NCBI RefSeq assembly: GCF_054482525.1 | Contig: NZ_CM137006.1 | Length of the DNA stretch: 64,000 bases | Direction: 5' to 3' (one strand) | In this document: positions 1 through 64,000 of the stretch, one piece after another | Numbering within the stretch: position 1 is the stretch's first letter | Layout of the letters: each line of letters opens with the position of its first letter | Translations under genes and position numbers: made by a program | The notes under the pieces: generated by a model | Databases searched by the model: none | What the model was told of the DNA's origin: nothing | The model's input: only the letters and a program-made list of their open reading frames with translations

Positions 1-662
1 CTTCCTCGTCAAACAGCTCCACGCGAAGTGCAATGTCATCCGATTCTGCCGGGAAGATATCAATCACCTCACCACGAACGCGGAAAGTACCACGCTGGAA
101 TGCCTGATCATTACGAGCGTATTGCAGCTCCGCCAGTCGGCGCAGGATCGCGCGCTGATCGATAATCATGCCGACCGTGAGATGGAGCATCATCTTGAGA
201 TATAAATCAGGATCGCCCAGACCATAAATCGCGGAAACAGACGCCACCACAATCACATCACGCCGCTCCAGCATCGCTTTGGTAGCGGACAAACGCATCT
301 GTTCAATATGTTCGTTAACCGAGGCATCTTTCTCAATGAAGGTGTCGGAACTCGGTACATAGGCTTCCGGCTGATAGTAGTCGTAGTAGGAGACGAAATA
401 TTCCACCGCGTTTTCCGGGAAGAATTCTTTCATTTCGCCATACAACTGGGCCGCCAGCGTTTTGTTGGGCGCAAGTATCATGGTAGGGCGCTGAAGATCA
501 GCAATGACATTGGCAATGGTGAAGGTTTTCCCGGAGCCAGTCACGCCAAGTAACGTCTGGTGCGCCAGGCCATCTTCCAGCCCCTCTTCGAGACGTCGAA
601 TCGCCTCTGGCTGATCGCCAGAAGGTTTAAAAGCGGAATTCAGTTTGAACGGTTTACTCATG
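1..662 (-). CDS. uvrB: UvrB excinuclease ABC subunit B, N-terminal ~220 aa only (3-prime part of gene lies beyond window start)
   Basis: Minus-strand frame from ATG at 660-662 reads [32 protein letters not shown]...[10 protein letters not shown] (Walker A); matches remembered E. coli UvrB. Confidence 0.93.
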
Positions 663-737
663 AGTCGCTACCTGAAGGAGTTGGGCGGGCAGGTATGTAA
701 TTTTACTCGTCGTACTTAATTATGCCAACAAATTATA

Positions 738-753
738 CTGGATAAAAAAACAG
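738..753. promoter_or_regulatory. LexA box (SOS operator) in uvrB promoter region
   Basis: ctggataaaaaaacag on plus strand = CTGT-N8-ACAG on the uvrB sense strand, ~80 bp upstream of uvrB start. Confidence 0.75.
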
Positions 754-1239
754 TTCCTCACCATAATATTTCTGTTACAGCGTAAACTCCGCTGTCAATC
801 ATGAGCAAAATTTACTCTGTGGCGAGATAAAACTCCGGCCTTACCGGGTTATCCCCAAAGCAACGGCTTTTTTAACATTTGTCAAGATGAGTGATGACAG
901 TTTTATGGCAAGAGATGCCTCTTCAATGACTGCCATTGCAATTATCTAACCAGTTAAAAAATAAAAGATATTTCTTTGAGCCGTCTTTAACGCCAATTCG
1001 CGTGCAAGCCGCGTATTCTCTCGCTTGCCTCGTGTTTTCTAACTCTAATACACATGGTTATCCACAGGAATAGTGGATAACTGTCTGCAGCCCCTATCCC
1101 CCGCCGCCTGGGCAATTCCCACATTCACCGCATGATGCGGAAGTAAAATTTTTTTCGTGATTATTTTAGAATTTAATTGGTTAAATTGCAGTCAACCGAA
1201 GACGCGATCTCGCTCGCAATTTAACCAAATACAGGATGG

Positions 1240-1917
1240 CTACAACAAGGCAAGGTTTATGTACTTTCCGGTTGCCGCATTTTCTGGATTTTCTGCAAGC
1301 CAGGGAATTTCGCCCAGCAGCGGCGCGGGAATCATGCGGGTGAGCGTGGTCATATATTCAGCGTGACGTTTTCCAGGAGGCGTGACATCATTCGCCACCC
1401 AACCCGCCAGAGTCAGTCCGGCGTGTTGTATTGCCTGTGCCGTCAACATCGCGTGATTAATACAGCCGAGTTTCACACCAACTACCAGTATCACCGGCAG
1501 TTGTTCCTGTGTTACCCAATCCGCAAAAGTCAAAGTGTCAGAAAGCGGCGTAAACCAGCCGCCAGCACCTTCCACTAACACCCAGTCAGCCTGTTGTTCA
1601 AGCGCGCGTAATCCGGCGCTCATTACCAATGATTCTATCGGCCTGCCCTCTTGTGCGCTGATGATGTGCGGCGAAGTGGGTTCTTCGAAGGTGTAAGGAT
1701 TTACCGTTGCGTAATCCAGCTGCAGGCTGCCGTTGTGCTGTAACGCCAGCGCGTCACTATTACGTAATCCGTCAGGGGTCTTTTCGCTGCCAGAGGCGAC
1801 CGGTTTATAACCTGCCGTCCGATAACCTGCTGCCTTCGCGGCTTGTAAAAGTGCACAACTGGCGACAGTTTTCCCCACTTCGGTATCCGTTCCGGTGACA
1901 AAATAACGTTTACTCAC
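1240..1917 (-). CDS. bioD: Dethiobiotin synthetase
   Basis: Supplied ORF 1240..1923; product [28 protein letters not shown] matches BioD; GTG start at 1915-1917 gives the expected 225 aa. Confidence 0.93.
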
Positions 1918-2665
1918 GAGCAATTACTCCCAAAAAAAGATGATACGTCAGAGGATATCGCCCCTGTTGTTGCGGCCAGGCCAGTTGCAATCGCTGCAAC
2001 TGCGAACGCGTTAATATTCGTGGGTAGCGCCCTTCATGAAGATGCGTGGCACCGATGCCTTTCAGCGATCGCATGGCACTGAGCGCATCAGCAAACCACA
2101 GCGTGACGGGCTGAATATGATGTTGATAATGCACGCCGTTCAGCGACTGTTCGATTTTATCTGGCGGTAAAAAGCGATTAGCATGCGGGCGCTCGTCCAC
2201 CACCTGCCACGCCTGATGTAATTCAGGGAGCGATCCCTGCACCAGCGTGGTAAACGCGACCACGCCTCCGGGGCGCACCACCCGATACAGCTCGCGAAGT
2301 GCCGTGGATAAATTACCGCACCACTGCACCGCGAGATTGCTCCATGCAAGATCGAAGGTTGCAGTCGCTAACGGCAGGGATTCGATATCTCCCGCCAGAT
2401 AATGGTCTGCGGCATCCTTCTGGCGTGCCTGAACAAGCATTGGCGGCGAGAGATCTAACGCCGTCACCTGCGCGTGACGTTCCCGCCAGTGGCGGCTCAT
2501 CCAGCCAGGTCCACAACCCGCGTCCAGTACGTGGGTGTATTTACGCTGTGGAAGCATTGCCAGTAAGACGTCAGCACTCTGGCGCTGTAGATCCGCATGT
2601 TGCTCATAGTGCGCGGCTGCCCGACCAAATGCCGCTGCAATGGCTTGTTTATTAACCGTTGCCAT
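1910..2665 (-). CDS. bioC: Malonyl-ACP O-methyltransferase
   Basis: ORF 1910..2704; internal start [28 protein letters not shown] gives 251 aa, SAM-methyltransferase motif LDAGCGPG; overlaps bioD start as in bio operon. Confidence 0.92.
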
Positions 2666-3806
2666 GCAGCACCTCCAGCAGACGGTCGATATCCTGCATT
2701 TCATGCACGGCGGTTAGCGTTAAGCGCAGTCGCGCAGTACCAGCAGGTACGGTTGGCGGGCGAATCGCCGTGACCCAGCAGCCTTGCTGGCGCAGTTTTT
2801 TTGCCAGTTGTAACGCACGGCTGTTATCACCGACAATCAATGGCTGGATGGCGCTGCATGAATCAGCAAGCGTAAACGGCAAATCCTGTACTCCGGCACG
2901 AAAACGCGTAATGAGTGCCGCCAGTTTTTCGCGCCGTGCATCACCCTCATCACTGCGAATGACCGCCAGCGACGCACGTAATGCCTGCGCCTGAGCGGGC
3001 GGCATACTGGTGCTGTAAATAAGATGGCGGGCAAATTGCAGTAGATAATCCGCCACCGCATCGGAGCAAAGCACCGCTGCCCCGCTGACGCCAAATCCTT
3101 TGCCAAAAGTCACCACCAGCAATTCTGGTTTTACCTTTTGCAGCCAGCAACTGCCGCGCCCCTGCTCCCCGATAACGCCCGTGCCGTGGGCATCATCGAC
3201 CATCAACCAGCCATTGTGCTGTTGCGTTACCTGCTGGATTTCCGCCAGTGGCGCACTATCGCCGTCCATGCTGAACACGCCTTCTGTCACCACCAGTTGC
3301 TGCCCCGGACAGGGGGAAGCAAGCAGTCGCGCCAGATGAGCGACATCGTTATGGGTAAAACGGCGAAGCTGCGCCGGGCTTAAACTGGCAGCTTCCAGCA
3401 ATGAGGCGTGACTCAGCCGATCGGCAACAATACGGTCCTCTTTCGCCGTCATCGCGGTAATAACTGCCTGGTTAGCGGCAAAACCAGAGATAAACAGCAG
3501 CGCCCGTGAATAGCCCAGCCACTCGGCCAGTTCTTCTTCCAGCGCCTGATGCGCCACGCTATAACCGCTGACGTGACCGGAACCGCCGCTACCGACGCCA
3601 AATTGCTCCGCACCCTGCTTCCATGCACGAATGATGTCCGGATGATGGCTTAAGCCGAGGTAATCATTGCTGGAAAAGTTCACATACTGGCGATCATCCG
3701 CCACCAGCCAGCGTCCGGCCCCTTGCGCCACCGGATAACGGCGACGCAGGGCATCGGCAGCACGCCGCGCATCGAGCGCCGCGTTGATTTTCTCCTGCCA
3801 GCTCAT
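2652..3806 (-). CDS. bioF: 8-amino-7-oxononanoate synthase
   Basis: 384 aa [29 protein letters not shown]..., PLP aminotransferase class; operon position between bioB and bioC. Confidence 0.94.
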
Positions 3807-4843
3807 AGTGCTGCCGCGTTGTAATATTCGTCAGTGTCCGGGGTCATCAGTGCCTGCTCCAGGCGCTGCTGTTGTTCGTTATCCCCTGCCAGCACGGCAG
3901 TTTGCTGCGGATTTAGCCCCAGTTTGCGGAACAGTTGCAGGTCTTTATCTTCTTCCGGATTCGGCGTGGTTAGCAGTTTGCAACCGTAGAAAATCGAGTT
4001 AGCCCCGGCCATAAAGCACATCGCCTGAGTCTGTTCATTCATCTGCTCGCGTCCGGCAGAAAGGCGCACGTAAGAGGTCGGCATCATGATCCGCGCTACG
4101 GCAATGGTGCGAATAAAATCAAAGGCATCGACATCATCGTTATCCGCCAGTGGAGTGCCTTTCACCTTCACCAGCATGTTGATTGGCACGCTTTCCGGCG
4201 GCGTCGGCAGGTTTGCCAGTTGCAGCAATAATCCAGCGCGATCTTTTACCGTTTCGCCTAAACCCACAATGCCACCTGAGCAGACTTTGATCCCGGCATC
4301 GCGCACTTTTTCCAGCGTATCGAGGCGTTCCTGATAGGTCCGTGTGGTGATGATATTGCCGTAAAACTCCGGCGAGGTGTCGAGGTTGTGGTTGTAGTAA
4401 TCCAGCCCGGCATTCGCAAGGCGCTGCGCCTGAGATTCACTCAACGTGCCGAGCGTCATACACGCCTCCAGGCCCATCGCTTTTACCCCCTGCACCATCT
4501 GCTCCAGATAGGGCATGTCGCGTTCGTGGGGATTCTTCCACGCCGCGCCCATACAGAAACGTGTCGATCCCGCCGCTTTCGCTTTGCGCGCCGACTCCAG
4601 CACCTGTTCAACTTCCATCAACCGCTCGGCTTCCAGCCCGGTTTTATAGCGCGAGCTTTGCGGGCAATATTTGCAATCTTCCGGACAAGCTCCGGTTTTA
4701 ATCGACAGCAAAGTGCTGACCTGGACCTGACGAGGATCGAAATGCTGACGATGCACCTGCTGCGCTTCAAACAGCAGATCCAGCAACGGTTTTTCAAATA
4801 ATTCTGTGACTTGCGACAATGTCCAGCGTGGGCGGTGAGCCAT
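3803..4843 (-). CDS. bioB: Biotin synthase (radical SAM)
   Basis: 346 aa [38 protein letters not shown] with [11 protein letters not shown] radical-SAM cysteine motif. Confidence 0.95.
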
Positions 4844-4879
4844 GGGGCTTCTCCAAAACGTGTTTTTTGTTGTTAATTC

Positions 4880-4926
4880 GGTGTAGACTCGTAAACCTAA
4901 ATCTTTTCAATTTGGTTTACAAGTCG
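4880..4926. promoter_or_regulatory. bio operator (BirA binding site) with divergent bioA / bioBFCD promoters
   Basis: Imperfect ~40 bp palindrome ...gactcgtaaacctaaatcttttcaatttggtttacaagtcg... between divergent bioB (start 4843) and bioA (start 4930). Confidence 0.8.
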
Positions 4927-4929
4927 ATT

Positions 4930-6219
4930 ATGACAACGGACGATCTTGCCTTTGACCAACGCCATATCTGGCACCCGTACACATCCATGACCTCCCCGCT
5001 ACCGGTTTATCCGGTGGCGAGCGCCGAAGGTTGCGAGCTAATTTTGTCTGACGGCAGACGCCTGGTTGACGGTATGTCGTCCTGGTGGGCGGCGATCCAC
5101 GGTTACAATCACCCGCAGCTTAATGCGGCGATGAAGTCGCAAATTGATGCCATGTCGCATGTGATGTTTGGCGGTATCACTCATGCGCCAGCCATTGAGC
5201 TGTGCCGCAAACTGGTGGCGATGACGCCGCAACCGCTGGAATGCGTTTTTCTCGCGGACTCCGGTTCCGTAGCGGTGGAAGTGGCGATGAAAATGGCGTT
5301 GCAGTACTGGCAAGCCAAAGGCGAAGCGCGCCAGCGTTTTCTGACCTTCCGCAATGGTTATCATGGCGATACCTTTGGCGCGATGTCGGTGTGCGATCCG
5401 GACAACTCAATGCACAGCCTGTGGAAAGGCTATCTGCCAGAAAACTTGTTTGCTCCCGCTCCACAAAGCCGCATGGATGGCGAATGGGATGAGCGCGATA
5501 TGGTGGGCTTTGCCCGCCTGATGGCGGCGCATCGTCATGAAATCGCCGCAGTGATCATTGAACCGATTGTCCAGGGCGCAGGCGGGATGCGCATCTACCA
5601 TCCGGAATGGTTAAAACGAATCCGCAAAATGTGCGATCGTGAAGGTATCTTGCTGATTGCCGACGAGATCGCCACCGGATTTGGTCGTACTGGCAAACTG
5701 TTTGCCTGTGAACATGCAGAAATTGCACCGGACATTTTGTGCCTCGGTAAAGCCTTAACTGGCGGCACGATGACCCTTTCCGCCACGCTCACCACGCGCG
5801 AGGTTGCGGAAACCATCAGTAACGGTGAAGCTGGCTGCTTTATGCATGGGCCTACTTTTATGGGCAATCCACTGGCCTGCGCGGCAGCAAACGCCAGCCT
5901 GGCGATTCTCGAATCTGGCGACTGGCAGCATCAGGTAGCGGCTATTGAAGTACATCTGCGCGATCAACTTGCCTCCGCCCGTGACGCCGAAATGGTTGCC
6001 GATGTGCGCGTACTGGGGGCAATTGGCGTAGTCGAAACCACTCGTCCGGTGAATATGGCAGCACTGCAAAAATTCTTTGTCGAACAGGGTGTCTGGATCC
6101 GGCCTTTTGGCAAACTGATTTACCTGATGCCGCCCTATATTATTAGCCCGCAACAGTTGCTGCGCCTGACCGCAGCGGTTAACCGTGCGGTGCAGGATGA
6201 AACATTTTTTTGCCAATAA
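4930..6219 (+). CDS. bioA: Adenosylmethionine-8-amino-7-oxononanoate aminotransferase
   Basis: ORF 4819..6219; true start [20 protein letters not shown] at 4930 gives 429 aa; class III aminotransferase. Confidence 0.94.
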
Positions 6220-6277
6220 CGGGAAGTCAGCGTGAGGGTTTCTGGCTACACTTTCTGCAAACAAGAAAGGAGGGGTC

Positions 6278-6754
6278 ATGAAACTCATCAGTAACGATCT
6301 GCGCGATGGCGATAAGTTGCCACATCGTCATGTCTTTAACGGCATGGGTTACGATGGCGATAATATTTCACCGCATCTGGCGTGGGATGATGTTCCTGCG
6401 GGAACGAAAAGTTTTGTTGTCACCTGCTACGACCCGGATGCGCCAACCGGTTCCGGCTGGTGGCACTGGGTAGTTGTTAACTTACCCGCTGATACCCGCG
6501 TATTACCGCAAGGGTTTGGCTCTGGTCTGGTAGCAATGCCAGACGGCGTTTTGCAGACGCGTACCGACTTTGGTAAAGCCGGATACGGTGGCGCAGCGCC
6601 GCCGAAAGGCGAAACCCATCGCTACATCTTTACCGTTCACGCGCTGGATATAGAACGTATTGATGTCGATGAAGGTGCCAGCGGCGCGATGGTCGGGTTT
6701 AACGTCCATTTCCACTCTCTGGCAAGCGCCTCGATTACTGCGATGTTTAGTTAA
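6278..6754 (+). CDS. ybhB: PEBP-family (YbhB/YbcL) protein
   Basis: 158 aa ORF MKLISNDLRDGDKLPHRHVFNGMGYDGDNISPHLAWDDVPAGTKSF; SD-like aggagg 9 bp upstream. Confidence 0.9.
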   Translation: MKLISNDLRDGDKLPHRHVFNGMGYDGDNISPHLAWDDVPAGTKSFVVTCYDPDAPTGSGWWHWVVVNLPADTRVLPQGFGSGLVAMPDGVLQTRTDFGKAGYGGAAPPKGETHRYIFTVHALDIERIDVDEGASGAMVGFNVHFHSLASASITAMFS

Positions 6755-6762
6755 TCACTCTG

Positions 6763-6795
6763 CCAGATGGCGCAATGCCATCTGGTATCACTTAA
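6763..6795 (+). terminator. Putative intrinsic terminator after ybhB
   Basis: Hairpin gccagatggcgcaatgccatctggt followed by T/A-rich tract. Confidence 0.4.
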
Positions 6796-6905
6796 AGGTA
6801 TTAAAAACAACTTTTTGTCTTTTTACCTTCCCGTTTCGCTCAAGTTAGTATAAAAAAGCAGGCTTCAACGGATTCATTTTTCTATTTCATAGCCCGGAGC
6901 AACCT

Positions 6906-8189
6906 GTGAACACATTTTCAGTTTCCCGTCTGGCGCTGGCATTGGCTTTTGGCGTGACGCTGACCGCCTGTAGCTCAACACCGCCCGATCAACGTCCTTC
7001 TGATCAAACCGCGCCTGGTACCTCTTCTCGCCCGATTCTGTCGGCAAAAGAAGCGCAGAATTTCGATGCTCAACACTATTTTGCGTCCCTGACGCCAGGT
7101 GCTGCAGCGTGGAATCCTTCCCCGATTACCCTGCCTGCGCAACCTGACTTTGTTGTCGGCCCGGCGGGTACTCAAGGTGTAACGCATACCACGATTCAGG
7201 CGGCGGTAGATGCGGCAATTATCAAGCGTACCAACAAGCGCCAGTATATTGCCGTGATGCCTGGTGAGTATCAGGGAACGGTATATGTCCCTGCCGCTCC
7301 GGGTGGAATTACTCTGTACGGTACAGGTGAAAAACCGATTGATGTGAAGATTGGGCTTTCCCTTGATGGGGGCATGAGCCCTGCCGACTGGCGTCATGAC
7401 GTCAACCCGCGCGGCAAATATATGCCAGGTAAACCAGCGTGGTATATGTACGATAGCTGCCAGAGCAAACGCAGCGACAGTATCGGCGTTCTCTGCTCTG
7501 CGGTCTTCTGGTCACAAAACAATGGCCTGCAACTGCAAAATCTGACCATCGAAAACACGCTGGGCGATAGCGTAGATGCGGGTAACCATCCGGCGGTGGC
7601 ACTGCGTACTGATGGCGACAAAGTGCAGATCAATAACGTCAACATTCTCGGTCGTCAGAATACCTTCTTTGTCACCAACAGTGGTGTGCAAAACCGTCTG
7701 GAAACCAACCGTCAGCCGCGTACTCTGGTGACCAACAGTTACATTGAAGGGGATGTGGATATCGTTTCTGGTCGCGGCGCAGTGGTGTTCGATAATACCG
7801 AATTCCGCGTGGTGAACTCTCGTACTCAGCAAGAAGCGTATGTGTTTGCACCGGCAACACTGTCTAACATCTATTACGGTTTCCTCGCCGTAAACAGCCG
7901 TTTCAATGCTTCCGGTGATGGCGTGGCGCAACTGGGCCGCTCGCTGGATGTTGATGCTAATACCAACGGTCAGGTGGTGATCCGTGATAGCGCCATCAAC
8001 GAAGGTTTTAATACGGCTAAACCGTGGGCCGATGCGGTGATTTCCAATCGTCCGTTTGCGGGTAATACCGGCAACGTTGATGATAACGACGAAGTACAGC
8101 GTAATCTGAATGACACTAACTACAACCGCATGTGGGAATACAATAACCGCGGCGTGGGTAGCAAAGTGGTTGCAGAGGCGAAGAAGTAA
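6906..8189 (+). CDS. ybhC: Outer-membrane lipoprotein YbhC (pectinesterase-fold, acyl-CoA thioesterase-like)
   Basis: 427 aa ORF, GTG start, lipoprotein signal MNTFSVSRLALALAFGVTLTAC with lipobox LTAC. Confidence 0.88.
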   Translation: MNTFSVSRLALALAFGVTLTACSSTPPDQRPSDQTAPGTSSRPILSAKEAQNFDAQHYFASLTPGAAAWNPSPITLPAQPDFVVGPAGTQGVTHTTIQAAVDAAIIKRTNKRQYIAVMPGEYQGTVYVPAAPGGITLYGTGEKPIDVKIGLSLDGGMSPADWRHDVNPRGKYMPGKPAWYMYDSCQSKRSDSIGVLCSAVFWSQNNGLQLQNLTIENTLGDSVDAGNHPAVALRTDGDKVQINNVNILGRQNTFFVTNSGVQNRLETNRQPRTLVTNSYIEGDVDIVSGRGAVVFDNTEFRVVNSRTQQEAYVFAPATLSNIYYGFLAVNSRFNASGDGVAQLGRSLDVDANTNGQVVIRDSAINEGFNTAKPWADAVISNRPFAGNTGNVDDNDEVQRNLNDTNYNRMWEYNNRGVGSKVVAEAKK

Positions 8190-8203
8190 AAGCTATTAAC
8201 TTT

Positions 8204-8312
<109 letters not shown>

Positions 8313-8329
8313 CATTCACATGGCGCTTT

Positions 8330-10591
8330 TTACATCTGACGGTTTTTATTGAAGTTAATCAAACTACCCGCCTTGATAATCTCGCGCTCTTCAGCAGTCA
8401 GACTTTCCATATAGAGCGTAATTTCCGTTACCGGCGCATCTTCATGGATCACATAACCTTTAAACGTCGTACCCGGATTATCCAGCGCCGCTTTAATGCC
8501 AGGGATGTAAATGTAATCCCCCACTTCAAACGTTGGTGCTTCCGCCATTTGCAGCGGTAACATCCCCCAGTTGATGACGTTAGAACGGTAGCGTTTAGTC
8601 GCGTATTCCTCGGCAATATTCGCCAGACCGCCAATCACACGCTGGCAGCTCGCCGCCTGCTCACGCGCAGAACCATCGCCTGGTTTCACCGCATAGACCA
8701 TGCTGCCAATTTCAGTTTGCAGCGGATCAATATGCTCCTGACCAGCAATCTGCTTAATGCGCGCAAACACCTCTGTCAGCTCGCTGACATTCCCCGCCAG
8801 ACGCTGATTTTCCAGTTCAGCAGTCGCTTTACTTCTGCCAACATAACCTGGATCGCGGCGTGACAGGGTAAACTCCGCCAGACCAATCGGATTTGAACGA
8901 TAAGAAGAGGTTTCACCGGAAGGAATCAGTTCGTCGGTGGTGGTGACTTCGTCGAGGATCTTCGAGCACACTTTGAGGACGATATTGTCAGTCAGCGCAC
9001 CCAATTCCGGCCAGTCTTTAATGTTCGGTCCGTAAATCAGCGGTTGCTGGGTCGCCCCTTTCACAAAGCCCTGATAAACACGGTTTTTATACGGCGTTAC
9101 ATCGAAGGCGTACTCCGGCACGTTGTCCCAGCAATCGAGTTCGCTGGCAGAGGTTAAATAGCCACCGTTTGCCGCAGTCGCAGCGATAGAACGAGCGTCC
9201 ATCAACGCCACCGCTGACATCTGCCCATTGGCTGGCTTAGAGCCTTCGCGGTTCGGGAAGTTACGCGTGGTGTGGCGAATACTCAAACCGTTGTTGATTG
9301 GCGTATCGCCCGCGCCAAAGCATGGGCCGCAGAACGCGGTTCTGATGATTGCGCCTGCGCCAATCAAATCTGCTACCACACCTTTTTTGGCTAAATCCAT
9401 AAACACCGGCTGTGATGACGGATAAACCGCCAGCGAGAAGGTGTCATTGCCACAGGATTGACCGCGCAGTGCATTCGCCGCCGCGATGACGTTTTCGTAG
9501 TTACCGCCAGAACAGCCCGCGATAATCCCCTGCTGCACTTTCAGGCGACCATTTTCAACTTTATCCAGCAGCGAGAGTTTGGCTTTACCGTGCGCCACGC
9601 GTTCGGACTCAATTTCAATCTCACGCAGAATGTCGGTCAGGTTCTGGTTTAGCGTGTCGATTTCATACACGTTGCTCGGGTGGAACGGCAGCGCAATCAT
9701 TGGTTTGATGGCGCTTAAATCAACGCTGATGCAGCCATCGTAGTACGCCATCGGTTGAGGGTTAAGCTGGCAGTAATCCTGACCGCGACCGTGCAGCGCC
9801 AGCCAGTTATGGACTTCTTCATCGGTTTGCCAGACAGAACTTAAACAGGTCGTTTCAGTGGTCATAACATCAACGCTGTTACGGAAATCGGTAGAGAGCG
9901 CAGCAACACCGGGACCTACGAATTCCATCACTTTGTTTTTGACGTAGCCGTTTTTGAACACGGCACCGATGATAGCCAGCGCCACATCCTGTGGCCCCAC
10001 ATACGGCGCAGGTTTTCCGGTCAGATGCACCGCAACCACGCCCGGATAGTCGATATCCCAGGTGTCATTAAGCAGCTGTTTTACCAACTCACCGCCACCC
10101 TCACCGACTGCCATTGTCCCTAATGCACCGTAACGGGTGTGGCTGTCTGACCCGAGGATCATTTTGCCGCCGCCTGCCATCATCTCACGCATATATTGAT
10201 GGATGACCGCAATATGCGGAGGCACAAAAATACCGCCATAACGCTGCGCTGCCGATAAACCAAAAACATGGTCATCACCGTTAATGGTGCCGCCGACGGC
10301 GCAGAGTGAGTTATGGCAGTTGGTCAGCACATACGGCAGCGGGAAACGTTCCATACCGGACGCTTTAGCGGTCTGTACAATACCAACAAAGGTAATATCG
10401 TGAGAGGCTAATGAATCAAACTTAATTTTAAGTTTATCCATATTTCCGGACGTATTATGAGAAGAGAGAATAGACCAGGCAATAGTGCCTTTTTTTGCTT
10501 CTTCTTTTTTAATTTCGCCGGTGAAATGTTCTTCGGCAATTATTTCGTTATTACTGGCGAGAAACACGCCTTTTTCAGATAACTTGATCAT
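8330..10591 (-). CDS. ybhJ: Aconitase-family putative hydratase
   Basis: ORF 8330..10615 (761 aa); start [17 protein letters not shown] at 10591 gives 753 aa; aconitase-like Cys/Gly-rich motifs. Confidence 0.88.
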
Positions 10592-10654
10592 CAAATGCTC
10601 CAGATATCTGCGCACCGGAAAGTGCGCAGAAAGATAATAAATGGATATACTCTA

Positions 10655-10770
10655 AATAATTCGAGTTGAAGGAAGGCGACAAGCGAGTGAATCCCCAGGA
10701 GCTTACATAAGTAAGTGACTGGGGTGAGCGAACGCAGACGCAGCACATGCAACTTGAAGTATGACGAGTA
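10655..10770. repeat. ERIC (enterobacterial repetitive intergenic consensus / IRU) element
   Basis: Contains gtgaatccccaggagcttacataagtaagtgactggggtgagcg, the conserved ERIC core (the ERIC1R/ERIC2 primer sites). Confidence 0.8.
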
Positions 10771-10773
10771 TAT

Positions 10774-12207
10774 TTACAGCATGTTCCAGCCGATCAGCAT
10801 ATTCCACCACCACACGCCGAGGGTGATATGCACCAGGAAGGTTAATATCGTCAGTACCGCACCGACCAACCACCAGGATTTAATATCGTTGTAACCCACG
10901 CCAAAGATGACCGGACCTGCCGCGCCGCCATAGTGAGTAACCATGCCGCCATAGGAGTTAGAGAACAACAGTGCCAGCGCGGTTAACATTAACGGTGCGC
11001 CGGAGACGTTCGCCAGCATGGCAAATACCGGTAACATGGCAACGATATAGGCACTACCGGAAGCGAAGAAATAACGCACGATAATGCTGAGGAAAATAAT
11101 AACGAAGAAAGCAACGTTACCGTGACCATCAAATGCCAGGTTATTTTTAAAGACTTCAGCTAACCATTCGAAGAATTTAACTTTCGATAATAAGGAGCTT
11201 AAGCCGATAATACCGCCGTACCAGATTAAGGTATTCCAGCCGCCTTTATTTTTAACCACGTCTTCCCAGGTAACGATACCCAGCAGCAGCATAGTCGCCA
11301 TAACAACGATTGCCACGGTGGATTCATCAACCCCCAGTGACTTACTGAAAATCCAGCCCAGCAGCGCCAGCACGAAGACACCGAGCAGCATTTTTTCGCG
11401 GATTTTCATCGGTCCCAGTTCGGCAAGGCCCGCTTTGGCGATGGTTTTGTTATCCACCTTCTTAATTTCTGGCGGATACATGGTGTAAATCACCAGCGGG
11501 GTGACCAGCAGCATAATGATACCCGGCAATCCGGCGGCCAGCGCCCATCCACCCCAGCTAATTTGCAGGTGCAGAATGTCGTTGATCATTTTCAGCGCCA
11601 GAATGTTCCCCGCCATTGCGGTAAAGAACATATAGCTGGTGGTTTTGGTGACCATGTAAATGGACATCATCAGGTAATGTCCGACACGACGCGGGCTTTT
11701 TTCAGGTTCTGACCCCAAAGCCACCGCCACGCTGTTGATGATCGGTAACACAATGCCGCCCGCACGCGCGGTGTTAGACGGTGTTGCCGGAGCCAGTACC
11801 AGATCGAGGAATACCGTAACGTAACCCAGACCCAGCGTGGTGTTACCGATTTTACCAATCAGCAGATAGGCTATACGTTTACCTAAGCCGGTGGTCACAA
11901 ATGCGGCGCTTAAGGTGAACGCCGAGAACACCAGCCAGGTGGTACCTGAAGAGTAACCGCTTAATACGGCGGTGGTCTTAAACGCACCGTCGGATAAGTT
12001 ACCGACCACCACCATTGAGGCAGCAACGGCAATTAACAGTACGACAGGTTCCGGGAAAGGCTTGATAACCAGCCCCACAATGGCCGCCAGGTAAATACCA
12101 AAAAGCACCCACGCCAGTTCGCTTAATCCTGCCGGAGCTGGCATAAAGCCAATAATACATGGGATCGCTAATATCAGAATTAGCTTCCATAACGATTTTT
12201 TATTCAT
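10774..12207 (-). CDS. ybhI: Anion transporter, DASS/ArsB-like permease superfamily
   Basis: 477 aa highly hydrophobic ORF MNKKSLWKLILILAIPCIIGF... Confidence 0.88.
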   Translation of the reverse strand: MNKKSLWKLILILAIPCIIGFMPAPAGLSELAWVLFGIYLAAIVGLVIKPFPEPVVLLIAVAASMVVVGNLSDGAFKTTAVLSGYSSGTTWLVFSAFTLSAAFVTTGLGKRIAYLLIGKIGNTTLGLGYVTVFLDLVLAPATPSNTARAGGIVLPIINSVAVALGSEPEKSPRRVGHYLMMSIYMVTKTTSYMFFTAMAGNILALKMINDILHLQISWGGWALAAGLPGIIMLLVTPLVIYTMYPPEIKKVDNKTIAKAGLAELGPMKIREKMLLGVFVLALLGWIFSKSLGVDESTVAIVVMATMLLLGIVTWEDVVKNKGGWNTLIWYGGIIGLSSLLSKVKFFEWLAEVFKNNLAFDGHGNVAFFVIIFLSIIVRYFFASGSAYIVAMLPVFAMLANVSGAPLMLTALALLFSNSYGGMVTHYGGAAGPVIFGVGYNDIKSWWLVGAVLTILTFLVHITLGVWWWNMLIGWNML

Positions 12208-12282
12208 TTAAAATCCTGTTCTTTCTGTATGACTCATACAGAAGTCCTTTATTGATTGTCCTTATCCTGACAACGAATTTTT

Positions 12283-13335
12283 TCAGGGAAGAAAAACTTC
12301 ACCGGAAAATATTTTTCTGGTTGTCCGAATAACAGATGCGCGTAACGTCGTGGCATCCTGACCTTCATTACTTAAATGAACGTCGAGCGCACCACTGGGG
12401 TGTTCAATATTGATATTGCCGTATCCTACAGAAGGGACGATTTGTCGGGTGACGGTGCCTTCCAATGCACAACTACTGGAAATGGCAATAGCTCCGGTTA
12501 TCGCCAGCGCGCGATGGCAAGAATGCGGCATAAAATAACGCACATTAATTGCTCCGCCTTTCTGCGCTGGAGAAATAAGCACAGGTTTAGGGATAACCAT
12601 ATTACTGACATCGCCTAAGCCCATTGCTTTACCCGCTTGTAGACGGATAGATTCAATGCGGGCTAATAATGCTTTGTCGGCATCCAGCTCCGTCGGTAAT
12701 TCATAGCCTGTTTTTCCCAGATATTCAGCAGGAATAATGACAACTGGCATCGCCATATCGATACAGGTCACCGGGACATCGTCAAAATAATCAATCTGAT
12801 TATCAGTCGGGAAGACTTTTCCGGTTTTGGTTCCGGCGGCATTCAGGAAAGTGAGCGCAACCGGTGCGGCAGTACCCGGTACGCCGTCAATTCTGGCGCT
12901 ACCCTCGTACTCGACAACACCATTTGGCGTTTGCACATCAGCTTCGATGAACGTACCAGTATTGACGTTGCGGATACGTACGCGGGTAACTGGCGAAGTC
13001 GCTGCAATCAAACCATTTTCAATGGCGAATGCCCCAACGCCAGACAGCATATTGCCGCAGTTAGGCGTGGTATCGACACGTTGCTCATGGACGATAACTT
13101 GAGCAAACAGATAATCGACATCTGCACGCGGATCGCTGGAGCGGCTAATAATGGCGACTTTACTGGTCAGCGGATTACCGCCGCCAATACCGTCAATTTC
13201 CAGATCGTTACCGGAACCCATAATTGCCATCAATATTTTATCGCGCTGCGTTTGATCTTCGGGTAGATGTTCCGCTAACAGGAACGCGCCCCTCGAGGTT
13301 CCACCTCGCATCATCACGCAGGGTATTTTTTTCAT
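12283..13335 (-). CDS. ybhH: PrpF/AcnD-accessory family putative isomerase
   Basis: 350 aa ORF MKKIPCVMMRGGTSRGAFLL... Confidence 0.85.
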   Translation of the reverse strand: MKKIPCVMMRGGTSRGAFLLAEHLPEDQTQRDKILMAIMGSGNDLEIDGIGGGNPLTSKVAIISRSSDPRADVDYLFAQVIVHEQRVDTTPNCGNMLSGVGAFAIENGLIAATSPVTRVRIRNVNTGTFIEADVQTPNGVVEYEGSARIDGVPGTAAPVALTFLNAAGTKTGKVFPTDNQIDYFDDVPVTCIDMAMPVVIIPAEYLGKTGYELPTELDADKALLARIESIRLQAGKAMGLGDVSNMVIPKPVLISPAQKGGAINVRYFMPHSCHRALAITGAIAISSSCALEGTVTRQIVPSVGYGNINIEHPSGALDVHLSNEGQDATTLRASVIRTTRKIFSGEVFLP

Positions 13336-13518
13336 AATAATGCCCTCAATTTAAAAACATAACTTATTGCGATATGGTTACATTAAGGGCAAAGCATCTC
13401 TAATGACTTTAGCTCAACGATTAATAACATTTTTTCATTAATTTAAGTTGGCTAAATGCAGTTAAAATTTTTAACGGCCAGTCACCCAAAATCGTCGCTT
13501 CCATTTTCCGGAGTAATA

Positions 13519-14472
13519 ATGAAGCATGAATTATCAAGTATGAAGGCATTTGTCATACTGGCAGAGTCCAGTTCATTTAACAATGCCGCTAAATTACTCA
13601 ATATTACGCAACCTGCATTAACGCGAAGAATAAAAAAGATGGAAGAAGATTTACACATACAACTTTTTGAGCGTACAACTCGCAAGGTTACGTTAACAAA
13701 AGCAGGAAAAAGGTTACTCCCGGAGGCACGGGAATTAATAAAGAAATTCGATGAAACGCTTTTTAGTATTCGTGATATGAATGCTTATCATCGTGGTATG
13801 GTGACGTTAGCGTGTATTCCGACCGCAGTATTTTATTTTTTACCACTGGCAATCGGTAAATTTAATGAGCTGTATCCCAATATTAAAGTGCGGATTCTGG
13901 AACAAGGCACGAATAATTGCATGGAATCGGTGCTGTGTAACGAATCAGACTTTGGCATAAACATGAACAACGTCACAAATTCATCCATTGATTTTACCCC
14001 ACTGGTCAACGAGCCGTTCGTGCTGGCCTGTCGGCGTGACCATCCATTGGCCAAAAAGCAGCTTGTAGAATGGCAGGAGTTAGTGGGTTACAAAATGATT
14101 GGCGTACGCTCCTCCAGCGGCAACCGACTGTTGATAGAACAACAGCTGGCCGACAAGCCCTGGAAGCTGGACTGGTTTTACGAAGTGCGTCATCTTTCGA
14201 CGTCATTGGGACTGGTGGAGGCGGGACTGGGGATTTCGGCGCTTCCTGGTCTGGCAATGCCCCATGCACCCTATTCTTCGATTATTGGTATCCCGCTGGT
14301 GGAACCGGTTATACGTCGGACATTGGGGATTATTCGCCGCAAAGATGCCGTGCTTTCTCCGGCAGCTGAACGCTTTTTTGCCTTGCTGATTAATTTGTGG
14401 ACTGACGATAAAGACAATTTGTGGACCAATATCGTCGAACGCCAGAGACATGCGTTACAGGAGATAGGTTAA
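13519..14472 (+). CDS. ybhD: LysR-type transcriptional regulator
   Basis: ORF 13456..14472; start MKHELSSMKAFVILAESSSFNNAAKLLNITQPALTRRIKKMEEDL (HTH) gives 317 aa; divergent from ybhH. Confidence 0.88.
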   Translation: MKHELSSMKAFVILAESSSFNNAAKLLNITQPALTRRIKKMEEDLHIQLFERTTRKVTLTKAGKRLLPEARELIKKFDETLFSIRDMNAYHRGMVTLACIPTAVFYFLPLAIGKFNELYPNIKVRILEQGTNNCMESVLCNESDFGINMNNVTNSSIDFTPLVNEPFVLACRRDHPLAKKQLVEWQELVGYKMIGVRSSSGNRLLIEQQLADKPWKLDWFYEVRHLSTSLGLVEAGLGISALPGLAMPHAPYSSIIGIPLVEPVIRRTLGIIRRKDAVLSPAAERFFALLINLWTDDKDNLWTNIVERQRHALQEIG

Positions 14473-14512
14473 TACACCGGCGCAGGAGAGACTGCGCCGG
14501 GTAAATCAGCGG

Positions 14513-15544
<1,032 letters not shown>

Positions 15545-15662
15545 CTAAAATTAGTCGCTTTTGGCGGTGAATGCTGAATTAAAACGCAGAATTTTGTCCG
15601 ATAGTGGTATCGGTGTACCATTCGCGCAGACGAAAATTCTTAACCTTAATCTGGAATACGCC

Positions 15663-16481
15663 ATGACCACACGCGTGATTGCTCTCGACTTAGACGGCAC
15701 CTTATTGACCCCGAAAAAGACCCTGCTTCCTTCATCGATAGAAGCTCTGGCCCGTGCTCGCGAAGCAGGCTATCAATTAATCATCGTCACAGGTCGCCAT
15801 CACGTCGCTATTCATCCTTTTTATCAGGCGCTGGCGCTGGATACACCTGCTATTTGCTGTAATGGCACCTATTTGTATGATTATCATGCAAAAACAGTGC
15901 TGGAAGCGGACCCAATGCCCGTTAATAAAGCCCTGCAACTCATTGAGATGCTGAATGAACACCACATTCACGGTCTGATGTATGTGGATGATGCGATGGT
16001 CTATGAGCACCCGACCGGGCATGTCATTCGCACGTCTAACTGGGCGCAAACCCTGCCGCCGGAACAGCGTCCGACTTTCACACAAGTCGCTTCTCTGGCT
16101 GAAACGGCGCAACAAGTTAACGCCGTATGGAAGTTCGCCCTGACGCACGATGACCTGCCGCAATTGCAGCATTTTGGTAAGCATGTCGAACATGAACTGG
16201 GACTGGAGTGTGAATGGTCCTGGCACGATCAGGTTGATATTGCACGCGGCGGCAACAGCAAAGGTAAACGTTTGACGAAATGGGTTGAGGCGCAAGGCTG
16301 GTCGATGGAAAACGTCGTGGCGTTCGGCGATAACTTTAATGATATCAGTATGCTGGAAGCCGCTGGTACAGGCGTGGCGATGGGCAACGCCGATGACGCG
16401 GTAAAAGCGCGCGCCAACATTGTGATTGGTGATAACACCACCGACAGCATTGCCCAGTTCATTTATAGCCACCTGATTTAA
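15663..16481 (+). CDS. ybhA: HAD-family phosphatase (pyridoxal phosphate phosphatase)
   Basis: ORF 15561..16481; start MTTRVIALDLDGTLL (HAD motif I DxDGT) at 15663 gives 272 aa. Confidence 0.9.
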   Translation: MTTRVIALDLDGTLLTPKKTLLPSSIEALARAREAGYQLIIVTGRHHVAIHPFYQALALDTPAICCNGTYLYDYHAKTVLEADPMPVNKALQLIEMLNEHHIHGLMYVDDAMVYEHPTGHVIRTSNWAQTLPPEQRPTFTQVASLAETAQQVNAVWKFALTHDDLPQLQHFGKHVEHELGLECEWSWHDQVDIARGGNSKGKRLTKWVEAQGWSMENVVAFGDNFNDISMLEAAGTGVAMGNADDAVKARANIVIGDNTTDSIAQFIYSHLI

Positions 16482-17540
16482 TCAGGCGGTTATCGACACA
16501 CTTTTAATTTGCGCGTACAGCCACAGGCCTGGTTTGATCGCCAGTTCATCCCTGGCCCACGGGCTGATACGCGCCCACAGCGTTTTACCGCCGACTTCCA
16601 GCTCCACTTCCACCTGGCCGTTGTCGTCATAACTATTAACAACTTTTGCCCGCAATACGTTACGAATGCTGGTTTGCTGCGGCGGTTGTAAAACCAGCGA
16701 GACATCGGAAGCCTGAATGCGGATGCGTAGCGCAGCTTGCAGCGGTTCGTCCAGCTTATTGACCCACAAATGCTGATCGCCCAGCGCCAGCGCGGTCATC
16801 GCGTAATGCGGATGATGCTCAAGCACCGTCACTTTCAGAATGCTACTTTGTTGCTCTTTCGGCAGCCACGGATTCATCACGCTACTGCCCCACACTTCCT
16901 CCAGCGCGCCAAAGGCTTTCACCTGACCGTTTTCCAGTACCATCACTCTGTCTGCCAGATGGAGGATCTCATCCAGCGAATGGCTGACATACAACATCGG
17001 AATGTTGATTTCCCGTGTCAGCCGTTGCAGATAAGGCAACAGTTCGCGTTTACGCGGAATATCCAGTGACGCCAGCGGTTCATCCAGCAACAGCAATTCC
17101 GGTGCTGTCAGCAAAGCCCGACCAATCGCCACGCGCTGTTTTTCGCCTCCGGACAGGCTGCCTGGTAAACGGTCAAGCAACGGTTCAATGCCTAAAAGCG
17201 CCACCAGCTTATCGAACTGATCGACCATACTTTTCGACATGCCGTAGCGCAGATTGCCACGCACTTTGTAATGCGGGAACAGCCGCGCATCCTGAAAAAC
17301 ATAGCCAACGCGACGCTTTTCCGGCGTCAGGCAGATACCTTTTTCGGCATCATTTAGTACCCGCCCATTGAGGACAATCCGCCCTTTTTGCGGGCGCGTC
17401 AGTCCACTGATGGCGTTAATCAGCGAAGTTTTTCCGGCACCGGAGACGCCAAAGATAGCAGTGATGCCATTGGCGGGCAGCGTTTCATTAATGGTCAGGC
17501 AATGGTTGCCCAACGTCTGGGAAAAATTCAGTTCCAGCAT
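16482..17540 (-). CDS. modC: Molybdate ABC transporter ATP-binding protein
   Basis: 352 aa, Walker [13 protein letters not shown] signature [16 protein letters not shown]-terminal Mop/TOBE domain. Confidence 0.95.
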
Positions 17541-17542
17541 GA

Positions 17543-18232
17543 TTAGCGCCCCGCCCGTTCACGGCTGATTCTGGCCAGCCATTCTGAAATCAACAGGGAG
17601 ATCATCGCCAGCGCAATAGAAATAATGCACAGTCTCGCCGCGCCACTTTCCCCGCCGGGGGTCTGGATCAGGGTATACATGGCAGAAGGAATGGTTCGCG
17701 TTTCACCAGGAATGTTCGACACAAAGGTGATGGTTGCACCAAACTCACCGAGAGAACGAGCAAAAGCCAGTACCGTACCAACAATAATGCCCGGTAAGGT
17801 CAGCGGTAACGTGATAGTAAAGAAAACGCGCCAGCGCCCGGCACCCAGTGTTCTTGCGGCCTGTTCCAGTTTGACATCAACCCCTTCCAGCGCCAGACGA
17901 ATTGCCCGCACCATCAGCGGAAACGACATGACGGCGGCAGCGAGAACCGCGCCGCGCCAGCTAAAGGCGAAGGTAATGCCAAACCAGTCATACAGACGTT
18001 CACCGATAAATCCGCGCCGTCCCATCGAAACTAATAATAAGTAACCGACGACCACGGGCGGTAACACCAGCGGTAGATGCAGTACGCTATCGAGCAGAGC
18101 TTTGCCCGGAAACGTGCAACGCACCAGTAACCAGGCAAAAAAGATCCCAAACGGCAGGCTAAACAGCACAGCCAGGGAAGAAACTTTCAGGCTTAGTAAA
18201 ACCGCCTGCCATTCTGGATCGGTCAGTATCAT
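17543..18232 (-). CDS. modB: Molybdate ABC transporter permease
   Basis: 229 aa hydrophobic ORF; operon position between modC and modA. Confidence 0.94.
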
Positions 18233-19005
18233 TACTTGGTTGTAAATCCGTAACGTTTAAAGATTTCCGCAGCCTGCGGCCCCTTCAGATAATCATAAAA
18301 TGCTTTCACTGTCGCATTGTTATGCCCTTCCACAACAGCAACCGGATATTCCACTTTTTTATGTGAATCTTCCGGGAAGGTGGCAACCACTTTTACCCCT
18401 TTGCTGGCAACTGCGTCAGAACCGTAAACAATACCCAGCGGCGCTTCATTGCGTTCGACCAACGCCAGCGCGCCACGAACATCTTCCGCCGGAGCCAGTT
18501 TCGGGGAGAGCGTATCCCATGCGCCCAGTTTTTGCAGTGCTTCTTTTGCATAAATGCCAGCGGGAACATGTTCCGGATCGCCAACCGCCAGGCGACCGCC
18601 ATTCAGCAGTGAAGTCCAGTTGGTTTTGCTGTCGATGGTGAAATCTTTCTGCTCGCTGGCTTTCGGTGCTACAACGACCAGGCTATTGCCGAGCAGTGTC
18701 TGACGCGTAGCTGTATCGATCGCTTTTTTATCAACCGCATAATCCATCCATTTCTGATCGGCAGAAATAAACAGATCCGCAGGGGCACCCGCTTCAATCT
18801 GACGGGCGAGAGTAGATGACGAAGCGAAAGAAGAAACCACATCCACGCCTTTCTCTTTTTTATACTGCGTAGCAATGTCCTGCATTGCGTTAGTCAGTGA
18901 TGCGGCGGCGAACACCGTGATTTTCCCTTCATCTGCCACTGCATTGCCAGCAACAGCGAAAGAGAGTGCCGCCCCGGCAAACAAGTTCAACCATTTACGA
19001 GCCAT
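18232..19005 (-). CDS. modA: Molybdate ABC transporter periplasmic binding protein
   Basis: 257 aa with signal peptide MARKWLNLFAGAALSFAVAGNAVA. Confidence 0.94.
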   Translation of the reverse strand: MARKWLNLFAGAALSFAVAGNAVADEGKITVFAAASLTNAMQDIATQYKKEKGVDVVSSFASSSTLARQIEAGAPADLFISADQKWMDYAVDKKAIDTATRQTLLGNSLVVVAPKASEQKDFTIDSKTNWTSLLNGGRLAVGDPEHVPAGIYAKEALQKLGAWDTLSPKLAPAEDVRGALALVERNEAPLGIVYGSDAVASKGVKVVATFPEDSHKKVEYPVAVVEGHNNATVKAFYDYLKGPQAAEIFKRYGFTTK

Positions 19006-19019
19006 TGGTAACCCCTTAA

Positions 19020-19048
19020 TGTAACGTTATGTAGGCGACAATATAACG
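19020..19048. promoter_or_regulatory. ModE operator in modA promoter region
   Basis: Reverse complement reads cgttatattgtcgcctacataacgttaca, the ModE-binding sequence just upstream of modA. Confidence 0.7.
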
Positions 19049-19137
19049 ACTAACTCGGAATTTTCCCAGCAGTTATTGCTAACCTTTGTGAGGTAGTTAA
19101 GAAAAAATATCGGCAGGAAAAGCAGGAAGTTGAGAAA

Positions 19138-19850
19138 AATAAATATCCTCCGGCATAGCCGGAGGTTTTTCAAATGCGCCTATAAGGCTCTCTTACCAGC
19201 CGCGCCCTAACAGGCGCACACGATCTGACATTTGCATCCAACTTCGTTACTTACGGCCCGTAAACGGGCTGCCCGGATAGGGAATCGATAACTGCTCTCC
19301 CATTTTATCCTCTTCAAGCTGGTGCTTTATGTAATCCTGTATCTTCGCCGTGTTCTTACCCACCGTATCGACGTAGTACCCTCTGCACCAGAACTCCCTG
19401 TTCCTGTATTTGAATTTCAAATCACCAAACTGCTCGTAAAGCATCAGACTGCTTTTCCCTTTCAGATATCCCATAAAGCCGGATACGCTCATTTTGGGCG
19501 GGATCTCCACAAGCATATGGATATGATCTGCACAGCATTCAGCTTCCAGAATCCGTACACTTTTCCACTCACACAGCTTTCTCAAAATACTGCCTATTGC
19601 TCTACGCTTCTCTCTGTAGAACACCTGTCTTCGGTATTTTGGCGCAAAAACTATGTGATATTTACAGTTCCATCGGGTGTGCGCTAAGCTCTTTTCGTTC
19701 CCCATTGGGACCCCCTTTTGATTTCTTGTTTGACACTTGCAGTTGCCAGACCGCAAGGTGTTTTAACAAATCAAAAGGGGTTTTAATAACTGGCTTAAAG
19801 CTGAAAGCTTTCCGGAACCCCCAGCCTAGCTGGGGGTTTTCTGTGCACAA
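19138..19850 (-). mobile_element. IS200-family insertion sequence (IS200/IS605 group), copy 1, 713 bp
   Basis: 713 bp repeated identically at 55973..56685 with unrelated flanks on both sides; carries a single Y1/HUH transposase gene; subterminal hairpins cctccggcatagccggagg (19147-19165) and ccccagcctagctgggg (19818-19834). Confidence 0.9.
19247..19705 (-). CDS. tnpA: IS200-type Y1 (HUH) transposase TnpA
   Basis: MGNEKSLAHTRWNCKYHIVFAPKYRRQVFY...ADHIHMLVEIPPKMSVS...; 152 aa from internal Met of supplied ORF 19247..19756; HUH motif HIHML. Confidence 0.9.
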   Translation of the reverse strand: MGNEKSLAHTRWNCKYHIVFAPKYRRQVFYREKRRAIGSILRKLCEWKSVRILEAECCADHIHMLVEIPPKMSVSGFMGYLKGKSSLMLYEQFGDLKFKYRNREFWCRGYYVDTVGKNTAKIQDYIKHQLEEDKMGEQLSIPYPGSPFTGRK

Positions 19851-19856
19851 GAAAAT

Positions 19857-19872
19857 GCCCGACTAAGCGGGC
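19857..19872 (-). terminator. acrZ intrinsic terminator hairpin
   Basis: gcccgactaagcgggc; on the minus strand followed by attttcttg. Confidence 0.45.
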
Positions 19873-19882
19873 ATTCAGGGAA

Positions 19883-20050
<168 letters not shown>

Positions 20051-20160
20051 TCATGAGACTATTCTAACCGCTAAGCACAGAAAAGCACTCCCCTTTTGTG
20101 CGGTCAGCTTTGCGTGGCGTTCGTTTTCCGTCACAATAAGACTTTTGCCAGGACATTGTT

Positions 20161-20949
20161 ATGCAGGCCGAAATCCTTCTCACCCTTAAGCTCCAACAAA
20201 AATTATTCGCCGACCCGCGCCGCATTTCGCTACTAAAACACATTGCGCTTTCCGGTTCCATTAGCCAGGGAGCGAAAGATGCCGGTATCAGCTATAAAAG
20301 CGCCTGGGATGCCATTAACGAGATGAATCAGTTAAGTGAGCATATTCTGGTCGAGCGCGCAACAGGCGGTAAAGGTGGCGGCGGCGCAGTACTGACCCGC
20401 TATGGTCAGCGACTGATTCAGCTCTATGACTTACTGGCGCAAATCCAGCAAAAAGCCTTTGATGTGTTAAGTGACGATGACGCCCTGCCGCTGAACAGCC
20501 TGCTGGCCGCGATCTCACGTTTTTCACTGCAAACCAGCGCCCGTAACCAGTGGTTCGGTACCATCACCGCCCGCGATCATGATGACGTTCAACAGCATGT
20601 TGATGTCTTACTGGCTGATGGAAAAACACGCCTGAAAGTCGCAATTACCGCACAAAGCGGCGCGCGTCTGGGGCTGGATGAAGGCAAAGAAGTGTTGATA
20701 TTGCTAAAAGCGCCGTGGGTAGGCATTACTCAGGACGAAGCTGTCGCACAAAACGCCGACAACCAATTACCGGGTATTATTAGTCATATTGAGCGCGGCG
20801 CAGAGCAGTGCGAAGTATTAATGGCGCTACCCGACGGGCAAACACTGTGCGCCACAGTGCCGGTAAATGAAGCGACTTCTCTTCAGCAAGGACAGAATGT
20901 CACGGCCTACTTTAATGCCGACAGCGTGATTATCGCCACGCTGTGCTAA
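20161..20949 (+). CDS. modE: Molybdate-responsive transcriptional regulator ModE
   Basis: 262 aa MQAEILLTLKLQQKLFADPRRISLLKHIALSGSISQGAKDAGISYKSAW (HTH) plus C-terminal Mop domains. Confidence 0.95.
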   Translation: MQAEILLTLKLQQKLFADPRRISLLKHIALSGSISQGAKDAGISYKSAWDAINEMNQLSEHILVERATGGKGGGGAVLTRYGQRLIQLYDLLAQIQQKAFDVLSDDDALPLNSLLAAISRFSLQTSARNQWFGTITARDHDDVQQHVDVLLADGKTRLKVAITAQSGARLGLDEGKEVLILLKAPWVGITQDEAVAQNADNQLPGIISHIERGAEQCEVLMALPDGQTLCATVPVNEATSLQQGQNVTAYFNADSVIIATLC

Positions 20950-21016
20950 GCGTGTTGACAATTTGTTATGAAACACGTATCCCTGTCAGTAATCGCTGCA
21001 CAAAATGGGATATAAA

Positions 21017-22489
21017 ATGTCATCGTTGCAAATTTTGCAAGGCACGTTTCGTCTTGGCGACACAAAAACGCTGCAATTGCCTCAGCTAACGTTAAACGCG
21101 GGTGATAGTTGGGCGTTTGTCGGTTCGAATGGAAGCGGGAAATCGGCCCTAGCCCGTGCGCTGGCGGGGGAACTTCCGCTTTTGAAAGGTGAACGGCAAA
21201 GCCAGTTTTCCCACATCACTCGTCTCTCCTTCGAGCAATTGCAAAAGCTCGTCAGCGACGAATGGCAGCGGAATAACACCGATATGCTTAGTCCTGGCGA
21301 AGATGACACCGGGCGTACCACGGCTGAAATCATTCAGGATGAAGTAAAGGATGCACCGCGTTGCATGCAACTGGCGCAGCAGTTCGGTATTACCGCCCTC
21401 CTCGACCGACGCTTTAAATACCTTTCCACTGGCGAGACACGAAAAACCCTGCTGTGTCAGGCGCTGATGTCGGAGCCTGACTTGTTGATTCTTGATGAGC
21501 CGTTCGATGGCCTGGATGTTGCCTCACGTCAGCAGCTGGCTGAGCTACTCGCCTCGTTACATCAGTCCGGTATTACTCTGGTACTGGTGCTCAATCGCTT
21601 CGATGAGATCCCAGAATTTGTCCAGTTTGCTGGCGTGCTGGCGGATTGTACGTTAGCGGAAACGGGCGCTAAAGAGGAACTGCTCCAGCAAGCACTCGTC
21701 GCGCAACTGGCACATAGCGAACAGCTTGAAGGTGTGCAACTGCCGGAGCCGGATGAACCTTCAGCACGTCACGCCTTACCCGCCAACGAACCGCGCATTG
21801 TGCTGAACAACGGCGTGGTTTCTTATAACGATCGCCCCATTCTTAATAACCTTAGCTGGCAGGTGAATCCAGGCGAACACTGGCAAATTGTCGGGCCAAA
21901 TGGCGCGGGAAAATCGACGTTATTAAGCCTGATTACTGGCGATCATCCGCAAGGTTACAGCAACGATTTAACGCTTTTCGGACGACGTCGCGGCAGCGGC
22001 GAAACCATCTGGGATATCAAAAAGCATATCGGTTACGTCAGCAGTAGTTTGCATCTGGATTACCGGGTCAGCACTACCGTGCGTAATGTGATCCTGTCTG
22101 GTTATTTTGATTCGATTGGCATTTATCAGGCCGTTTCGGATCGCCAGCAAAAGCTGGTGCAGCAGTGGCTGGATATTCTCGGCATTGATAAACGCACGGC
22201 TGACGCTCCTTTCCATAGTCTTTCCTGGGGACAGCAGCGTCTGGCGCTGATTGTCCGCGCACTGGTGAAACATCCGACGTTGCTTATTCTCGATGAACCA
22301 CTACAGGGGCTTGATCCACTCAATCGCCAGCTTATCCGCCGTTTTGTTGATGTGCTGATTAGCGAAGGTGAAACGCAATTGTTGTTTGTTTCGCACCACG
22401 CTGAAGATGCGCCTGCCTGTATTACCCATCGTCTTGAGTTCGTGCCGGACGGTGACTTTTATCGCTATGCGCTGACAAAAATAAACTGA
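21017..22489 (+). CDS. modF: ABC-type ATPase ModF (two ATP-binding cassettes)
   Basis: ORF 21005..22489; start MSSLQILQGTF at 21017; two Walker A motifs GSNGSGKS and GPNGAGKS. Confidence 0.93.
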   Translation: MSSLQILQGTFRLGDTKTLQLPQLTLNAGDSWAFVGSNGSGKSALARALAGELPLLKGERQSQFSHITRLSFEQLQKLVSDEWQRNNTDMLSPGEDDTGRTTAEIIQDEVKDAPRCMQLAQQFGITALLDRRFKYLSTGETRKTLLCQALMSEPDLLILDEPFDGLDVASRQQLAELLASLHQSGITLVLVLNRFDEIPEFVQFAGVLADCTLAETGAKEELLQQALVAQLAHSEQLEGVQLPEPDEPSARHALPANEPRIVLNNGVVSYNDRPILNNLSWQVNPGEHWQIVGPNGAGKSTLLSLITGDHPQGYSNDLTLFGRRRGSGETIWDIKKHIGYVSSSLHLDYRVSTTVRNVILSGYFDSIGIYQAVSDRQQKLVQQWLDILGIDKRTADAPFHSLSWGQQRLALIVRALVKHPTLLILDEPLQGLDPLNRQLIRRFVDVLISEGETQLLFVSHHAEDAPACITHRLEFVPDGDFYRYALTKIN

Positions 22490-22504
22490 GTCGGTAATGC
22501 TGAC

Positions 22505-22560
22505 TGTACCGGAGGCGGCCTAAACGCCCTCTCCGGCCTACAGTTCGACGCATGCAGGCA
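22505..22560. repeat. REP-like palindromic element after modF
   Basis: ccggaggcggcctaaacgccctctccggcctacag, REP-type palindrome ending ggcctac. Confidence 0.5.
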
Positions 22561-22649
22561 TGAAACCGCGACTTTTTTCAGATAAAAAGCGCAATCATTC
22601 ATAAACCCTCTGTTTTATAATCACTTAATCGCGCATAAAAAACGGCTAA

Positions 22650-22749
22650 ATTCTTGTGTAAACGATTCCACTAATTTATTCCATGTCACACTTTTCGCAT
22701 CTTTGTTATGCTATGGTTATTTCATACCATAAGCCTAATGGAGCGAATT
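22650..22749 (+). promoter_or_regulatory. gal operon promoter region (P1/P2) with GalR operator OE and CRP site
   Basis: OE gtgtaaacgattccac at 22656-22671; CRP region taatttattccatgtcacacttttcg; overlapping -10 hexamers tatgcta / tatggtt; matches the classical gal control region. Confidence 0.85.
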
Positions 22750-23766
22750 ATGAGAGTTCTGGTTACCGGTGGTAGCGGTTACATTGGAAGTCATACCTGT
22801 GTGCAATTACTGCAAAACGGTCATGATGTCATCATTCTTGATAACCTCTGTAACAGTAAGCGCAGCGTACTGCCTGTTATCGAGCGTTTAGGCGGCAAAC
22901 ATCCAACGTTTGTTGAAGGCGATATCCGTAACGAAGCGTTGATGACCGAGATCCTGCACGATCACGCTATCGACACTGTGATCCACTTCGCCGGGCTGAA
23001 AGCCGTTGGCGAATCGGTACAAAAACCGCTGGAATATTACGACAACAATGTTAACGGCACCCTGCGCCTGATTAGCGCCATGCGCGCCGCGAACGTCAAA
23101 AACTTTATTTTTAGCTCCTCCGCCACCGTCTATGGCGATCAGCCCAAAATTCCATACGTTGAAAGCTTCCCGACCGGCACACCGCAAAGCCCTTACGGCA
23201 AAAGCAAGCTAATGGTGGAACAGATCCTCACCGATCTGCAAAAAGCCCAGCCGGACTGGAGCATTGCCCTGCTGCGCTACTTCAACCCGGTTGGCGCGCA
23301 TCCGTCGGGCGATATGGGCGAAGATCCGCAAGGCATTCCGAATAACCTGATGCCATACATCGCCCAGGTTGCTGTAGGCCGTCGCGACTCGCTGGCGATT
23401 TTTGGTAACGATTATCCGACCGAAGACGGTACTGGCGTGCGCGATTACATCCACGTAATGGATCTGGCGGACGGTCACGTCGTGGCGATGGAAAAACTGG
23501 CGAACAAGCCAGGCGTACACATCTACAACCTCGGCGCTGGCGTAGGCAGCAGCGTGCTGGACGTGGTTAATGCCTTCAGCAAAGCCTGCGGCAAACCGGT
23601 TAACTATCATTTTGCACCGCGTCGCGAGGGCGACCTTCCGGCCTACTGGGCGGACGCCAGCAAAGCCGACCGTGAACTGAACTGGCGCGTGACGCGCACA
23701 CTCGATGAAATGGCGCAGGACACCTGGCACTGGCAGTCACGCCATCCACAGGGATATCCCGATTAA
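22750..23766 (+). CDS. galE: UDP-glucose 4-epimerase
   Basis: ORF 22708..23766; start MRVLVTGGSGYIGSHT (NAD-binding GxxGxxG) at 22750 gives 338 aa. Confidence 0.96.
   Translation: MRVLVTGGSGYIGSHTCVQLLQNGHDVIILDNLCNSKRSVLPVIERLGGKHPTFVEGDIRNEALMTEILHDHAIDTVIHFAGLKAVGESVQKPLEYYDNNVNGTLRLISAMRAANVKNFIFSSSATVYGDQPKIPYVESFPTGTPQSPYGKSKLMVEQILTDLQKAQPDWSIALLRYFNPVGAHPSGDMGEDPQGIPNNLMPYIAQVAVGRRDSLAIFGNDYPTEDGTGVRDYIHVMDLADGHVVAMEKLANKPGVHIYNLGAGVGSSVLDVVNAFSKACGKPVNYHFAPRREGDLPAYWADASKADRELNWRVTRTLDEMAQDTWHWQSRHPQGYPD
22769..22784 (+). promoter_or_regulatory. GalR internal operator OI inside galE
   Basis: gtggtagcggttacat within the first codons of galE. Confidence 0.75.
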
Positions 23767-23775
23767 GGAACGACC

Positions 23776-24822
23776 ATGACGCAATTTAATCCCGTTGATC
23801 ATCCACATCGCCGCTACAACCCGCTCACCGGGCAATGGATTCTGGTTTCACCGCACCGTGCTAAGCGCCCCTGGCAGGGGGCGCAGGAAACGCCAGCCAA
23901 ACAGGTGTTACCTGCGCACGATCCAGATTGCTTCCTCTGCTCAGGTAATGTGCGGGTGACAGGCGATAAAAACCCCAATTACACCGGGACTTACGTTTTC
24001 ACTAATGACTTTGCGGCCTTGATGTCTGACACGCCAGATGCGCCAGAAAGCAAAGATCCGCTGATGCGTTGCCAGAGCGCGCGCGGTACCAGCCGGGTGA
24101 TCTGCTTTTCACCGGATCACAGTAAAACGTTGCCAGAACTGAGCGTTGCGGCATTGACGGAAATCGTCAAAACCTGGCAGGAGCAAACCGCAGAACTGGG
24201 GAAAACGTACCCATGGGTGCAGGTTTTTGAAAACAAAGGCGCGGCGATGGGCTGCTCTAACCCGCATCCGCACGGTCAGATTTGGGCAAATAGCTTCCTG
24301 CCTAACGAAGCCGAGCGTGAAGACCGCCTGCAAAAAGAATATTTTGCCGGGCAGAAATCGCCAATGCTGGTGGATTATGTTCAGCGCGAGCTGGCAGACG
24401 GTAGCCGTACCGTTGTCGAAACCGAACACTGGTTAGCCGTTGTGCCTTACTGGGCTGCCTGGCCGTTCGAAACGCTGCTGCTGCCCAAAGCCCACGTTTT
24501 GCGGATCACCGATTTGACCGACGCCCAGCGCAGCGATTTGGCGCTGGCGTTGAAAAAGCTGACCAGTCGTTATGACAACCTCTTCCAGTGCTCCTTCCCC
24601 TACTCTATGGGCTGGCACGGCGCACCATTTAATGGCGAAGAGAATCAACACTGGCAGCTGCACGCGCACTTTTATCCGCCTCTGTTGCGCTCCGCCACCG
24701 TACGTAAATTTATGGTTGGTTATGAAATGCTGGCAGAGACCCAGCGAGACCTGACCGCAGAACAGGCAGCAGAGCGTTTGCGCGCAGTCAGCGATATCCA
24801 TTTTCGCGAATCCGGAGTGTAA
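23776..24822 (+). CDS. galT: Galactose-1-phosphate uridylyltransferase
   Basis: 348 aa [38 protein letters not shown] motif. Confidence 0.96.
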
Positions 24823-24825
24823 GAA

Positions 24826-25974
24826 ATGAGTCTGAAAGAAAAAACACAATCTCTGTTTGCCAACGCATTTGGCTACCCTGCCACTCACACCATTCAGGCG
24901 CCTGGCCGCGTGAATTTGATTGGTGAACACACCGACTACAACGACGGTTTCGTTCTGCCCTGCGCGATTGATTATCAAACCGTGATCAGTTGTGCACCAC
25001 GCGATGACCGTAAAGTTCGCGTGATGGCAGCCGATTATGAAAATCAGCTCGACGAGTTTTCCCTCGATGCGCCCATTGTCGCACATGAAAGCTATCAATG
25101 GGCTAACTACGTTCGTGGCGTGGTGAAACATCTGCAACTGCGTAACAATAGCTTCGGCGGCGTGGACATGGTGATCAGCGGCAATGTGCCGCAGGGTGCC
25201 GGGTTAAGTTCTTCCGCTTCACTGGAAGTCGCGGTCGGAACCGTATTGCAGCAGCTTTATCATTTGCCGCTGGACGGCGCACAAATCGCGCTTAACGGTC
25301 AGGAAGCAGAAAACCAGTTTGTTGGCTGTAACTGCGGGATCATGGATCAGCTAATTTCCGCACTCGGCAAGAAAGATCATGCCTTGCTGATTGACTGCCG
25401 CTCACTGGGGACTAAAGCAGTTTCCATGCCGAAAGGTGTGGCTGTCGTCATCATTAACAGTAACTTCAAACGTACCCTGGTTGGCAGCGAATACAACACC
25501 CGTCGTGAACAGTGCGAAACTGGTGCGCGTTTCTTCCAGCAGCCAGCGCTGCGCGATGTCACCATTGAAGAGTTCAACGCTGTTGCGCATGAACTGGACC
25601 CGATCGTGGCAAAACGCGTGCGTCATATACTGACTGAAAACGCCCGCACCGTTGAAGCTGCCAGTGCGCTGGAGCAAGGCGACCTGAAACGTATGGGCGA
25701 GTTGATGGCGGAGTCTCATGCCTCTATGCGCGATGATTTCGAAATCACCGTGCCGCAAATTGACACTCTGGTAGAAATCGTCAAAGCTGTGATTGGCGAC
25801 AAAGGTGGCGTACGCATGACCGGCGGCGGATTTGGCGGCTGTATCGTCGCGCTGATCCCGGAAGAGCTGGTGCCTGCCGTACAGCAAGCTGTCGCTGAAC
25901 AATATGAAGCAAAAACAGGTATTAAAGAGACTTTTTACGTTTGTAAACCATCACAAGGAGCAGGACAGTGCTGA
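24826..25974 (+). CDS. galK: Galactokinase
   Basis: 382 aa [45 protein letters not shown] (GHMP kinase). Confidence 0.96.
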
Positions 25975-27008
25975 ACGAAACTCCCGCACTGGCACCCGAT
26001 GGTCAGCCGTACCGACTGTTAACTTTGCGTAACAACGCAGGGATGGTAGTCACGCTGATGGACTGGGGTGCGACTTTACTTTCCGCCCGTATTCCGCTTT
26101 CCGATGGCAGCGTCCGCGAGGCGCTGCTCGGCTGTGCCAGCCCGGAATGCTATCAGGATCAGGCCGCATTTCTGGGGGCCTCTATTGGTCGTTATGCCAA
26201 CCGTATCGCCAATAGCCGTTATACCTTTGACGGTGAAACCGTGACGCTTTCGCCAAGTCAGGGCGTTAACCAGCTGCACGGCGGCCCGGAAGGGTTCGAC
26301 AAACGTCGCTGGCAGATTGTGAACCAGAACGATCGTCAGGTGCTGTTTGCCCTGAGTTCAGATGATGGCGATCAGGGCTTCCCGGGTAATCTCGGCGCGA
26401 CGGTGCAATATCGTCTGACCGACGATAACCGTATCTCCATTACTTATCGCGCCACAGTTGATAAACCTTGCCCGGTGAATATGACTAATCACGTCTATTT
26501 CAATCTTGACGGCGAGCAGTCTGACGTGCGCAATCACAAGTTGCAGATTCTGGCGGACGAATATCTGCCGGTTGATGAAGGCGGCATTCCGCACGACGGC
26601 CTGAAATCTGTCGCCGGAACGTCTTTTGATTTCCGCAGCGCCAAAATCATCGCCAGTGAGTTTCTTGCCGACGACGATCAGCGCAAAGTGAAAGGTTACG
26701 ATCACGCGTTCTTGTTACAGGCCAAAGGCGATGGCAAGAAAGTGGCGGCGCATGTCTGGTCAGCAGATGAAAAATTGCAGCTGAAGGTCTACACCACCGC
26801 TCCGGCTCTGCAATTCTACTCCGGCAACTTCCTCGGCGGCACACCGTCGCGGGGAACCGAACCTTACGCCGACTGGCAAGGGCTGGCTCTGGAAAGCGAA
26901 TTTCTGCCGGACAGCCCGAACCACCCTGAATGGCCGCAACCAGACTGCTTCCTGCGTCCTGGCGAAGAGTATTCCAGCCTGACGGAATATCAGTTTATTG
27001 CTCAGTAA
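25968..27008 (+). CDS. galM: Aldose 1-epimerase (galactose mutarotase)
   Basis: 346 aa ORF overlapping galK end; [39 protein letters not shown]. Confidence 0.95.
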
Positions 27009-27012
27009 TGTT

Positions 27013-27035
27013 AAGCCCTCGTCATGAGGGCTTTA
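27013..27035 (+). terminator. Putative terminator after galM
   Basis: Hairpin aagccctcgtcatgagggctt followed by weak T tract. Confidence 0.4.
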
Positions 27036-27210
27036 TCCTCATATTGTTCAAATCACCAGCAAACACCGACATATTTGCAACTCAATATTCACAACAACCT
27101 TACACTGCGACACTATTTTCGCTATGGTTATGCGTAAGCATTGCTGTTGCTTCGTCACGGCAATATAATGAGAATTATTATCATTAAAAGATGATTTGAG
27201 GAGTAAGTAT

Positions 27211-27963
27211 ATGGCTGTAACTAAGCTGGTTCTGGTTCGTCATGGCGAAAGTCAGTGGAACAAAGAAAACCGTTTCACCGGTTGGTACGACGTGGATCTG
27301 TCTGAGAAAGGCGTAAGCGAAGCAAAAGCAGCAGGTAAGCTGCTGAAAGAGGAAGGTTACAGCTTTGACTTTGCTTACACCTCTGTGCTGAAACGCGCTA
27401 TTCATACCCTGTGGAATGTGCTGGACGAACTGGATCAGGCATGGCTGCCCGTTGAGAAATCCTGGAAACTGAACGAACGTCACTACGGTGCGTTGCAGGG
27501 TCTGAACAAAGCAGAAACTGCTGAAAAGTATGGCGACGAGCAGGTAAAACAGTGGCGTCGTGGTTTTGCAGTGACTCCGCCGGAACTGACTAAAGATGAT
27601 GAGCGTTATCCGGGTCACGATCCACGTTACGCGAAGCTGAGCGAGAAAGAACTGCCACTGACGGAAAGCCTGGCGCTGACCATTGACCGCGTGATCCCTT
27701 ACTGGAATGAAACCATTCTGCCGCGTATGAAGAGCGGTGAGCGCGTAATCATCGCCGCACACGGTAACTCGTTACGTGCGCTGGTGAAATATCTCGATAA
27801 CATGAGCGAAGAAGAGATTCTTGAGCTGAATATCCCGACTGGTGTGCCACTGGTGTATGAGTTCGACGAGAATTTCAAACCGTTGAAACGCTATTATCTG
27901 GGTAATGCTGACGAGATCGCGGCGAAAGCAGCAGCCGTTGCGAACCAGGGTAAAGCGAAGTAA
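27211..27963 (+). CDS. gpmA: 2,3-bisphosphoglycerate-dependent phosphoglycerate mutase
   Basis: ORF 27196..27963; start [25 protein letters not shown] at 27211 (250 aa), catalytic RHGES motif. Confidence 0.96.
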
Positions 27964-27987
27964 ACGTCATTCGTTTAAAAATGAGAA

Positions 27988-28016
27988 AGCCGACTGCAAG
28001 TGAGTCGGCTTTTTTG
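27988..28016 (+). terminator. Rho-independent terminator after gpmA
   Basis: agccgactgcaagtgagtcggct hairpin followed by tttttgtttg. Confidence 0.8.
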
Positions 28017-28043
28017 TTTGTCGTTGCTAACAATGGAGCACAT

Positions 28044-28120
28044 TGCCTGATGCGACGCTGCGCGTCTTGTCAGGGCTACGGTGATTCATCGGATACGCCA
28101 CTCTGACGGCGCATCCGACA
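28044..28120. repeat. REP/BIME element between convergent gpmA and aroG
   Basis: gcctgatgcgacgctgcgcgtcttgtcagggctac and cggatacgccactctgacggcgcatccgac REP-like units. Confidence 0.7.
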
Positions 28121-28128
28121 ATTAAACC

Positions 28129-29181
28129 TTACCCGCGACGCGCTTTTACTGCATTCGCCAGTTGACGTAACAGAGCATCGGTATCTTCCCAGCCGATGCA
28201 GGCATCAGTGATGCTCTTACCGTAGGCCAGCGGCTCCCCGCTCTCGAGGCTCTGATTGCCTTCCACCAGATGGCTTTCCACCATCACGCCAATAATGGCC
28301 TTTTCGCCACCGGCAATCTGCTGGCAAACGTCAGCACAAACATCCATCTGCTTTTTGAATTGTTTTGACGAGTTAGCATGGCTGAAATCGATCATCACCT
28401 GTGCTGGCAGGCCTGCTTTATTCAGCCCTTCTTTCACTTCAGCAACGTGCTTCGCGCTGTAGTTAGGCTCTTTACCGCCGCGCAGAATGATATGGCAATC
28501 GCCGTTACCGCTGGTATTCACAATCGCCGAATGCCCCCATTTCGTTACGGACAGGAAGCAGTGCGGCGCACCGGCGGCATTAATGGCATCGATAGCCACT
28601 TTAATCGTACCGTCGGTGCCATTTTTGAAGCCGACCGGACAAGAAAGCCCTGATGCCAGTTCGCGGTGCACCTGCGATTCGGTGGTACGTGCGCCAATTG
28701 CGCCCCAGCTCATCAGGTCAGCGAGATATTGTGGGGTGATCATATCCAGGAATTCACCCGCCGCTGGCAGACCGCTGTCGTTAATATCGAGCAGCAATTT
28801 GCGGGCAATACGCAGACCATCGTTGATCTGGAAGCTGTTATCCATATGCGGATCGTTAATCAGCCCTTTCCAGCCCACCGTGGTACGCGGCTTTTCAAAA
28901 TAGACGCGCATCACAATTTCCAGCTCATCTTGCAGCTCTTCACGCAGCGTCAGCAAGCGAGTGGCATACTCTTTAGCCGCGACAGGATCATGAATTGAGC
29001 ACGGACCAATCACCACCAACAGGCGATCATCATTACCTTTCAGGATCTTATGGATCGCTTTTCGGGCATGGGCGACCGTATTCGCGGCATTTTCAGTAGC
29101 GGGGAATTTTTCCAGCAATGCGACAGGAGGAAGTAACTCTTTGATTTCTTTGATGCGTAAATCGTCGTTCTGATAATTCAT
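28129..29181 (-). CDS. aroG: Phe-sensitive DAHP synthase
   Basis: 350 aa MNYQNDDLRIKEIKELLPPVALLEKFPATENAANTVAHARKAIHKILKG. Confidence 0.96.
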   Translation of the reverse strand: MNYQNDDLRIKEIKELLPPVALLEKFPATENAANTVAHARKAIHKILKGNDDRLLVVIGPCSIHDPVAAKEYATRLLTLREELQDELEIVMRVYFEKPRTTVGWKGLINDPHMDNSFQINDGLRIARKLLLDINDSGLPAAGEFLDMITPQYLADLMSWGAIGARTTESQVHRELASGLSCPVGFKNGTDGTIKVAIDAINAAGAPHCFLSVTKWGHSAIVNTSGNGDCHIILRGGKEPNYSAKHVAEVKEGLNKAGLPAQVMIDFSHANSSKQFKKQMDVCADVCQQIAGGEKAIIGVMVESHLVEGNQSLESGEPLAYGKSITDACIGWEDTDALLRQLANAVKARRG

Positions 29182-29251
29182 GTCTGTTCCAGTGTTGCCA
29201 TACTTATCTTAGTGAATGCAATACTTCCAATCTATATCTTCCGTCAGAATG

Positions 29252-29269
29252 TGTAAACGGGGTTTTACA
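29252..29269. promoter_or_regulatory. TyrR box upstream of aroG
   Basis: tgtaaacggggttttaca = TGTAAA-N6-TTTACA, ~70 bp upstream of aroG start. Confidence 0.7.
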
Positions 29270-29496
29270 CTATGAACGGATTAATCCTGGAATTAGCAAG
29301 AAAAACGCCAGATTGTCGCGAAAAACGAGATCTCTCCTACAATTTCTAACTGTAACTCCTTTGTTTGTTAATTATTTCAAGATTCTCTGCTGGGTATCTT
29401 TGCCTGGCTGAAATCTTAAACCATTGCCTTATATTCACCTGCAAATGCACTGTTGGAAGAGGTTATCCGACATAACGACCATAACAGGAGCATCCT

Positions 29497-29877
29497 ATGA
29501 AAATGACAAAACTGGCCACACTATTTTTGACTGCCACTCTAAGCCTTGCCAGCGGTGCCGCACTGGCTGCCGATAGCGGAGCGCAAAGCAATAACGGCCA
29601 GGCAAACGCCGCAGCTGATGCGGGCCAGGTAGCCCCTGATGCCCGTGAAAATGTCGCGCCAAATAACGTCGACAATAACGGGGTAAATACCGGTTCTGGC
29701 GGCACAATGCTGCATCCGGATGGTTCTTCAATGAACAATGACGGCATGACCAAAGATGAAGAGCACAAGAACACCATGTGCAAAGATGGTCGCTGCCCGG
29801 ATATCAATAAAAAAGTCCAAACCGGTGATGGCATCAACAATGATGTCGATACCAAAACCGACGGTACCACGCAGTAA
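29497..29877 (+). CDS. ybgS: Secreted small protein YbgS
   Basis: 126 aa with signal peptide [24 protein letters not shown], low-complexity N/G/D-rich mature part. Confidence 0.85.
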
Positions 29878-29898
29878 CCCTGCGAAATAGCCAATAAT

Positions 29899-29929
29899 GG
29901 GAGAGCGGAGTCTCTCCCTTTTAATTTTT
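29899..29929 (+). terminator. Rho-independent terminator after ybgS
   Basis: gggagagcggagtctctccc hairpin followed by ttttaattttt. Confidence 0.75.
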
Positions 29930-29990
29930 CCCTTCTAAAAGCAGTATGATGTCATAAAGTTAAGTGAGAATAATTAAGGGATGACTCGTC

Positions 29991-30932
29991 ATGGCGCACT
30001 CACACTCACACACTTCCTCACACCTGCCAGAAGATAATAATGCTCGTCGCTTGTTGTATGCTTTCGGCGTGACTGCCGGGTTTATGCTCGTAGAAGTCAT
30101 TGGTGGTTTTCTTTCCGGTTCTCTGGCATTGCTGGCCGATGCGGGTCATATGTTGACCGATACTGCCGCCCTGCTTTTCGCCCTACTCGCAGTGCAATTT
30201 TCCCGTCGTCCTCCCACCATTCGCCACACTTTCGGTTGGCTAAGATTGACCACGCTCGCGGCGTTTGTGAATGCCATCACCCTGGTGGTGATTACTATTT
30301 TGATTGTCTGGGAGGCGATAGAACGCTTCCGCACTCCGCGTCCGGTCGAGGGCGGCATGATGATGGCAATTGCCGTGGCTGGGCTGCTGGCAAATATACT
30401 TTCTTTCTGGTTACTTCATCACGGCAGCGAAGAGAAAAACCTCAACGTGCGAGCAGCGGCACTGCATGTGCTCGGGGACCTGCTGGGTTCGGTTGGGGCT
30501 ATTATTGCCGCGTTGATTATTATCTGGACCGGCTGGACACCTGCTGACCCCATTCTCTCAATACTGGTGTCGCTTCTGGTTCTGCGTAGCGCGTGGCGAC
30601 TGTTGAAAGATAGCGTGAATGAATTACTTGAAGGTGCACCGGTATCGCTGGATATCGCCGAACTGAAGCGTCGTATGTGCCGGGAAATCCCGGAAGTCCG
30701 CAATGTGCACCATGTACATGTATGGATGGTAGGCGAGAAGCCGGTGATGACGCTGCATGTGCAGGTGATCCCGCCACACGATCACGATGCCTTGTTAGAT
30801 CAGATCCAACACTACCTGATGGATCACTATCAGATTGAGCACGCCACTATTCAGATGGAATATCAACCTTGTCATGGGCCAGACTGCCACCTGAATGAAG
30901 GGGTGTCTGGCCATTCACATCATCACCATTAA
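29991..30932 (+). CDS. zitB: Zn(II) efflux transporter, cation diffusion facilitator family
   Basis: 313 aa [39 protein letters not shown], His-rich termini (C-terminal HSHHHH). Confidence 0.93.
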
Positions 30933-31648
30933 TGGGACAGCGCGCGTGAACCTCTTTCGCGTGCGCTGTTGATCCACATCCGGCTGCCGTTGAGGGCAAT
31001 AAAGGTCAGGATGATGTACTCCAGAGACATGGCGTAAACGCCCTGAAGTGCAAAAATAACGACGCTAATCACGTTAATAATCACCCACAACAGCCAGTTT
31101 TCCACATACTTACGCGTCATCAGAATCATTGCCACGATAGATAACACCATCATGCAGGAATCCCAGAACGGGAAAGCGTCCGGTTGCAGTTCAGGCATCA
31201 CAACCTGTAATCCTAATGCTTGCATGATCATGACTGCCACGCGGGTCAAAAATGCAAACACCGGATTGATAAATACCGTCATCAGACCAATCGAAACAAC
31301 GCAAACCGCCAACCAGCTTAGCGCCTTCGGCAATGGCAACCAGCGAATTTTCAACTCCGCCTCGTTCTGACTGGTTTGTCGCGACCACGCATACCAACCG
31401 TAAATATTCGCGGCAAAGAAAAACACCTGTAATAGCAGGCTGGCATACAGCTGAATCTGAAAGAAAATAATGCCAAACAAGGTGACGTTGATCAGGCCAA
31501 AGAAGTAGTTGCTGATCTTCTCCAGACTGGCAAGGCCAATACACAGCAACCCGGCGATCGTGCCTACCGCTTCGATCCATGAGAGATCATAACCGCCTGC
31601 TCCTATTGGTATATGTACCAGGATATTCTGCACACTAAAAAAATCCAT
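30929..31648 (-). CDS. pnuC: Nicotinamide riboside transporter
   Basis: 239 aa hydrophobic [40 protein letters not shown], immediately downstream of nadA. Confidence 0.93.
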
Positions 31649-31685
31649 CTTTCCCCCAAAGCGTAACGTTACGCCTTATTATTCG

Positions 31686-32729
31686 TTATCCACGTAGTGT
31701 AGCCGCAAAATCCAGCATACGATTGAGCGGCACCAGCGCCCTCTCTCGCAGCCTTTCATCAACATGAACCTCGTGATTGCTTCCTTCCTGTTCTAATGCC
31801 TCTGCGATGGCCTGAAGGCCATTCATGGCCATCCACGGACAATGCGCGCAGCTGCGGCAGGTTGCACCCTCACCTGCGGTTGGTGCTTCCAGTAACTCTT
31901 TATCTGGCACCGCCTGCTGCATTTTGTAGAAAATACCCCGATCGGTTGCCACAATAAGCCTCTGATGTGGCAATGTTTTCGCAGCAGCGATCAGTTGACT
32001 GGTGGAACCGACCGCATCCGCCATATCGACAATAGCTTGTGGTGATTCTGGATGCACCAGTATGGCAGCATCCGGGTATTCTTCTTGCAAGCGGGTTAAC
32101 GCCTGAGTCTTAAATTCATCATGCACAATGCAGGCACCCTGCCAGCATAAAATGTCTGCGCCCGTCTGTTTTTGCACGTAACGCCCCAGATGTTTGTCGG
32201 GAGCCCAGATGATTTTTTCACCCAAACTATCCAGATGATCAATAAGTTCGACGGCAATGCTTGAAGTTACCACCCAATCTGCCCGCGCTTTTACCGCAGC
32301 AGAAGTGTTGGCGTAGACGACGACAGTATGATCGGGATGGGCATCGCAAAATGCGTTAAATTCTTCAACTGGGCAGCCGAGATCCAGTGAACATTCAGCC
32401 TGAAGTGTCGGCATCAGAATTGTTTTTTCCGGACTGAGAATTTTGGCGGTTTCTCCCATAAATCTCACCCCAGCGACTAACAACGTAGAAGCGGGATGCT
32501 TTGCACCGAAGCGCGCCATTTCCAGAGAATCAGAAATACAGCCACCGGTTTCTTCTGCCAGTTGTTGAATTTCGGGATCGGTATAGTAATGGGCAACCAT
32601 CACCGCATTACGTTCTTTTAGCAGACGTTTTATCTTCTCGCGGTAATACGCTTTTTCATCAATGCTTAACGGCGTCGGCTTCGGGGGGAAAGGATAAATC
32701 GCCGTGTCTGGATCAAACATCACGCTCAT
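31686..32729 (-). CDS. nadA: Quinolinate synthase A
   Basis: 347 aa [51 protein letters not shown]. Confidence 0.95.
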
Positions 32730-32784
32730 CTTACCATCTCGTTTTACAGGCTTAACGTTAAAACCGACATGAGCGTAATATTCG

Positions 32785-32818
32785 CTGTTATCGGTGTAAT
32801 TTGTTTTATATGCTAAAC
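32785..32818. promoter_or_regulatory. Candidate NadR operator (NAD box) in nadA promoter
   Basis: Inverted repeat tgtt...tgttttatatgctaaaca upstream of nadA; spacing not checked against the consensus. Confidence 0.3.
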
Positions 32819-32945
32819 AAGATAGTCGAATGGTGGGGAAAAGTCACTCGAATTACGCCTAATTCCACCGACGTAGAGTTGCTTGCAAAGTAAGCTCTGA
32901 AGATGTCATCAGGTTACAAAGTGAAATTGAGGATGCCTGAATAGC

Positions 32946-32971
32946 AAAAAAGCGCCTTTAGGGCGCTTTTT
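32946..32971 (-). terminator. Intrinsic terminator, distal duplicate copy at end of tRNA operon
   Basis: aaaaaagcgcctttagggcgctttttt; palindromic hairpin with flanking A/T tracts. Confidence 0.7.
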
Positions 32972-32976
32972 TACAT

Positions 32977-33094
32977 TGGTGGGTCGTGCAGGATGACTCG
33001 CTTCGCTCGCCCTTCGGGCCGTCGCCGCGAGCGGCTCCGTTGTTTCGCTGCGCTCAACTCGAACCTGCTGCAGGTTCGAATCTTTGAGTATCGC
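32977..33094 (-). repeat. Truncated tRNA-Lys 3-prime fragment (17 nt) fused to structured spacer element, copy A
   Basis: tggtgggtcgtgcagga (identical to tRNA-Lys 3-prime end) then tgactcgcttcgctcgcccttcgggccg...; also contains T-arm-like gcaggttcgaatc. Confidence 0.7.
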
Positions 33095-33101
33095 AGATAG
33101 C

Positions 33102-33127
33102 AAAAAAGCGCCTTTAGGGCGCTTTTT
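33102..33127 (-). terminator. Intrinsic terminator immediately 3-prime of lysQ
   Basis: Same sequence as 32946-32971, directly following the last tRNA of the operon. Confidence 0.75.
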
Positions 33128-33132
33128 TACAT

Positions 33133-33208
33133 TGGTGGGTCGTGCAGGATTCGAACCTGCGACCAATTGATTAAAAGTCAACTGCTCTACCAACTGAGCT
33201 AACGACCC
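33133..33208 (-). tRNA. lysQ: tRNA-Lys (UUU)
   Basis: 76 nt; reverse complement gggtcgttagctcagttggtagagcagttgacttttaatcaattggtcgcaggttcgaatcctgcacgacccacca with genomic CCA. Confidence 0.95.
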
Positions 33209-33241
33209 CTTGCGGGATTATGCTGCTTTAATCATTCAGGA

Positions 33242-33317
33242 TGGTGGGTCGTGCAGGATTCGAACCTGCGACCAATTGATTAAAAGTCAACTGCTCTACC
33301 AACTGAGCTAACGACCC
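33242..33317 (-). tRNA. lysZ: tRNA-Lys (UUU)
   Basis: Identical 76-nt tRNA-Lys sequence. Confidence 0.95.
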
Positions 33318-33365
33318 ATACGGGTGTTACCTGAAAGATTTCTACTCGGAACCAATCTTTAAAAT

Positions 33366-33463
33366 TGGTGGGTCGTGCAGGATGACTCGCTTCGCTCGCC
33401 CTACGGGCCGTTGCTAGCGCAACGTTATCCTTCACGCTTAACATCTGAGTTTGATGTTAAAAT
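33366..33463 (-). repeat. Truncated tRNA-Lys 3-prime fragment fused to spacer element, copy B
   Basis: tggtgggtcgtgcaggatgactcgcttcgctcgccctacgggccgttgctagcgcaacgttatccttcacg... Confidence 0.7.
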
Positions 33464-33539
33464 TGGTGGGTCGTGCAGGATTCGAACCTGCGACCAATTG
33501 ATTAAAAGTCAACTGCTCTACCAACTGAGCTAACGACCC
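33464..33539 (-). tRNA. lysY: tRNA-Lys (UUU)
   Basis: Identical 76-nt tRNA-Lys sequence. Confidence 0.95.
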
Positions 33540-33542
33540 GAG

Positions 33543-33618
33543 TGGTGGGTGATGACGGGATCGAACCGCCGACCCCCTCCTTGTAAGGGAGGTGCTCTCC
33601 CAGCTGAGCTAATCACCC
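33543..33618 (-). tRNA. valZ: tRNA-Val (UAC)
   Basis: 76 nt; reverse complement gggtgattagctcagctgggagagcacctcccttacaaggagggggtcggcggttcgatcccgtcatcacccacca. Confidence 0.95.
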
Positions 33619-33669
33619 GATACTGCGCTGGATACTACAAACTACTTCCACCGAACCCACCGTAATTAG

Positions 33670-33745
33670 TGGTGGGTCGTGCAGGATTCGAACCTGCGAC
33701 CAATTGATTAAAAGTCAACTGCTCTACCAACTGAGCTAACGACCC
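33670..33745 (-). tRNA. lysW: tRNA-Lys (UUU)
   Basis: Identical 76-nt tRNA-Lys sequence; separated from the next tRNA-Val by 2 nt. Confidence 0.95.
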
Positions 33746-33747
33746 GG

Positions 33748-33823
33748 TGGTGGGTGATGACGGGATCGAACCGCCGACCCCCTCCTTGTAAGGGAGGTGC
33801 TCTCCCAGCTGAGCTAATCACCC
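33748..33823 (-). tRNA. valT: tRNA-Val (UAC)
   Basis: Identical 76-nt tRNA-Val sequence. Confidence 0.95.
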
Positions 33824-33858
33824 GATACTACGCTGGATACTACAACTAACTAGGTTAG

Positions 33859-33957
33859 TGGTGGGTCGTGCAGGATGACTCGACTTCGTCTCGCCCTTCG
33901 GGCCGTTGCTGACGCAACGTTATCCTTCACGTTTTACTACCGCGTCCACCTTAGCGA
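33859..33957 (-). repeat. Truncated tRNA-Lys 3-prime fragment fused to spacer element, copy C
   Basis: tggtgggtcgtgcaggatgactcgacttcgtctcgcccttcgggccgttgctgacgcaacgttatccttcacg... Confidence 0.7.
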
Positions 33958-33958
33958 T

Positions 33959-34034
33959 TGGTGGGTCGTGCAGGATTCGAACCTGCGACCAATTGATTAA
34001 AAGTCAACTGCTCTACCAACTGAGCTAACGACCC
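33959..34034 (-). tRNA. lysT: tRNA-Lys (UUU)
   Basis: Identical 76-nt tRNA-Lys sequence; first gene of the operon. Confidence 0.95.
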
Positions 34035-34077
34035 ACTTTTTCGTTGCTTTCGGTTTGTTTGATATCCCGTGGCAACG

Positions 34078-34130
34078 GCGGCATATATTACTGATTTCAG
34101 ACTTGAGCGCAACAAAAATTTCGATGTAGA
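34078..34130 (-). promoter_or_regulatory. Putative lysT tRNA operon promoter (stable-RNA type)
   Basis: On minus strand: A/T-rich UP-like cgaaatttttg, -35 ttgcgc, 16-nt spacer, -10 taatat, GC-rich discriminator gccgccg; ~45 nt upstream of lysT. Confidence 0.5.
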
Positions 34131-34198
34131 TCACTCAACTGCTTATGATTCGCACGACACGACCAGAAATAATGCGACTTCTGGTCGTGTGTTATGCA

Positions 34199-34990
34199 TT
34201 ACATCGCGTTAAGACGTTTTTGTGCCTGTTTAGCGCCATCAGTACCAGGGTATTTACTGATAACCTGCTGGTATACGGCTTTCGCTTTTGCGGTGTCACC
34301 TTTGTCCTGCATGATGACACCGACTTTAAACATCGCATCTGCAGCCTTTGGCGACTTCGGATAGTTTTTTACTACCGAAGCAAAATAGTACGCCGCATCA
34401 TCTTTTTTACCCTTGTTGTAGTTTAACTGACCCAGCCAATAATTGGCGTTTGGCAGGTAAGTTGAATCAGGGTAATTTTTGATGAAATTCTGAAATGCCA
34501 CCATTGCGTCATCCTGGCGGGATTTATCCTGCACCAGCGCAATTGCTGCATTGTAATCCGTGTTTGCATCGCCGCTTTTCACCGGCGCGCCAGCATTCGC
34601 AGTACCAGCATCAGCTGTCGGCGTCGTTGATGCCGCCGCACCGCTTTGATCACCGCTGGTTGATTGCGCCGCTGCACCACCGCTGCTGAGGCTGTCGATC
34701 TGCAACAGGATCTGCTTTTGCCGCTCCACGACCTGATTCAGTTGATACTGATTTTCCTGAATCTGACCGCGCAGGGAATCAATATCGGATTGATTATCAG
34801 AGAGTTGTTGCTGGAGTTGGGTTAAAAGCTGGCTGTGAGCATTTGAAATACGCTCAAGTTGAGTGACGCGGTCTTCGACCGAGCCTGAGCCGACACTACT
34901 GATTGGTGCCTGAGCAAAAGCGGCCCAGGGGGCCGCTATACCAACCAGTAACGACAGACTCAATAGTTGATGTCTGAAGTTACTGCTCAT
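34199..34990 (-). CDS. cpoB: Cell division coordinator CpoB (YbgF), TPR protein of the Tol-Pal system
   Basis: 263 aa, signal peptide MSSNFRHQLLSLSLLVGIAAPWAAFA, coiled-coil then TPR repeats. Confidence 0.93.
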   Translation of the reverse strand: MSSNFRHQLLSLSLLVGIAAPWAAFAQAPISSVGSGSVEDRVTQLERISNAHSQLLTQLQQQLSDNQSDIDSLRGQIQENQYQLNQVVERQKQILLQIDSLSSGGAAAQSTSGDQSGAAASTTPTADAGTANAGAPVKSGDANTDYNAAIALVQDKSRQDDAMVAFQNFIKNYPDSTYLPNANYWLGQLNYNKGKKDDAAYYFASVVKNYPKSPKAADAMFKVGVIMQDKGDTAKAKAVYQQVISKYPGTDGAKQAQKRLNAM

Positions 34991-34999
34991 GCAATTCTC

Positions 35000-35545
<546 letters not shown>

Positions 35546-35555
35546 TTAATTATTA

Positions 35556-36848
35556 TCACAGATACGGCGACCAGGCAGGGAATTTGACCTGTCCATCAGT
35601 TGCCGGAAGACGCGCTTTGAAACGCCCATCTGTAGAAACCAAATTCAGCACGGATCCCATCCCCTGAGAAGAGCTGTAGATTACCATAGTGCCGTTAGGT
35701 GCCAGACTTGGCGTTTCATCCAGGAACGTGGACGACAGAACTTGTACGCCTCCCGTTGCCAGATCTTGTTTGGCAATGTGCTGCTGCCCACCATTGGAGC
35801 TGACCATTACCATAAATTTACCGTCGCTGCTGACATCCGCATCCTGGTTCTGCGAACCTTCCCAGGTAATACGTTGTGGCGCACCGCCGTTGATATTCAC
35901 TTTATAAACCTGTGGACGACCGGCCTGGTCAGAAGTAAATGCCAGGTTCTGGCTGTCCGGGAACCAGGTCGGTTCGGTATTGTTACTGCGACCATCCGTC
36001 ACCTGGCGGATCTGACCAGAAGCCAAATCCATTACGTACAGGTTCAGACTACCGGTTTTCGACAAGGCGAATGCCAGTTTGCTGCCGTCTGGCGAGAATG
36101 CAGGTGCACCGTTGTGACGCGGGAATGAAGCCACCTGACGTACAGCGCCATTTGCCAGCGTTTGGATGACCAGCGCGGAACGACCGCTTTCGAAGGTCAC
36201 ATAAGCCAGTTTAGAACCGTCTGGTGACCACGCCGGAGACATCAGCGGCTGCGGTGAACGGTGAACGACAAACTGGTTGTAACCGTCATAGTCAGATACG
36301 CGCAGTTCATACGGGAACTGACCGCCGTTGGTCTGAACAACGTAGGCAATACGGGTACGGAACGCACCTTTAATGCCGGTCAGTTTTTCAAACACTTCAT
36401 CACTGGCGGTATGACCAGCATAACGCAGCCACTGCTTGTTCACTTTGTACGAGTTCTGAGCAAGTACAGTACCCGGTGCGCCGCCAGTGTCAACAAGTTG
36501 ATAAGCAACATTGTAAGAACCATCCGGATTCGGAGTGACCTGACCGACAACTACAGCGTCAATGCCCAGTGCGGACCATGCAGCTGGTTGTACTTCCTGC
36601 GCACTACCCGGCTGCTGTGGCAGACGAGCGCGATCTAACGGATTAAATTTACCGCTGTTACGCAAGTCAGCAGCAACGATGCCGCCAATATCTTCAGGTG
36701 CCGCACCAGGACCCGCCCACTGGAAAGGAACAACTCCAATAGGACGACCGGAATCTACACCGCTGTCGATCACAATGCGGACTTCAGCATGCAGAACTGA
36801 TGCCCACAGTATGAGAAAACCAAATGCTACTCGTAATGCCTGCTTCAT
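35556..36848 (-). CDS. tolB: Tol-Pal system periplasmic beta-propeller protein TolB
   Basis: 430 aa [30 protein letters not shown]. Confidence 0.95.
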
Positions 36849-36980
36849 CATATCTCCCTTATCTGGACCGATGGCCCACGATAATTTAGCAGAATGTTAA
36901 CAAACTAAAATACACAAAACTACCAGAACCCCGTGGCAACCGGTGCCTGATGTTGACCGTCGGAACAGTCAACATCGCGA

Positions 36981-38246
36981 TTACGGTTTGAAGTCCAATG
37001 GCGCGTTTTTGAACACTTCATATACTGCCTGGCTTGGTGGTTTCGGGATCTTCGCAAGTTTAGCTGCTGCCAACGCAGCCTGACAAAGTGCGGGATCGCC
37101 ACCTTCAGGTTTGATATCCAGTAACATACCATCGGGTGCCAGTTTTATGCGCAGCGTACAGGTTTTGCCTGCATAGGACGATGCGTCATAGAACTTACTT
37201 TCGATAGCAGATTTAATCTGCCCGGCATAGTTATTGATATCGGCCCCTGATGCGCCATTGTTTTTAGTATTACCACTCCCGGCTGGCGAAGCATTGTTCC
37301 CTTTCGCCCCTCCCCCCGTTTTCGGTGCATTCTTACCAGAGCTTAGCTCACCGAAAATATCATCTGCCTCTGCGGCAGCTTTTGCTGCAGCGGCTTTTTC
37401 AGCTGCTGCTTTTGCCGCTGCCGCTTTTTTGTCTGCGGCGGCTTTTTCTGCCGCTGCTTTCTTATCAGCTGCTGCCTTTTCAGCAGCCGCTTTTTCTGCT
37501 GCTTTTTTGTCGGCTGCAGCTTTCTCTGCTGCCGCTTTCTTATCAGCTGCAGCCTTTTCAGCAGCCGCTTTCTTCTCAGCTTCTGCTTTGGCTTTTTCAG
37601 CAGCTTCAGTTGCCGCTTTCTTTCTTGCTTCAGCTGCAGCTGCTTCTGCCGCTTCCGCTTTCTTCTTCAGTGCCGCCGCGGCTGCCTCGGCTTTTTTCTG
37701 CGCTTCGGCTGCGGCTTTGGCGGCTTCTGCTTCTGCTTTTTTCTTCGCGTCTGCAGCCGCTTTCTTCGCAGCTTCTTCCGCAGCTTTAGCATCCGCTTCG
37801 GCCTTCGCTTTAGCATCTGCCGCCGCTTTCGCTGCCGCTTCTTCCGCTTGCTTCTGCTTTAACTCGGCCTGTTTTGCGGCTTCTTCAGCCTGCTTTTTCT
37901 GTTCCTGAGCAGCTAACCGCTCTTTCTCAAGTTGCTTCAGGCGTTCCTGTTCAGCCGCTTGTTTCTCACGCAGTTCTTCAGCGGCCTGCTGTTCCTTCAT
38001 CTTGCGCTGCTCATCAGAACGCTTCGCGCTTGATTCCTGGCTTTGCATGCGTTTGTACTGCTCAACTACCGCACCTGAATCAACCATGACAGCGTCGATG
38101 GATGAACCACCGCCGCCTCCGGCTGAAGCTTCTATATTCTCATCGAACGAACTCCAGATCAGCGCCGCAAATAAGATGACATGCAGCACTGCTGAAATAA
38201 TTATCGCCCGCTTGAGCTTGTCGTTTTGTTCGGTTGCCTTTGACAC
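36981..38246 (-). CDS. tolA: Tol-Pal system protein TolA
   Basis: 421 aa MSKATEQNDKLKRAIIISAVLHVILFAALIWS with long Ala/Lys/Glu-rich helical domain II. Confidence 0.95.
   Translation of the reverse strand: MSKATEQNDKLKRAIIISAVLHVILFAALIWSSFDENIEASAGGGGGSSIDAVMVDSGAVVEQYKRMQSQESSAKRSDEQRKMKEQQAAEELREKQAAEQERLKQLEKERLAAQEQKKQAEEAAKQAELKQKQAEEAAAKAAADAKAKAEADAKAAEEAAKKAAADAKKKAEAEAAKAAAEAQKKAEAAAAALKKKAEAAEAAAAEARKKAATEAAEKAKAEAEKKAAAEKAAADKKAAAEKAAADKKAAEKAAAEKAAADKKAAAEKAAADKKAAAAKAAAEKAAAAKAAAEADDIFGELSSGKNAPKTGGGAKGNNASPAGSGNTKNNGASGADINNYAGQIKSAIESKFYDASSYAGKTCTLRIKLAPDGMLLDIKPEGGDPALCQAALAAAKLAKIPKPPSQAVYEVFKNAPLDFKP
37370..37910. repeat. Internal low-complexity tandem repeat DNA inside tolA (domain II)
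   Basis: Repeated gctgc(n)gc(t)tttt... units encoding KKAAAEKAAADKKAAAEKAA; also produces stop-free antisense frames. Confidence 0.85.
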
Positions 38247-38310
38247 TCTCGGTTTCCAAAAACTGTTCGCCTGTTACCCGCTCTCTTTCAAGCAAGGGAA
38301 ACGCAGATGT

Positions 38311-38739
38311 TTAGATAGGCTGCGTCATTAAACCAACCGATTTCACACCCGCACTATGTAACAAGTTCAGTGCTTTAATTATTTCATCGTAAGGCACATC
38401 TTTTGCGCCACCGATCAGAAAGACCGTTTTCGGGTTGGCCTTGAAACGGCTGGACACTTCCGCCACCACCTGCTCTGGTGGTAAACGCTCCAGGCGATCT
38501 TTATCAACCACCACGGTGTACTGACCAATACCAGACACTTCAACAATCACTGGCGGATTATCGTTACTGCTCACCGCCTGTGATTCAGTAGCGTCTGGCA
38601 GATCGACCTCCACGCTCTGGGTGATGATGGGCGCTGTCGCCATAAAGATCAGCAACAGCACCAGCAGTACGTCCAGCAACGGTACAATGTTGATTTCGGA
38701 CTTGAGATCGCGACGACCTCGTCCACGCGCTCTGGCCAT
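38311..38739 (-). CDS. tolR: Tol-Pal system protein TolR
   Basis: 142 aa MARARGRGRRDLKSEINIVPLLDVLLVLLLIFMATAPI. Confidence 0.95.
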   Translation of the reverse strand: MARARGRGRRDLKSEINIVPLLDVLLVLLLIFMATAPIITQSVEVDLPDATESQAVSSNDNPPVIVEVSGIGQYTVVVDKDRLERLPPEQVVAEVSSRFKANPKTVFLIGGAKDVPYDEIIKALNLLHSAGVKSVGLMTQPI

Positions 38740-38742
38740 GGC

Positions 38743-39836
<1,094 letters not shown>

Positions 39837-39985
39837 TTTACATCCCGGTAATGCAACAAAAGTTAGAGCTTTTAAACGCTGCTACTATACGCGCGCGATT
39901 GAGGTTTGGGAATGAGGGCAAGTTAAGGGAGCGTAAAAATTTATGGGCCTGGAGCGGCCCATAATTTTTTAAAGAGAATTCTGAT

Positions 39986-40279
39986 TTAAAAGAAGAAGAA
40001 AATCAGCCCGACAATGAGAACAATATCGGCAAGCAATGGGCAAAAAATCCCTTGCCAAAGAACCTTCTGCGGACGAAAGCCCACGCCGTGAATCACACCA
40101 GCACAGACGGCCCACATCAGCAATAAACCATGCCAGATTTCCAGTTCACTGGTCTTCGCGGCGAAACGTGATGGGTCCCAAAACATACATCCTGCTAACA
40201 GAAGCGCCATCACGAAGGAAAGCGCCCGCAGGGGGCGCTTGTCCATTACCGCATACAAGGTTGCGATAATCTTACTCAT
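39986..40279 (-). CDS. ybgE: Small inner-membrane protein of cyd operon
   Basis: 97 aa hydrophobic ORF MSKIIATLYAVMDKRPLRALSFVMALLLAGCMFW. Confidence 0.88.
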   Translation of the reverse strand: MSKIIATLYAVMDKRPLRALSFVMALLLAGCMFWDPSRFAAKTSELEIWHGLLLMWAVCAGVIHGVGFRPQKVLWQGIFCPLLADIVLIVGLIFFFF

Positions 40280-40392
40280 CAGATGTCTTCTTGACCGGCT
40301 TTGCCTGATTCGACGTGCTCAAGCGCCAGCGCGGTGATTACCCCAAACGAACAGGCAAGAAGCGTTCCCAGAATCCATGCGAAATACCACAT
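40279..40392 (-). CDS. cydX: Cytochrome bd-I oxidase small subunit CydX
   Basis: Hand translation: MWYFAWILGTLLACSFGVITALALEHVESGKAGQEDI (37 aa); stop overlaps ybgE start by 1 nt; not in supplied ORF track. Confidence 0.88.
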   Translation of the reverse strand: MWYFAWILGTLLACSFGVITALALEHVESGKAGQEDI

Positions 40393-40406
40393 TTTTAGCT
40401 CCTTAC

Positions 40407-41546
40407 TTAGTACAGAGAGTGGGTGTTACGTTCAATATCTTCTTTGGTGATACGACCGAACATTTTCCAGTAACACCAGGCGGTGTAGAGCAGAATGATC
40501 GGTACCAGAACCACCGCAACCCAGGTCATGACGTTAAGCGTCAGCTGGCTGGATGTTGCATCCCACATTGTCAGACTTGCGTTCATCATGGTGCTGGACG
40601 GCATCACAAACGGGAACATTGCGATACCGGCAGTCAGGATGATGCAGGCCAGCGTCAGGGAGGAGAACACAAACGCCCACGCGGCTTTATCCATACGTGC
40701 AGTCAGGATGGTCAGCAGCGGCAGAACCACACCCAGTGCCGGAATAGCCCACAGAATTGGCGTGTTGTTGAAGTTAACCAGCCATGCGCCAGCTTCACGA
40801 ACCACTTCTTTATTCAGCGGGTTAGAGGCTGCGTAATGGTCCATTGTCGATTTCACGACATAACCATCGATACCGTACATCACCCATACGCCAGCCAGTG
40901 CGAAACAGACCAGTGTCACCAGTGCCGCCACCTGAGCCGTTGCACGGGTACGCAGGTGCAGTTCGCCCACGGTACGCATTTGCAGGTAAGTCGCGCCCTG
41001 AGTAATGATCATCCCTACGCTCACCACGCCAGCCAGCAGGCCGAACGGGTTAAGCAGCTGGAAGAAGTTACCGGTGTAGTACAGACGCAGATATTCATCA
41101 ACGTTGAACGGTACGCCCTGCAACAGGTTACCGAACGCCACACCAATCACCAGCGGCGGAACGAAGCTACCAATGAAGATGCCCCAGTCCCACATGTTAC
41201 GCCAGCGGGTTTCTTCAATCTTGGAGCGGTAGTCAAAACCGACCGGACGGAAGAACAAAGATGCCAGCACGAGGATCATCGCCACATAGAAGCCGGAGAA
41301 CGCAGCGGCATAGACCATCGGCCAGGCAGCAAAGAGTGCGCCGCCCGCGGTGATCAGCCAAACCTGGTTACCGTCCCAGTGTGGTGCAATGGAGTTAATC
41401 ATAATTCGACGCTCGGTGTCGTTACGACCGAGGAAACGGGTGAGCATGCCCACCCCCATGTCGAAACCGTCAGTGACTGCAAAACCAATCAGCAGAACGC
41501 CAACCAGCAGCCACCAGATAAAACGCAATACTTCATAATCGATCAT
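40407..41546 (-). CDS. cydB: Cytochrome bd-I ubiquinol oxidase subunit II
   Basis: 379 aa MIDYEVLRFIWWLLVGVLLIGFAVTDGFDMGVGML. Confidence 0.95.
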   Translation of the reverse strand: MIDYEVLRFIWWLLVGVLLIGFAVTDGFDMGVGMLTRFLGRNDTERRIMINSIAPHWDGNQVWLITAGGALFAAWPMVYAAAFSGFYVAMILVLASLFFRPVGFDYRSKIEETRWRNMWDWGIFIGSFVPPLVIGVAFGNLLQGVPFNVDEYLRLYYTGNFFQLLNPFGLLAGVVSVGMIITQGATYLQMRTVGELHLRTRATAQVAALVTLVCFALAGVWVMYGIDGYVVKSTMDHYAASNPLNKEVVREAGAWLVNFNNTPILWAIPALGVVLPLLTILTARMDKAAWAFVFSSLTLACIILTAGIAMFPFVMPSSTMMNASLTMWDATSSQLTLNVMTWVAVVLVPIILLYTAWCYWKMFGRITKEDIERNTHSLY

Positions 41547-41561
41547 TTGACGACTCCTGTC

Positions 41562-43130
41562 TTAGCGTGCCGGCTGAGTAGTCGTGGAAGACTGCTCAAA
41601 GTGATAGCGACCGGTTTTCAGGCTGCTTGGGCCGAGGCGTGCAAACTTGAACATTAAGAACAATTCTGCCACCAGGAACAGGGTATACAGGCCGCAAATC
41701 AGCACCATTGAGAAGATGAGATCGCCTGCGGTCAGTGACGAGTTCGCCACAGCTGTCGGCAGCACTTCACCGATAGCCCACGGTTGGCGGCCATATTCAG
41801 CCACGAACCAGCCCGCTTCTACAGCAATCCACGGCAGCGGAATACCGTACAGCGCGGCGCGCAGCAGCCATTTTTTCTCGCCAATGCGGTTGCGGATGAC
41901 ACTCCAGAAAGAGAGCGCGATGATTGCCAGCAGCAGGAAGCCACACGCCACCATGATACGGAACGCGAAGTACAGCGGCGCTACACGCGGAATGGAGTCT
42001 TTGGTTGCCTGTTGAATCTGCGCTTCAGTCGCATCAGCCACGTTTGGCGTATAGCGTTTCAGCAGCAGACCGTAACCGAGGTCTTTCTTCATGCTATTGA
42101 ACTGGTCACGAACCGCCTGGTCGGTAGAACCAGAACGCAGTTGCTCGAGCAGAGAGTACGCCTTCATCCCGTTACGAATGCGTTCTTCATGCTGCACCAT
42201 CAGTTCTTTCAGGCCGATAACTGGAGTATCCACGGAACGCGTTGCAATGATGCCCAGCGCGTAAGGGATCTGGATCGCAAATTTGTTCGTCTCCTCTTCC
42301 TGATCAGGAATGCCGAACAGAGTAAAGGCAGCAGGCGCAGGTTGCGTTTCCCACTCGGCTTCAATAGCAGCCAGTTTGGTTTTCTGCACGTCGCCCATTT
42401 CGTAACCAGATTCATCACCCAGAACAATAACAGACAGAACGGCAGCCATACCGAAGCTGGCAGCGATAGCAAAGGAGCGTTTAGCGAAGGCGAAGTCACG
42501 ACCTTTCAGCATATACCATGCGCTGATACCGAGGATGAACATCGCGCCAGTCACATAACCAGACGCTACAGTGTGAACGAATTTCACCTGAGCAACCGGG
42601 TTAAGCACCAGCTCGGAGAAGCTCACCATCTCCATACGCATAGTTTCAAAGTTGAAATCGGACGCGATTGGGTTTTGCATCCAGCCGTTCGCAACCAGAA
42701 TCCACAGTGCGGACAGGTTTGAACCGAGCGCCACCAGCCAGGTGACACACATATGCTGAACTTTACCCAGACGATCCCAACCGAAGAAGAACAGACCTAC
42801 AAAGGTGGATTCGAGGAAGAAGGCCATCAGACCTTCGATTGCCAGCGGCGCACCGAAGATATCCCCTACATAGTGGGAATAGTAAGACCAGTTAGTCCCG
42901 AACTGGAACTCCATGGTCAGACCGGTTGCCACACCCAGAGCGAAGTTGATACCAAACAACTTGCCCCAGAACTTGGTCATATCTTTATAAATCTGTTTGC
43001 CGGAAAGGACGTAGACCGTTTCCATAATGGCCAGCAGGAACGCCATACCGAGCGTCAGTGGCACAAAAAGGAAGTGGTACATCGCGGTCAAGGCAAACTG
43101 TAAGCGCGACAGTTCGACTATATCTAACAT
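41562..43130 (-). CDS. cydA: Cytochrome bd-I ubiquinol oxidase subunit I
   Basis: 522 aa from [31 protein letters not shown] (second Met of supplied ORF). Confidence 0.95.
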
Positions 43131-43935
43131 CATGACTCCTTGCTCATCGCATGAAGACTCCGAGAGTGAACCCCGTTAGAAAGGGTCACACGCATGCCCC
43201 AATACAAAATTATTTGCTCGCCTCTATCGTTGCCATTTCATCAAAAGAGGAAAAGACAATGATAAAAAAGTTACAAATATGTTAATGAATAAACCAAATT
43301 GATCCCGTAATTATATTACGCCGCAAAATCCTTACAATAAACAGGTTTTTATTGAGCAAATTTGCATTTTTCGACAGTGATCAATTTATAGCGAAATTGT
43401 CACGATCTCACCAATTTGATCTACGACAATTTATCGTGTTTTGCAGATTTTTTTCAAGAATTAAAAATTGATTTATATCAAAATCAACCAAATATGTTAA
43501 TTATGTATAAACCATAGATTATTGGTAATTTTATTGTTAATTTATTGTGAAATATTTATACAACACAATTATTACAATGAAAAGGTATAGATAAAAAACC
43601 AGTGTTTTATTTAACAGAACCGCCCTATCCACTTTTTATAATACCAATTGATTAGAGTAGCCAATTTGTTGCTATTTTACATAACATATTTTTATCAAAG
43701 TTAATTGATTGTTGCCTTTATGAGCACCGACCGTAAGCCCGTTATGTTATTGTTTCATTAGTAATAATCACTTAAATGTATCGATGAAACAGGTATGACT
43801 TAGCGGGAGTGATTGTTTCTGAGTGAACAGAGACCACTTTCGCCTGATAAATGAAAAATGAGCGATTTTTGCAAGTTAGTTTTTCTATAGCCGAGTACGC
43901 TCAGCGCCTCGCTTGATTACAATGAGGTTGCTGCT
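43131..43935. promoter_or_regulatory. cydA upstream control region (long AT-rich leader/promoter region)
   Basis: ~800 bp AT-rich non-coding DNA upstream of cydA; contains a perfect FNR-type box; cydAB is known to be FNR/ArcA/H-NS controlled. Confidence 0.8.
43468..43481. promoter_or_regulatory. FNR binding site
   Basis: ttgatttatatcaa = perfect TTGAT-N4-ATCAA. Confidence 0.75.
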
Positions 43936-44880
43936 ATGAGTCCTGATAATATCAGTTCTGCTGTCAATCGCTTCTCAGGTTGGCCATCTAATAATCCTCT
44001 AAAAACAGATAACGAATCAATGACATCACCCATGACTGTGCAGGTAATAAAGATGATTGCCGCCATCCTTGACCCACATCGAATAGTCGTTGGAATCGAT
44101 ACACTTTATACAACGCAGCGCGAAACATTTACCTCAGAGAGTCAACAGCTCATTGAATCAGCATTGCAAACACTTCATGTGATGAATTTAAATAACCTGG
44201 AAACAAATCTCGATGAGGAAGGTCACTATCTGGCTTTTGGATATAACGTTGACACTCCTGACAGAATAACCGTTTCTGCTTATAATGAAAAAAAGCCTGG
44301 CTGCTATGGCCAATGTCTTTTAATACAGGATGACGAAACAGACTTATTTAACCTGATAAAAGTTAAAATTTATGAAGCCAGGCATAATTATGTCGCTCAA
44401 TTGATGAGCGATCCGGAATTTATGTTCAAATTTAGTTATAGCGCTCAACAAAATAGATTAGAACCTCATCTTCTGGTTCCCACTTATTTCCCTCTAAAAA
44501 CAAACGAACCGGTTACGCCAGAGGATGTACTGTTACTTTATCGTTTCTTTAAAATGGATGGTGATTTTAATATATTAACATCAGATGAATACATGAGTAT
44601 CATGACACCTCTGATGAAGTGTGAGCGCAGCATCCACGACCACAACAGGTATGTGACGGGCAAAGATACCCTTCTTCTGGACTATCCTCCTTCTGGTAAC
44701 CAGATATATTTCCATATTTTTCCTGACGAATCAGCAACACTAGTCCTTTATTTTTCAAACAATGACATTGAATGTTTCGTCTTTGAAAGAGATATTCCGA
44801 GCCAGTATCGCTTTTTCAAAATGTTTACCAATCTGGCACTGGTTATTGATCAGTTAACCGATGCCAATCAAATACTTTAA
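43936..44880 (+). CDS. Hypothetical protein, 314 aa, AT-rich gene, no family recognised
   Basis: Intact ORF with SD-like gagg upstream; codon usage and GC clearly lower than flanking genes; Ser/Pro/Asn/Thr-rich N-terminus without hydrophobic signal peptide. Confidence 0.7.
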   Translation: MSPDNISSAVNRFSGWPSNNPLKTDNESMTSPMTVQVIKMIAAILDPHRIVVGIDTLYTTQRETFTSESQQLIESALQTLHVMNLNNLETNLDEEGHYLAFGYNVDTPDRITVSAYNEKKPGCYGQCLLIQDDETDLFNLIKVKIYEARHNYVAQLMSDPEFMFKFSYSAQQNRLEPHLLVPTYFPLKTNEPVTPEDVLLLYRFFKMDGDFNILTSDEYMSIMTPLMKCERSIHDHNRYVTGKDTLLLDYPPSGNQIYFHIFPDESATLVLYFSNNDIECFVFERDIPSQYRFFKMFTNLALVIDQLTDANQIL

Positions 44881-44960
44881 TTTTTATATATCCCCTGTGG
44901 CAAATATTGCTAAACAATGCCCGGGGATTAATTTTTATTACTCACGGAAAGATTTAAATA

Positions 44961-45383
44961 ATGATCCCATCTCAAATCTCTTTCAACACCCTTCCTGTCA
45001 ATGCAACATACGCTTCAGAGACAACAGTTGACACACAAAAATTCTCTGACATCCTCTACTCAGCGGGGTGTTCCCTAAAGGATCTGGCTTATCTGAGCAG
45101 ATGTCTGGCATCAATACATCCGACTATCGCCAAAAACATTTATGAAACAGAAAATCTCAGCGATCAAAAATTACTGCATATTGATTTCCGTAGTACAAAT
45201 GAAATCAAGATAAATATCTTTTTTGGTCAACAACGAGAAGGATTAATTGAAATTAATTCTGACACTGTCATTTTTCCGATATTGTCTTCATTAATTGACT
45301 CCGCCATTTCTAAATTTCAACACCAAATCCCCGTTAACGGTTCAGTAAATCCTGACCTATTGTATGAGGATTATACTGATTAA
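44961..45383 (+). CDS. Hypothetical protein, 140 aa, apparently acidic, AT-rich gene
   Basis: ORF 80 bp downstream of the 314-aa gene, same strand, same low-GC composition. Confidence 0.6.
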   Translation: MIPSQISFNTLPVNATYASETTVDTQKFSDILYSAGCSLKDLAYLSRCLASIHPTIAKNIYETENLSDQKLLHIDFRSTNEIKINIFFGQQREGLIEINSDTVIFPILSSLIDSAISKFQHQIPVNGSVNPDLLYEDYTD

Positions 45384-45930
45384 ATCCCTCCTGTCGCGAA
45401 AAATGGCCTGCGTTATTGCCAGACGTAATAAAACTTTTGATTAACGTTACTCGTACTGGTAGCACCTTCATGTACTTTTCTTTTTTACGAAAAATCAAAA
45501 GAGCTAACAAAGGTCATAATTCGCATGAATCATTAATTATTTGTTATTTTCAACATTATTTTTACATTAAGCAGAGATGAATTGCAGTGAAATTCGACTT
45601 AACTTTTATGAAATGCATTTACTCATAGCTAAAGCCACGTCACAAAAATGCAAATTAGAAGTTGATCACAATTATCTCAATACATCAAATCAAGTTAATT
45701 TTAAAAATTTAACATTCATGACATTAGTTGACATAACACACTGAATTAAAATGAGAATTTGAAAACACACTTTAAACAATCATTTCCCGAAAGACATTTT
45801 GAAAATAGATCAATTGCAACATTACGGTCAGATAAAGACACTCCTGTGATATTAAACCTGTGCCGTTATGAGCGGCCATAAATACGACGTGTGTAACTTA
45901 TTTTACTCTCTGTCTTACAAAGGATTACCC

Positions 45931-46380
45931 ATGAAGAAAGCAACACTTGTGATTGGCGTTATTGGCGCGGACTGCCATGCAGTAGGCAATAAAGTTCTGG
46001 ACCGCGTTTTTAGCAACCATGACTTCAGAGTTATTAATCTGGGCGTAATGGTCAGCCAGGACGAATATATTGATGCTGCCATTGAAACTGGTGCTGACGC
46101 GATTGTCGTCTCCTCTATCTATGGGCATGGCGATATCGATTGTCTGGGCATGCGCGAACGCTGCATCGAGCGTGGGCTGGGTAACATCCTGCTCTATGTG
46201 GGCGGTAACCTGGTGGTCGGAAAACATGACTTCGCTGACGTGGAAACCAAGTTCAAAGAGATGGGATTTGATCGCGTCTTTTCCCCAAGTCATGACTTAG
46301 AAGATGTTTGTCAGCTGATGGCCCACGATATCAACCAACGTCATGACGTTGATACTCGCATTCTTGAAGAGGCAATCTGA
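45931..46380 (+). CDS. Glutamate mutase S (sigma) component, B12-binding subunit of methylaspartate mutase
   Basis: ORF 45868..46380; start [21 protein letters not shown] at 45931 with SD aagga; DxHxxG cobalamin-binding motif (DCHAVG); ~149 aa, similar to clostridial GlmS/MutS. Confidence 0.88.
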
Positions 46381-47768
46381 TGCAAATCGTCTCTGTCGAT
46401 ATTGGATCGACGTGGACCAAAGCAGCCCTCTTCACCCGGGAGGGGGACGCGTTAACGTTGGTTAACCACGTTCTGACCCCAACCACCACCCATCATCTGG
46501 CGAAGGGGTTTTTCTCCAGCCTGGACCAGGTGTTAAACGTAGATAATGCCCTCCCCCTGTTAAACAGTGGTGAGGTTGCATTGAAGTATTCCTCCTCTGC
46601 CAAAGGTGGGCTGGCGGTTGCCGCAATGGGATTGGTGCCTTCTATCACCCTGGAAACCGCGAAAGTAACCGCTCACTCTGCGGGTGCTAAAATTGCGCAA
46701 TATTACGCCTACAAGCTGAACCGCCGTGATATCCAGGCACTGGAAGAAACGCAGCCCGATATTCTCTTGTTCACCGGCGGCACCGATGGCGGAGAAGAAA
46801 GCTACGGACTGAATAACGCCCGTGTGTTGGCAGAATCCAAACTCGACTGCGCCATTATTTATGCCGGAAACCGGGATATTCAGGACGAGGTGCAGGAGAT
46901 CCTCGGGCATAAAGACCTGACCATCGTCGACAACGTTCTGCCCGATCTTGACCATCCGAACCCTTTAGCTGCACGCCAGGCTATCTGCGACATATTCCTT
47001 AAACGCATCGTTAAAGGGAAAGGGTTGGATGTCATTGTTGATAAAACAGGCGAAGAACCAATGCCGACACCATGGACGGTCTTTGAACTGGTTAAGGCAA
47101 TCAGTAACGTCGATCACAGCTGGAAAGAGTTCATGCTGATCGACATGGGTGGCGCAACCACCGATGTCTATTCCGCCTGTGCCAACACGCTCTCGCCCGA
47201 CACCGTTTTACACGGCGTACCGGAACCCTTCGTGAAACGGACGGTGGAAGGCGATCTGGGAATGCGCGTCTCGGCAATGGTGGTTGGTGAAAGTGCGAAA
47301 GAGTTAGTCAATGTGAATTTTGCTCAGCAACCCGCACAGCTGGACGCTTTTTATCATTACCTCCGCCATCTAGTCGCTCATCCCGACTACTTACCCGCGA
47401 ATGCAGAAGAAAAATATTTCGATACCGTCCTGGCCGGACTGTGTGTGGGTTATGCCACCGAAAGACATGCGGGCACCAAAAAAGAGGTCTGCACCTGCGT
47501 CGGCAATGTCGATTTACAGATGGGACGTGACCTGACAACCGTGCGTAAAGTCGTTGGTTCCGGCGGATGGCTCTCGCGTGCCAGTCAGTTCGATATGCAT
47601 CACTGGTTGAAATACCGCGAGTTAAACGACGACGGTAAACGCATTCTCTTACCGACCGAATTTGAATATTACCGCGATTCCCGGGGGCTATTACCACTGC
47701 TGGCAAACGTCGCCAGAGTCGATCCACTGGCCGCCGCGCGCACCAGTATTCAATGCTTAACCCTATAA
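46380..47768 (+). CDS. Glutamate mutase L component (GlmL/MutL-like, ASKHA-fold putative reactivase/chaperone)
   Basis: 462 aa [18 protein letters not shown] (ASKHA phosphate-1-like motif); start overlaps S-subunit stop (ATGA); located between S and E genes as in Clostridium. Confidence 0.8.
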   Translation: MQIVSVDIGSTWTKAALFTREGDALTLVNHVLTPTTTHHLAKGFFSSLDQVLNVDNALPLLNSGEVALKYSSSAKGGLAVAAMGLVPSITLETAKVTAHSAGAKIAQYYAYKLNRRDIQALEETQPDILLFTGGTDGGEESYGLNNARVLAESKLDCAIIYAGNRDIQDEVQEILGHKDLTIVDNVLPDLDHPNPLAARQAICDIFLKRIVKGKGLDVIVDKTGEEPMPTPWTVFELVKAISNVDHSWKEFMLIDMGGATTDVYSACANTLSPDTVLHGVPEPFVKRTVEGDLGMRVSAMVVGESAKELVNVNFAQQPAQLDAFYHYLRHLVAHPDYLPANAEEKYFDTVLAGLCVGYATERHAGTKKEVCTCVGNVDLQMGRDLTTVRKVVGSGGWLSRASQFDMHHWLKYRELNDDGKRILLPTEFEYYRDSRGLLPLLANVARVDPLAAARTSIQCLTL

Positions 47769-47786
47769 CAATTAAGGCTGCAATCA

Positions 47787-49232
47787 ATGGAACTTCGAAA
47801 TAAGAAATTAACCCATGACGAATTCATGACCGAGCGGCAACAGGTACTGAAAACCTGGGAAACCGGCAAGGATGTTGAAAACTTTGAAGATGGCGTTAAA
47901 TACCAACAAACCATTCCGGAGCATAAACGCTTCTCTCTTGCCCTGCTGAAAGCAGACAAGGAAGGTAAAACTCTTAGCCAACCGCGCGCAGGCGTGGCGC
48001 TGATGGACGAACACATCGAACTACTGAAAACACTACAAGAAGAGTGCGATCTGCTGCCGAGCACCATCGATGCATATACCCGTCTGAATCGGTACGAAGA
48101 AGCGGCTGTAGGGATTAAAAAATCCATCGAAGCCGGAACCTCTAAACTGAACGGTTTACCGGTCGTTAACCATGGCGTCGCAGCTTGCCGTCGCCTCACC
48201 GAAACTCTGCAAAAACCGCTACAGATCCGCCACGGCACGCCAGATGCGCGTCTGCTGGCTGAAATCTCGATGGCCAGCGGCTTTACCAGTTATGAAGGCG
48301 GCGGCATTTCCTACAATATTCCGTATGCCAAGCGCGTAACGCTGGAAAAATCGATCCGCGACTGGCAGTACTGCGACCGTTTAATGGGGATGTATGAAGA
48401 ACACGGGATCCGCATCAACCGCGAACCGTTTGGCCCACTAACGGGTACGCTGATCCCGCCGTTTATCTCGCACTCTATCGCGATAATCGAAGGATTACTG
48501 GCGCTGGAACAGGGTGTGAAATCTATCACCGTTGGTTATGGACAGGTCGGCAGCCTTACGCAGGATGTCGCGGCGATCCAGTCTCTGCGTGAACTTGCAC
48601 ACGAATACTTTCAGAGCTATGGCTATACCGACTATGAATTAAGTACCGTATTTCACCAGTGGATGGGCGGCTTTCCGGAAGACGAATCGAAAGCGTTCGC
48701 CATTATCTCCTGGGGTGCAGCCGTCGCGGGGATGTCTGGTGCCACCAAAGTCATCACCAAAAGTCCGCACGAAGCCTGGGGCATCCCGACTGCCACTGCC
48801 AACATTCAGGGGCTGAAAGCCTCCCGCCAGATGCTCAACATGGTCAATGAGCAGAAATTCCCGCCGTGCCCTGCGGTTGAACTGGAAATTGAACTGATTA
48901 AGAGCGAGGTTCGCGCGGTACTCAATAAAGTGTTCGAATTGGGTAATGGTGATATTGCGCGCGGTACGGTGCTGGCATTTGAAGCGGGCGTACTGGATGT
49001 GCCGTTTGCACCAGCCGCGTGTAACGCGGGCAAAATTCTTCCTGTCCGTGATAACACCGGCGCGATACGCGTACTGGAAGCCGGAGCCGTTCCATTGCCA
49101 AAAGATATTCTCGACCTCCACCACGATTACGTTGCTGAACGCGCACGCTTTGAAGGACGCCAACCGACATTCCAGATGGTTGTAGATGACATCAATGCTG
49201 TATCCCACAGTAAATTAATAGGAAGACCATAA
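47787..49232 (+). CDS. Glutamate mutase E (epsilon) catalytic subunit, methylaspartate mutase
   Basis: 481 aa MELRNKKLTHDEFMTERQQVLKTWETGKDVE...; strong resemblance to remembered Clostridium cochlearium GlmE (MELKNKKWTDEEF...QPRAGVALLDEHI...HGTPDSRLLAEI...GGGISYNIPYAK). Confidence 0.9.
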   Translation: MELRNKKLTHDEFMTERQQVLKTWETGKDVENFEDGVKYQQTIPEHKRFSLALLKADKEGKTLSQPRAGVALMDEHIELLKTLQEECDLLPSTIDAYTRLNRYEEAAVGIKKSIEAGTSKLNGLPVVNHGVAACRRLTETLQKPLQIRHGTPDARLLAEISMASGFTSYEGGGISYNIPYAKRVTLEKSIRDWQYCDRLMGMYEEHGIRINREPFGPLTGTLIPPFISHSIAIIEGLLALEQGVKSITVGYGQVGSLTQDVAAIQSLRELAHEYFQSYGYTDYELSTVFHQWMGGFPEDESKAFAIISWGAAVAGMSGATKVITKSPHEAWGIPTATANIQGLKASRQMLNMVNEQKFPPCPAVELEIELIKSEVRAVLNKVFELGNGDIARGTVLAFEAGVLDVPFAPAACNAGKILPVRDNTGAIRVLEAGAVPLPKDILDLHHDYVAERARFEGRQPTFQMVVDDINAVSHSKLIGRP

Positions 49233-50473
49233 TGAAAATAAAACAGGCCCTGTTCACCGCTGGCTATTCCTCATTCTATTTCGATGACCAGCAGGCGATA
49301 AAAAACGGAGCGGGTCACGACGGCTTTTTTTATACCGGGGAGCCAGTAACACAGGGGTTTAACGCCGTACGTCAGGCCGGGGAGTGCGTATCGGTACAGT
49401 TGATTCTGGAAAACGGCGCGGTCGCCGTAGGTGACTGTGCTGCCGTACAGTATTCCGGGGCAGGTGGTCGCGATCCACTGTTCCTCGCGGAGCACTTTAT
49501 TCCGTTCCTCAACGACCATATCAAGCCATTACTGGTAGGCCGCGATGTGGATGCTTTCCTGCCGAATGCCCGTTTCTTCGACAAATTGCGTATTGACGGC
49601 AACTTGCTGCATACCGCCGTGCGCTACGGATTATCACAGGCGCTGCTTGATGCTACCGCGCTGGCAACCGGCCGTCTGAAAACTGAAGTGGTCTGTGATG
49701 AATGGCAGTTGCCACGCGTGGCGGAATCCATTCCATTATTTGGTCAGAGCGGCGACGATCGATATATCGCCGTCGATAAGATGATCCTTAAGGGCATCGA
49801 CGTGCTGCCCCATGCGCTGATTAATAACGTCGAAGAGAAACTGGGCTTTAAAGGTGAAAAACTGCGCGAATATGTCCGCTGGCTGTCGGATCGTATTCTG
49901 AGCAAGCGCACCAGCGCACGCTACCACCCTACCCTGCACATCGATGTATACGGCACTATCGGTCTGATCTTCGATATGGATCCGCTTCGCTGTGCGCAAT
50001 ACATCGCCAGCCTGGAAAAAGAAGCGCAAGGCCTGCCGCTCTACATTGAAGGGCCGGTCGATGCCGGTAACAAGCCCGATCAAATTCGCCTGCTGACCGC
50101 GATTACCAAAGAGCTGACGCGCCTCGGTTCCGGCGTGAAAATTGTGGCCGATGAATGGTGTAACACCTACCAGGATATTGTTGATTTCACCGATGCCGCC
50201 AGTTGCCACATGGTGCAAATCAAAACCCCGGATCTGGGCAGTATTCACAACATCGTCGATGCAGTTCTTTATTGCAACAGCCACAGCATGGAAGCGTACC
50301 AGGGCGGCACCTGCAATGAAACTGATGTCAGTGCCCGCACCTGTGTCCACGTCGCCCTTGCCGCTCGCCCCATACGTATGCTGGTAAAGCCAGGGATGGG
50401 CTTTGACGAAGGCCTCGATATCGTCTTCAACGAAATGAATCGTACTATCGCGCTGTTGCAGGCTAAGGATTAA
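49232..50473 (+). CDS. 3-methylaspartate ammonia-lyase (beta-methylaspartase)
   Basis: 413 aa MKIKQALFTAGYSSFYFDDQQAIKNGAGHDGFFYTGEP...CAAVQYSGAGGRDPLF...; enolase-superfamily MAL, close to remembered clostridial MAL; start overlaps glmE stop. Confidence 0.92.
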   Translation: MKIKQALFTAGYSSFYFDDQQAIKNGAGHDGFFYTGEPVTQGFNAVRQAGECVSVQLILENGAVAVGDCAAVQYSGAGGRDPLFLAEHFIPFLNDHIKPLLVGRDVDAFLPNARFFDKLRIDGNLLHTAVRYGLSQALLDATALATGRLKTEVVCDEWQLPRVAESIPLFGQSGDDRYIAVDKMILKGIDVLPHALINNVEEKLGFKGEKLREYVRWLSDRILSKRTSARYHPTLHIDVYGTIGLIFDMDPLRCAQYIASLEKEAQGLPLYIEGPVDAGNKPDQIRLLTAITKELTRLGSGVKIVADEWCNTYQDIVDFTDAASCHMVQIKTPDLGSIHNIVDAVLYCNSHSMEAYQGGTCNETDVSARTCVHVALAARPIRMLVKPGMGFDEGLDIVFNEMNRTIALLQAKD

Positions 50474-50476
50474 CAA

Positions 50477-51847
50477 ATGGCTCGTTCTTTTAAAGTCTTA
50501 TCGCCAACGGCAATCCTCGGGTATGGATTCCCGGAGGAGAGCTTCCGCAAAGCGATGGCAGAATCGCCCGATCTGATCGCCGTTGATGCTGGCTCTTCCG
50601 ATCCGGGTCCCCACTACCTCGGGGCGGGCAAACCGTTTACCGATCGCGCAGGGGTCAAGCGCGATCTACGCTATATGATCACCGCAGGCGTGCAAAATAA
50701 TATACCGGTGGTGATCGGAACGGCCGGCGGTTCTGGTGCCGCTCCACACCTGGAGTGGTGCCGAGAAATAATTCATGAGATTGCCCGGGAAGAGCACCTC
50801 TCGTTCTCGATGGCGCTGATCCCGGCAGACGTTGACAAAGCCATCGTCCACCAGGCGCTGGATAACGGCAAAATCACGGCGCTGGATTTTGTCCCGCCGT
50901 TAACCCACGACGCGATTGACGAAAGTACGTATATCGTCGCGCAAATGGGCATCGAACCCTTCCAGCAGGCGCTGAAAGAAGGCGCGCAAGTGGTGCTGGG
51001 CGGGCGCGCTTACGACCCGGCCTGCTTTGCTGCGCTACCGATCATGCAAGGCTTTGATGAAGGTCTGGCGCTGCATTGTGGGAAAATCCTTGAATGCGCG
51101 GCAATCGCCGCAACGCCCGGCTCAGGCTCTGACTGTGCGATGGGCATCATTGATGACAACGGCTTTACGCTGAAGACATTTAATCCGAAGCGTAAATTTA
51201 CCGAAACGTCAGCGGCTGCACACACACTGTATGAGAAATCCGATCCCTACTTCCTGCCAGGACCTGGCGGCGTGTTGAACCTGAAAGGCTGCACATTTAA
51301 AGCGGTCAATGACGGCGAAGTGTACGTCAGCGGTTCTAAGCATGAAGAAACGCCGTATGCCCTGAAACTGGAAGGTGCGCGACGGGTGGGCTTCCGCTGT
51401 CTGACCATCGCAGGAACGCGCGACCCGATCATGATCGCCGGGATCGATAAAATCATCGATGAAGTCAAAACCAGCGTTTCGCGTAACCTGTCGCTCGACG
51501 ATGACAGCATACGCATCAATTTCCACCTGTACGGCAAAAACGGGGTGATGGGCGACCATGAACCGATGCAAACTGCCGGGCATGAGCTGGGGATTGTCCT
51601 TGATGTAGTTGCACCGACCCAGGAAATTGCCAACAGCGTTTGCTCGCTGGTGCGCTCTACTATGCTGCACTACGGCTATGAAAACCGCATCGCTACCGCA
51701 GGCAACCTGGCGTTCCCATTCTCCCCTTCAGATATCCAGGGCGGGCCGGTATACGAATTTTCCATATATCACCTGATTGAAGCCAACGACGCTCTGCGTT
51801 TTGATTTCCATATTGAACAGGTGACGCCAGAAGGAGTTCAGGCATGA
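50477..51847 (+). CDS. Conserved protein of unknown function (possibly DUF1446 / AtuA-like family; assignment from memory, unverified)
   Basis: 456 aa ORF starting 4 nt after MAL stop; no recognisable catalytic motif. Confidence 0.75.
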   Translation: MARSFKVLSPTAILGYGFPEESFRKAMAESPDLIAVDAGSSDPGPHYLGAGKPFTDRAGVKRDLRYMITAGVQNNIPVVIGTAGGSGAAPHLEWCREIIHEIAREEHLSFSMALIPADVDKAIVHQALDNGKITALDFVPPLTHDAIDESTYIVAQMGIEPFQQALKEGAQVVLGGRAYDPACFAALPIMQGFDEGLALHCGKILECAAIAATPGSGSDCAMGIIDDNGFTLKTFNPKRKFTETSAAAHTLYEKSDPYFLPGPGGVLNLKGCTFKAVNDGEVYVSGSKHEETPYALKLEGARRVGFRCLTIAGTRDPIMIAGIDKIIDEVKTSVSRNLSLDDDSIRINFHLYGKNGVMGDHEPMQTAGHELGIVLDVVAPTQEIANSVCSLVRSTMLHYGYENRIATAGNLAFPFSPSDIQGGPVYEFSIYHLIEANDALRFDFHIEQVTPEGVQA

Positions 51848-52161
51848 AACAGTCAATTGTCTCACTGGCGCAAGTCATTCGTTCGAAAAATGCCGGACCT
51901 TACGAACTGGTTTTAGATATTTTATTTAAAACCAAAGAAAACTATGAGCGAGTTAAATCATCAGGGCAATTAACCCCAGAACTGATCGCGCGCTTATATC
52001 ATGTTGAACCTGACTTTATTCATCGTATTGTCTGGTTTGATCCTTCTAACGCAGTAAAAATCGTCATGCCACGAGATATTATCTCCGGGAATGTAGGTGA
52101 CAATGATGTCTATGGTGCACAGCAACATGCACCTTTATTAAATATGAGTTTCGATTTGTAA
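51844..52161 (+). CDS. Small conserved protein of unknown function (possibly DUF4387), partner of preceding gene
   Basis: 105 aa ORF whose ATG overlaps the stop of the preceding gene (ATGA), implying translational coupling. Confidence 0.7.
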   Translation: MKQSIVSLAQVIRSKNAGPYELVLDILFKTKENYERVKSSGQLTPELIARLYHVEPDFIHRIVWFDPSNAVKIVMPRDIISGNVGDNDVYGAQQHAPLLNMSFDL

Positions 52162-52321
52162 AAATCCGAACACTTTTAGCCAACTGACATCCCGTCACTT
52201 ATTGCAGTTCAACACTTCAGCTATTTGTAAGGTTGTAATAGCAGGTAGATGCCTGAATCTTTATTCGGGCATCTACTTCTCCTGATTCTGATTTATCGCC
52301 GTGCACCTGATGGAGGAAAAA

Positions 52322-53602
52322 ATGAAGAAAATAAGTTTAACCACGATGATTCTTTTGGCGCTGGTACTTGGAATGATTATCGGCGTAGTGCTCAATAACA
52401 CTGCTTCACCGGAAACAGCAAAACTCTATGCGCAAGAAATATCGATATTCACGACGATTTTCTTACGACTGATAAAAATGATTATCGCTCCGTTAGTGGT
52501 CTCTACCCTGGTGGTAGGTATAGCTAAAATGGGCGATGCCAAAGCCCTTGGTCGTATTTTTTCTAAAACACTCTTTTTATTTATTTGCGCCTCATTGCTG
52601 TCAATTGCCTTAGGCTTGATAACAGTAAATTTCTTCATGCCAGGCACAGGAATTAATTTTGTTGCACACGGTGCCGAAACCACCGGAGTGGTCGCGTCAG
52701 AACCCTTTACGCTAAAAGTATTTATTTCGCATGCTTTCCCCACCAGCATTGTCGATGCCATGGCGCACAATGAAATTTTGCAAATCGTGGTGTTCTCAAT
52801 TTTCCTCGGCTGTAGCCTGACGGCGATTGGTGAGAAAGGCAGCGCCATCGTTCACGCCTTAGATTCGCTGGCACATGCCATGTTAAAGCTCACTGGCTAC
52901 GTCATGCTCTTCGCTCCCCTGACCGTATTCGCTGCTATTTCAGCATTGATTGCTGAACGAGGACTGGCAGTTATGGTGAGCGCCGGGATCTTTATGGGTG
53001 AATTTTATTTCACCATGTTGTTACTTTGGGTGCTGCTTATCGGTCTGGCCATCGTTTATGTCGGCCCCTGCATCAGACGCCTGACCCGCGCCCTTTCGGA
53101 ACCCGCCCTGCTGGCATTTACCACATCCAGTTCTGAAGCGGCTTTTCCGGGAACGCTTGAAAAACTGGAGCAATTTGGCGTTTCCCCCAAAATTGCCAGC
53201 TTTGTCTTACCCATTGGCTACTCATTTAATCTCGTTGGATCAATGGCCTACTGCTCCTTCGCCACAGTTTTCATCGCCCAGGCCTGCAATATCCATTTAT
53301 CCATCGGTGAGCAAATCACCATGCTGTTGATCCTGATGTTGACCTCGAAAGGAATGGCTGGCGTACCACGCGCCTCAATGGTGGTTATCGCCGCCACGCT
53401 CAACCAGTTCAATATTCCGGAAGCGGGGCTGATCTTGCTGATGGGCGTTGATCCGTTCCTTGATATGGGGCGTTCAGCGACAAACGTCATGAGCAACGCA
53501 ATGGGCGCTGCGATGGTGAGTCGGTGGGAAGGCGAACATTTCGGCGAGGGCTGTCGGGGTAAAGCATTAAAACCCAATGAATCGAACGTTGCTCTGCCCT
53601 GA
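52322..53602 (+). CDS. Dicarboxylate/amino acid:cation symporter (GltP/DctA family)
   Basis: ORF 52301..53602; start MKKISLTTMILLALVLGMIIGVV at 52322 after SD ggagg; multi-pass hydrophobic protein resembling glutamate/aspartate or C4-dicarboxylate symporters. Confidence 0.85.
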   Translation: MKKISLTTMILLALVLGMIIGVVLNNTASPETAKLYAQEISIFTTIFLRLIKMIIAPLVVSTLVVGIAKMGDAKALGRIFSKTLFLFICASLLSIALGLITVNFFMPGTGINFVAHGAETTGVVASEPFTLKVFISHAFPTSIVDAMAHNEILQIVVFSIFLGCSLTAIGEKGSAIVHALDSLAHAMLKLTGYVMLFAPLTVFAAISALIAERGLAVMVSAGIFMGEFYFTMLLLWVLLIGLAIVYVGPCIRRLTRALSEPALLAFTTSSSEAAFPGTLEKLEQFGVSPKIASFVLPIGYSFNLVGSMAYCSFATVFIAQACNIHLSIGEQITMLLILMLTSKGMAGVPRASMVVIAATLNQFNIPEAGLILLMGVDPFLDMGRSATNVMSNAMGAAMVSRWEGEHFGEGCRGKALKPNESNVALP

Positions 53603-53709
53603 GGGGGATCTTAAGCAATCAGAAGCCAATGACTACGCATTTTTATAAGCCGGATCATGAAGTTAGACGGCAATTAAGTAACACTAACGTTTAAGGTGAA
53701 AAGTGAAAT

Positions 53710-55362
53710 ATGTCCAAACCATTTATCTGGCAAGAACCGTTTCTACAAAATAAAGACGGTACAGAATATACATTAATTAGCGATCAACATATTACAGTAA
53801 CGGAATTAGACGGCGAAGAAGTGATAAAAATCGCTCCTGAAGCATTAACGCTGCTTGCCCGGCAGGCATTTTATGAAGCCTCTTTTTTCTTACGTTCCGC
53901 TCATTTGCAACAGGTCGCCAGCATTTTTAACGATCCGCAGGCCAGCAGTAATGATAAATACGTTGCGTTGCAGTTATTACGTAATGCTGAAGTCTCAGCA
54001 AAAGGGGTATTACCCAACTGTCAGGATACCGGCACCGCAACTATTGTTGCCAGTAAAGGGCAACAGATATGGACCGGAGGTAACGACGCTGAAGCCTTAA
54101 GCAAAGGCATTTACACCACTTTCCAGGAAAATAATCTGCGCTTTTCACAAAATGCGCCGCTGGATATGTACACCGAAGTCAATACGCAAACCAATCTCCC
54201 GGCGCAGATTGATATCAGCGCTGTCGCTGGTGATGAGTACCATTTTCTCTGTGTTAATAAAGGGGGCGGCTCTGCCAATAAAGCCGCGCTTTATCAGGAA
54301 ACCAAATCCTTATTGCAACCAGAAAAACTGACCGCATTTTTAATCGAAAAAATGAAATCGCTGGGCACCGCTGCCTGCCCGCCTTACCACATCGCCTTTG
54401 TCGTCGGAGGGCTTTCAGCCGATCAAACCTTAAAAGTTGCCAAGCTGGCCTCTACGAAATATTACGACAATTTGCCCACCAGCGGAAACGAGCAGGGACA
54501 AGCATTCCGTGATATTGAGCTGGAAAAAGTGTTGCTCGAGGCCAGTCAGCAATTTGGTATTGGTGCGCAATTTGGGGGTAAATATTTCGCTCATGATATT
54601 CGCGTCATTCGTCTGCCGCGTCACGGTGGCTCTTGCCCGATAGCTATGGCGCTCTCCTGTTCTGCGGATCGCAATATCAAAGCAAAAATTAACAAGCACG
54701 GTATCTGGCTGGAAAAACTCGAACACAATCCTGGGCAATATATTCCAGCCTCACTACGGGAAGAAAATCACGCGCAACATGTACAACTGGATCTAAACCG
54801 TCCGTTGCGTGAAGTGATGCAGGATCTCGCCAGATTACCGGTAGGTACCCGCGTGTCGTTAAGTGGTCCCATCGTAGTGGCGCGCGATATCGCCCACGCC
54901 AAAATAAAAGTGCGGCTGGATAGCGGCGAACCGATGCCGGATTACCTGAAGCATCATATTGTCTATTACGCTGGCCCGGCGAAAACACCGGAGAACATGG
55001 CCTGCGGTTCACTGGGTCCAACCACGGGCGGTCGAATGGACGGTTATGTCGATACCTTCCAGGCTGCTGGCGGCAGTCTGGTAATGTTATCGAAAGGTAA
55101 CCGCAGCCAGCAGGTCACCGATGCCTGTCACAAACATGGCGGCTTCAATCTGGGAAGTATTGGCGGTGCAGCTGCGTTACTGGCGCAAGAATATGTCAAA
55201 AGTCTGCGTTGCCTGGAATACCCGGAGCTGGGTATGGAAGCGGTGTGGATGATGGAAGTGGAAAATTTACCCGCATTCATCCTGGTAGATGATAAAGGCA
55301 ATAATTTCTTTAGTCAGTTTGAGCAGCAACACCGCTGTGCCAGTTGCCCTGCGGGACATTAA
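53710..55362 (+). CDS. fumD: Class I (Fe-S) fumarate hydratase-like enzyme; likely mesaconase/fumarase FumD type
   Basis: 550 aa, collinear similarity to E. coli FumA/FumB ([74 protein letters not shown]); clustered with glutamate mutase and MAL. Confidence 0.85.
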
Positions 55363-55371
55363 GGAAAATGA

Positions 55372-55974
55372 ATGGAAGCGCGAATTTCAACTGAACGGCA
55401 TGTGCAGCACCAGCAAAAATTGAAGGAACAGGTCGATACGCGCGTCGCGGCGGCGATAGAGAAAAAAGGGATCTTGATTGTTTTCACCGGCAACGGCAAA
55501 GGGAAATCCACTGCCGCGTTTGGTACTGTGACGCGCGCGGTGGGTCATGGCAAAACGGTGGGGGTTGCGCAGTACATCAAGGGGCAATGGGACAACGGCG
55601 AATACAACCTTCTCCAGCCGCTGGGGGTTGAGTTTCATATTATGGGAACCGGTTTTACCTGGGAGACACAGAACCGGCAAGCGGATATCGACGCGGCGAA
55701 AGAGGTCTGGTCGGAAAGCAAACGGATGCTGGCTGACAAGCGTTACGACTTAGTGGTGCTTGATGAGCTGACCTATATGCTGGCTTACCATTATCTGGAC
55801 ACCGAAGAAGTGATCGCTTCTCTGCAAAACCGCCCGGCACAACAAAGTGTCATTGTCACCGGACGCGGTTGCCACAGTCAGATATTAAAAATGGCGGATA
55901 CGGTCAGCGAAATCCGCCCCGTCAAACATGCTTTTGATAACGGCATTCAGGCGCAGCCGGGTATCGACTGGTAA
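55372..55974 (+). CDS. Cob(I)alamin adenosyltransferase (CobA/BtuR family), cluster-associated
   Basis: 200 aa; P-loop VFTGNGKGKSTAAFG and ...WETQNRQADIDAA...DLVVLDELTYM...TGRGCH...VSEIRPVKHAF matching remembered E. coli BtuR. Confidence 0.88.
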   Translation: MEARISTERHVQHQQKLKEQVDTRVAAAIEKKGILIVFTGNGKGKSTAAFGTVTRAVGHGKTVGVAQYIKGQWDNGEYNLLQPLGVEFHIMGTGFTWETQNRQADIDAAKEVWSESKRMLADKRYDLVVLDELTYMLAYHYLDTEEVIASLQNRPAQQSVIVTGRGCHSQILKMADTVSEIRPVKHAFDNGIQAQPGIDW

Positions 55975-56685
55975 TAAATATCCTCCGGCATAGCCGGAGG
56001 TTTTTCAAATGCGCCTATAAGGCTCTCTTACCAGCCGCGCCCTAACAGGCGCACACGATCTGACATTTGCATCCAACTTCGTTACTTACGGCCCGTAAAC
56101 GGGCTGCCCGGATAGGGAATCGATAACTGCTCTCCCATTTTATCCTCTTCAAGCTGGTGCTTTATGTAATCCTGTATCTTCGCCGTGTTCTTACCCACCG
56201 TATCGACGTAGTACCCTCTGCACCAGAACTCCCTGTTCCTGTATTTGAATTTCAAATCACCAAACTGCTCGTAAAGCATCAGACTGCTTTTCCCTTTCAG
56301 ATATCCCATAAAGCCGGATACGCTCATTTTGGGCGGGATCTCCACAAGCATATGGATATGATCTGCACAGCATTCAGCTTCCAGAATCCGTACACTTTTC
56401 CACTCACACAGCTTTCTCAAAATACTGCCTATTGCTCTACGCTTCTCTCTGTAGAACACCTGTCTTCGGTATTTTGGCGCAAAAACTATGTGATATTTAC
56501 AGTTCCATCGGGTGTGCGCTAAGCTCTTTTCGTTCCCCATTGGGACCCCCTTTTGATTTCTTGTTTGACACTTGCAGTTGCCAGACCGCAAGGTGTTTTA
56601 ACAAATCAAAAGGGGTTTTAATAACTGGCTTAAAGCTGAAAGCTTTCCGGAACCCCCAGCCTAGCTGGGGGTTTTCTGTGCACAA
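55973..56685 (-). mobile_element. IS200-family insertion sequence, copy 2, 713 bp
   Basis: Identical by eye to 19138..19850 including transposase gene and both subterminal hairpins; begins within/at the TAA stop of the adenosyltransferase gene. Confidence 0.9.
56082..56540 (-). CDS. tnpA: IS200-type Y1 (HUH) transposase TnpA
   Basis: Protein identical to that of copy 1 (supplied ORFs 19247..19756 and 56082..56591 are identical). Confidence 0.9.
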   Translation of the reverse strand: MGNEKSLAHTRWNCKYHIVFAPKYRRQVFYREKRRAIGSILRKLCEWKSVRILEAECCADHIHMLVEIPPKMSVSGFMGYLKGKSSLMLYEQFGDLKFKYRNREFWCRGYYVDTVGKNTAKIQDYIKHQLEEDKMGEQLSIPYPGSPFTGRK

Positions 56686-56718
56686 TAACTGCGCCTGGCA
56701 TCCCGCCAGGCGCAGGTT

Positions 56719-57624
56719 TTACATCTCCTGCGGTACAACCGATTTCGCCAGCAACCATTCACGAAATTGCTGCAAGTGCGGTGAGTCAGACTTCTCTTCC
56801 TGCCACGTCATAATAAAACGATTACCGGTACGAATAGGCACATCACAGGGAATCACCATATCGCCACTATCCAAATCATGTTGAATAGCGAACCGTGGTA
56901 ACAGCGCCACGCCGAGATTAGAGCGCACGGCGGCAATCAGCATTGAAAGCAAATCGAAACGTGGTCCGTTGTTGACCAGCGGACTGCTAACGCCAGATAA
57001 GGCAAACCACTCTTCCCAGCCAGTAATACGGGTACTTTGATGCAGAAGTGGTAACTCTGTAAGCAGTTCTGCCACTGACAGTTTTTGATCGGACATTGCA
57101 AGCAAACTGCCGCTGCATACCGGCAAAATCTCCTCTTCAAAGAGATATTCTACTTCCGCCCAGGGCGCGCAAAAATTTTCGCGCATAATGACAGCATCGT
57201 ACTCCCGATTAAGAAAATCGCCGTTATTAGCTAAAGAGTGAATATTAACAATAATATCGGGATGTAACTTTGTGAATTCATGTAAATTTGGGATTAACCA
57301 GTGGGTACTAAACGTAGGATTCACGGCAAGTTCAATAACCTTAACTGTAGGTTGCCAGGTCATAATGGTATTGGTATCGCGTTCCAGCTTATTTAATGTT
57401 TCTTTTACTATCCCCAGGTAATACTTCCCTGCATCATTAAGAAAAATACGTTTTTTAGAGTGTGAAAATAACGGAGTATGTAAAAATTCCTCCAGCGCAC
57501 TCACTTGTCTGAATACTGCACTTTGGGTTAACGCTAACTCCTCTGCCGCTCTGGTATAACTTTCATGACGTGCGACGACCTCAAAAGTCACCAGCAGTTC
57601 CGTTTTAGGTATTTTTCCTCGCAT
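56719..57624 (-). CDS. LysR-type transcriptional regulator
   Basis: 301 aa; N-terminal HTH ...FEVVARHESYTRAAEELALTQSAVFRQVSALEEFL, C-terminal periplasmic-binding-protein-like effector domain. Confidence 0.85.
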   Translation of the reverse strand: MRGKIPKTELLVTFEVVARHESYTRAAEELALTQSAVFRQVSALEEFLHTPLFSHSKKRIFLNDAGKYYLGIVKETLNKLERDTNTIMTWQPTVKVIELAVNPTFSTHWLIPNLHEFTKLHPDIIVNIHSLANNGDFLNREYDAVIMRENFCAPWAEVEYLFEEEILPVCSGSLLAMSDQKLSVAELLTELPLLHQSTRITGWEEWFALSGVSSPLVNNGPRFDLLSMLIAAVRSNLGVALLPRFAIQHDLDSGDMVIPCDVPIRTGNRFIMTWQEEKSDSPHLQQFREWLLAKSVVPQEM

Positions 57625-58190
57625 AATGCCGTCCCTTAAAAATAGTTTAAACCATCAAAAATACATTACTTATTACGAAGTAATGGTAACCAAAGCAGCA
57701 ATAAATAATTTATAAGAATCATGATTGACATTTATAACCCAGTAAGCCTGGCGTGACAAATATCTTAATCAGATAATAATAATCCGAAAAGCACAGCGCC
57801 TTTCGAATTATCCGGAATCACATTAAGTGAAAATTATTAAATTGATATCATTTATCATATCTGTGGATATTATGATAAACAATCAACAAAGATTTTATTT
57901 TTGATTTATAGCATATCCCTCTAAGAATTTTTGCGATGCTGCAATATCCGGGGTAAAGACCCGATCCTGGCTGACAAATGGCACGACTTGACGATAAGCG
58001 GTGAACATCGCTTTTGTTGATTTACTTAACGCTACGGTCAAACGCTGGGAAGCCAGTGCATCAGGTAACGATTCGAAATTCGCCGTCGTTCTTATTCGTG
58101 GCTTGCGGTCGGTTGCGGCAATCCACAGTGGCTGTGGTCATGCAGTCAAGCCAGCGGTCAGATTTCGACCGTGGTTAACATTTAAGGCAT

Positions 58191-58214
58191 AAAAAAGGCC
58201 ATCATACGATGGCC
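58191..58214 (-). terminator. Rho-independent terminator of sucABCD
   Basis: On minus strand ggccatcgtatgatggcc hairpin followed by tttttt. Confidence 0.8.
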
Positions 58215-58289
58215 AACCATGTCGAAACCGACAGCCCTTCGCCATTCCTGTAGAGGGAAGCGGCGAGGGCTATTTCTTATTACAGATAT
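58191..58289 (-). ncRNA. sdhX: Putative 3-prime-UTR-derived sRNA SdhX (RybD) of the sdh-suc operon
   Basis: ~100 nt between sucD stop and the terminator hairpin; in E. coli this 3-prime UTR gives rise to SdhX; boundaries approximate. Confidence 0.5.
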
Positions 58290-59159
58290 TTATTTCAGAA
58301 CAGTTTTCAGTGCTTCACCGATATCCGCCAGGCTGCGAACGGTTTTCACGCCTGCGGCTTCCAGAGCAGCGAATTTCTCATCCGCAGTCCCTTTCCCACC
58401 GGCAATGATGGCACCCGCGTGGCCCATACGTTTGCCTTTCGGCGCAGTCACACCAGCGATGTAACCCACAACAGGCTTGGTAACGTGCTCTTTGATGTAC
58501 GCAGCCGCTTCTTCTTCAGCGCTACCGCCGATCTCACCGATCATCACGATCGCTTCGGTCTGCGGATCTTTTTCGAACATTTCGAGGATGTCGATAAAGT
58601 TAGAGCCAGGGATCGGGTCGCCGCCGATACCAACACAGGTCGACTGACCGAAACCGTAATCCGTGGTCTGTTTAACCGCTTCATAGGTCAGTGTACCGGA
58701 ACGGGAAACGATACCCACTTTACCCGGTTTGTGAATGTGACCAGGCTGGATACCGATTTTGCATTCACCCGGAGTGATAACGCCTGGGCAGTTCGGGCCG
58801 ATCATGCGAACGCCCGCTTCATCCAGTTTCACCTTCACGGTCAGCATATCCAGCGTCGGGATGCCTTCAGTGATGGTGATAATCAGTTTGATGCCTGCAT
58901 CAATAGCTTCCAGAATGGAGTCTTTGCAGAACGGTGCTGGTACGTAGATAACAGAAGCGGTAGCGCCAGTAGCAGCAACAGCTTCACGCACGGTGTTGAA
59001 CACCGGCAGGCCGAGGTGGGTGGTGCCGCCTTTACCTGGGGTTACGCCGCCAACCATTTTAGTGCCGTATGCAATGGCCTGTTCTGAGTGGAAAGTCCCC
59101 TGGCTACCGGTAAAGCCCTGGCAGATAACCTTGGTGTTTTTATCAATTAAAATGGACAT
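58290..59159 (-). CDS. sucD: Succinyl-CoA synthetase alpha subunit
   Basis: 289 aa [45 protein letters not shown]. Confidence 0.96.
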
Positions 59160-60325
59160 TATTTCCCCTCCACTGCGGCAACAACCTGCTGAGCTGCATC
59201 CGTCAGACCTTTTGCTGCAATAATATTCAGGCCGCTGTCAGCCAGTTTCTTCGCGCCGAGTTCGGCGTTGTTACCTTCCAGACGTACCACGACCGGTACG
59301 TTAACACCCACTTCCGCTACCGCGCCGATGATACCGTCAGCGATCAGGTCGCAACGAACGATACCGCCGAAGATGTTAACCAGAACGGCTTTCACTTTGT
59401 CGTCAGAGAGGATGATTTTGAACGCTTCGGTTACACGTTCTTTGGTTGCGCCGCCGCCAACGTCAAGGAAGTTAGCTGGTTCGCCGCCGTGCAGTTTAAC
59501 GATGTCCATCGTACCCATCGCCAGACCTGCGCCGTTAACCATACAACCGATGTTACCGTCCAGCGCAACGTAGTTCAGTTCCCACTGTGCAGCCTGTGCT
59601 TCACGTGGATCTTCCTGCGACTGGTCACGCATTTCGCGCAGATCAGGCTGGCGGAACAGTGCGTTGCCATCAGCGCCCAGTTTGCCGTCGAGGCAAATCA
59701 GATCGCCCTGTTTGGTGATGACCAGTGGGTTGATTTCGATCAGCGCCAGGTCGCGCTCCAGGAAAATGGTCGCCAGGCCCATGAAGATTTTGGTGAACTG
59801 CTGAACCAGTTTACCTTCCAGACCCAGTTTGAACGCCAGCTCGCGTCCCTGATACGGCATCGGGCCAGTCAGCGGATCAAGCGCAACTTTATGGATCAGG
59901 TGCGGAGTTTCTTCCGCCACTTTTTCGATTTCCACGCCGCCTTCGGTGGAGGCCATAAAGACCACACGACGGGAACTACGGTCAACAACGGCACCGAGAT
60001 ACAGCTCTTTAGCGATATCGGTCGCTGCTTCAACCAGAATCTGGTTAACCGGTTGGCCATTGGCATCTGTTTGATACGTTACCAGACGCTTGCCCAGCCA
60101 GTTTTCTGCAAAAGCACGGATGTCTTCTTTGCTGTTTACCACTTTCACACCGCCCGCTTTACCGCGGCCACCAGCGTGAACCTGACATTTCACTACCCAC
60201 GGACCGGCACCGATTTTTGAAGCGGCTTCTTCTGCTTCGCGCGGAGTAGTACAGGCATAACCCACCGGTGCTGGTAAGCCATAGCGGGCAAAAAGTTGTT
60301 TTGCCTGATATTCATGTAAGTTCAT
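59159..60325 (-). CDS. sucC: Succinyl-CoA synthetase beta subunit
   Basis: 388 aa [60 protein letters not shown]. Confidence 0.96.
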
Positions 60326-60418
60326 GTGTTCTGTCCATCCTTCAGTAATCGTTATCTTTTAAACCGTAGACCGACACCCTATCCACGTCGGTCTACAGTG
60401 CAGGTGAAGCTTAAACTA

Positions 60419-61636
60419 CTACACGTCCAGCAGCAGACGAGTCGGATCTTCCAGCAACTCTTTGATCGTTACCAGGAAGCCCACGGATTCGCGACCATCG
60501 ATCAGACGGTGATCGTAGGACAGCGCCAGGTACATCATCGGCAGGATCTCAACCTGACCATTCACCGCCATCGGACGATCTTTGATAGCGTGCATACCCA
60601 GAATTGCGCTCTGCGGCGGGTTGATGATCGGCGTAGACATCAGGGAACCGAACACACCACCATTGGTGATGGTGAAGTTACCACCGGTCAGATCTTCAAC
60701 CGTCAGCTTGCCGTCACGGCCTTTAACTGCCAGCTCTTTGATTTTCTTCTCGATGTCTGCCATGCCTAGGGTATCGACATCACGCAGTACCGGCGTCACC
60801 AAGCCGCGCGGCGTAGAAACCGCCATGCTGACGTCGAAATAGTTGTGGTAAACCACATCATCGCCGTCGATAGAAGCATTCACTTCAGGGTAACGTTTCA
60901 GGGCTTCAACCACCGCTTTCACGTAGAAGGACATAAAGCCCAGACGGATGCCGTGGCGTTTTTCAAACGCTTCACCGTACTGCTTACGCAGATCCATAAT
61001 CGGCTTCATATTGACTTCGTTGAACGTGGTCAGCATGGCGGTGGAGTTTTTCGCTTCCAGCAGACGCTCTGCCACACGCTTACGCAGGCGAGTCATCGGG
61101 ACACGTTTTTCGCTACGTGCAGCCAGAGCCGGTTGCGCCGCCGGAGCAGCCGCTGCCGGAGCAGACTCTTTCGCCGGGGCTTTCGCCAGATGTTTTTCCA
61201 CATCTTCACGAGTCAGACGACCACCCACACCGGTGCCTTTAATGGCGCTGGCGTCGAGGTTGTGTTCAGCCAAGAGTCGGCGGATCGCCGGGCTTAACGC
61301 ATCGTTGTTTTGCTCTTCCAGAGACGCCTGCTGGCGTTGCGCCGGAGTGGACGCTTTCTCTTCAGATTTGGCGCTGGTTTCTTTACCCGCGCTGTTGCCT
61401 TCACGCAGGCGACCAAGGATCTGACGAGACGTTACCGTTGTACCTTCATCTTCCAGAACCGCATCCAGAATGCCGTCTGCTGATGCCGGTACTTCCAGTA
61501 CCACTTTGTCAGTTTCGATTTCTACCAGCACTTCATCACGTACGACTGCGTCGCCGGGTTTTTTATGCCAGGTTGCGACGGTGGCATCGGCTACGGATTC
61601 AGGCAGGTCAGGGACCAGAATATCTACGCTACTCAT
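60419..61636 (-). CDS. sucB: 2-oxoglutarate dehydrogenase E2 (dihydrolipoyl succinyltransferase)
   Basis: 405 aa [29 protein letters not shown] (lipoyl domain), Ala/Pro linker, catalytic domain. Confidence 0.96.
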
Positions 61637-61650
61637 TGTGTATCCTTTAT

Positions 61651-64000
61651 TTATTCGACGTTCAGCGCGTCATTAACCAGATCTTGTTGCTGTTTCTGGT
61701 GAACGGACATATACCCTACCGCCGGAGAGGCGGAGGCCGGGCGGCCTGCATAACGCAGAGAAGCCCCAAACGGAATCACTTCACGGAAATGATGCTGGCT
61801 GCAGTACCATGCGCCCTGGTTGAGCGGCTCTTCCTGGCACCAGACAAAATCCTTGACGTGAGCAAACTGCTGCAACACTTCCTGCATCGCTTTATGCGGG
61901 AACGGGTAGAGTTGCTCGATACGCACAATGGCGACATCGTGTTGATTGTTCTTACGACGTTGTTCCAGCAGGTCGTAATAAACCTTACCAGAACACATCA
62001 CTACACGCTTAACGCCCTTCGGATCAAGCTCGTCGATTTCACCGATGGCTGGCAGGAAGGTGCCGTTCGCCAGTTCTTCGAGGCTGGAAACCGCCAGCGG
62101 ATGACGCAGCAGGGATTTCGGCGACATCACGACCAGCGGACGACGCATCCCGCGCAGCGCCTGACGACGCAGCATGTGGTAAACCTGTGCCGGGGTAGAC
62201 GGTACGCACACCTGCATGTTTTGCTCAGCGCAAAGTTGCAGATAACGTTCCAGACGCGCGGAGGAGTGCTCCGGTCCCTGCCCTTCGTAACCGTGCGGCA
62301 GCAACATCACCAGACCACACATCCGGCCCCATTTCTGCTCGCCAGAGGAGATGAACTGGTCGATAACCACCTGAGCACCGTTAGCGAAGTCACCGAACTG
62401 TGCTTCCCAGATAGTCAGAGTGCGTGGTTCTGCGGTGGCATAACCGTATTCAAACGCCAGCACTGCTTCTTCAGACAGTACGGAGTCCCAGACACGGAAC
62501 GCGCCCTGACCGTTATGGATGTGCTGCAGCGGCGTGTAAGTGGAACCGTTAGACTGGTTGTGGATCACCGCGTGGCGGTGGAAGAAGGTACCGCGACCGG
62601 AGTCTTCACCCGACAGGCGAACCGGAATGCCTTCGTCAACCAGCGTGGCGTAAGCGAGGTTTTCCGCGCCGCCCCAGTCGAACAGTTTCTCACCAGCTGC
62701 CATCGCCTGGCGATCGCCATAAATCTTGGCAACGCGAGACTGCATTTCAACTGCTTCCGGCACCGTGCTGATGCGTTTAGCCAGTTCCTGCAGGCGCTTC
62801 ATCTCAACTTTGTTCGGGTACTCTTCGTCCCATTCGTGGTTGAGGTACGGCGACCAGGTGAAAGAGTGCATGTTCATCGGACGCCACTCTGTTACCACGC
62901 AATCGCCAGCATCCAGCGCATCGCGGTACAGGTTAACCATCTCAGTGGCATCTTCCAGCGTCGCGACTTTTTCCTGCTCCAGCTTGTCAGCGTAGATTTT
63001 GCGCGGCGTTGGATGTTTTTTGATTTTCTGATACATCAGCGGCTGGGTTGCGCTCGGCTCGTCGGCTTCGTTGTGGCCGTGACGGCGGTAGCACACCAGA
63101 TCGATGAAGACATCACGTTTAAAGGTGTTACGGAAATCGAGCGCCAGACGGGTCACAAAAGCAACGGCTTCCGGATCATCCGCGTTTACGTGGAAAATCG
63201 GTGCCTGAACCATCTTACCGATATCAGTACAGTACGGCGTAGAACGGGCATCCAGCGGATTAGAGGTGGTGAAGCCAACCTGGTTGTTGATAACGATACG
63301 TACCGTACCGCCAACTTCATAACCACGCGCTTTCGACATGTTCAGAGTTTCCTGAACCACGCCCTGCCCGGTCACTGCGGCGTCACCATGAATGGTGATT
63401 GGCAGCACTTTGTTGCTGCTCGGCTCATCAAGTCTGTCCAGACGGGCACGAACAGAACCGATAACTACCGGGCTGACAATCTCAAGGTGAGACGGGTTAA
63501 ACGCCAGCGCCAGGTGCACCAGGCCGCCATCGGTCTGGAAGTCAGACGAGAAGCCCATGTGGTATTTCACGTCGCCCGTGCCGAGGTGTTCTTTATGTTT
63601 ACCGGCAAACTCGTCGAACAAGTCTTGCGGTTTTTTACCCAGCACGTTCACCAGCACGTTCAGACGACCACGGTGCGCCATCCCGAGAACCACTTCGCGG
63701 GTGCCGCTGTTGCCAGCGTGGCGGATCATCTCTTTAAGCATCGGGATTAACGCGTCACCGCCTTCCAGCGAGAAGCGTTTTGCGCCAGGGAATTTTGCGC
63801 CGAGGTAACGTTCAAGGCCTTCAGCGGCGGTCAGTTCGCTTAAGAAGCGTTTTTTCTCTTCGCTATTGAAAGTCGCGCGACCAGACTCGATACGCTGTTG
63901 GATCCAGCGTTTTTCTTCGGTGCTGGTGATGTGCATATACTCGGCACCAATCGGGCCGCAGTAGGTTTGCTTGAGGGCTTCCAGCAGCTCGCCGAGTTTC
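61651..64000 (-). CDS. sucA: 2-oxoglutarate dehydrogenase E1 component, C-terminal ~780 aa (5-prime end beyond window)
   Basis: Minus-strand frame open to window end; ...[49 protein letters not shown]... matches SucA. Confidence 0.95.

What the first reader, a model, noticed from the sequence alone, without database searches (positions are those of the whole stretch)
50477..52161. Translationally coupled pair of uncharacterised proteins embedded in the glutamate mutase operon
The 456-aa and 105-aa ORFs sit between methylaspartase and the transporter with 4-nt and overlapping (ATGA) junctions, so they are almost certainly co-transcribed and co-translated with the pathway enzymes. I recognise no catalytic motif; my tentative DUF1446/DUF4387 (AtuA-like) assignment is from memory only. 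Their position makes them candidates for a missing or accessory pathway step, such as citramalate processing or mutase maturation.
Basis: inference. Interest (0 to 1): 0.75.

Follow-up and report, generated by a model that had tools for sequence, protein, structure and literature searches.

The report
Two-subunit citramalate lyase CmlAB genes

Summary
ORFs 50477-51847 (456 aa) and 51844-52161 (105 aa) overlap by ATGA, start 3 nt after methylaspartase, and each has its own Shine-Dalgarno site. Pfam confirms the recalled families: AtuA/DUF1446 (E 5e-19) and DUF4387 (E 3e-39).

They are not uncharacterised. They are 92% and 85% identical to chains A and B of PDB 9ERQ/9EVF, deposited as "Citramalate lyase, subunit A (cmlA)/B (cmlB)" and solved with AMPPNP+citramalate and with ADP+pyruvate (released October 2025). 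A 2026 preprint used cmlAB, supplied by the Berg laboratory, to cleave citramalate to pyruvate and acetate in vivo.

My AlphaFold model superposes on 9EVF (TM 0.97) and resembles nothing else in the PDB. In 80 species from many phyla, cmlB follows cmlA in 76/76 testable loci. glmS-glmL-glmE-mal lies directly upstream in 47/56 testable loci. No CitD/F-type lyase gene is nearby in any locus.

The window therefore encodes a complete route: glutamate to methylaspartate, mesaconate, citramalate, then pyruvate plus acetate. This closes the gap that Kronen and Berg left open in 2015.

Verdict: real and correctly interpreted, but already known, although RefSeq, Pfam and NCBIfam have not caught up. The role of the bound nucleotide, and the function of the wider AtuA/DUF4387 family, remain open to me.

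The parts
50477..51847 (+). cmlA: large subunit of citramalate lyase (456 aa; Pfam AtuA/DUF1446)
51844..52161 (+). cmlB: small subunit of citramalate lyase (105 aa; Pfam DUF4387)
   Evidence: ORF confirmed. Pfam DUF4387 E 2.9e-39. 85% identical (88/104) to PDB 9ERQ/9EVF chain B, 'Citramalate lyase, subunit B (cmlB)'. It directly follows cmlA in 76/76 testable loci from other species. It is fused to the C-terminus of AtuA-type proteins in all 17 long representatives.
50465..50469 (+). Shine-Dalgarno-like AAGGA for cmlA, inside the 3' end of mal
   Evidence: Read directly from the sequence.
51831..51836 (+). Shine-Dalgarno-like AAGGAG for cmlB, inside the 3' end of cmlA; the ATGA start/stop overlap lies at 51844-51847
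   Evidence: Read directly from the sequence.
45931..46380 (+). glmS: methylaspartate (glutamate) mutase subunit S
   Evidence: NCBIfam NF002612 E 2e-75. The start codon follows the RefSeq annotation.
46380..47768 (+). glmL: mutase accessory protein
   Evidence: NCBIfam TIGR01319 and NF040745.
47787..49232 (+). glmE: methylaspartate mutase subunit E
   Evidence: NCBIfam TIGR01503 E 1.6e-260.
49232..50473 (+). mal: methylaspartate ammonia-lyase
   Evidence: NCBIfam TIGR01502 E 4e-163.
52243..52278 (+). 15-bp stem hairpin in the 160-nt gap between cmlB and the transporter gene (possible internal attenuator or mRNA-stabilising element)
   Evidence: RNA fold of 52155-52325 and a partial hit in the terminator scan. 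Its function was not tested.
52322..53602 (+). GltP/DctA-type dicarboxylate/amino acid:cation symporter (presumed glutamate uptake)
   Evidence: NCBIfam hits to DctA and GltP models, all below the curated cut-offs. RefSeq annotation.
53710..55362 (+). fumD: class I fumarase/mesaconase, which makes the (S)-citramalate that CmlAB cleaves
   Evidence: NCBIfam NF011921 at 1282 bits, above its cut-off. Characterised biochemically by Kronen and Berg 2015.
55372..55974 (+). cobO: cob(I)yrinic acid a,c-diamide adenosyltransferase (supplies the adenosyl-corrinoid for the mutase)
   Evidence: NCBIfam NF004637 and TIGR00708.
55982..56000 (+). Intrinsic-terminator-like hairpin followed by a T-run at the end of the operon
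   Evidence: Terminator scan: 8 pairs, 7 of them G-C, then TTTTT.
56719..57624 (-). LysR-family regulator convergent with the operon (putative regulator of the cluster)
   Evidence: NCBIfam LysR-type hits. A homologue is conserved next to the cluster in the Enterobacterales loci L002-L011. Listed as 'LTTR' in Fig. 5 of Kronen and Berg.

Best explanation
The two genes encode the large (CmlA, AtuA/DUF1446 fold) and small (CmlB, DUF4387) subunits of a heteromeric citramalate lyase that does not depend on CoA or an acyl carrier protein. It cleaves (S)-citramalate, made by the FumD mesaconase encoded 1.5 kb downstream, into pyruvate and acetate.

This is the last step of the B12-dependent methylaspartate pathway: glutamate, then (GlmSE with GlmL) methylaspartate, then (MAL) mesaconate, then (FumD) citramalate, then (CmlAB) pyruvate plus acetate. 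The nine-gene block glmS..cobO therefore encodes a complete route including uptake and cofactor adenosylation. The tight spacing (3-nt gap, ATGA overlap) fits co-transcription with glmSLE-mal and coupled translation that would supply the two subunits together.

What is shown: the identity, the fold and the gene neighbourhood here; the substrate, product and nucleotide ligands in the deposited structures of a 92%/85% identical orthologue; and in vivo function of a cmlAB pair in a heterologous host.

What is inferred: that the E. coli copy has the same activity, and how the nucleotide participates. My working mechanism is as follows. The nucleotide sits with the substrate at the active site. ATP either transiently phosphorylates the C4 carboxylate, giving an acyl phosphate that plays the part the thioester plays in the classical lyase, with the phosphate returned so that free acetate is released. 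Or it acts as a bound, unconsumed activator of a direct retro-aldol cleavage. I cannot tell these two apart.
For: (1) Sequence. CmlA matches 9erq_A/9evf_A at E 4.6e-292 and 92% identity over 456/456 residues. CmlB matches 9erq_B at E 5e-57 and 85% identity. The depositors name the chains 'Citramalate lyase, subunit A (cmlA)' and 'subunit B (cmlB)', and both chains are in the same entries, so the two proteins were solved together.

(3) In vivo function. cmlAB from Raoultella planticola, a gift of I. [quoted passage not shown] It makes an E. coli acetyl-CoA auxotroph grow on mesaconate, growth is lost when the plasmid is cured, and isotope labelling confirms the carbon flow (bioRxiv 10.64898/2026.01.16.699985).

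(4) The gap it fills. Kronen and Berg 2015 found no citramalate lyase activity from citrate lyase, isocitrate lyase or methylisocitrate lyase in E. coli O157:H7. They called the fate of citramalate 'unclear' and noted the DUF1446 gene downstream of mal.

(5) Comparative genomics. In 80 species with CmlA 55-91% identical, cmlB follows cmlA in 76/76 testable loci. All of glmS, glmL, glmE and mal are present in 47/56 loci that have at least 6 kb upstream, with mal usually less than 60 nt upstream. A class I fumarase/mesaconase is present in 42/80. No CitF, CitD or CitC homologue occurs in any locus.

(6) One functional unit. All 17 long (>=590 aa) family representatives are AtuA-DUF4387 fusions in the same order as the genes here.

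(7) Chemistry in the family. [quoted passage not shown]
Against: No assay of the E. coli proteins exists in anything I could read. I found no primary paper describing CmlAB, so the function rests on PDB entry titles, one preprint that used the enzyme as a tool, and homology.

The exact PDB chain A sequence is recorded under Klebsiella michiganensis in the protein collection, while the preprint's enzyme is from Raoultella. I assume they are the same or near-identical enzymes but could not verify it.

The preprint's strain keeps pta-ackA yet needed Acs up-regulation. This argues against acetyl phosphate being the released product.

About 10-15% of close homologue pairs lack glm/mal nearby.
Confidence: 0.88

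Rival explanations
1. The enzyme is a citramalate lyase but consumes ATP stoichiometrically. On this view it releases acetyl phosphate (citramalate + ATP -> pyruvate + acetyl-P + ADP), and acetate kinase recovers the ATP. It would be an 'ATP-citramalate lyase' rather than a simple lyase.
For: The deposited complexes pair an ATP analogue with the substrate and ADP with the product. An acyl phosphate would acidify the acetate alpha-carbon as the thioester does in classical lyases (established chemistry; inference). There are weak, recurring amino-acid-kinase fold matches for the N-domain. One apparently fungal fusion gene lies 7 kb from an acetate kinase gene.
Against: The preprint describes the products as pyruvate and acetate. 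Its host retains pta-ackA yet needed Acs up-regulation to use the acetate. High external acetate was thought to disfavour cleavage thermodynamically. No ack or pta gene recurs in the 80 neighbourhoods. The fold matches are at noise level.
Confidence: 0.15
2. The pair is an accessory or maturation factor for glutamate mutase or methylaspartase (for example cofactor loading or reactivation), not a catalytic pathway step.
For: It lies immediately after glmSLE-mal with coupled junctions. Databases have often mislabelled it as methylaspartate ammonia-lyase.
Against: The structures contain citramalate and pyruvate. cmlAB works in a host lacking glm and mal. GlmL already fills the accessory role. Close homologue pairs exist without glm/mal, and one sits next to mesaconase-type subunits only (L045).
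Confidence: 0.03
3. It is a genuine AtuA-type enzyme of acyclic terpene or branched acyl-CoA catabolism that merely happens to sit in this island.
For: The Pfam AtuA match and the RefSeq product name.
Against: There are no atu or liu genes (carboxylase subunits, acyl-CoA dehydrogenase, hydratase) in the window or in the 80 related loci. The Pfam match is modest (68.8 bits, residues 63-394). The ligands in the orthologue's structure are citramalate and pyruvate.
Confidence: 0.02
4. The E. coli copy is cryptic or serves another 2-hydroxy-2-alkyl dicarboxylate, or runs in the synthetic direction, so that glutamate fermentation is not its real role in this organism.
For: Kronen and Berg found no expression of the cluster and no growth on glutamate in O157:H7. 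The cluster is accessory, present in 21% of E. coli genomes. The reaction is near equilibrium according to the preprint's reasoning.
Against: The ORFs are intact and >=95% conserved in 1121 genomes. The whole pathway plus transporter, adenosyltransferase and regulator is kept together across Enterobacterales.
Confidence: 0.07

Closest known systems
CmlA/CmlB citramalate lyase, PDB 9ERQ (AMPPNP + citramalate) and 9EVF (ADP + pyruvate), released October 2025; cmlAB of Raoultella planticola used in bioRxiv 10.64898/2026.01.16.699985
   Different: A different species (E. coli versus Klebsiella/Raoultella), with 36 substitutions in CmlA and 16 in CmlB. The E. coli proteins themselves have not been assayed in anything I could read.
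[quoted passage not shown]
   Same: Same Pfam family, with a DUF4387 module attached. The proposed chemistry is parallel: C-C cleavage next to a tertiary carbinol, releasing acetate and leaving a ketone.
   Different: AtuA is a single polypeptide of about 600 aa (615 aa in T. linaloolentis), acts on a CoA ester, and sits among atuBCDEFGH genes. Here the protein is split into two genes, the substrate is a free dicarboxylate, and the neighbours are methylaspartate-pathway genes. The Pfam match is only 68.8 bits. AtuA's own activity has never been demonstrated, to my knowledge.
Classical citramalate lyase / citrate lyase complex (CitD acyl carrier protein, CitE, CitF; EC 4.1.3.22 / 4.1.3.6) of clostridial glutamate-fermentation clusters
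   Same: Same net reaction and the same place in the pathway. It occupies the equivalent slot in clostridial glm-mal clusters (Kronen and Berg 2015).
   Different: No sequence similarity (blastp E > 0.8). There is no acyl carrier protein or prosthetic-group genes (citC, citG, citX), and no thioester cycle. No CitD or CitF gene occurs in any of the 80 cmlAB loci. This looks like non-orthologous displacement. E. coli's own CitCDEFXG lies about 100 kb away and did not cleave citramalate.
Citramalyl-CoA lyase (Ccl/CitE-like, HpcH family) with a CoA-transferase, as in itaconate and mesaconate degradation
   Same: Produces pyruvate plus a C2 unit from the citramalate skeleton.
   Different: It needs prior CoA activation and belongs to an unrelated fold. 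Most enterobacteria lack it. CitE-like genes appear in only 2 of the 80 loci, and both of those lack mal.

Membership tests
CmlAB-type citramalate lyase (PDB 9ERQ/9EVF) | Large subunit homologous over its full length to CmlA | tested here: met
   E 4.6e-292, residues 1-456 aligned to 1-456, 92% identity.
CmlAB-type citramalate lyase (PDB 9ERQ/9EVF) | Small DUF4387 subunit homologous to CmlB, encoded directly downstream | tested here: met
   E 5.2e-57, 85% identity. ATGA overlap with cmlA.
CmlAB-type citramalate lyase (PDB 9ERQ/9EVF) | Same three-dimensional fold as the solved enzyme | tested here: met
CmlAB-type citramalate lyase (PDB 9ERQ/9EVF) | Genomic linkage to the enzymes that make its substrate (glutamate mutase, methylaspartase, mesaconase) | tested here: met
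   Present in the window. Conserved in 47/56 testable loci from other species, and a fumarase-type gene is present in 42/80.
CmlAB-type citramalate lyase (PDB 9ERQ/9EVF) | Catalyses (S)-citramalate -> pyruvate + acetate | not testable with these tools
   Supported only for orthologues, by the ligands named in the PDB titles and by in vivo complementation.
CmlAB-type citramalate lyase (PDB 9ERQ/9EVF) | Binds an adenine nucleotide together with the substrate | not testable with these tools
   I had no access to coordinates. The glycine-rich loops DAGSxDPGPxYLG (residues 37-49) and GxAGGxG (81-87) are conserved across the family, but assigning them to nucleotide binding is inference.
AtuA (Pfam PF07287) of acyclic terpene utilisation | Match to the Pfam AtuA profile | tested here: met
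   E 5e-19, 68.8 bits, residues 63-394 on model positions 61-397 of 437.
AtuA (Pfam PF07287) of acyclic terpene utilisation | Located in an atu cluster (geranyl-CoA carboxylase AtuC/F, AtuD, AtuE and others) | tested here: not met
   The neighbours are glmSLE, mal, a transporter, fumD and cobO. No such families recur in the 80 related loci.
AtuA (Pfam PF07287) of acyclic terpene utilisation | Single polypeptide of about 600 aa carrying the DUF4387 domain at its C-terminus | tested here: not met
   Here it is split into 456-aa and 105-aa products. T. linaloolentis AtuA is 615 aa, and fused forms exist among the representatives.
Classical citrate/citramalate lyase complex (CitDEF) | Homology to the CitD acyl carrier protein, CitE or CitF | tested here: not met
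   blastp against E. coli CitC/D/E/F gives nothing better than E 0.88. There are no NCBIfam hits at all for CmlA or CmlB.

The most novel reading that the evidence does not exclude
ATP in CmlAB is a catalytic phosphoryl carrier. On this reading it forms citramalyl-4-phosphate, the C-C bond is cleaved at the acyl-phosphate level, and the phosphate is handed back to ADP so that free acetate leaves. That would be a phosphate analogue of the acetyl-S-ACP cycle of classical citrate and citramalate lyases.

By extension, the whole AtuA+DUF4387 superfamily would be nucleotide-dependent lyases acting on tertiary alcohols and releasing acetate. The family holds about 2,400 clusters at 50% identity, including apparently fungal fusions and Pseudomonas AtuA. 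This would finally give AtuA a biochemical function.

The depositors of 9ERQ/9EVF may already have settled this. I could not read their account.
Probability: 0.3. Interest if true: 0.65.

Novelty: already known. Interest (0 to 1): 0.3.

Why it matters
It closes the enterobacterial methylaspartate pathway. The fate of citramalate was explicitly left open in 2015, and this gene pair answers it. About a fifth of E. coli genomes, and many other gut Enterobacterales, therefore have the genes for a complete B12-dependent route from glutamate to pyruvate, acetate and ammonia.

In practice, RefSeq/PGAP, Pfam and NCBIfam still call these proteins "AtuA family" and "DUF4387". Some records call them "methylaspartate ammonia-lyase" or "acyl-CoA synthetase". 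Genome-scale models and pathway callers will therefore miss the step.

The enzyme has a fold with no other relative in the PDB. It does without CoA or an acyl carrier protein a reaction that was thought to need a thioester. That makes it useful for pathway engineering, where it is already in use, and as the entry point for assigning a function to a large family of unknown proteins.

Tried and rejected
Primary paper. Five full-text searches found no primary CmlAB paper. They turned up only the 2015 Kronen and Berg paper and a 2026 preprint that uses the enzyme.

NCBIfam. There are no hits for either protein, so curated annotation models do not yet cover them.

Related loci. I repeated it with 14 closer sequences.

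Neighbourhoods of the 7 close homologue pairs that lack glm/mal. I found no common theme: HrpA, MalQ, a CstA-like transporter, a PLP enzyme, and in L045 mesaconase-type subunits.

Contexts of more distant relatives (44-50% identity). All keep the DUF4387 partner, but they sit beside an MFS transporter with an FAD oxidoreductase, beside an M20 peptidase, or in unrelated surroundings. Citramalate specificity should therefore not be extended below roughly 55% identity.

ack/pta enrichment as a test for acetyl phosphate as product. None was seen among the recurring neighbour families.

Rejected readings. I rejected mutase or MAL maturation factor, terpene-pathway AtuA, and chance ORFs.
Full report
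OBSERVATION

The window carries, on the + strand, an ATG-initiated ORF of 456 aa at 50477-51847 and one of 105 aa at 51844-52161. They overlap by ATGA. The upstream methylaspartase gene ends with TAA at 50473, so the spacer before the first ORF is 3 nt. Shine-Dalgarno-like AAGGA and AAGGAG sites lie 7 nt upstream of each ATG.

Six genes, glmS-glmL-glmE-mal-ORF456-ORF105, are packed with gaps of -1, 18, -1, 3 and -4 nt. After ORF105 there is a 160-nt gap with a 15-bp hairpin before the transporter gene. The operon ends with a good terminator at 55982-56000.

The stretch is 100% identical to E. coli PCN033. It is present at >=95% identity in 1125 of 5426 complete E. coli genomes. In PCN033 the island lies between cydA and sucD.

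- methylaspartate mutase subunits S and E, and GlmL;
- methylaspartate ammonia-lyase;
- a GltP/DctA-type symporter;
- the class I fumarase FumD;
- a corrinoid adenosyltransferase;
- a LysR regulator.

WHAT IT IS

A sequence search of the PDB settles the identity. The 456-aa protein matches chain A of 9ERQ/9EVF at E 4.6e-292 (420/456 identical). The 105-aa protein matches chain B at E 5e-57 (88/104 identical). The molecule names are "Citramalate lyase, subunit A (cmlA)" and "subunit B (cmlB)". Both chains are in the same entries, so the two proteins were solved together.

An AlphaFold model of the large subunit (pLDDT 96.5) superposes on two entries:
- 9evf_A, "Citramalate lyase - ADP - pyruvate complex", released 2025-10-08, at TM 0.97;

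[quoted passage not shown] It made an E. coli acetyl-CoA auxotroph grow on mesaconate through FumA plus Cml. Growth was lost on plasmid curing, and labelling confirmed the route.

The same laboratory had noted in 2015 that a DUF1446 gene follows mal in enterobacteria and in Dictyoglomus. They found that citrate, isocitrate and methylisocitrate lyases of E. coli O157:H7 do not cleave citramalate, and that "the fate of (S)-citramalate ... is still unclear" (PMC4682846). The pair in the window is therefore the missing last enzyme of that pathway.

I found no primary paper describing it in the held library. Public annotation has not been updated:
- RefSeq still says AtuA family and DUF4387.
- NCBIfam has no model for either protein.
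- Some records call the proteins methylaspartate ammonia-lyase or acyl-CoA synthetase.

INDEPENDENT COMPARATIVE EVIDENCE

I scanned one genome per species (GTDB r220) and kept 80 loci from 80 species with CmlA 55-91% identical. They span Enterobacterales, Riflebacteria, Aminicenantes, Spirochaetes, Bacillota, Lentisphaerae, Planctomycetota and others. The results:
- A CmlB homologue follows CmlA in 76 of 76 loci that have enough downstream sequence.
- Of 56 loci with at least 6 kb upstream, 47 carry all of glmS, glmL, glmE and mal in the same order as here. Seven carry none.
- mal usually ends less than 60 nt before cmlA.
- A class I fumarase/mesaconase, fused or as two subunits, is present in 42 loci.
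- No homologue of CitF, CitD or CitC, the classical citrate/citramalate lyase complex, is present in any of the 80 loci. Clostridial glm-mal clusters do carry such genes.

CmlA and CmlB have no similarity to CitCDEF. This is the pattern expected of non-orthologous displacement of the classical lyase.

The two proteins form one functional unit. All 17 family representatives of at least 590 aa are AtuA-DUF4387 fusions in the order of the genes here. The two I looked up appear to be fungal genes.

The family is large: 2390 clusters at 50% identity with E <= 1e-3. Relatives at 44-50% identity keep the DUF4387 partner but sit in unrelated contexts. I would therefore not extend the citramalate assignment much below 55% identity.

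Forty-four mal-linked orthologues, aligned with the window's protein, share 107 invariant positions. Thirty-seven of these are also conserved across the broad family. The clade-specific ones include Y179, R239, K254, R393 and R404, which are plausible carboxylate ligands by inference.

HOW IT MOST LIKELY WORKS

The net reaction is (S)-citramalate -> pyruvate + acetate, with no CoA and no acyl carrier protein. This is shown for an orthologue in vivo and implied by the ligands.

With the rest of the operon this gives a complete route:
- glutamate uptake by the symporter;
- rearrangement to methylaspartate by GlmSE, with GlmL and CobO-made adenosyl-corrinoid;
- deamination to mesaconate by MAL;
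- hydration to (S)-citramalate by FumD;
- cleavage by CmlAB.

The coupled junctions would give co-synthesis of the two subunits (inference).

The unusual point is the nucleotide. The depositors solved the enzyme with AMPPNP plus substrate and with ADP plus product. The classical lyases need a thioester to make the acetate alpha-carbon a viable leaving group.

The simplest chemical reading is that ATP phosphorylates the C4 carboxylate, so that cleavage occurs on an acyl phosphate. The preprint's data bear on what happens next. Its host keeps pta-ackA yet needed Acs up-regulation, and external acetate was thought to oppose cleavage. These points favour free acetate as the released product. That would mean either that the phosphate is returned to ADP on the enzyme (a catalytic phosphoryl cycle) or that the nucleotide is a non-consumed activator.

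CmlB has two invariant motifs, R13-S-K-N-x-G-P and S81-G..G-D..V-Y-x-A-Q-Q-H95. They may contribute to the active site, but I could not test this.

COMPARISON WITH WHAT IS KNOWN

- Membership in the CmlAB family is met on every feature I could test: both subunits, the fold and the gene context. Activity and nucleotide binding cannot be tested here.
- The large subunit is a member of Pfam AtuA by profile, but it is not an Atu-pathway AtuA. There is no atu context, and the architecture is split rather than fused.
[quoted passage not shown] That reaction is chemically parallel, releasing acetate from a tertiary carbinol, so the family may share this chemistry.
- It is not a member of the CitDEF lyase family, although it does the same job.

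NOVELTY AND VERDICT

However, the enzyme has been identified, named and solved by others, with structures released in October 2025 and the enzyme used as a tool in January 2026. The finding is therefore already known.

What remains open from where I stand:
- the role of the nucleotide;
- the function of CmlB;
- the substrates of the wider AtuA/DUF4387 family;
- whether and when E. coli expresses the island.

Interest 0.3.

Noticed in passing
window 52243-52278: A near-perfect 15-bp hairpin followed by a U-rich stretch sits in the 160-nt gap between cmlB and the transporter gene. It may split the cluster into glmS..cmlB and gltP-fumD-cobO expression units, or stabilise the upstream mRNA.
   Followed up: partly
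window 51844-52161 versus 50477-51847: cmlB has 38.7% G+C, while the overlapping cmlA has 55.5% and the window as a whole 50.7%. That is a striking difference in composition between two translationally coupled genes.
   Followed up: no
window 56082-56591 (- strand), with a hairpin at 56689-56715: An IS200C-type tnpA is inserted between the operon terminator and the 3' end of the convergent LysR regulator gene. The ORF list gives a longer TTG-started frame than the 459-nt RefSeq CDS.
   Followed up: partly
window 43936-44880 and 44961-45383: Two hypothetical ORFs (314 and 140 aa, 37% G+C) lie between cydA and glmS at the left edge of the island. RefSeq calls both 'hypothetical protein'. I did not analyse them.
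   Followed up: no
window about 43900-57650 (L001): The whole glutamate-fermentation island sits between cydAB and sucABCD. It is present in only 21% of complete E. coli genomes, and in one case it is on a plasmid.
   Followed up: partly
L017:11694-12647, and 35 other loci (for example L021, L028, L078): A conserved protein of about 315 aa has no Pfam or NCBIfam family. It carries a Walker-A-like motif (GxEGSGKSTLIxGLFPGLELTNDDEG) and has only a remote ABC-ATPase match in the PDB (E 2e-4). It follows cmlB by 1-16 nt in many non-enterobacterial glm-mal-cmlAB clusters and is absent from the E. coli window. It could be an extra, uncharacterised component of the pathway.
   Followed up: partly
L016, L048, L051, L052, L065, L069, L080 (and L045): Close cmlAB pairs (55-68% identity) occur with no glutamate mutase or methylaspartase within 10 kb, in Accumulibacter, Shewanella, Haliea, Dethiobacter, Magnetococcales and Desulforamulus. 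L045 has only mesaconase-type fumarase subunits downstream. L052 and L069 carry a CitE-like gene. This suggests citramalate or mesaconate use independent of glutamate.
   Followed up: partly
L083 (P0146) and L084 (P0243): AtuA-DUF4387 fusion proteins of 608-619 aa occur in what look like fungal genomes, judged by intron-containing genes and a Fungal_trans neighbour. In L083 an acetate kinase gene lies about 7 kb upstream.
   Followed up: no
Protein cluster of window 50477-51844: The 90%-identity cluster holding CmlA also lists 413-aa members named methylaspartate ammonia-lyase. UniRef names the CmlB cluster 'Acyl-CoA synthetase'. This mislabelling or cluster contamination may explain the old 'MAL' annotation that Kronen and Berg remarked on.
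   Followed up: no
L002:13287-14288 and L002:17994-18782 (Citrobacter loci): In Citrobacter and Lelliottia the cluster additionally carries a glutaminase A gene between the transporter and fumD. A uroporphyrinogen-III methyltransferase gene lies beyond the LysR gene. Both are absent from the E. coli window.
   Followed up: partly

Follow-up and report, generated by a model that had tools for sequence, protein, structure and literature searches.

The island of Enterobacterales that encodes methylaspartate (glutamate) mutase and 3-methylaspartate ammonia-lyase also encodes a carrier, which raises the question of what that carrier transports and whether its substrate decides what the island does. 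We analyzed a 64,000-nucleotide stretch of contig NZ_CM137006.1 (assembly GCF_054482525.1; hereafter the window). An initial annotation had considered import of glutamate, methylaspartate or mesaconate and export of citramalate or mesaconate on equal terms. Kronen and Berg (2015) labeled the gene 'GltP, glutamate transporter' in their drawing of an island that they found in ~91% of O157:H7 strains. Searching the literature with locus tags of this region in O157 Sakai and EDL933 yielded neither functional nor expression data for the carrier, and later Enterobacteriaceae papers that we found on either methylaspartate lyase or glutamate mutase do not mention it; nor did we find a report of measured H+-driven glutamate/aspartate uptake by it. 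Here we combine family assignment, binding-site comparison, gene context and phylogenetic distribution.

The transporter gene and its operon

The transporter is a real, intact and previously annotated gene (Table 1). Its coordinates coincide with those of RefSeq CDS PPECC33_RS03730 / WP_000724204.1, 'dicarboxylate/amino acid:cation symporter', and it is 100% identical to the Escherichia coli PCN033 gene (NZ_CP006632.1, 809914-811194). Open reading frame, RefSeq CDS and Pfam SDF match agree, confirming the symporter gene that the initial annotation had placed here. A longer reading frame from a GTG at 52301 is unlikely; we prefer the ATG because the ATGGAG...ATG segment alone is conserved across genera, the sequence 5' of it being divergent in other genera. 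Of the 1123 E. coli genomes with the gene, 1121 have a match covering at least 80% of it, and dN/dS between genera is 0.04-0.07 with synonymous sites near saturation, which argues that the gene is functional.

Table 1. Features of the glm-mal-cml island in the window (positions of the whole stretch).
Feature	Coordinates	Strand	Remarks
glmS, methylaspartate (glutamate) mutase subunit S	45931..46380	+	first operon gene
glmL, mutase accessory/reactivating protein	46380..47768	+	
glmE, methylaspartate mutase subunit E	47787..49232	+	
mal, 3-methylaspartate ammonia-lyase	49232..50473	+	
cmlA (annotated AtuA family)	50477..51847	+	~91% identity to PDB 9ERQ chain A
cmlB (annotated DUF4387)	51844..52161	+	matches PDB 9ERQ chain B
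Intercistronic hairpin, 15-bp	52244..52277	+	in the 160-nt cmlB-transporter gap
Shine-Dalgarno sequence GGAGG	52312..52316	+	5 nt 5' of ATG 52322
DAACS/SDF-family transporter CDS, 426 aa	52322..53602	+	ORF (ATG 52322 to stop 53602) and family profile
fumD, class I fumarase working as mesaconase	53710..55362	+	characterised in Kronen and Berg 2015
cobO, corrinoid adenosyltransferase	55372..55974	+	AdoCbl supply for the mutase
Bidirectional GC-rich hairpin	55982..56000	.	T-runs on both strands
LysR-family regulator gene	56719..57624	-	divergent, beyond hairpin 55982-56000

The carrier is gene 7 of 10 in a co-oriented, closely spaced row, with cmlB and fumD as its neighbors. The strong hairpin 3' of cobO is the likely end of the glmS-cobO transcription unit, and the LysR gene beyond it, which stays adjacent to the cluster in most genera, is its presumed regulator. 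A sigma-70 promoter scan gave five sites compared with 12.7 in shuffled controls, none of them before the carrier, and we therefore claim no internal promoter. The hairpin in the gap between cmlB and the transporter is kept in Escherichia, Citrobacter, Salmonella and Klebsiella with stems that differ through compensatory changes. No clear U-tract was seen 3' of it, and an mRNA stabilizer, an attenuator or a partial terminator would each be a guess at its role.

The cluster sits at the sucD-cydA locus, where K-12 has mngR-mngA-mngB instead, and is thus a replacement island. Together with the cmlB and fumD neighbors, this bears out the earlier description of the symporter as island-encoded and internal to the pathway cluster. 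In PCN033, an IS200C copy (window 55977-56684; tnpA 56082-56591, minus strand) separates the cobO terminator from the 3' end of the LysR gene; an O157:H7 genome lacks it at the same site. Two hypothetical ORFs (314 and 140 aa) occupy window 43936-45383, a 36% G+C stretch between cydA and glmS, and O157:H7 has both.

A predicted complete route from glutamate to pyruvate and acetate

The genes directly upstream of the carrier bear on what the island does. The AtuA-family protein is ~91% identical across all 456 residues to chain A of PDB 9ERQ/9EVF, named 'Citramalate lyase, subunit A (cmlA)', and the DUF4387 protein matches chain B of the same entries, 'Citramalate lyase, subunit B (cmlB)'. A 2026 preprint used Raoultella planticola CmlAB, a gift of I. 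Berg's laboratory, and reported conversion of citramalate to pyruvate and acetate. The identity of CmlAB is based on the PDB depositors' molecule names and on this one preprint using the enzyme. RefSeq annotation of window 50477-52161 ('AtuA family protein', 'DUF4387 domain-containing protein') lags behind these names. The gene downstream of the carrier, fumD, encodes a mesaconase that prefers mesaconate, and the fate of citramalate was still open when it was characterized (Kronen and Berg 2015, PMC4682846).

With these assignments, the island is predicted to encode every step in the conversion of glutamate to pyruvate and acetate, with 3-methylaspartate, mesaconate and (S)-citramalate as intermediates. 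Because CmlAB and FumD are both present, the route would be catabolic whatever the carrier transports, and it would consume glutamate and need a supply of it. The proposal in the initial annotation that the carrier's substrate determines whether the island is a catabolic or an overflow pathway is thus unsupported.

Family placement and predicted substrate

The sequence places the transporter in the DAACS/SDF/SLC1 glutamate-transporter family (PF00375, TC 2.A.23). The HMM search that had been proposed as a check on a GltP/DctA-type assignment matched the SDF profile end to end (343 bits, cutoff 27.9, E 2.2e-102; residues 6-402 on profile positions 1-387 of 387). Structures align over the full length as well: carrier residues 8-404 align with residues 14-417 of GltPh (E 1e-54) and residues 5-406 with PDB 9BGZ (E 1e-68), the full-length alignments to GltPh, GltTk and a reconstructed ancestral aspartate transporter spanning E 1e-46 to 1e-68. 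Since both the profile match and the structural alignments are full-length, family membership is far beyond chance, and the fold can be considered established at the level of sequence. Of the conserved family motifs, those of HP1 (SSSE), HP2 (GVPRAS) and TM8 (DMGRSATN) are present; TM7, NMDGT in GltPh, reads NLVGS, in which N310 and G313 (GltPh numbering) are kept and D312 is replaced by Val.

Family-level scores cannot decide between GltP and DctA, because the carrier falls below the cutoffs of both, with 302 bits against 638 for the GltP equivalog (NCBIfam NF008440) and 312 against 513 and 275 against 570 for DctA (NF002461 and NF009587). In a neighbor-joining tree built without bootstrap, the clade lies among D394-type sequences and the S394 DctA group forms a separate clade. 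E. coli GltP (b4077), a glutamate/aspartate:H+ symporter of the same family and fold, is 39% identical to the carrier and has D394, R397 and N401 in common with it, as well as a hydrophobic residue at 92, L311, N405 and E279. However, GltP sits on a different branch of the tree and has NLDGS, T398 and a Gly at the HP2 tip where the carrier has NLVGS, S398 and Arg. The C4-dicarboxylate:H+ symporter DctA of E. coli (b3528) likewise shares the family, YSFNL before the TM7 motif and the proton-type signature, but it is only 33% identical and has S394, E395 and A398 in place of D, M and S.

The nearest relatives, 52-57% identical, are uncharacterized GltP-like proteins of Chitinophaga, Zymomonas and alpha/gamma-proteobacterial MAGs. 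They share with the carrier the DMxRS motif of TM8 and the Arg at the HP2 tip and, unlike it, retain D312, G404 and mostly W88. The carrier is a distinct, uncharacterized orthologous group within a well-known family.

Residues of the carrier correspond to those of GltPh as follows (GltPh equivalent in brackets): A90 (T92), S269 (R276), E272 (S279), N303-L304-V305-G306-S307 (NMDGT), R350 (HP2 tip G357), D381 (D394), R384 (R397), S385 (T398), N388 (N401) and S391-N392 (G404-D405). Position 394, which binds the alpha-amino group, is Asp in the carrier and GltP and Ser in DctA. Position 398, which places a hydroxyl beside the amino-group site, is Ser, Thr and Ala in the three proteins. Arg at 397 and Asn at 401, which binds the alpha-carboxylate, are common to all three, R397 being the side-chain carboxylate ligand in the glutamate-transporter family. 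TM8 accordingly reads LDMGRSATN in the carrier, LDMARTALN in GltP and MSEARALTN in DctA. The four carrier residues D381, R384, S385 and N388 are invariant in 55 orthologs, and the S394..A398 combination occurs in E. coli DctA and in 9 of 9 DctA-like loci. In GltPh and GltTk, archaeal Na+:aspartate symporters (PDB 2NWX, 5E9S), and in Anc-Int (PDB 9BGZ), the substrate-binding residues are conserved with the carrier.

Wang et al. showed that the residues at 394 and 398 switch the substrate class of family members, Asp/Thr going with acidic amino acids and either Asn/Ala (a mosquito carrier) or Ser/Ala (DctA) with dicarboxylates (PMC3737229). Retention of D394, S398 and R397, with the DctA-type Ser/Ala pair absent, favors glutamate-like amino acids over mesaconate or citramalate, and with moderate confidence we predict an acidic alpha-amino acid as the substrate class. 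The initial annotation's statement that the substrate is unknown stands, in that our literature search found no transport test of the protein. Its candidate substrates are no longer on an equal footing, as the comparison with GltP and DctA that it had suggested found an amino-acid-type, GltP-like site that favors the glutamate option and disfavors mesaconate and citramalate.

Predicted ion coupling and the NLVGS motif

Reddy et al. (2025) described signatures of proton-coupled family members, namely a hydrophobic residue in place of T/S92, M311L, D405N and a putative protonation site, S279E (PMC12668577). The carrier has the full signature (T92A, M311L, D405N and S279E, as A90, L304, N392 and E272), which points, with moderate confidence, to proton coupling rather than sodium coupling. 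GltPh, GltTk and Anc-Int keep the Na+ ligands T92, M311, D312 and D405. In the carrier, the Na1/Na3 ligands T92, D312 and D405 and the Na2 residue M311 are replaced by A, V, N and L, respectively, and Na+ coupling would not be expected.

Among these replacements, position 312 of the NMD motif, a Na3 ligand in GltPh, stands apart in that it is Val in the carrier and Asp in both GltP and DctA. Na+ binding by GltPh and EAATs depends on D312 (PMC12668577). V312, L88 and S404 are found in 55 of 55 enteric orthologs, the motif NLVGS being invariant, and the 15 nearest outgroups (45-57% identity; Chitinophaga, Zymomonas and proteobacterial MAGs) all have D312 and G404 and mostly W88. The three positions appear to co-vary, because every one of the 38 related amino-acid-type representatives with D312 has Tyr or Trp at 88 and Gly at 404, and those without it often differ. 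We rejected the idea that loss of the Asp is unique to the clade, since 10 of these 48 representatives have V, T, C or E instead, and the characterized E. coli members SstT (Ala) and TcyP (Asn) also do without it. SstT and TcyP are distant paralogs of the carrier with other substrates (Ser/Thr and cystine) and different TM8 residues. We treat NLVGS as a putative remodeled remnant of an old ion site whose effect on stoichiometry is possibly nil. The Arg at the HP2 tip (VPRAS; carrier R350) is present in 38 of the 48 representatives, with Gly in GltPh and GltP; purely as inference, R350 could pair with E272 at the HP1 tip on gate closure.

Distribution and gene context

Of 5426 complete E. coli genomes, 1123 carry the transporter and 1131 carry glmE, so that the two genes co-occur. 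Among species-representative genomes, a scan recovered 55 orthologs with 73-100% identity from ~15 Enterobacterales genera, the next relatives being at most 57% identical. In 48 of the 55 loci the ortholog lies directly 3' of cmlB in the order glmSLE-mal-cmlAB, and in one, a MAG without cmlAB, it directly follows mal. Five loci hold a second Morganella paralog directly 5' of fumD-cobO, ~36 kb from the first copy. The remaining ortholog, an orphan in Trabulsiella, adjoins a truncated aminotransferase gene and an IS66 fragment and is uninformative. In Yersinia the carrier is the last gene of the operon and is followed by housekeeping genes, and in Hafnia and Budvicia there is no fumD within 10 kb downstream of it; these arrangements tie the carrier most tightly to the glm-mal-cml module. 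No glm or mal genes were found near the 45-57% outgroups or near the nearest non-enteric relatives (representatives P0121, P0125 and P0128), whose housekeeping or uninformative context offers no independent clue to the substrate. The carrier was recruited once into the glm-mal cluster.

Directly after the carrier and before fumD, 29 of the 55 loci have a glutaminase gene, glsA (for example, 11383-12384 in locus L004). It is found in most Citrobacter, Enterobacter, Klebsiella/Raoultella, Buttiauxella, Lelliottia, Yokenella and Hafnia loci and is absent from those of E. coli and Salmonella arizonae. Because glutaminase makes glutamate, its position fits a role in glutamate supply.

In Morganella the cluster is split, each half with its own transporter paralog. 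Copy 1 (L042-L046 and L048) is 78% and copy 2 (L050-L052, L055 and L056) 74% identical to the query, and the two differ from each other with a dS of 1.4 and a dN/dS of 0.08. A cobT-like gene and a gene for a DASS-family transporter are also found in the vicinity of copy 2. A paralog beside fumD is the sole observation that the glutamate reading explains poorly, and it could have arisen incidentally when a rearrangement broke the cluster in two.

Two observations concern sequence history. Compared with O157:H7, window 52000-54000, which contains the transporter, is 99.0-99.6% identical and the flanking island genes (the rest of 43500-58000) are 96-98.6% identical; at 99% identity or above, 1108 E. 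coli records match the transporter and only 6 match glmE. These figures point to recombination of the transporter segment or to its recent sweep. Separately, a 7.3-kb contig labeled 'MAG: Collinsella sp.' (L011) carries mal-cmlAB-transporter-fumD-cobO at 98-100% identity to E. coli and is almost certainly E. coli contamination of a Collinsella bin.

Discussion

We propose that the carrier is probably a dedicated H+-coupled importer of L-glutamate, and probably also of L-aspartate, for the methylaspartate pathway. From the family, the binding- and coupling-site residues, the gene order, the distribution and the purifying selection reported here, we infer its substrate, transport direction and coupling ion. 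An elevator-type DAACS/SLC1/SDF carrier would bring L-glutamate (probably L-aspartate or close analogues) into the cell together with protons. It would be co-transcribed with the enzymes that turn glutamate into pyruvate, acetate and ammonia via 3-methylaspartate, mesaconate and (S)-citramalate, and co-transcription with glutamate-consuming enzymes would give a complete catabolic island its own dedicated uptake step. Several observations weigh against this proposal. The carrier scores below the GltP and DctA cutoffs, and its identity to E. coli GltP is just 39%. With GltP, GltS, GltIJKL and GadC already present in E. coli, the need for one more glutamate importer is not obvious. The Morganella paralog at fumD-cobO, away from the mutase genes, would also fit a mesaconate or citramalate role. 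Finally, the NMD-motif Asp is Val throughout the clade, and coupling may therefore differ from that of characterized GltP.

Two alternatives concern the substrate, and we regard each as unlikely. The carrier could have L-threo-3-methylaspartate, or another beta-substituted acidic amino acid, as its true substrate, so that a scavenged intermediate enters the pathway at the lyase step. The binding-site residues would suit any acidic alpha-amino acid, family members accept beta-substituted aspartates in EAAT/GltP pharmacology, and the carrier is linked to mal no less closely than to the genes of the mutase. Yet cobO and the genes for the AdoCbl-dependent mutase and its reactivase are inherited together in every case, which implies entry at glutamate; the glutaminase gene that follows the carrier in more than half of the loci (29/55) also speaks against methylaspartate, and free methylaspartate is not known to be an abundant nutrient. 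Alternatively, a DctA-like carrier of non-amino C4/C5 dicarboxylates could import mesaconate or fumarate or export mesaconate or citramalate, in line with a DctA score marginally above the GltP score (312 and 302 bits), a second Morganella paralog that adjoins fumD only, and the preference of FumD for mesaconate. This conflicts with the binding site, in which D394 and a hydroxyl at 398 are found in 55 of 55 orthologs and Ser/Ala in every DctA-type sequence examined (cf. PMC3737229), and with the tree, in which the clade does not group with DctA. Moreover, CmlAB consumes citramalate inside the cell, so no exporter is needed.

Other alternatives concern coupling and function. D312V, W88L and G404S could have remodeled the vestigial Na1/Na3 region such that fewer protons are moved or the carrier works as an uncoupled facilitator or exchanger. 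All three replacements are invariant in the 55 orthologs and absent from the 15 nearest outgroups, representatives with D312 uniformly have Tyr/Trp88 and Gly404 and those without it often do not, and a cation-independent exchanger has been demonstrated within the family, in Anc-Int (PMC12668577). Cheaper uptake would, we surmise, suit a low-yield fermentation. Against such altered coupling, the putative protonation site E279 is kept, and about one-fifth of the related amino-acid-type representatives, as well as SstT and TcyP, have no D312, so D312V need not affect coupling; as an alternative to the proton-coupled importer we consider it improbable. Stated as a property of a glutamate carrier whose ancestral Na1/Na3 site has been stripped of its one remaining acidic residue by these replacements, a changed proton stoichiometry or uncoupled transport is a doubtful, if slightly more plausible, proposition. 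That the carrier is instead a decaying or inactive remnant is very improbable. It does miss a residue held essential in sodium-coupled relatives, D312 being needed for Na+ binding in GltPh and EAATs (PMC12668577). However, a dN/dS of 0.04-0.07 across genera, a gene intact in all but two of its 1123 E. coli carrier genomes and an NLVGS motif invariant in 55 orthologs are at odds with decay.

The biological question raised by the initial annotation is largely answered by the neighboring CmlAB rather than by the carrier. For transporter mechanists, the invariant NLVGS offers a modest lead, as a natural variant for probing the role of the NMD-motif Asp in proton-coupled homologs. If loss of D312 did alter coupling, glutamate might, for example, enter in an electroneutral or facilitated manner or in exchange for a product; the change would represent an adaptation to low-energy fermentation and a natural experiment on the tuning of SLC1 ion coupling. 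Neither this point nor the annotation overturns current understanding, and the finding is largely ordinary. Its value lies in annotation: the gene can reasonably be named a putative glutamate(/aspartate):H+ symporter of the methylaspartate pathway, and its two upstream neighbors should be renamed citramalate lyase CmlAB. With both renamings, the island that ~21% of complete E. coli genomes carry would be seen to encode the entire B12-dependent conversion of glutamate to pyruvate and acetate.

Follow-up and report, generated by a model that had tools for sequence, protein, structure and literature searches.

A clean IS200C insertion between the convergent cobO and LysR genes at the end of the methylaspartate cluster of Escherichia coli PCN033

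We analyzed a 64,000-nucleotide stretch of DNA (the window) that is identical to a RefSeq-annotated record of Escherichia coli PCN033 and carries a glutamate mutase operon, annotated in RefSeq in the order glmS-glmL-glmE-mal-atuA-DUF4387-gltP-fumD-cobO, with cobO as its last gene. The AtuA, DUF4387, SDF, FumD and CobO products of the cluster are all matched by Pfam. The penultimate gene, fumD (53710-55362, + strand), encodes a class I fumarate hydratase (mesaconase/fumarase D; Pfam Fumerase and Fumerase_C, and so annotated in RefSeq), the FumD of the methylaspartate cluster having been characterized previously (PMC4682846). It is followed by an intact cobO (or cobA; 55372-55974, +), encoding a 200-aa ATP:corrinoid adenosyltransferase (PF02572, 4.6e-64; NCBIfam cobA, 246.7 bits against a cutoff of 167.75). 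This gene ends in the tandem stops TAATAA (55972-55977), its stop codon TAA (55972-55974) being followed in frame by another TAA (55975-55977).

Beyond cobO, and convergent with it as the first-pass annotation had described, lies an intact gene for a 301-aa GcvA-like LysR-type regulator (LTTR; 56719-57624, −), with an insertion sequence between the two. The protein combines HTH_1 (PF00126, 7.3e-18) and LysR_substrate (PF03466, 4.2e-28) domains, but scores under the cutoff of every named NCBIfam family (best match the GcvA subfamily, 221.6 bits against a cutoff of 288; DsdC, 145.7 bits), and therefore belongs to an unnamed clade. GcvA and DsdC are both regulators of amino-acid catabolism. A scan for sigma-70 consensus sequences found nothing convincing upstream of the LysR gene, where an AT-rich region (57625-57894) gives way to remnants of a deleted hut-type module that extend to 58192. 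Comparison with strain 20 (L003) by blastn and tblastn identified these remnants as HAL residues 511-557 (58035-57895, −), HAL residues 378-397 (58086-58027, −) and C-terminal fragments of RtcB (approximately 58090-58192, +). The earlier description of the LysR gene as the only regulator of the island stands as far as recognizable regulators go; two functionally unassigned ORFs of the island (43936-44880 and 44961-45383) matched no family in Pfam or NCBIfam.

The insertion sequence between cobO and LysR forms part of an exact 713-bp repeat (55973-56685 and 19138-19850, zero mismatches), both copies lying on the − strand, with copy 1 upstream of modA and copy 2 having its left end (LE) at the high coordinate. 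The repeat was first reported to start within or immediately after the cobO stop, and indeed its first base (55973) is the second base of that stop codon. Comparison with empty sites (GGTAATAA|CTGCG for copy 2 and GAGAAAAA|GAAAATG for copy 1) reveals that the inserted DNA itself is 711 bp long. Its register is ambiguous within AATAA for copy 2 and within AA for copy 1, leaving three joint registers (55973-56683 to 55975-56685); the insertion point falls within 55973-55977, and in all registers TAATAA is kept and the CobO protein is unaltered. Since the sequence shared at the junctions varies in length (5 nt, AATAA, in copy 2 vs. 2 nt, AA, in copy 1), it represents an overlap between IS end and target rather than a target-site duplication of fixed length.

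The sole annotated CDS of the element is tnpA (56082-56540, −), with no tnpB, and RefSeq calls this gene IS200C. Its 152-aa product is a Y1 HUH transposase that matches PF01797 (Y1_Tnp) at E = 3.8e-38 over profile positions 2-121 of 121, and NCBIfam transpos_IS200 (NF033573) at 147.7 bits against a cutoff of 55. The translation contains an HIH motif (H61-I-H63) and a tyrosine at residue 125, to which we assign a putative catalytic role by analogy with the TnpA of IS608. The element begins TTGTGCACAG... and ends ...GGATATTTATT, with no terminal inverted repeats. Its left-end RNA structures (56550-56673, −) comprise the LE hairpin (56651-56673; predicted free energy −22.1 kcal/mol on the + strand and −19.0 kcal/mol on the − strand) and a 5'UTR stem-loop (the region of the antisense art200, STnc490), matched at full length by Rfam RF01405 (STnc490; 146.1 bits, gathering score 56) and having roles described in PMC4513863. 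At the right end, a terminator scan of both strands located a subterminal hairpin (CCTCCGGC-ATA-GCCGGAGG, 55982-56000; predicted −15.5 kcal/mol, z = −2.9), whose tail is TTTTTC on the + strand (a predicted new cobO terminator) and ATATTTATT on the − strand (the predicted tnpA terminator). The repeat is thus a genuine IS200 of the IS200 group in the IS200/IS605 family, and no chance resemblance. Separately, Rfam proposed the Yersinia sRNA Ysr202 at 55842-56005, a match of 26 bits against a gathering score of 315 that aligns via the terminator hairpin only, and which we rejected as due to chance.

To see what the insertion had changed, we compared occupied with IS-free alleles. The latter (L002, L003 and L004) read GGTAATAACTGCG(C/T)CTGGCATCCCGCCAGGCGCAGGTTTTACAT, and the sole difference between the two states is 710-711 added bp, with nothing lost. 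In the IS-free arrangement cobO and LysR converge with their stop codons 33 bp apart and one hairpin in common, compared with a spacing of 744 bp when the IS is present, and CobO is 200 aa long in both. This native, bidirectional terminator-like hairpin (56689-56715, both strands; predicted −25.4 and −25.5 kcal/mol on the two strands) is present in all three IS-free alleles. In PCN033 it lies 3 nt from the left end of the IS and still stands directly 3' of the LysR stop codon. The tails of the native site (GUUUUACA and UUAUUA) are weak. We find no support for the earlier suggestion of a 3' region or regulatory linkage disrupted by the IS: the event is a clean addition of 711 bp that leaves both ORFs, both TAA codons and the LysR hairpin intact. 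The convergent arrangement is older than the IS, and the comparison with IS-free islands that had been proposed as a test of the idea went against it, with the same gene order and 33 bp between the stops in approximately 1,116 of 5,426 complete E. coli genomes.

The insertion might nevertheless affect how the glutamate mutase operon or LysR is expressed, whether through a changed operon 3' end, through lost coupling of convergent transcription, or through IS-derived RNAs (art200 and the 5'tnpA sRNA). On either strand, a terminator-like hairpin is predicted at each end of the IS and at the native site; all have the shape of intrinsic terminators, and termination at each of them is a prediction from that shape. 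Now that cobO runs into the right-end hairpin followed by TTTTT, its transcript has exchanged a native structure of −25.4 kcal/mol for a weaker one of −15.5 kcal/mol, a change that could make the operon transcript end differently, and the two genes are 744 bp apart where 33 bp formerly separated them. RNAs derived from the IS200 5'UTR are also reported to act in trans in Salmonella (PMC5435999; bioRxiv 10.1101/2024.06.26.600842). Against a functional effect, the ORFs, stop codons and LysR hairpin are all unchanged, the right-end hairpin with its TTTTT has the form of a canonical intrinsic terminator, IS200 brings its own bidirectional terminator (the left-end hairpin) and a weak promoter (PMC4513863), and the insertion is rare among island carriers (5 of approximately 1,121), with no sign of spread. 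We consider a significant effect decidedly unlikely. Judged by this layout, the insertion is probably close to neutral: LysR keeps its own hairpin, cobO transcripts would end at the IS right-end hairpin and its U5, and transcripts borne by the IS would be contained by its own end hairpins.

To establish how often this site has been hit, we surveyed the junction region across the 5,426 complete E. coli genomes, finding it in 1,121, a count that includes the 5 IS-bearing genomes because the 711-bp gap is bridged in the match. All 29 sampled rows covering the full query were single, unbroken matches, the O157:H7 genomes sampled carry the cluster, and in Salmonella cobO and LysR are likewise convergent, without the IS. 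Across the five IS-bearing genomes the junction is identical to the nucleotide and in the same orientation. Such identity would be expected if a single ancestral insertion had been inherited by, or recombined into, all five, leaving no reason to see a hotspot, and PCN033, SCU-102 and 19KM1776 do clearly descend from one common event, with copy 1 also common to them. The remaining genomes argue otherwise. In elppa5, the 3,268 nt of flanking sequence show 0 differences from the IS-free strain WP7 (WP7-S18-ESBL-09) and 44 differing positions from PCN033, and in Ch1, 41 of the 3,268 flank positions and 23 of the 711 IS positions differ from PCN033, with the IS encoding a different TnpA allele. The three IS-bearing haplotypes are further distributed over two island architectures (RtcB with mngBAR in one, LysR beside sucD in the others), and the precise placement at terminators in 29 of 31 sites described below also weighs against a single event, which we regard as very unlikely. 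On three island haplotypes, the element has struck one and the same nucleotide, oriented alike each time.

Next, we examined what distinguishes the nucleotides that IS200 enters, using 31 distinct left-end flanks (independent insertions) drawn from approximately 15 enterobacterial species and MAGs, one soil proteobacterial MAG and E. coli loci. A hairpin followed by a T-tract adjoins the left end in 29 of the 31, compared with 0.4% of 126,534 control positions, and even relative to TTTTNTT sites in the same loci, of which 16.8% have such a hairpin, the flanks are strongly enriched (94%). Every one of the 31 flanks has TT at its end, T occupies positions −7 to −4 in 25-30 of them, and the element always faces the same way with respect to the hairpin. 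Both copies in the window have the left end beside a hairpin and T-tract. Copy 1 adjoins the acrZ terminator (GCCCGCTTAGTCGGGC ATTTTCTT), and copy 2, whose T-tract is weak (TTATT), is one of the two flanks failing the terminator criterion. The cobO stops account for this tract, as TAATAA reads TTATTA on the opposite strand, which in alleles lacking the IS is the T-tract behind the LysR terminator hairpin.

The position of copy 2 is probably explained by target choice. The left end of IS200 joins the 3' end of the T-tract behind a GC-rich terminator hairpin, here the common terminator of LysR and cobO, and tnpA points the same way as the terminated gene; the IS sits at the cobO stop because TAATAA is the complement of the LysR terminator T-tract. 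More tentatively, and at less than even confidence, we propose that IS200 recognizes entire intrinsic terminators (a GC-rich hairpin in single-stranded DNA together with its T-tract), entering at the exact nucleotide where the T-tract ends and in the same orientation as the terminated gene. A terminator may in turn mimic the right end of the element itself, where a hairpin is followed by ATATTTATT. If this is true, it explains the recurrent hits at one nucleotide (three island haplotypes in the present case) as well as the harmless intergenic placement of IS200 and its insulation from incoming transcription. The abutment of left ends on terminator T-tracts is an aid to annotating IS200 boundaries and predicts new landing sites.

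Adjacency to terminators could also arise by selection, with insertion occurring broadly and survival only behind terminators. Intergenic sites behind convergent genes are the least harmful landing places, and a 2025-26 preprint that reports statistical enrichment of terminators upstream of the IS200/IS605 family reads it as favoring IS persistence. Selection of this kind accounts poorly for a register that is exact to the nucleotide (the terminal TT and the T-rich positions −7 to −4), for an orientation that is fixed relative to the hairpin, for repeated hits on one nucleotide, and for hairpins that are enriched even against other T-tracts (94% vs. 17%). We think it improbable as the whole explanation, while survival of harmless insertions could contribute part of the pattern. 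The literature on IS200/IS1541 target choice is thin: in what we surveyed, terminators appear only in that preprint, though an older description may exist, PMC6006769 holds nothing on IS200/IS1541 target choice, and structure-specific targeting with a precise register, recurrent hits and right-end mimicry did not appear. The window offers one further observation on mode of transposition. The GC skew of its + strand is −0.036 and tnpA lies on the − strand, which places the top strand of the element on the G-rich strand (the lagging-strand template). This orientation fits the replication-coupled bias of the family, for two copies only, and is consistent with transposition by a single-stranded circular intermediate ("peel and paste").

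We also used comparative data to assess whether LysR controls the glutamate mutase operon, as the first-pass annotation had suggested, with the objection that regulators of this type usually lie divergent from the genes they control. LysR orthologues adjoin the cluster in Salmonella (85% identity, convergent), a metagenomic enterobacterium (72%), Yersinia enterocolitica (63%) and Yokenella (57%). The gene converges on cobO in E. coli, Salmonella and the 72% metagenomic lineage, and is divergent from the glm operon in Yersinia and Yokenella, so that the objection falls; E. coli and Salmonella would then have a convergent layout that arose from this divergent one by rearrangement. Homologues in Citrobacter portucalensis (68%) and Pseudogulbenkiania (45%) do not lie beside a glm cluster and were treated as paralogues. 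Footprinting by k-mers and alignment across the five lineages then revealed a conserved 21-bp box (TTTTGAAAATAGATCAATTGC, 45797-45817, +) approximately 115-135 bp upstream of the glmS ATG (45931), a candidate LTTR operator that holds TTGA-N7-TCAA at 45799-45813, a possible dyad of the T-N11-A type. No base of the box differs between E. coli, Salmonella and the 72% metagenomic lineage, and Yersinia and Yokenella preserve its core ATCAATTG unchanged within intergenic regions that are elsewhere approximately 50% identical. A search for perfect 5-nt dyads common to the promoter regions of different genera returned one uninformative AT-rich pair only, and the + strand upstream of glmS yielded no sigma-70 consensus.

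On this combination of synteny in five lineages and a conserved box, the LysR protein is a reasonable candidate for controller of the operon and a credible regulator of the cluster that would act at the box upstream of glmS, regulation itself being what we infer. It might instead serve the hut-type module (HAL-hutG-hutI-hutD-permease-hutU) or a fumarase/dicarboxylate function. In strain 20, a variant of the E. coli island, LysR lies 270 bp directly downstream of, and on the same strand as, the six-gene hut-type operon, which lacks HutC, and PCN033 keeps remnants of that operon, largely deleted. The 45% homologue in Pseudogulbenkiania adjoins class I and class II fumarases, and in Yersinia LysR stands directly upstream of fumD-cobA. 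A hut role is at odds, however, with the retention of the cobO-LysR junction in all three E. coli architectures, in which the hut genes are optional, with the lack of hut genes within 10-kb flanks in Salmonella, Yersinia, Yokenella and the 72% lineage, where LysR is beside the glm cluster, and with the operator-like box upstream of glmS. We accordingly rate these other functions as unlikely, and retain LysR as the putative regulator of the cluster.

Collectively, copy 2 is an IS200C insertion into a 33-bp convergent spacer, probably placed there by terminator targeting and probably near-neutral in effect, beside a LysR gene for the putative regulator of the cluster. As a rare, clean and probably neutral polymorphism, the IS is not to be read as breaking or rewiring the glutamate mutase cluster. 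The mobile element and the island are both already known, and at the level of the locus the importance is small, an ordinary strain difference in a known island. For the pathway, which is carried by approximately one-fifth of E. coli genomes, the comparative data nominate one regulator and one 21-bp box (45797-45817).

IS608 and ISDra2 insert in a fixed orientation, on the 3' side of a short, specific target sequence bordering their left end, and create no target duplication of fixed length, and the IS200 studied here does likewise; the difference is that IS608 and ISDra2 recognize a plain tetra- or pentanucleotide (TTAC, TTGAT), whereas the target here looks like a hairpin with a T-tract, an entire intrinsic terminator. 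Insertion sequences that target REP hairpins also insert beside or into an extragenic palindrome. The cobO/LysR hairpin is presumably not a REP element, judging by the E. coli REP consensus. REP-targeting elements such as ISPpu9 (PMC8450116) belong to other IS families with other chemistry, and the hairpin in the present case is a terminator. With the IS200 of Salmonella and E. coli the element has in common the length of 711 bp, a single tnpA for a 152-aa Y1 HUH transposase and subterminal hairpins at both ends, and, like the Salmonella IS200 of PMC4513863, it has a left-end terminator hairpin and a 5'UTR stem-loop; the Salmonella reference is 707 bp, compared with 711 bp here (710 in elppa5), and nothing essential differs. 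The LysR protein has the same HTH_1 and LysR_substrate architecture as regulators of the GcvA and DsdC type, and in E. coli and Salmonella its gene runs convergently to the operon presumed to be its target, unlike the usual divergent arrangement of LTTRs. Finally, the presence of glmS/glmE/glmL and methylaspartate ammonia-lyase beside class I FumD, CobA and an LTTR places the island among the enterobacterial methylaspartate clusters, known from E. coli O157:H7 and other Enterobacteriaceae (PMC4682846). With the cluster of Kronen and Berg 2015 (PMC4682846) it shares glmS, glmL, glmE, mal, DUF1446/AtuA, gltP, fumD, cobA and a putative LTTR. That study drew the LTTR without analyzing it and found no condition in which the cluster was expressed, and our literature search found no paper characterizing this regulator. 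Carriage is likewise comparable (approximately 21% of complete E. coli genomes in our survey vs. 26.5% of E. coli strains in PMC4682846), and PCN033 and four more genomes depart from the cluster described there in having IS200 between cobA and the LTTR.

In a sequence search, the 3.3 kb at 55000-58300 showed 100% identity with the E. coli PCN033 chromosome (NZ_CP006632.1). RefSeq annotation of that chromosome gives the gene order cydA, two hypothetical genes, glmS, glmL, glmE, methylaspartate ammonia-lyase, AtuA-family, DUF4387, dicarboxylate/amino-acid symporter, class I fumarate hydratase and cobO, followed by IS200C tnpA and a LysR-family regulator (both on the opposite strand), sucD and sucC; the ORF list and family searches of the window were concordant with this annotation. 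Here cobO occupies 55372-55974 on the plus strand (PF02572, NCBIfam cobA), while the minus strand carries tnpA at 56082-56540 (Y1_Tnp, E = 3.8e-38; NCBIfam transpos_IS200), the IS200 5'UTR/art200 region at 56550-56673 (Rfam STnc490, full-length, 146 bits against a gathering score of 56) and the LysR regulator at 56719-57624 (HTH_1 plus LysR_substrate). Two IS200 copies, identical across 713 bp, lie in the window: copy 1 at 19138-19850 and copy 2 at 55973-56685. Where the island borders cydA, the ORFs at 43936-44880 and 44961-45383 matched no Pfam or NCBIfam family, and the Salmonella locus has no called genes in the matching 1.2-kb cydA-glmS gap. Two further features are unrelated to the IS: a cluster of repeated tRNA genes (33113-34056), and degenerate 15-18-nt periodic repeats rich in GCTGC/GCAGC (37352-37835) inside a long minus-strand ORF (36981-38246), presumably the Ala/Lys-rich repeat region of TolA.

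The first-pass annotation had placed copy 2 at the cobO stop codon, and the repeat does begin at the second base of that TAA (55972-55974). IS-free alleles read ...GACTGG TAA TAA CTGCG(C/T)CTGGCATCCCGCCAGGCGCAG GTTTTACAT..., with 33 bp from the cobO stop to the LysR stop, and comparison of PCN033 with this empty site gives exactly 711 bp gained and 0 lost. With AATAA present at both junctions, the register of the insertion can shift by a few bases; the options are cut to three, from 55973-56683 to 55975-56685, by the copy-1 empty site, GAGAAAAA/GAAAATG (slash, junction). TAATAA is regenerated in each register, so CobO is unchanged. Copy 1 itself follows the acrZ terminator and precedes the modA start by 133 bp, in a region (18700-20300) that scores 2952 bits against strain SCU-102 and 2946 bits against the PCN033 RefSeq record. 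Strain GmM077 also has an IS there, with 6 differing positions, so the site may be a second recurrent target.

To examine the layout without the IS, we used a 641-bp probe spanning the IS-free junction against 5,426 complete E. coli genomes. The junction region was present in 1,121 of these and the IS-specific junction in only 5; as the search tool bridges gaps of 711-bp size, the larger count includes the IS carriers, leaving about 1,116 genomes with the IS-free junction. All 29 whole-query rows among the matches listed were single and uninterrupted, O157:H7, O55:H7 and O145 strains among them. Salmonella enterica shares the order sucD, LysR, then opposite-strand cobO and fumD. The convergent cobO/LysR layout is not caused by the IS, and the earlier suggestion that the insertion had disrupted the 3' region is not supported, since IS-free alleles have the same order and spacing; the companion proposal, that LysR is a candidate controller of the cluster, gains support from gene neighbourhoods.

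The five IS-bearing genomes represent three haplotypes. In the first (PCN033, SCU-102 and 19KM1776) the junction is identical, and the copy-1 insertion is likewise found in all three strains. The second, elppa5, carries a 710-bp IS in another island architecture, one that retains mngBAR and in which LysR and RtcB are divergent; its 3,268 nt of flanking sequence match IS-free WP7-S18-ESBL-09 without a difference and depart from PCN033 at 44 positions. In the third, Ch1, the IS differs from that of PCN033 at 23 of 711 positions and has another TnpA allele. Both nucleotide and orientation of insertion are the same in all three haplotypes, for which independent insertions at one nucleotide are the simplest reading, the alternative being recombinational spread of the IS among haplotypes.

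The position of the IS can be explained by terminator targeting with recurrent hits, an explanation we consider worth keeping. A single hairpin (56689-56715; predicted energy about -25 kcal/mol) takes up essentially the whole 33-bp spacer; it has a terminator-like score on both strands and is followed in the LysR direction by TTATTA, the reverse complement of the cobO TAATAA. The left end of copy 2 (upstream of tnpA) is joined exactly behind this LysR-side T-tract (...GGCGCAG TTATT/GTGCACAG...), and that of copy 1 likewise follows the acrZ terminator (GCCCGCTTAGTCGGGC ATTTTCTT/GTGCACAG). We surveyed exact matches to the left-end 20-mer in one genome per species, inspecting the 60 nt upstream of each match; the flanks came from Citrobacter, Brenneria, Mangrovibacter, Kluyvera, Pluralibacter, Entomohabitans, Kosakonia, Yersinia, several MAGs and E. 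coli loci. A GC-rich hairpin plus T-tract running directly into TT/GTGCAC was found in 29/31 distinct left-end flanks (retrieved loci L009-L040 and window positions 56686-56715 and 19851-19880), compared with 0.4% of 126,534 control positions taken from those loci. Positions -7 to -4 were T in 25-30 of the 31 flanks, and -2 and -1 were TT in every one. T-tracts alone are an inadequate explanation, because only 16.8% of TTTTNTT sites in these loci have such a hairpin. The cobO/LysR site, with its weak T-tract (TTATT), is one of the two flanks outside the 29. The right end of IS200 always terminates in ...GGAGGATATTTATT, a hairpin with a T-rich tail, so the terminator resembles the element's own right end and might, purely as a hypothesis, act as its mimic. 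At six loci (L011, L012, L013, L014, L015 and L038) the sequence about 700 nt beyond the exact 20-mer is unrelated and lacks the right-end motif; possible explanations are truncation, a solo left end, or another element with a left end in common.

After insertion, LysR would retain its own hairpin, with the same first five tail bases (UUAUU). The cobO transcript would now reach the IS right-end hairpin CCUCCGGC-AUA-GCCGGAGG, then UUUUUC, seven bases past the second stop; this hairpin has a canonical terminator shape and a predicted energy of -15.5 kcal/mol. Transcripts of tnpA heading towards cobO would encounter this hairpin as read on the opposite strand; transcripts leaving the left end towards LysR would run first into the left-end hairpin with UUUUCUGUG and next into the native hairpin. 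In PMC4513863, the IS200 left-end hairpin is characterised as a bidirectional terminator, with a weak tnpA promoter. Given hairpins or terminators at the IS ends and the native site, we expect the effect on cobO and LysR to be small.

The LysR protein falls in the GcvA/DsdC-like part of the family, scoring below every named NCBIfam cutoff. Its counterparts are convergent with cobO in Salmonella enterica (85% identity), as in E. coli; convergent with fumD, with overlapping ends and without cobO, in a metagenomic enterobacterium (72%); divergent from an operon containing glmS, glmL, glmE, mal, AtuA, DUF4387 and symporter, and itself followed by fumD-cobA, in Yersinia enterocolitica (63%); and divergent from an operon of B12-uptake-like genes with glmS, glmL, glmE and mal in Yokenella (57%). 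Adjacency to the cluster is thus kept through three arrangements, two of them classically divergent, which is good circumstantial evidence that LysR regulates the cluster. More distant homologues are unlinked to it. In Pseudogulbenkiania, a 45%-identical homologue has class II and class I fumarase genes as neighbours (L045 10001-14367), a hint that the link of this LTTR clade may be to C4/C5-dicarboxylate or fumarase function and not specifically to glutamate mutase.

At least three E. coli architectures occur at this locus. LysR adjoins sucD in PCN033, 23CRST032 and Ch1; WP7 and elppa5 have RtcB and mngBAR; and strain 20 has hutU, permease, hutD, hutI, hutG and HAL plus RtcB between LysR and sucD. 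Between LysR and sucD, PCN033 retains a remnant patchwork (57895-58192) of HAL/PAL-type ammonia-lyase residues 378-397 and 511-557 (minus strand) and RtcB C-terminal fragments (plus strand), and these remnants indicate that the PCN033-type island arose by deletions from a strain-20-like ancestor with a larger island. In strain 20 the six-gene hut-type operon, which includes a cytosine-permease-like gene, immediately precedes LysR and shares its strand, and HutC is absent from this locus (L003 14185-21926). Since histidine degradation produces glutamate, on which the adjacent glutamate mutase pathway acts, we retain as a rival that the hut module is what LysR serves; the optional presence of the hut genes, set against the constant cobO-LysR junction, weakens this rival.

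For regulation of the cluster by LysR, the sequence upstream of glmS offers a candidate operator. Aligned across five lineages, these upstream regions have about 50% mean identity except for one block, the 21-bp TTTTGAAAATAGATCAATTGC (45797-45817), identical in E. coli, Salmonella and the metagenomic lineage; its core, ATCAATTG, is invariant in all five, including Yersinia and Yokenella. The block contains TTGA-N7-TCAA (45799-45813) and would be a sensible first target for a LysR-binding test. A related TTTGAAAA lies 39 bp upstream of it (45759-45766).

Kronen and Berg (PMC4682846) included a putative LTTR in their drawing of the enterobacterial cluster and characterised FumD as a mesaconase/fumarase, but identified no conditions inducing the cluster; our literature search found no later paper on the cluster's LysR regulator. 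A concrete regulator plus candidate operator is a hypothesis for this cluster that is worth keeping. (S)-citramalate, according to the same authors, has an unknown fate in these bacteria. In E. coli, Salmonella, Yersinia and the metagenomic lineage, an AtuA-family (DUF1446) and DUF4387 pair (50477-52161) comes after the methylaspartate ammonia-lyase gene, with AtuA alone visible before the locus end in Yokenella; this conserved pair, its function unassigned, stands out as a candidate for that missing step. Element, island and putative regulator are all of known kinds, and the insertion is already annotated in RefSeq. A 2025-26 preprint reports an excess of terminator-like sequences on the upstream side of ISs, greatest for IS200/IS605, so the general terminator tendency seen here is not new.

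Follow-up and report, generated by a model that had tools for sequence, protein, structure and literature searches.

PduO of the pdu operon and EutT of the eut operon are pathway-dedicated adenosyltransferases. E. coli lacks the corrin-ring pathway, so that a mutase pathway in this species would depend on corrinoid uptake (B12 salvage). The closest described relatives of the gene analysed here, the island cobA, are Salmonella CobA and E. coli BtuR (structures 1G5R, 1G64 and 4HUT), which belong to the same Pfam and TIGRFAM family, have nearly the same length and are 66-68% identical to the island protein. The P-loop and the residues Phe91/Trp93, E128, R161 and H182 are common to these enzymes and island CobA, and the chemistry is presumably the same, with ATP and cob(I)alamin giving adenosylcobalamin (AdoCbl) and triphosphate. 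Unlike btuR, which lies in a yciK-btuR arrangement, the island gene stands at the end of a mutase operon and occurs in only about 21% of E. coli. Its product has an N-terminus four residues longer (MEAR...), carries Ser, Thr or Ala in place of Arg165 and falls in a separate clade. Its setting appears to follow the same genetic logic as that of PduO and EutT, in which one operon encodes an AdoCbl-dependent enzyme, its reactivating factor (here GlmL) and an adenosyltransferase for local activation and recycling of the cofactor. However, the protein families are unrelated, and the island has neither microcompartment genes nor a dedicated corrin reductase of the PduS kind.

The island, which encodes glutamate mutase, methylaspartase and mesaconase, is enriched in EHEC and other enterobacterial pathogens (PMC4682846). 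Kronen & Berg (2015, PLoS One 10:e0145098, PMC4682846) list 'CobA, cob(I)alamin adenosyltransferase' in the legend of their Fig. 5, together with a LysR regulator, GlsA and SumT, and this CobA is the product of the gene described here. FumD alone was characterised in that work, its O157:H7 orthologue being shown biochemically to be a mesaconase, and the paper contains no analysis of the adenosyltransferase, its relation to btuR or clade-specific substitutions. Our literature search found no report of island CobA activity or of complementation of a btuR/cobA mutant with it, and none on the gene later than Kronen & Berg; a search by the O157 locus tags ECs0756-0762 returned their paper alone. 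The island cobA is thus already known, being annotated in RefSeq and drawn in PMC4682846, and it follows the ordinary pattern of an adenosyltransferase encoded with a B12 enzyme. Here we add that it is a third adenosyltransferase, that it belongs to a constrained, island-bound clade in which Arg165 is absent, and that an IS200 element precedes the terminator in strain PCN033.

Identity of the island gene

The window, by which we mean the whole stretch of 64,000 nucleotides that was analysed, spans uvrB/bio, gal, tol-pal and cydAB up to sucABCD and is 100% identical to the chromosome of E. coli PCN033 (NZ_CP006632.1). In the ORF listing, the span 55372-55974 on the plus strand fits exactly an ATG-start ORF of 200 codons. 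The product matched PF02572 (CobA_CobO_BtuR) with an E value of 4.6e-64 and 216 bits (cutoff 25.7 bits), residues 31-200 aligning to positions 1-172 of the 172-position profile. PF02572 was the only Pfam family matched, and homology to PduO or EutT was not found. The scores against the TIGR00708 cobA equivalog (246.7 bits; cutoff 167.75) and NCBIfam NF004637 (294 bits; cutoff 185) also lie above their cutoffs, and the solved Salmonella CobA structures 1G5R/1G5T/1G64 and 4HUT match residues 6-200 without a gap (E 1.3e-87). The RefSeq entry for the 100% identical gene in PCN033 names it cobO, cob(I)yrinic acid a,c-diamide adenosyltransferase. By family membership, these matches confirm the predicted identity of the ORF as an intact CobA/BtuR/CobO-type ATP:co(I)rrinoid adenosyltransferase, in agreement with the initial annotation, which had read it as a second, cluster-linked enzyme of the BtuR/CobA type dedicated to glutamate mutase.

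Relation to btuR and eutT

PCN033 has an intact core btuR of 196 aa elsewhere on its chromosome (NZ_CP006632.1, 1450462-1451052) in the context rluB / btuR-yciK / sohB, and K-12 has btuR in the same yciK-linked arrangement. Island CobA is 66-67% identical to the PCN033 BtuR protein and 67% identical to that of K-12. The island gene shows no synteny with yciK, rluB or sohB and is located between fumD and a LysR gene. A sensitive (distant) blastn search of complete E. coli genomes gave 6546 places in 5425 records; the core copy, about 69% identical at the nucleotide level, was present in 5422 of 5426 genomes, and each island-bearing genome (about 1121) had one further place. The possibility that a single btuR had been relocated into the island is ruled out by the intact yciK-btuR of PCN033 and by the two places in essentially all island-bearing genomes. 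The initial annotation had named this case as one that would refute its claim of an additional copy, and that claim stands. Its word 'second' applies to enzymes of the CobA type only, because eutT, which encodes an unrelated adenosyltransferase, is present in 5409 of 5426 complete E. coli genomes. Since EutT is nearly universal in the species, island CobA brings the number of corrinoid adenosyltransferases to three and that of CobA-type enzymes to two.

Operon organisation

The genes of the operon lie on one strand in the order glmS-glmL-glmE-mal-AtuA-DUF4387-gltP-fumD-cobA, with cobA as the last cistron (Table 1). Membership of cobA in the glutamate mutase cluster, as originally proposed, is borne out by the shared strand, the tight spacing and an order that is kept in at least five genera. 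Only 9 nt separate the fumD stop codon from the cobA ATG, and this short spacer suggests translational coupling. The Citrobacter fumD-cobA junction has an identical 9-nt spacer, with AAGGAG. The G+C content of the operon is about 50-55%, which is ordinary for E. coli. The translated GlmS carries the DxHxxG motif as DCHAVG, presumed to be the recipient site for AdoCbl, and a chaperone and reactivation role of GlmL is given in the legend of Fig. 4 in PMC4682846. No cobalamin riboswitch for the operon was found at the gathering score in the whole window or at E<=1 between 43.5 and 58.2 kb. A match to Ysr202 had 26 bits against a gathering score of 315 and was dismissed as chance.

Table 1. Features of the glutamate mutase operon and its 3' flank (positions in the window)
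Feature	Coordinates	Strand	Basis
glmS, B12-binding S subunit of glutamate mutase	45931..46380	+	Pfam PF02310, DxHxxG motif, annotation
glmL/mutL, glutamate mutase accessory (reactivating) protein	46380..47768	+	Pfam PF13941 MutL
glmE, glutamate (methylaspartate) mutase E subunit	47787..49232	+	Pfam PF06368, E 1.3e-214
mal, methylaspartate ammonia-lyase	49232..50473	+	Pfam MAAL_N, MAAL_C
AtuA/DUF1446-family protein	50477..51847	+	Pfam PF07287
DUF4387 protein	51844..52161	+	Pfam PF14330
gltP-like dicarboxylate/amino acid:cation symporter	52322..53602	+	Pfam SDF, annotation
fumD, class I fumarase/mesaconase	53710..55362	+	Pfam Fumerase, Fumerase_C; annotation
Shine-Dalgarno-like AAGGA, overlapping the fumD stop codon, 6 nt 5' of the cobA ATG	55361..55365	+	sequence
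Island cobA ('cobA2'; RefSeq cobO, WP_000388201.1), CobA/BtuR-type ATP:co(I)rrinoid adenosyltransferase, 200 aa	55372..55974	+	ORF, Pfam, NCBIfam, 1G5R match, RefSeq, catalytic residues
IS200C insertion, 711 bp, tnpA 56082-56540	55978..56688 (+/- ~5 nt)	-	alignment, Rfam STnc490 at 56550-56673, annotation
Native bidirectional terminator hairpin, operon and convergent LysR gene	56689..56715	.	terminator scan, alignment
LysR-type regulator, convergent with the operon	56719..57624	-	Pfam HTH_1, LysR_substrate; synteny

Two hypothetical ORFs (314 and 140 aa) are located at 43936-45383 between cydA and glmS. Their G+C content of 35-37% is unlike that of the operon, and a Pfam search with both gave no match to any family.

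At the 3' end, the LysR gene adjoins cobA in every island version examined. The IS-free strains O157:H7 EC4115 and AST85 have a GC-rich hairpin and a T-run directly after the cobA stop codons. In PCN033, IS200C is inserted between these stop codons and the native terminator, and the cobA coding sequence is intact. The insertion is lineage-specific, as the alignment shows it to be absent at this site from both EC4115 and AST85. A hairpin at 55982-56000 was rejected as the operon terminator because alignment with the IS-free strains placed it within the IS200. A second IS200 is found near 19715-19838, between acrZ and modA, and both copies are full-length matches to Rfam STnc490. The interval between sucD and cydA is an alternative-content locus, which holds sdhX-mngR-mngA-mngB in K-12 and the mutase island with its LysR gene in PCN033 and O157 (45868-58289 of the window).

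Distribution and linkage

Counted at 95% nucleotide identity or higher, the island cobA was present in 1121 of 5426 complete E. coli genomes (~21%). The 10.1-kb operon was found in 1117 of the same 5426 genomes at 80% coverage or more and at least partly in 1135, so that cobA and the operon correspond nearly one-to-one (1121 vs 1117-1135). Kronen & Berg (2015, PMC4682846) gave the cluster as present in 26.5% of E. coli strains and 90.6% of O157:H7 strains. Among the records classed as plasmids, our search of E. coli genomes returned one match to the island cobA and two to the operon.

For relatives, one genome per species was scanned, which gave 80 loci, and all island proteins were then compared with these loci by tblastn. 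All 13 loci with a CobA 82-85% identical to that of the island carry glmL-glmE-mal-AtuA-DUF4387-gltP-fumD-cobA and a convergent LysR gene in the same order, often beside sucD; they belong to Citrobacter spp., a Raoultella MAG, Lelliottia and Buttiauxella. Island genes were absent from every core btuR locus at 65-70% identity (0 of 67). Nine genomes appear in both sets of loci, which means that they hold both copies. The same block is present in Salmonella enterica. Between gltP and fumD, the island versions of Salmonella and Citrobacter include a gene for a glutaminase. In Salmonella, the stretch from the LysR gene to sucD additionally contains genes for a uroporphyrinogen methyltransferase (TP_methylase), an AraC-type regulator with a PocR domain and an Asp/Glu racemase. 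These extra genes indicate that in B12 producers the island is linked to further corrin-related genes, which the E. coli island does not have.

Seven distant lineages, with GlmE of 40-60% identity, showed neither a CobA-type nor a PduO-type gene near the mutase genes, on contigs of which four are only about 7 kb long. The closest of these lineages (GlmE 60%) has glmS-glmL-glmE-mal-AtuA-DUF4387 followed by unrelated genes, with neither fumD nor cobA. Since the sampled distant clusters showed no adenosyltransferase and the 60% lineage lacks the fumD-cobA pair, comparison of the gene orders suggests that fumD-cobA is an enterobacterial addition to an older mutase module.

The island clade and its residues

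A neighbour-joining tree was built from 14 island and 70 core sequences; its midpoint root is provisional because the tree contains no outgroup. At this root the 70 core sequences part from the 14 island copies, which make up a single clade, and neither the tree nor the identities group island CobA with the core BtuR of Enterobacterales. Identity is 81.5-99.5% among island copies, 68-99% among core enzymes and 63-73% between the island copies and every core BtuR. E. coli BtuR is about 87-90% identical to the core BtuR of other Enterobacteriaceae genera. A recent duplication of E. coli btuR is ruled out, because the island protein is 66-67% identical to the BtuR of that species and about equally distant from all core BtuR of Enterobacterales. 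The distinct clade and its distance from all core enzymes indicate that island cobA is an old lineage of its own that moves together with the island.

The dN/dS ratio was 0.036-0.057 between E. coli alleles and 0.02-0.07 between genera, with synonymous sites saturated across the genera compared. All 16 copies examined were intact, with 200 codons. These values indicate that island cobA is under strong purifying selection.

Across the 84 sequences, 78 alignment columns are invariant. These include R51, F91, W93, E128, R161 and H182 (Salmonella numbering), and the P-loop residues G36-K41 and T43 are invariant or nearly so. In the island protein the P-loop is GNGKGKST at residues 40-47, which fits the ATP-binding pattern GNGKGK[ST]T; at position 42, island copies have Ser, whereas most core sequences have Thr. 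Island F95 and W97 align to Salmonella Phe91 and Trp93, which generate four-coordinate cob(II)alamin according to the title of Moore et al. (2012), as cited in PMC5282855.

Eight positions fully separate the island copies from the 70 core sequences: R28K, P70D, R/K74Y, V86I, A/G112S, L140T/I, R165S/T/A and D166Q/L. P70D and R74Y flank the invariant residues W69, N71, G72 and E73. Position 165 is Arg in 70 of 70 core sequences and Ser, Thr or Ala in all 14 island copies. The equivalent of Arg9 is Arg13 in 13 of the 14 island copies and His13 in PCN033. Arg9 and Arg165 of Salmonella CobA are said to have been found by Buan and Escalante-Semerena in 2005 to be needed for flavodoxin-dependent adenosylation and not for catalysis. 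If they are flavodoxin-docking residues, the island lineage is without one of the two docking arginines. His13 was rejected as a feature of the clade, as Arg is present in O157 and AST85. The allele is rare: at most 3 of the 1121 E. coli genomes have exactly the same 80-nt stretch around its codon (55408-55410).

Discussion

Our data suggest that island CobA is probably a functional CobA-type enzyme, which as the last cistron of the operon would supply or regenerate AdoCbl for glutamate mutase. Family, catalytic residues, the extra copy, operon position, linkage and purifying selection are the observations from which we infer its activity, its use of an electron donor and the mutase as its client. 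A possible client is at hand in the operon, which encodes GlmS with its B12-binding domain and DxHxxG motif and, next to it, GlmL. In the pathway that we propose, island CobA (EC 2.5.1.17) would be transcribed and translated with the glutamate mutase/methylaspartate operon. Upon induction of the operon, cob(II)alamin would bind to the enzyme, which would bring it into a four-coordinate state via Phe95 and Trp97. One-electron reduction would then give cob(I)alamin, and the 5'-deoxyadenosyl group of ATP would be transferred to the cobalt. The AdoCbl made or regenerated in this way could be loaded on GlmS/GlmE. GlmL, the reactivating protein, may release cofactor damaged during turnover, which would be re-adenosylated locally by island CobA. 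The earlier idea of a dedicated enzyme with coupled cofactor activation is thus supported as a reasonable reading of the genomic evidence.

Some observations weigh against such a coupled role. Strains with island CobA also have BtuR and EutT, which could in principle provide AdoCbl, and no cobalamin riboswitch ties the operon to B12 sensing. No adenosyltransferase was seen near the mutase genes in the seven distant clusters sampled, several of them on short contigs, so that the mutase does not generally require a linked one. In addition, overexpression of btuR alone alters cobamide use in E. coli, so that dosage effects of this enzyme class are real (PMC10802341). Island CobA might accordingly be a redundant passenger, an active enzyme with no role specific to the mutase, which raises general AdoCbl capacity or is kept within a co-inherited block. 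We regard this as unlikely, because some lineages would then be expected to have lost the gene or let it decay, yet the counts of cobA and operon in E. coli are about equal, and the frame is unbroken across genera with dN/dS of 0.02-0.07 at saturated synonymous sites. Moreover, every island version keeps cobA directly after fumD, and the 9-nt junction is the same in Citrobacter. That the ORF encodes a P-loop protein other than an adenosyltransferase, or is a pseudogene, has next to no probability, as its score exceeds the equivalog cutoff, its identity to a characterised CobA of solved structure is about 68%, all catalytic positions are kept and the purifying selection on it is strong.

The differences between the clades allow another reading, in which the island enzymes are adapted to another electron donor or another corrinoid, or to passing AdoCbl directly to GlmS. 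Such specialisation would account for the retention of a separate lineage alongside BtuR, and it fits the eight fully separating positions, Arg165 in 0 of 14 island copies, the reported flavodoxin role of Arg9 and Arg165, and the placement of P70D and R74Y next to invariant residues. However, any old paralogue can be expected to have substitutions peculiar to its clade, nearly all island copies retain the equivalent of Arg9, and the E. coli island encodes no partner reductase; the reading draws on a sequence pattern together with the role ascribed to Arg9 and Arg165, and we consider it very improbable. The narrower idea that loss of Arg165, with the changes at P70, R74 and D166, removes the need for FldA docking, so that another donor is used or AdoCbl passes straight to GlmS/GlmL, is quite doubtful. 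If it were true, island CobA would be the first CobA-family enzyme dedicated to a single mutase. The distinct clade and its replaced Arg165 offer a small handle on how CobA-type enzymes choose their reductant.

On the preferred reading, supply or regeneration of AdoCbl for the mutase, the presence of cobA in the operon would make the block self-sufficient for cofactor activation once corrinoid is available. In O157:H7 ATCC 700728, methylaspartase activity and glutamate-dependent growth were not detected under any condition, with or without CN-, HO- or Ado-cobalamin, and no conditions were found for expression of the cluster genes (Kronen & Berg, PMC4682846), a negative result that counts against this reading. 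For switching the pathway on, any form of cobalamin should be usable, and btuR mutants alone would be insufficient to rely on. The current understanding of B12 metabolism is unchanged by island cobA.

The pair of AtuA/DUF1446 and DUF4387 genes (50477-52161) follows mal in every enterobacterial island version and also occurs in the 60% GlmE cluster. Because that cluster lacks fumD and cobA, the pair belongs to the core glutamate mutase module, and its products might carry out the step that is missing downstream of mesaconate or citramalate. In some distant clusters, Met_asp_mut_E genes stand side by side in twos or threes, accompanied by genes for CoA-transferase and acyl-CoA dehydrogenase, and many distant Met_asp_mut_E representatives are fusion forms of 620-680 aa. 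These distant mutase homologues may act in pathways besides glutamate fermentation.

Follow-up and report, generated by a model that had tools for sequence, protein, structure and literature searches.

Positions 57625-58190 of the window (the whole 64,000-nucleotide stretch analysed, from contig NZ_CM137006.1 of assembly GCF_054482525.1) are, with high confidence, the remains of a deleted accessory operon, and neither a gene nor a regulatory device. The small open reading frame (ORF) within them is a fossil reading frame and a standard deletion relic, and the fragment is already known in public records. The sequences compared show directly how the fragments are related to intact genes, where they join, which genomes carry them and how the ORF has decayed. 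This removes a false small-gene candidate and leaves the 565-bp unannotated gap as deletion debris together with a native promoter region.

Layout and composition of the region

The window is E. coli DNA, and the region is flanked by a LysR-type regulator (LTTR) gene and by the end of the suc operon, whose genes sucABCD all lie on the minus strand. Its features are listed below, with reference to the intact counterpart in strain LR-60 (locus sequence L004).

56719-57624, minus strand: LTTR gene, with its start codon at 57624
57625-57894, no strand assigned: native intergenic region upstream of the LTTR gene, ungapped and collinear with LR-60 (234/270 positions identical)
57731-57759, minus strand: candidate sigma-70 promoter of the LTTR gene (TTGTCA at 57759-57754, a 17-nt spacer and TATAAA at 57736-57731)
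57778-57812, minus strand: long hairpin with a stem of about 15 bp, downstream of the lyase stop codon, predicted in both alleles
57841-57887, minus strand: first of the two hairpins, AT-rich and immediately following the lyase stop codon, predicted in both alleles
57895-58032, minus strand: 3' relic of a HAL/PAL/TAL-family lyase gene, its last 46 codons (45 plus stop), from blastn against LR-60 (L004 25549-25686)
58028-58088 (61 bp), minus strand: internal lyase fragment, residues 378-397 of the 556-aa LR-60 protein, from blastn (L004 26030-26090, 83.6% identity)
58092-58148, plus strand: internal RtcB-family fragment, YSWLAVGCGNPQWLWSCS, from blastn (L004 35172-35228, 91.2% identity)
58151-58192, plus strand: RtcB-family 3' end, its last 13 codons, PAVRFRPWLTFKA, plus the stop codon at 58190-58192, from blastn (L004 35404 onward, 97% identity)
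58197-58214, minus strand (58214-58197): sucD operon terminator hairpin followed by a T-run, from a terminator scan
58290-59159, minus strand: sucD, ending at 58290

The sequence-only reading had described an AT-rich interval that lacks a long ORF. The second part stands, as the longest ORF in the ORF list is 63 aa. AT-richness holds for 57625-57894 (270 bp, 28.9% GC) and does not extend to the remainder, where GC content is 44.8% (57895-58088) and 52.0% (58089-58190).

The sucD terminator was the sole convincing terminator in a consensus scan of the region, and a consensus promoter scan returned two plus-strand matches, a count not above shuffle expectation. No transposon ends flanking the region were found in a repeat search, which returned only short repeats that probably reflect chance. 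An Rfam scan of 55900-58700, with E up to 1, placed no RNA family inside 57625-58190; its matches, to the IS200-associated STnc490 and a terminator-like match, both lie outside the region.

An IS200-family element is located at 55978-56683, between cobO and the 3' end of the LTTR gene. It includes tnpA (56082-56591, minus strand) and the STnc490 match (56550-56673, 146 bits). This insertion at the cobO/LTTR site is absent from LR-60, ST69, N3, 6EVA and Sakai.

The intact locus and its distribution

In LR-60, the interval from cydA to sucD begins with two hypothetical genes, glmS, glmL, glmE and genes for methylaspartate ammonia-lyase, an AtuA-like protein, a DUF4387 protein and a symporter, followed by a class I fumarase gene, cobO and the LTTR gene (minus strand). 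A hut-like operon comes next, comprising a HAL-like lyase gene (1,671 bp), hutG, hutI, hutD, a permease gene and hutU, all on the minus strand. An RtcB-family gene on the plus strand then precedes sucD on the minus strand.

Up to the LTTR gene, the island of the window is 98.7% identical to that of LR-60, and the LTTR coding sequence itself is 97-100% identical between the two strains. Divergence between the alleles jumps from about 1% within the LTTR gene to about 13% at its start codon. Sensitive blastn of window 57500-58400 against LR-60 returned four collinear segments, whose junctions were inspected base by base and whose register offsets differ by 348, 9,078 and 173 bp. The segment at 57500-58032 corresponds to L004 25154-25686 (89.5% identity) and spans the 5' end of the LTTR gene, the 270-bp intergenic region and the last 138 nt of the HAL-like gene. 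At the other end, 58151-58400 corresponds to L004 35404-35654 (97.2%) and spans the RtcB 3' end, the sucD terminator and the sucD 3' end.

A glutamate-fermentation (methylaspartate) cluster with FumD and a LysR-type regulator has been described in O157:H7 (Kronen and Berg 2015, PMC4682846). The same cluster is present in the window, with glmS/L/E, mal and genes for DUF1446/AtuA-like, transporter, FumD-type class I fumarase, cobalamin adenosyltransferase and LTTR proteins, and the relic lies directly upstream of its LTTR gene. The text of PMC4682846 contains none of the terms 'histid', 'pseudogene' or 'sucD', and mentions neither a hut-like operon nor a relic beside the LTTR gene.

Window 57600-58300 (701 bp) was compared by megablast with 5,426 complete E. 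coli genomes, 835 of which contain the query in full. K-12-type genomes match query positions 584-701 only, which are window 58183-58300 and hold the sucD 3' end and terminator. A further 142 records match the left 60% only, at ~88% identity and under the annotation 'HAL/PAL/TAL family ammonia-lyase'. When the query was restricted to the relic (57880-58182, 303 bp), it was recovered in one piece at 97-100% identity in 832 genomes, and the relic with identical junctions is found in about 15% of sequenced genomes. The intact hut-like locus, counted where at least 80% of the 10.3-kb stretch is present, occurs in 144/5,426 complete E. coli genomes (about 2.7%).

The interval from cydA to sucD varies among strains and has at least four configurations. 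The fourth, which is without hut-like genes, is that of 6EVA (L005 1613-10109): behind the methylaspartate island and LTTR gene come 464 bp of other sequence, a full-length RtcB gene, the mngB-mngA-mngR block and finally sucD. Island and mng genes are therefore not mutually exclusive, and loss of the hut-like genes was an independent event in this strain. In ST2747 (L010 1-145 and upstream) the LTTR gene is annotated as frameshifted, so the island's regulatory gene also decays.

Fragments of a lyase gene on the minus strand

The sequence-only reading had pointed to a 37-aa peptide encoded on the minus strand from 58008 to 57895, and the ORF list gives exactly that translation. The full ORF, 57895-58041, encodes 48 aa from a TTG codon; its internal ATG at 58008 opens MFTAYRQVVPFVSQDRVFTPDIAASQKFLEGYAINQK, with the stop codon at 57895-57897. 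The 37-aa ORF falls inside the lyase 3' relic. Translation of this relic matches residues 511-556 of the LR-60 lyase at 41/46 positions (89%; BLASTP, E=6e-27), and the internal fragment matches at 18/20 (BLASTP, E=1e-08).

The two pieces are joined in frame, with a net loss of 348 bp, equal to 116 codons. Their junction falls at the imperfect repeat AAYGCCA (AATGCCA / AACGCCA), and the fusion product reads TANFESLPDALASQRLTVAL joined directly to SKSTKAMFTAYRQ, ending in INQK and the stop codon. The position of that stop codon is the same in the relic as annotated in LR-60 and ST69. Judged from these alignments, the 37-aa ORF is open only through the reading frame and stop codon inherited from the lyase gene.

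Only 66 of the 535-556 lyase codons survive in the window, and two deletion junctions were mapped. The fragments thus show what a gene relic is recognised by: similarity to the family, collinearity at the orthologous position, loss of most of the coding sequence and no sign of purifying selection. Compared with the intact LR-60 gene, 20 of the 29 differences in the lyase pieces are at third positions, and the changed codons comprise 18 synonymous against 6 non-synonymous. The closest intact E. coli allele is at most about 88% identical to the relic. A search of a protein database with the relic peptide, using an index that needs shared exact words, matched only short fragments and no full-length protein.

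Fragments of an RtcB-family gene on the plus strand

Collinear fragments of the RtcB-family gene are found at the site that the intact gene occupies in LR-60, where it matches the NCBIfam RtcB models. The internal fragment agrees with the intact gene at 17/18 translated residues, and the 3' end is identical at 13/13 residues plus the stop codon, with only 3 synonymous differences. Across both pieces, 7/8 differences from LR-60 are at third positions. A net 9,078 bp is missing between the internal RtcB fragment and the internal lyase fragment, and a net 173-bp deletion, which is out of frame, separates the two RtcB pieces. The window therefore shares sequence with RtcB-family RNA ligase genes, including their authentic C-terminus and stop codon, but keeps only 99 bp of a gene that is ~1.4 kb when intact, in two pieces mutually out of frame.

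A plus-strand ORF of 63 aa (58001-58192) runs antisense to the lyase relic and closes with the 13 genuine C-terminal codons of RtcB and their stop codon. It is a chimera of out-of-frame relic pieces and not a gene.

Bacterial deletion pseudogenes, including those marked 'incomplete' by PGAP or left without annotation, likewise consist of collinear fragments that keep the parental frame and stop codon, with junctions and with decay through frameshift and nonsense changes. What sets the present case apart from ordinary deletion pseudogenes is only that each of two genes, encoded on opposite strands, is represented by two fragments, which is why antisense ORFs of 48 and 63 aa overlap here.

Probable history of the deletions

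The ancestral lineage would have carried a larger island between cydA and sucD, with the glutamate/methylaspartate fermentation genes, the LysR-type regulator, a hut-like operon (hutU, permease, hutD, hutI, hutG and the HAL-like lyase) and the RtcB-family gene. Three deletions (net 348, 9,078 and 173 bp) would then have removed about 9.6 kb, at least the first of them (348 bp) at a short imperfect repeat. The leftovers would be the unaltered region upstream of the regulator gene, two lyase fragments fused in frame on the minus strand and two RtcB fragments on the plus strand. The comparison favours deletion rather than insertion as the direction of change. Intermediates with only one or two of the three deletions were absent among 60 sampled relic-query matches, and for this reason we infer the order and mechanism of the deletions rather than read them from surviving forms.

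All three junctions are shared, because the relic query lies unbroken in the 832 genomes that match it. Shared junctions point to a single origin. Persistence of the relic could be read as retention, although common descent explains it equally well. From the divergence pattern, the relic descends from a divergent allele of the hut-like module and not from the LR-60 allele itself. Most of the 9-16% divergence arose while both alleles were functional, because the differences concentrate at third positions.

A mosaic arrangement is seen in HS4 (L006 121-821, equivalent to window 57600-58300), in which the 150 bp nearest the LTTR gene (57600-57750) are identical to LR-60 and the remainder is of the window type. 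This places a recombination breakpoint within the intergenic region, and the interval has been shuffled by recombination.

Comparison with K-12

The sequence-only reading had placed the promoter and gene of mngR here in K-12. The promoter is not at this position: K-12 mngR converges on sucD, so that its 3' end abuts the sucD terminator and its stop codon aligns with window 58183-58185. In the window lineage, the island stands in place of the whole mngR-mngA-mngB block. A remnant of mngR was considered and rejected, as homology to K-12 begins at 58183 and nothing in 57625-58182 derives from mngR. The earlier suggestion that the ORF could be a remnant of a displaced gene was nevertheless right in kind, since it is a lyase 3' end; the gene in question belonged to a hut-like operon, encoded a lyase of the HAL/PAL/TAL family and was neither mngR nor any other K-12 gene. 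The two other options offered for the ORF, a leader peptide and noise, did not survive the comparison.

The segment upstream of the LTTR gene

In LR-60, the counterpart of 57625-57894 separates the stop codon of the lyase gene from the start codon of the regulator gene. Folding of 57900-57765 on the minus strand gave a minimum free energy of -31.8 kcal/mol (z=-3.1), and the same two hairpins are predicted in LR-60 (z=-3.7). These two hairpins plausibly ended the lost operon, and the one at 57778-57812 is a possible terminator of that former upstream operon.

Both hexamers of the candidate promoter are kept in the LR-60 allele, which is otherwise 13% divergent, and AAGGGA stands eight bases upstream of the LTTR ATG. 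The TTGTCA-17-TATAAA arrangement would thus be the promoter of the LTTR gene, by its sequence and position; a stricter promoter scan passed no minus-strand promoter, the candidate at 57759-57731 included. Together, these elements suggest an ordinary order of terminator, promoter and 5' UTR ahead of the LTTR gene. Some incidental transcription of the region may occur, for instance by read-through from the suc operon, which is strongly expressed and shares this strand.

Coding status of the small ORF and alternative explanations

The length of the small ORF is no evidence for a gene, because an ATG ORF of at least 37 codons arises in 67% of 2,000 shuffles in which the composition of both halves was kept. 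Sequence inspection found no Shine-Dalgarno-like sequence upstream of either the ATG at 58008 or the TTG at 58041. When eight relic-type strains were aligned, ETEC1748 proved to lack 1 bp within the ORF, and three replacements (Y to F, A to E, E to D) stand against 1 synonymous change. The window has a stop codon at a site where ST69 reads through to give an 84-aa 'hypothetical protein' in the PGAP annotation (WP_001309348.1). Variants in the protein database are 37, 48, 50, 64, 81, 84 or 97 aa long; the stop codon is lost in P0003, frameshifts occur in P0006, and the Shigella dysenteriae version (P0007) stops prematurely. Escherichia sp. E1V33 (P0009) shows independent decay, with an internal deletion that differs from the one in the window.

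Annotation of the relic is equally uneven. PGAP leaves it without annotation in N3, O157:H7 and others and elsewhere calls a 'hypothetical protein' of varying length, with starts and lengths that differ by strain (37, 48, 64, 73, 81, 84 and 97 aa). In several NCBI records the fragment has already been named 'histidine ammonia-lyase' by submitters. The 37-97-aa calls under either name at this site in E. coli and Shigella are therefore fragments of one decayed gene. O157:H7 Sakai carries the relic at 841515-842180. The part of the Sakai catalogue of translated intergenic small ORFs that was available (PMC5597208) has no entry for it by peptide, by flanking gene or by coordinate (8415xx-8420xx), a weak negative given that coordinates may shift slightly between genome versions.

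As a coding frame the small ORF is not conserved, being broken or variable in length in several strains, an outcome that the sequence-only reading had named as counting against it. The combination of a conserved frame and a start signal, which would mark a functional small protein or leader peptide, was not found. With frameshifts, a premature stop, stop loss and replacements among the genomes that carry the relic, the ORF appears to be free of purifying selection and drifting neutrally, as judged in a small strain sample from raw change counts rather than formal dN/dS.

Against this background, co-option of the relic as a small protein gene of 37-84 aa, of which WP_001309348.1 in ST69 would be one version, is highly improbable. 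An open frame of 37-84 codons does exist in many strains, is annotated as a coding sequence in some, and belongs to a stretch with 97-100% identity over 832 genomes. Such identity is, however, what recent common descent gives, and the inconsistent starts and lengths, the stop in the window where ST69 reads through, the frameshift in ETEC1748-type strains, the stop loss, the premature stop and the excess of replacements over synonymous changes all speak against a maintained protein, as do the missing Shine-Dalgarno sequence and Sakai entry. Less probable still is that the region encodes a small regulatory RNA distinct from the sucD 3'-UTR RNA, which is already known. The region adjoins a strong terminator and contains structured AT-rich sequence, but the Rfam scan placed nothing within it and its hairpins are accounted for as the end of the lost operon.

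Control of the LTTR gene by the ORF, as a leader peptide or within an attenuator, has a probability close to nil. The ORF does precede the regulator gene and is read from the same strand, with predicted hairpins in between. Yet it ends 270 bp ahead of the regulator start codon, a conserved promoter-like site follows the hairpins, and the regulator gene is intact in strains in which the ORF is frameshifted or truncated. Moreover, LR-60 has the same hairpins and intergenic sequence where the corresponding frame is the end of a 535-556-aa enzyme gene. Equally negligible is a non-coding region with a chance ORF, or a remnant of K-12 mngR: an ORF of this length is common in shuffled sequence and mngR does occupy this position in K-12, but the ORF translation shares 89% identity with the C-terminal end of an intact protein whose gene occupies the orthologous site, and K-12 homology is confined to the sequence from 58183 on. 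Debris of a deleted operon thus remains by far the most probable reading.

The parent enzyme and the proposed lost module

In LR-60 (L004 25549-33290) the lyase gene heads the hutG-hutI-hutD-permease-hutU operon, beside the methylaspartate cluster. The intact LR-60 lyase scores 292 bits against the Treponema denticola ergothionase (PDB 6s7j) and 172 bits against Pseudomonas putida histidase. Against NCBIfam histidine ammonia-lyase models it gives E=3e-87 and 293 bits, below the cut-off of 524 bits. It reads GSIGAA-D where the P. putida HAL reads GSVGASGD, and is thus without the Ala-Ser-Gly that forms MIO. According to two preprints from 2025-2026, absence of MIO marks trimethylammonia-lyases, among which Lys384 binds the ergothioneine thiolate in ergothionase and separates ergothioneine-specific enzymes from histidine-betaine lyases (bioRxiv 10.1101/2025.08.13.670108, 10.64898/2026.04.22.720169).

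Within the HAL/PAL/TAL family (Pfam PF00221), the intact orthologue therefore shares the absence of the MIO tripeptide with the MIO-less trimethylammonia-lyases, which include the T. denticola ergothionase and the Shewanella histidine-betaine lyases. It is not an ergothionase in the strict sense, because the E. coli orthologue has Ile opposite the essential Lys384 (T. denticola numbering) in the ungapped block GFGSLHIPF / AFGTIQKTF. By these residues, the parent lyase resembles an enzyme that acts on a sulfur-free histidine betaine. Such an enzyme would yield urocanate, in keeping with the co-located hutU, hutI and hutG. Both diagnostic sites, the MIO tripeptide and Lys384, lie in the deleted parts, and the diagnosis applies to the intact orthologue only. 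In the ancestral configuration, a MIO-less lyase of the ergothionase/histidine-betaine-lyase type would have headed a hut-like operon that was linked with the methylaspartate pathway.

That the relic is the trace of a lost module for the catabolism of histidine betaine or ergothioneine, still intact in the 144 genomes with the full locus, is a tentative proposal to which we give slightly less than even confidence. If it is true, the module would consist of a MIO-less trimethylammonia-lyase with hutU, hutI, hutG, hutD and a permease, beside the methylaspartate cluster, and the whole island would turn dietary histidine betaine into trimethylamine and glutamate, and then into fermentation products. 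This would also provide a genetic basis, and a strain-dependence, for the 'ergothionase from Escherichia coli' of Wolff 1962, which a 2026 review doubts on the grounds that no homologue is annotated in E. coli (PMC13405746). A literature search on hut genes in E. coli found nothing specific. Should trimethylamine be released by this lyase, some lineages of E. coli, including ST648, would be unrecognised gut producers of it from dietary histidine betaines.

The N-terminus of the intact LR-60 lyase (L004 27157-27219) deserves a separate comment. Alignment with ergothionase starts at residue 27, and an in-frame Met is present at residue 22. A signal peptide was considered and rejected on this basis, as the signal-like N-terminus is likely untranslated. 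Translation of the LR-60 lyase probably begins 21 codons downstream of its annotated start.
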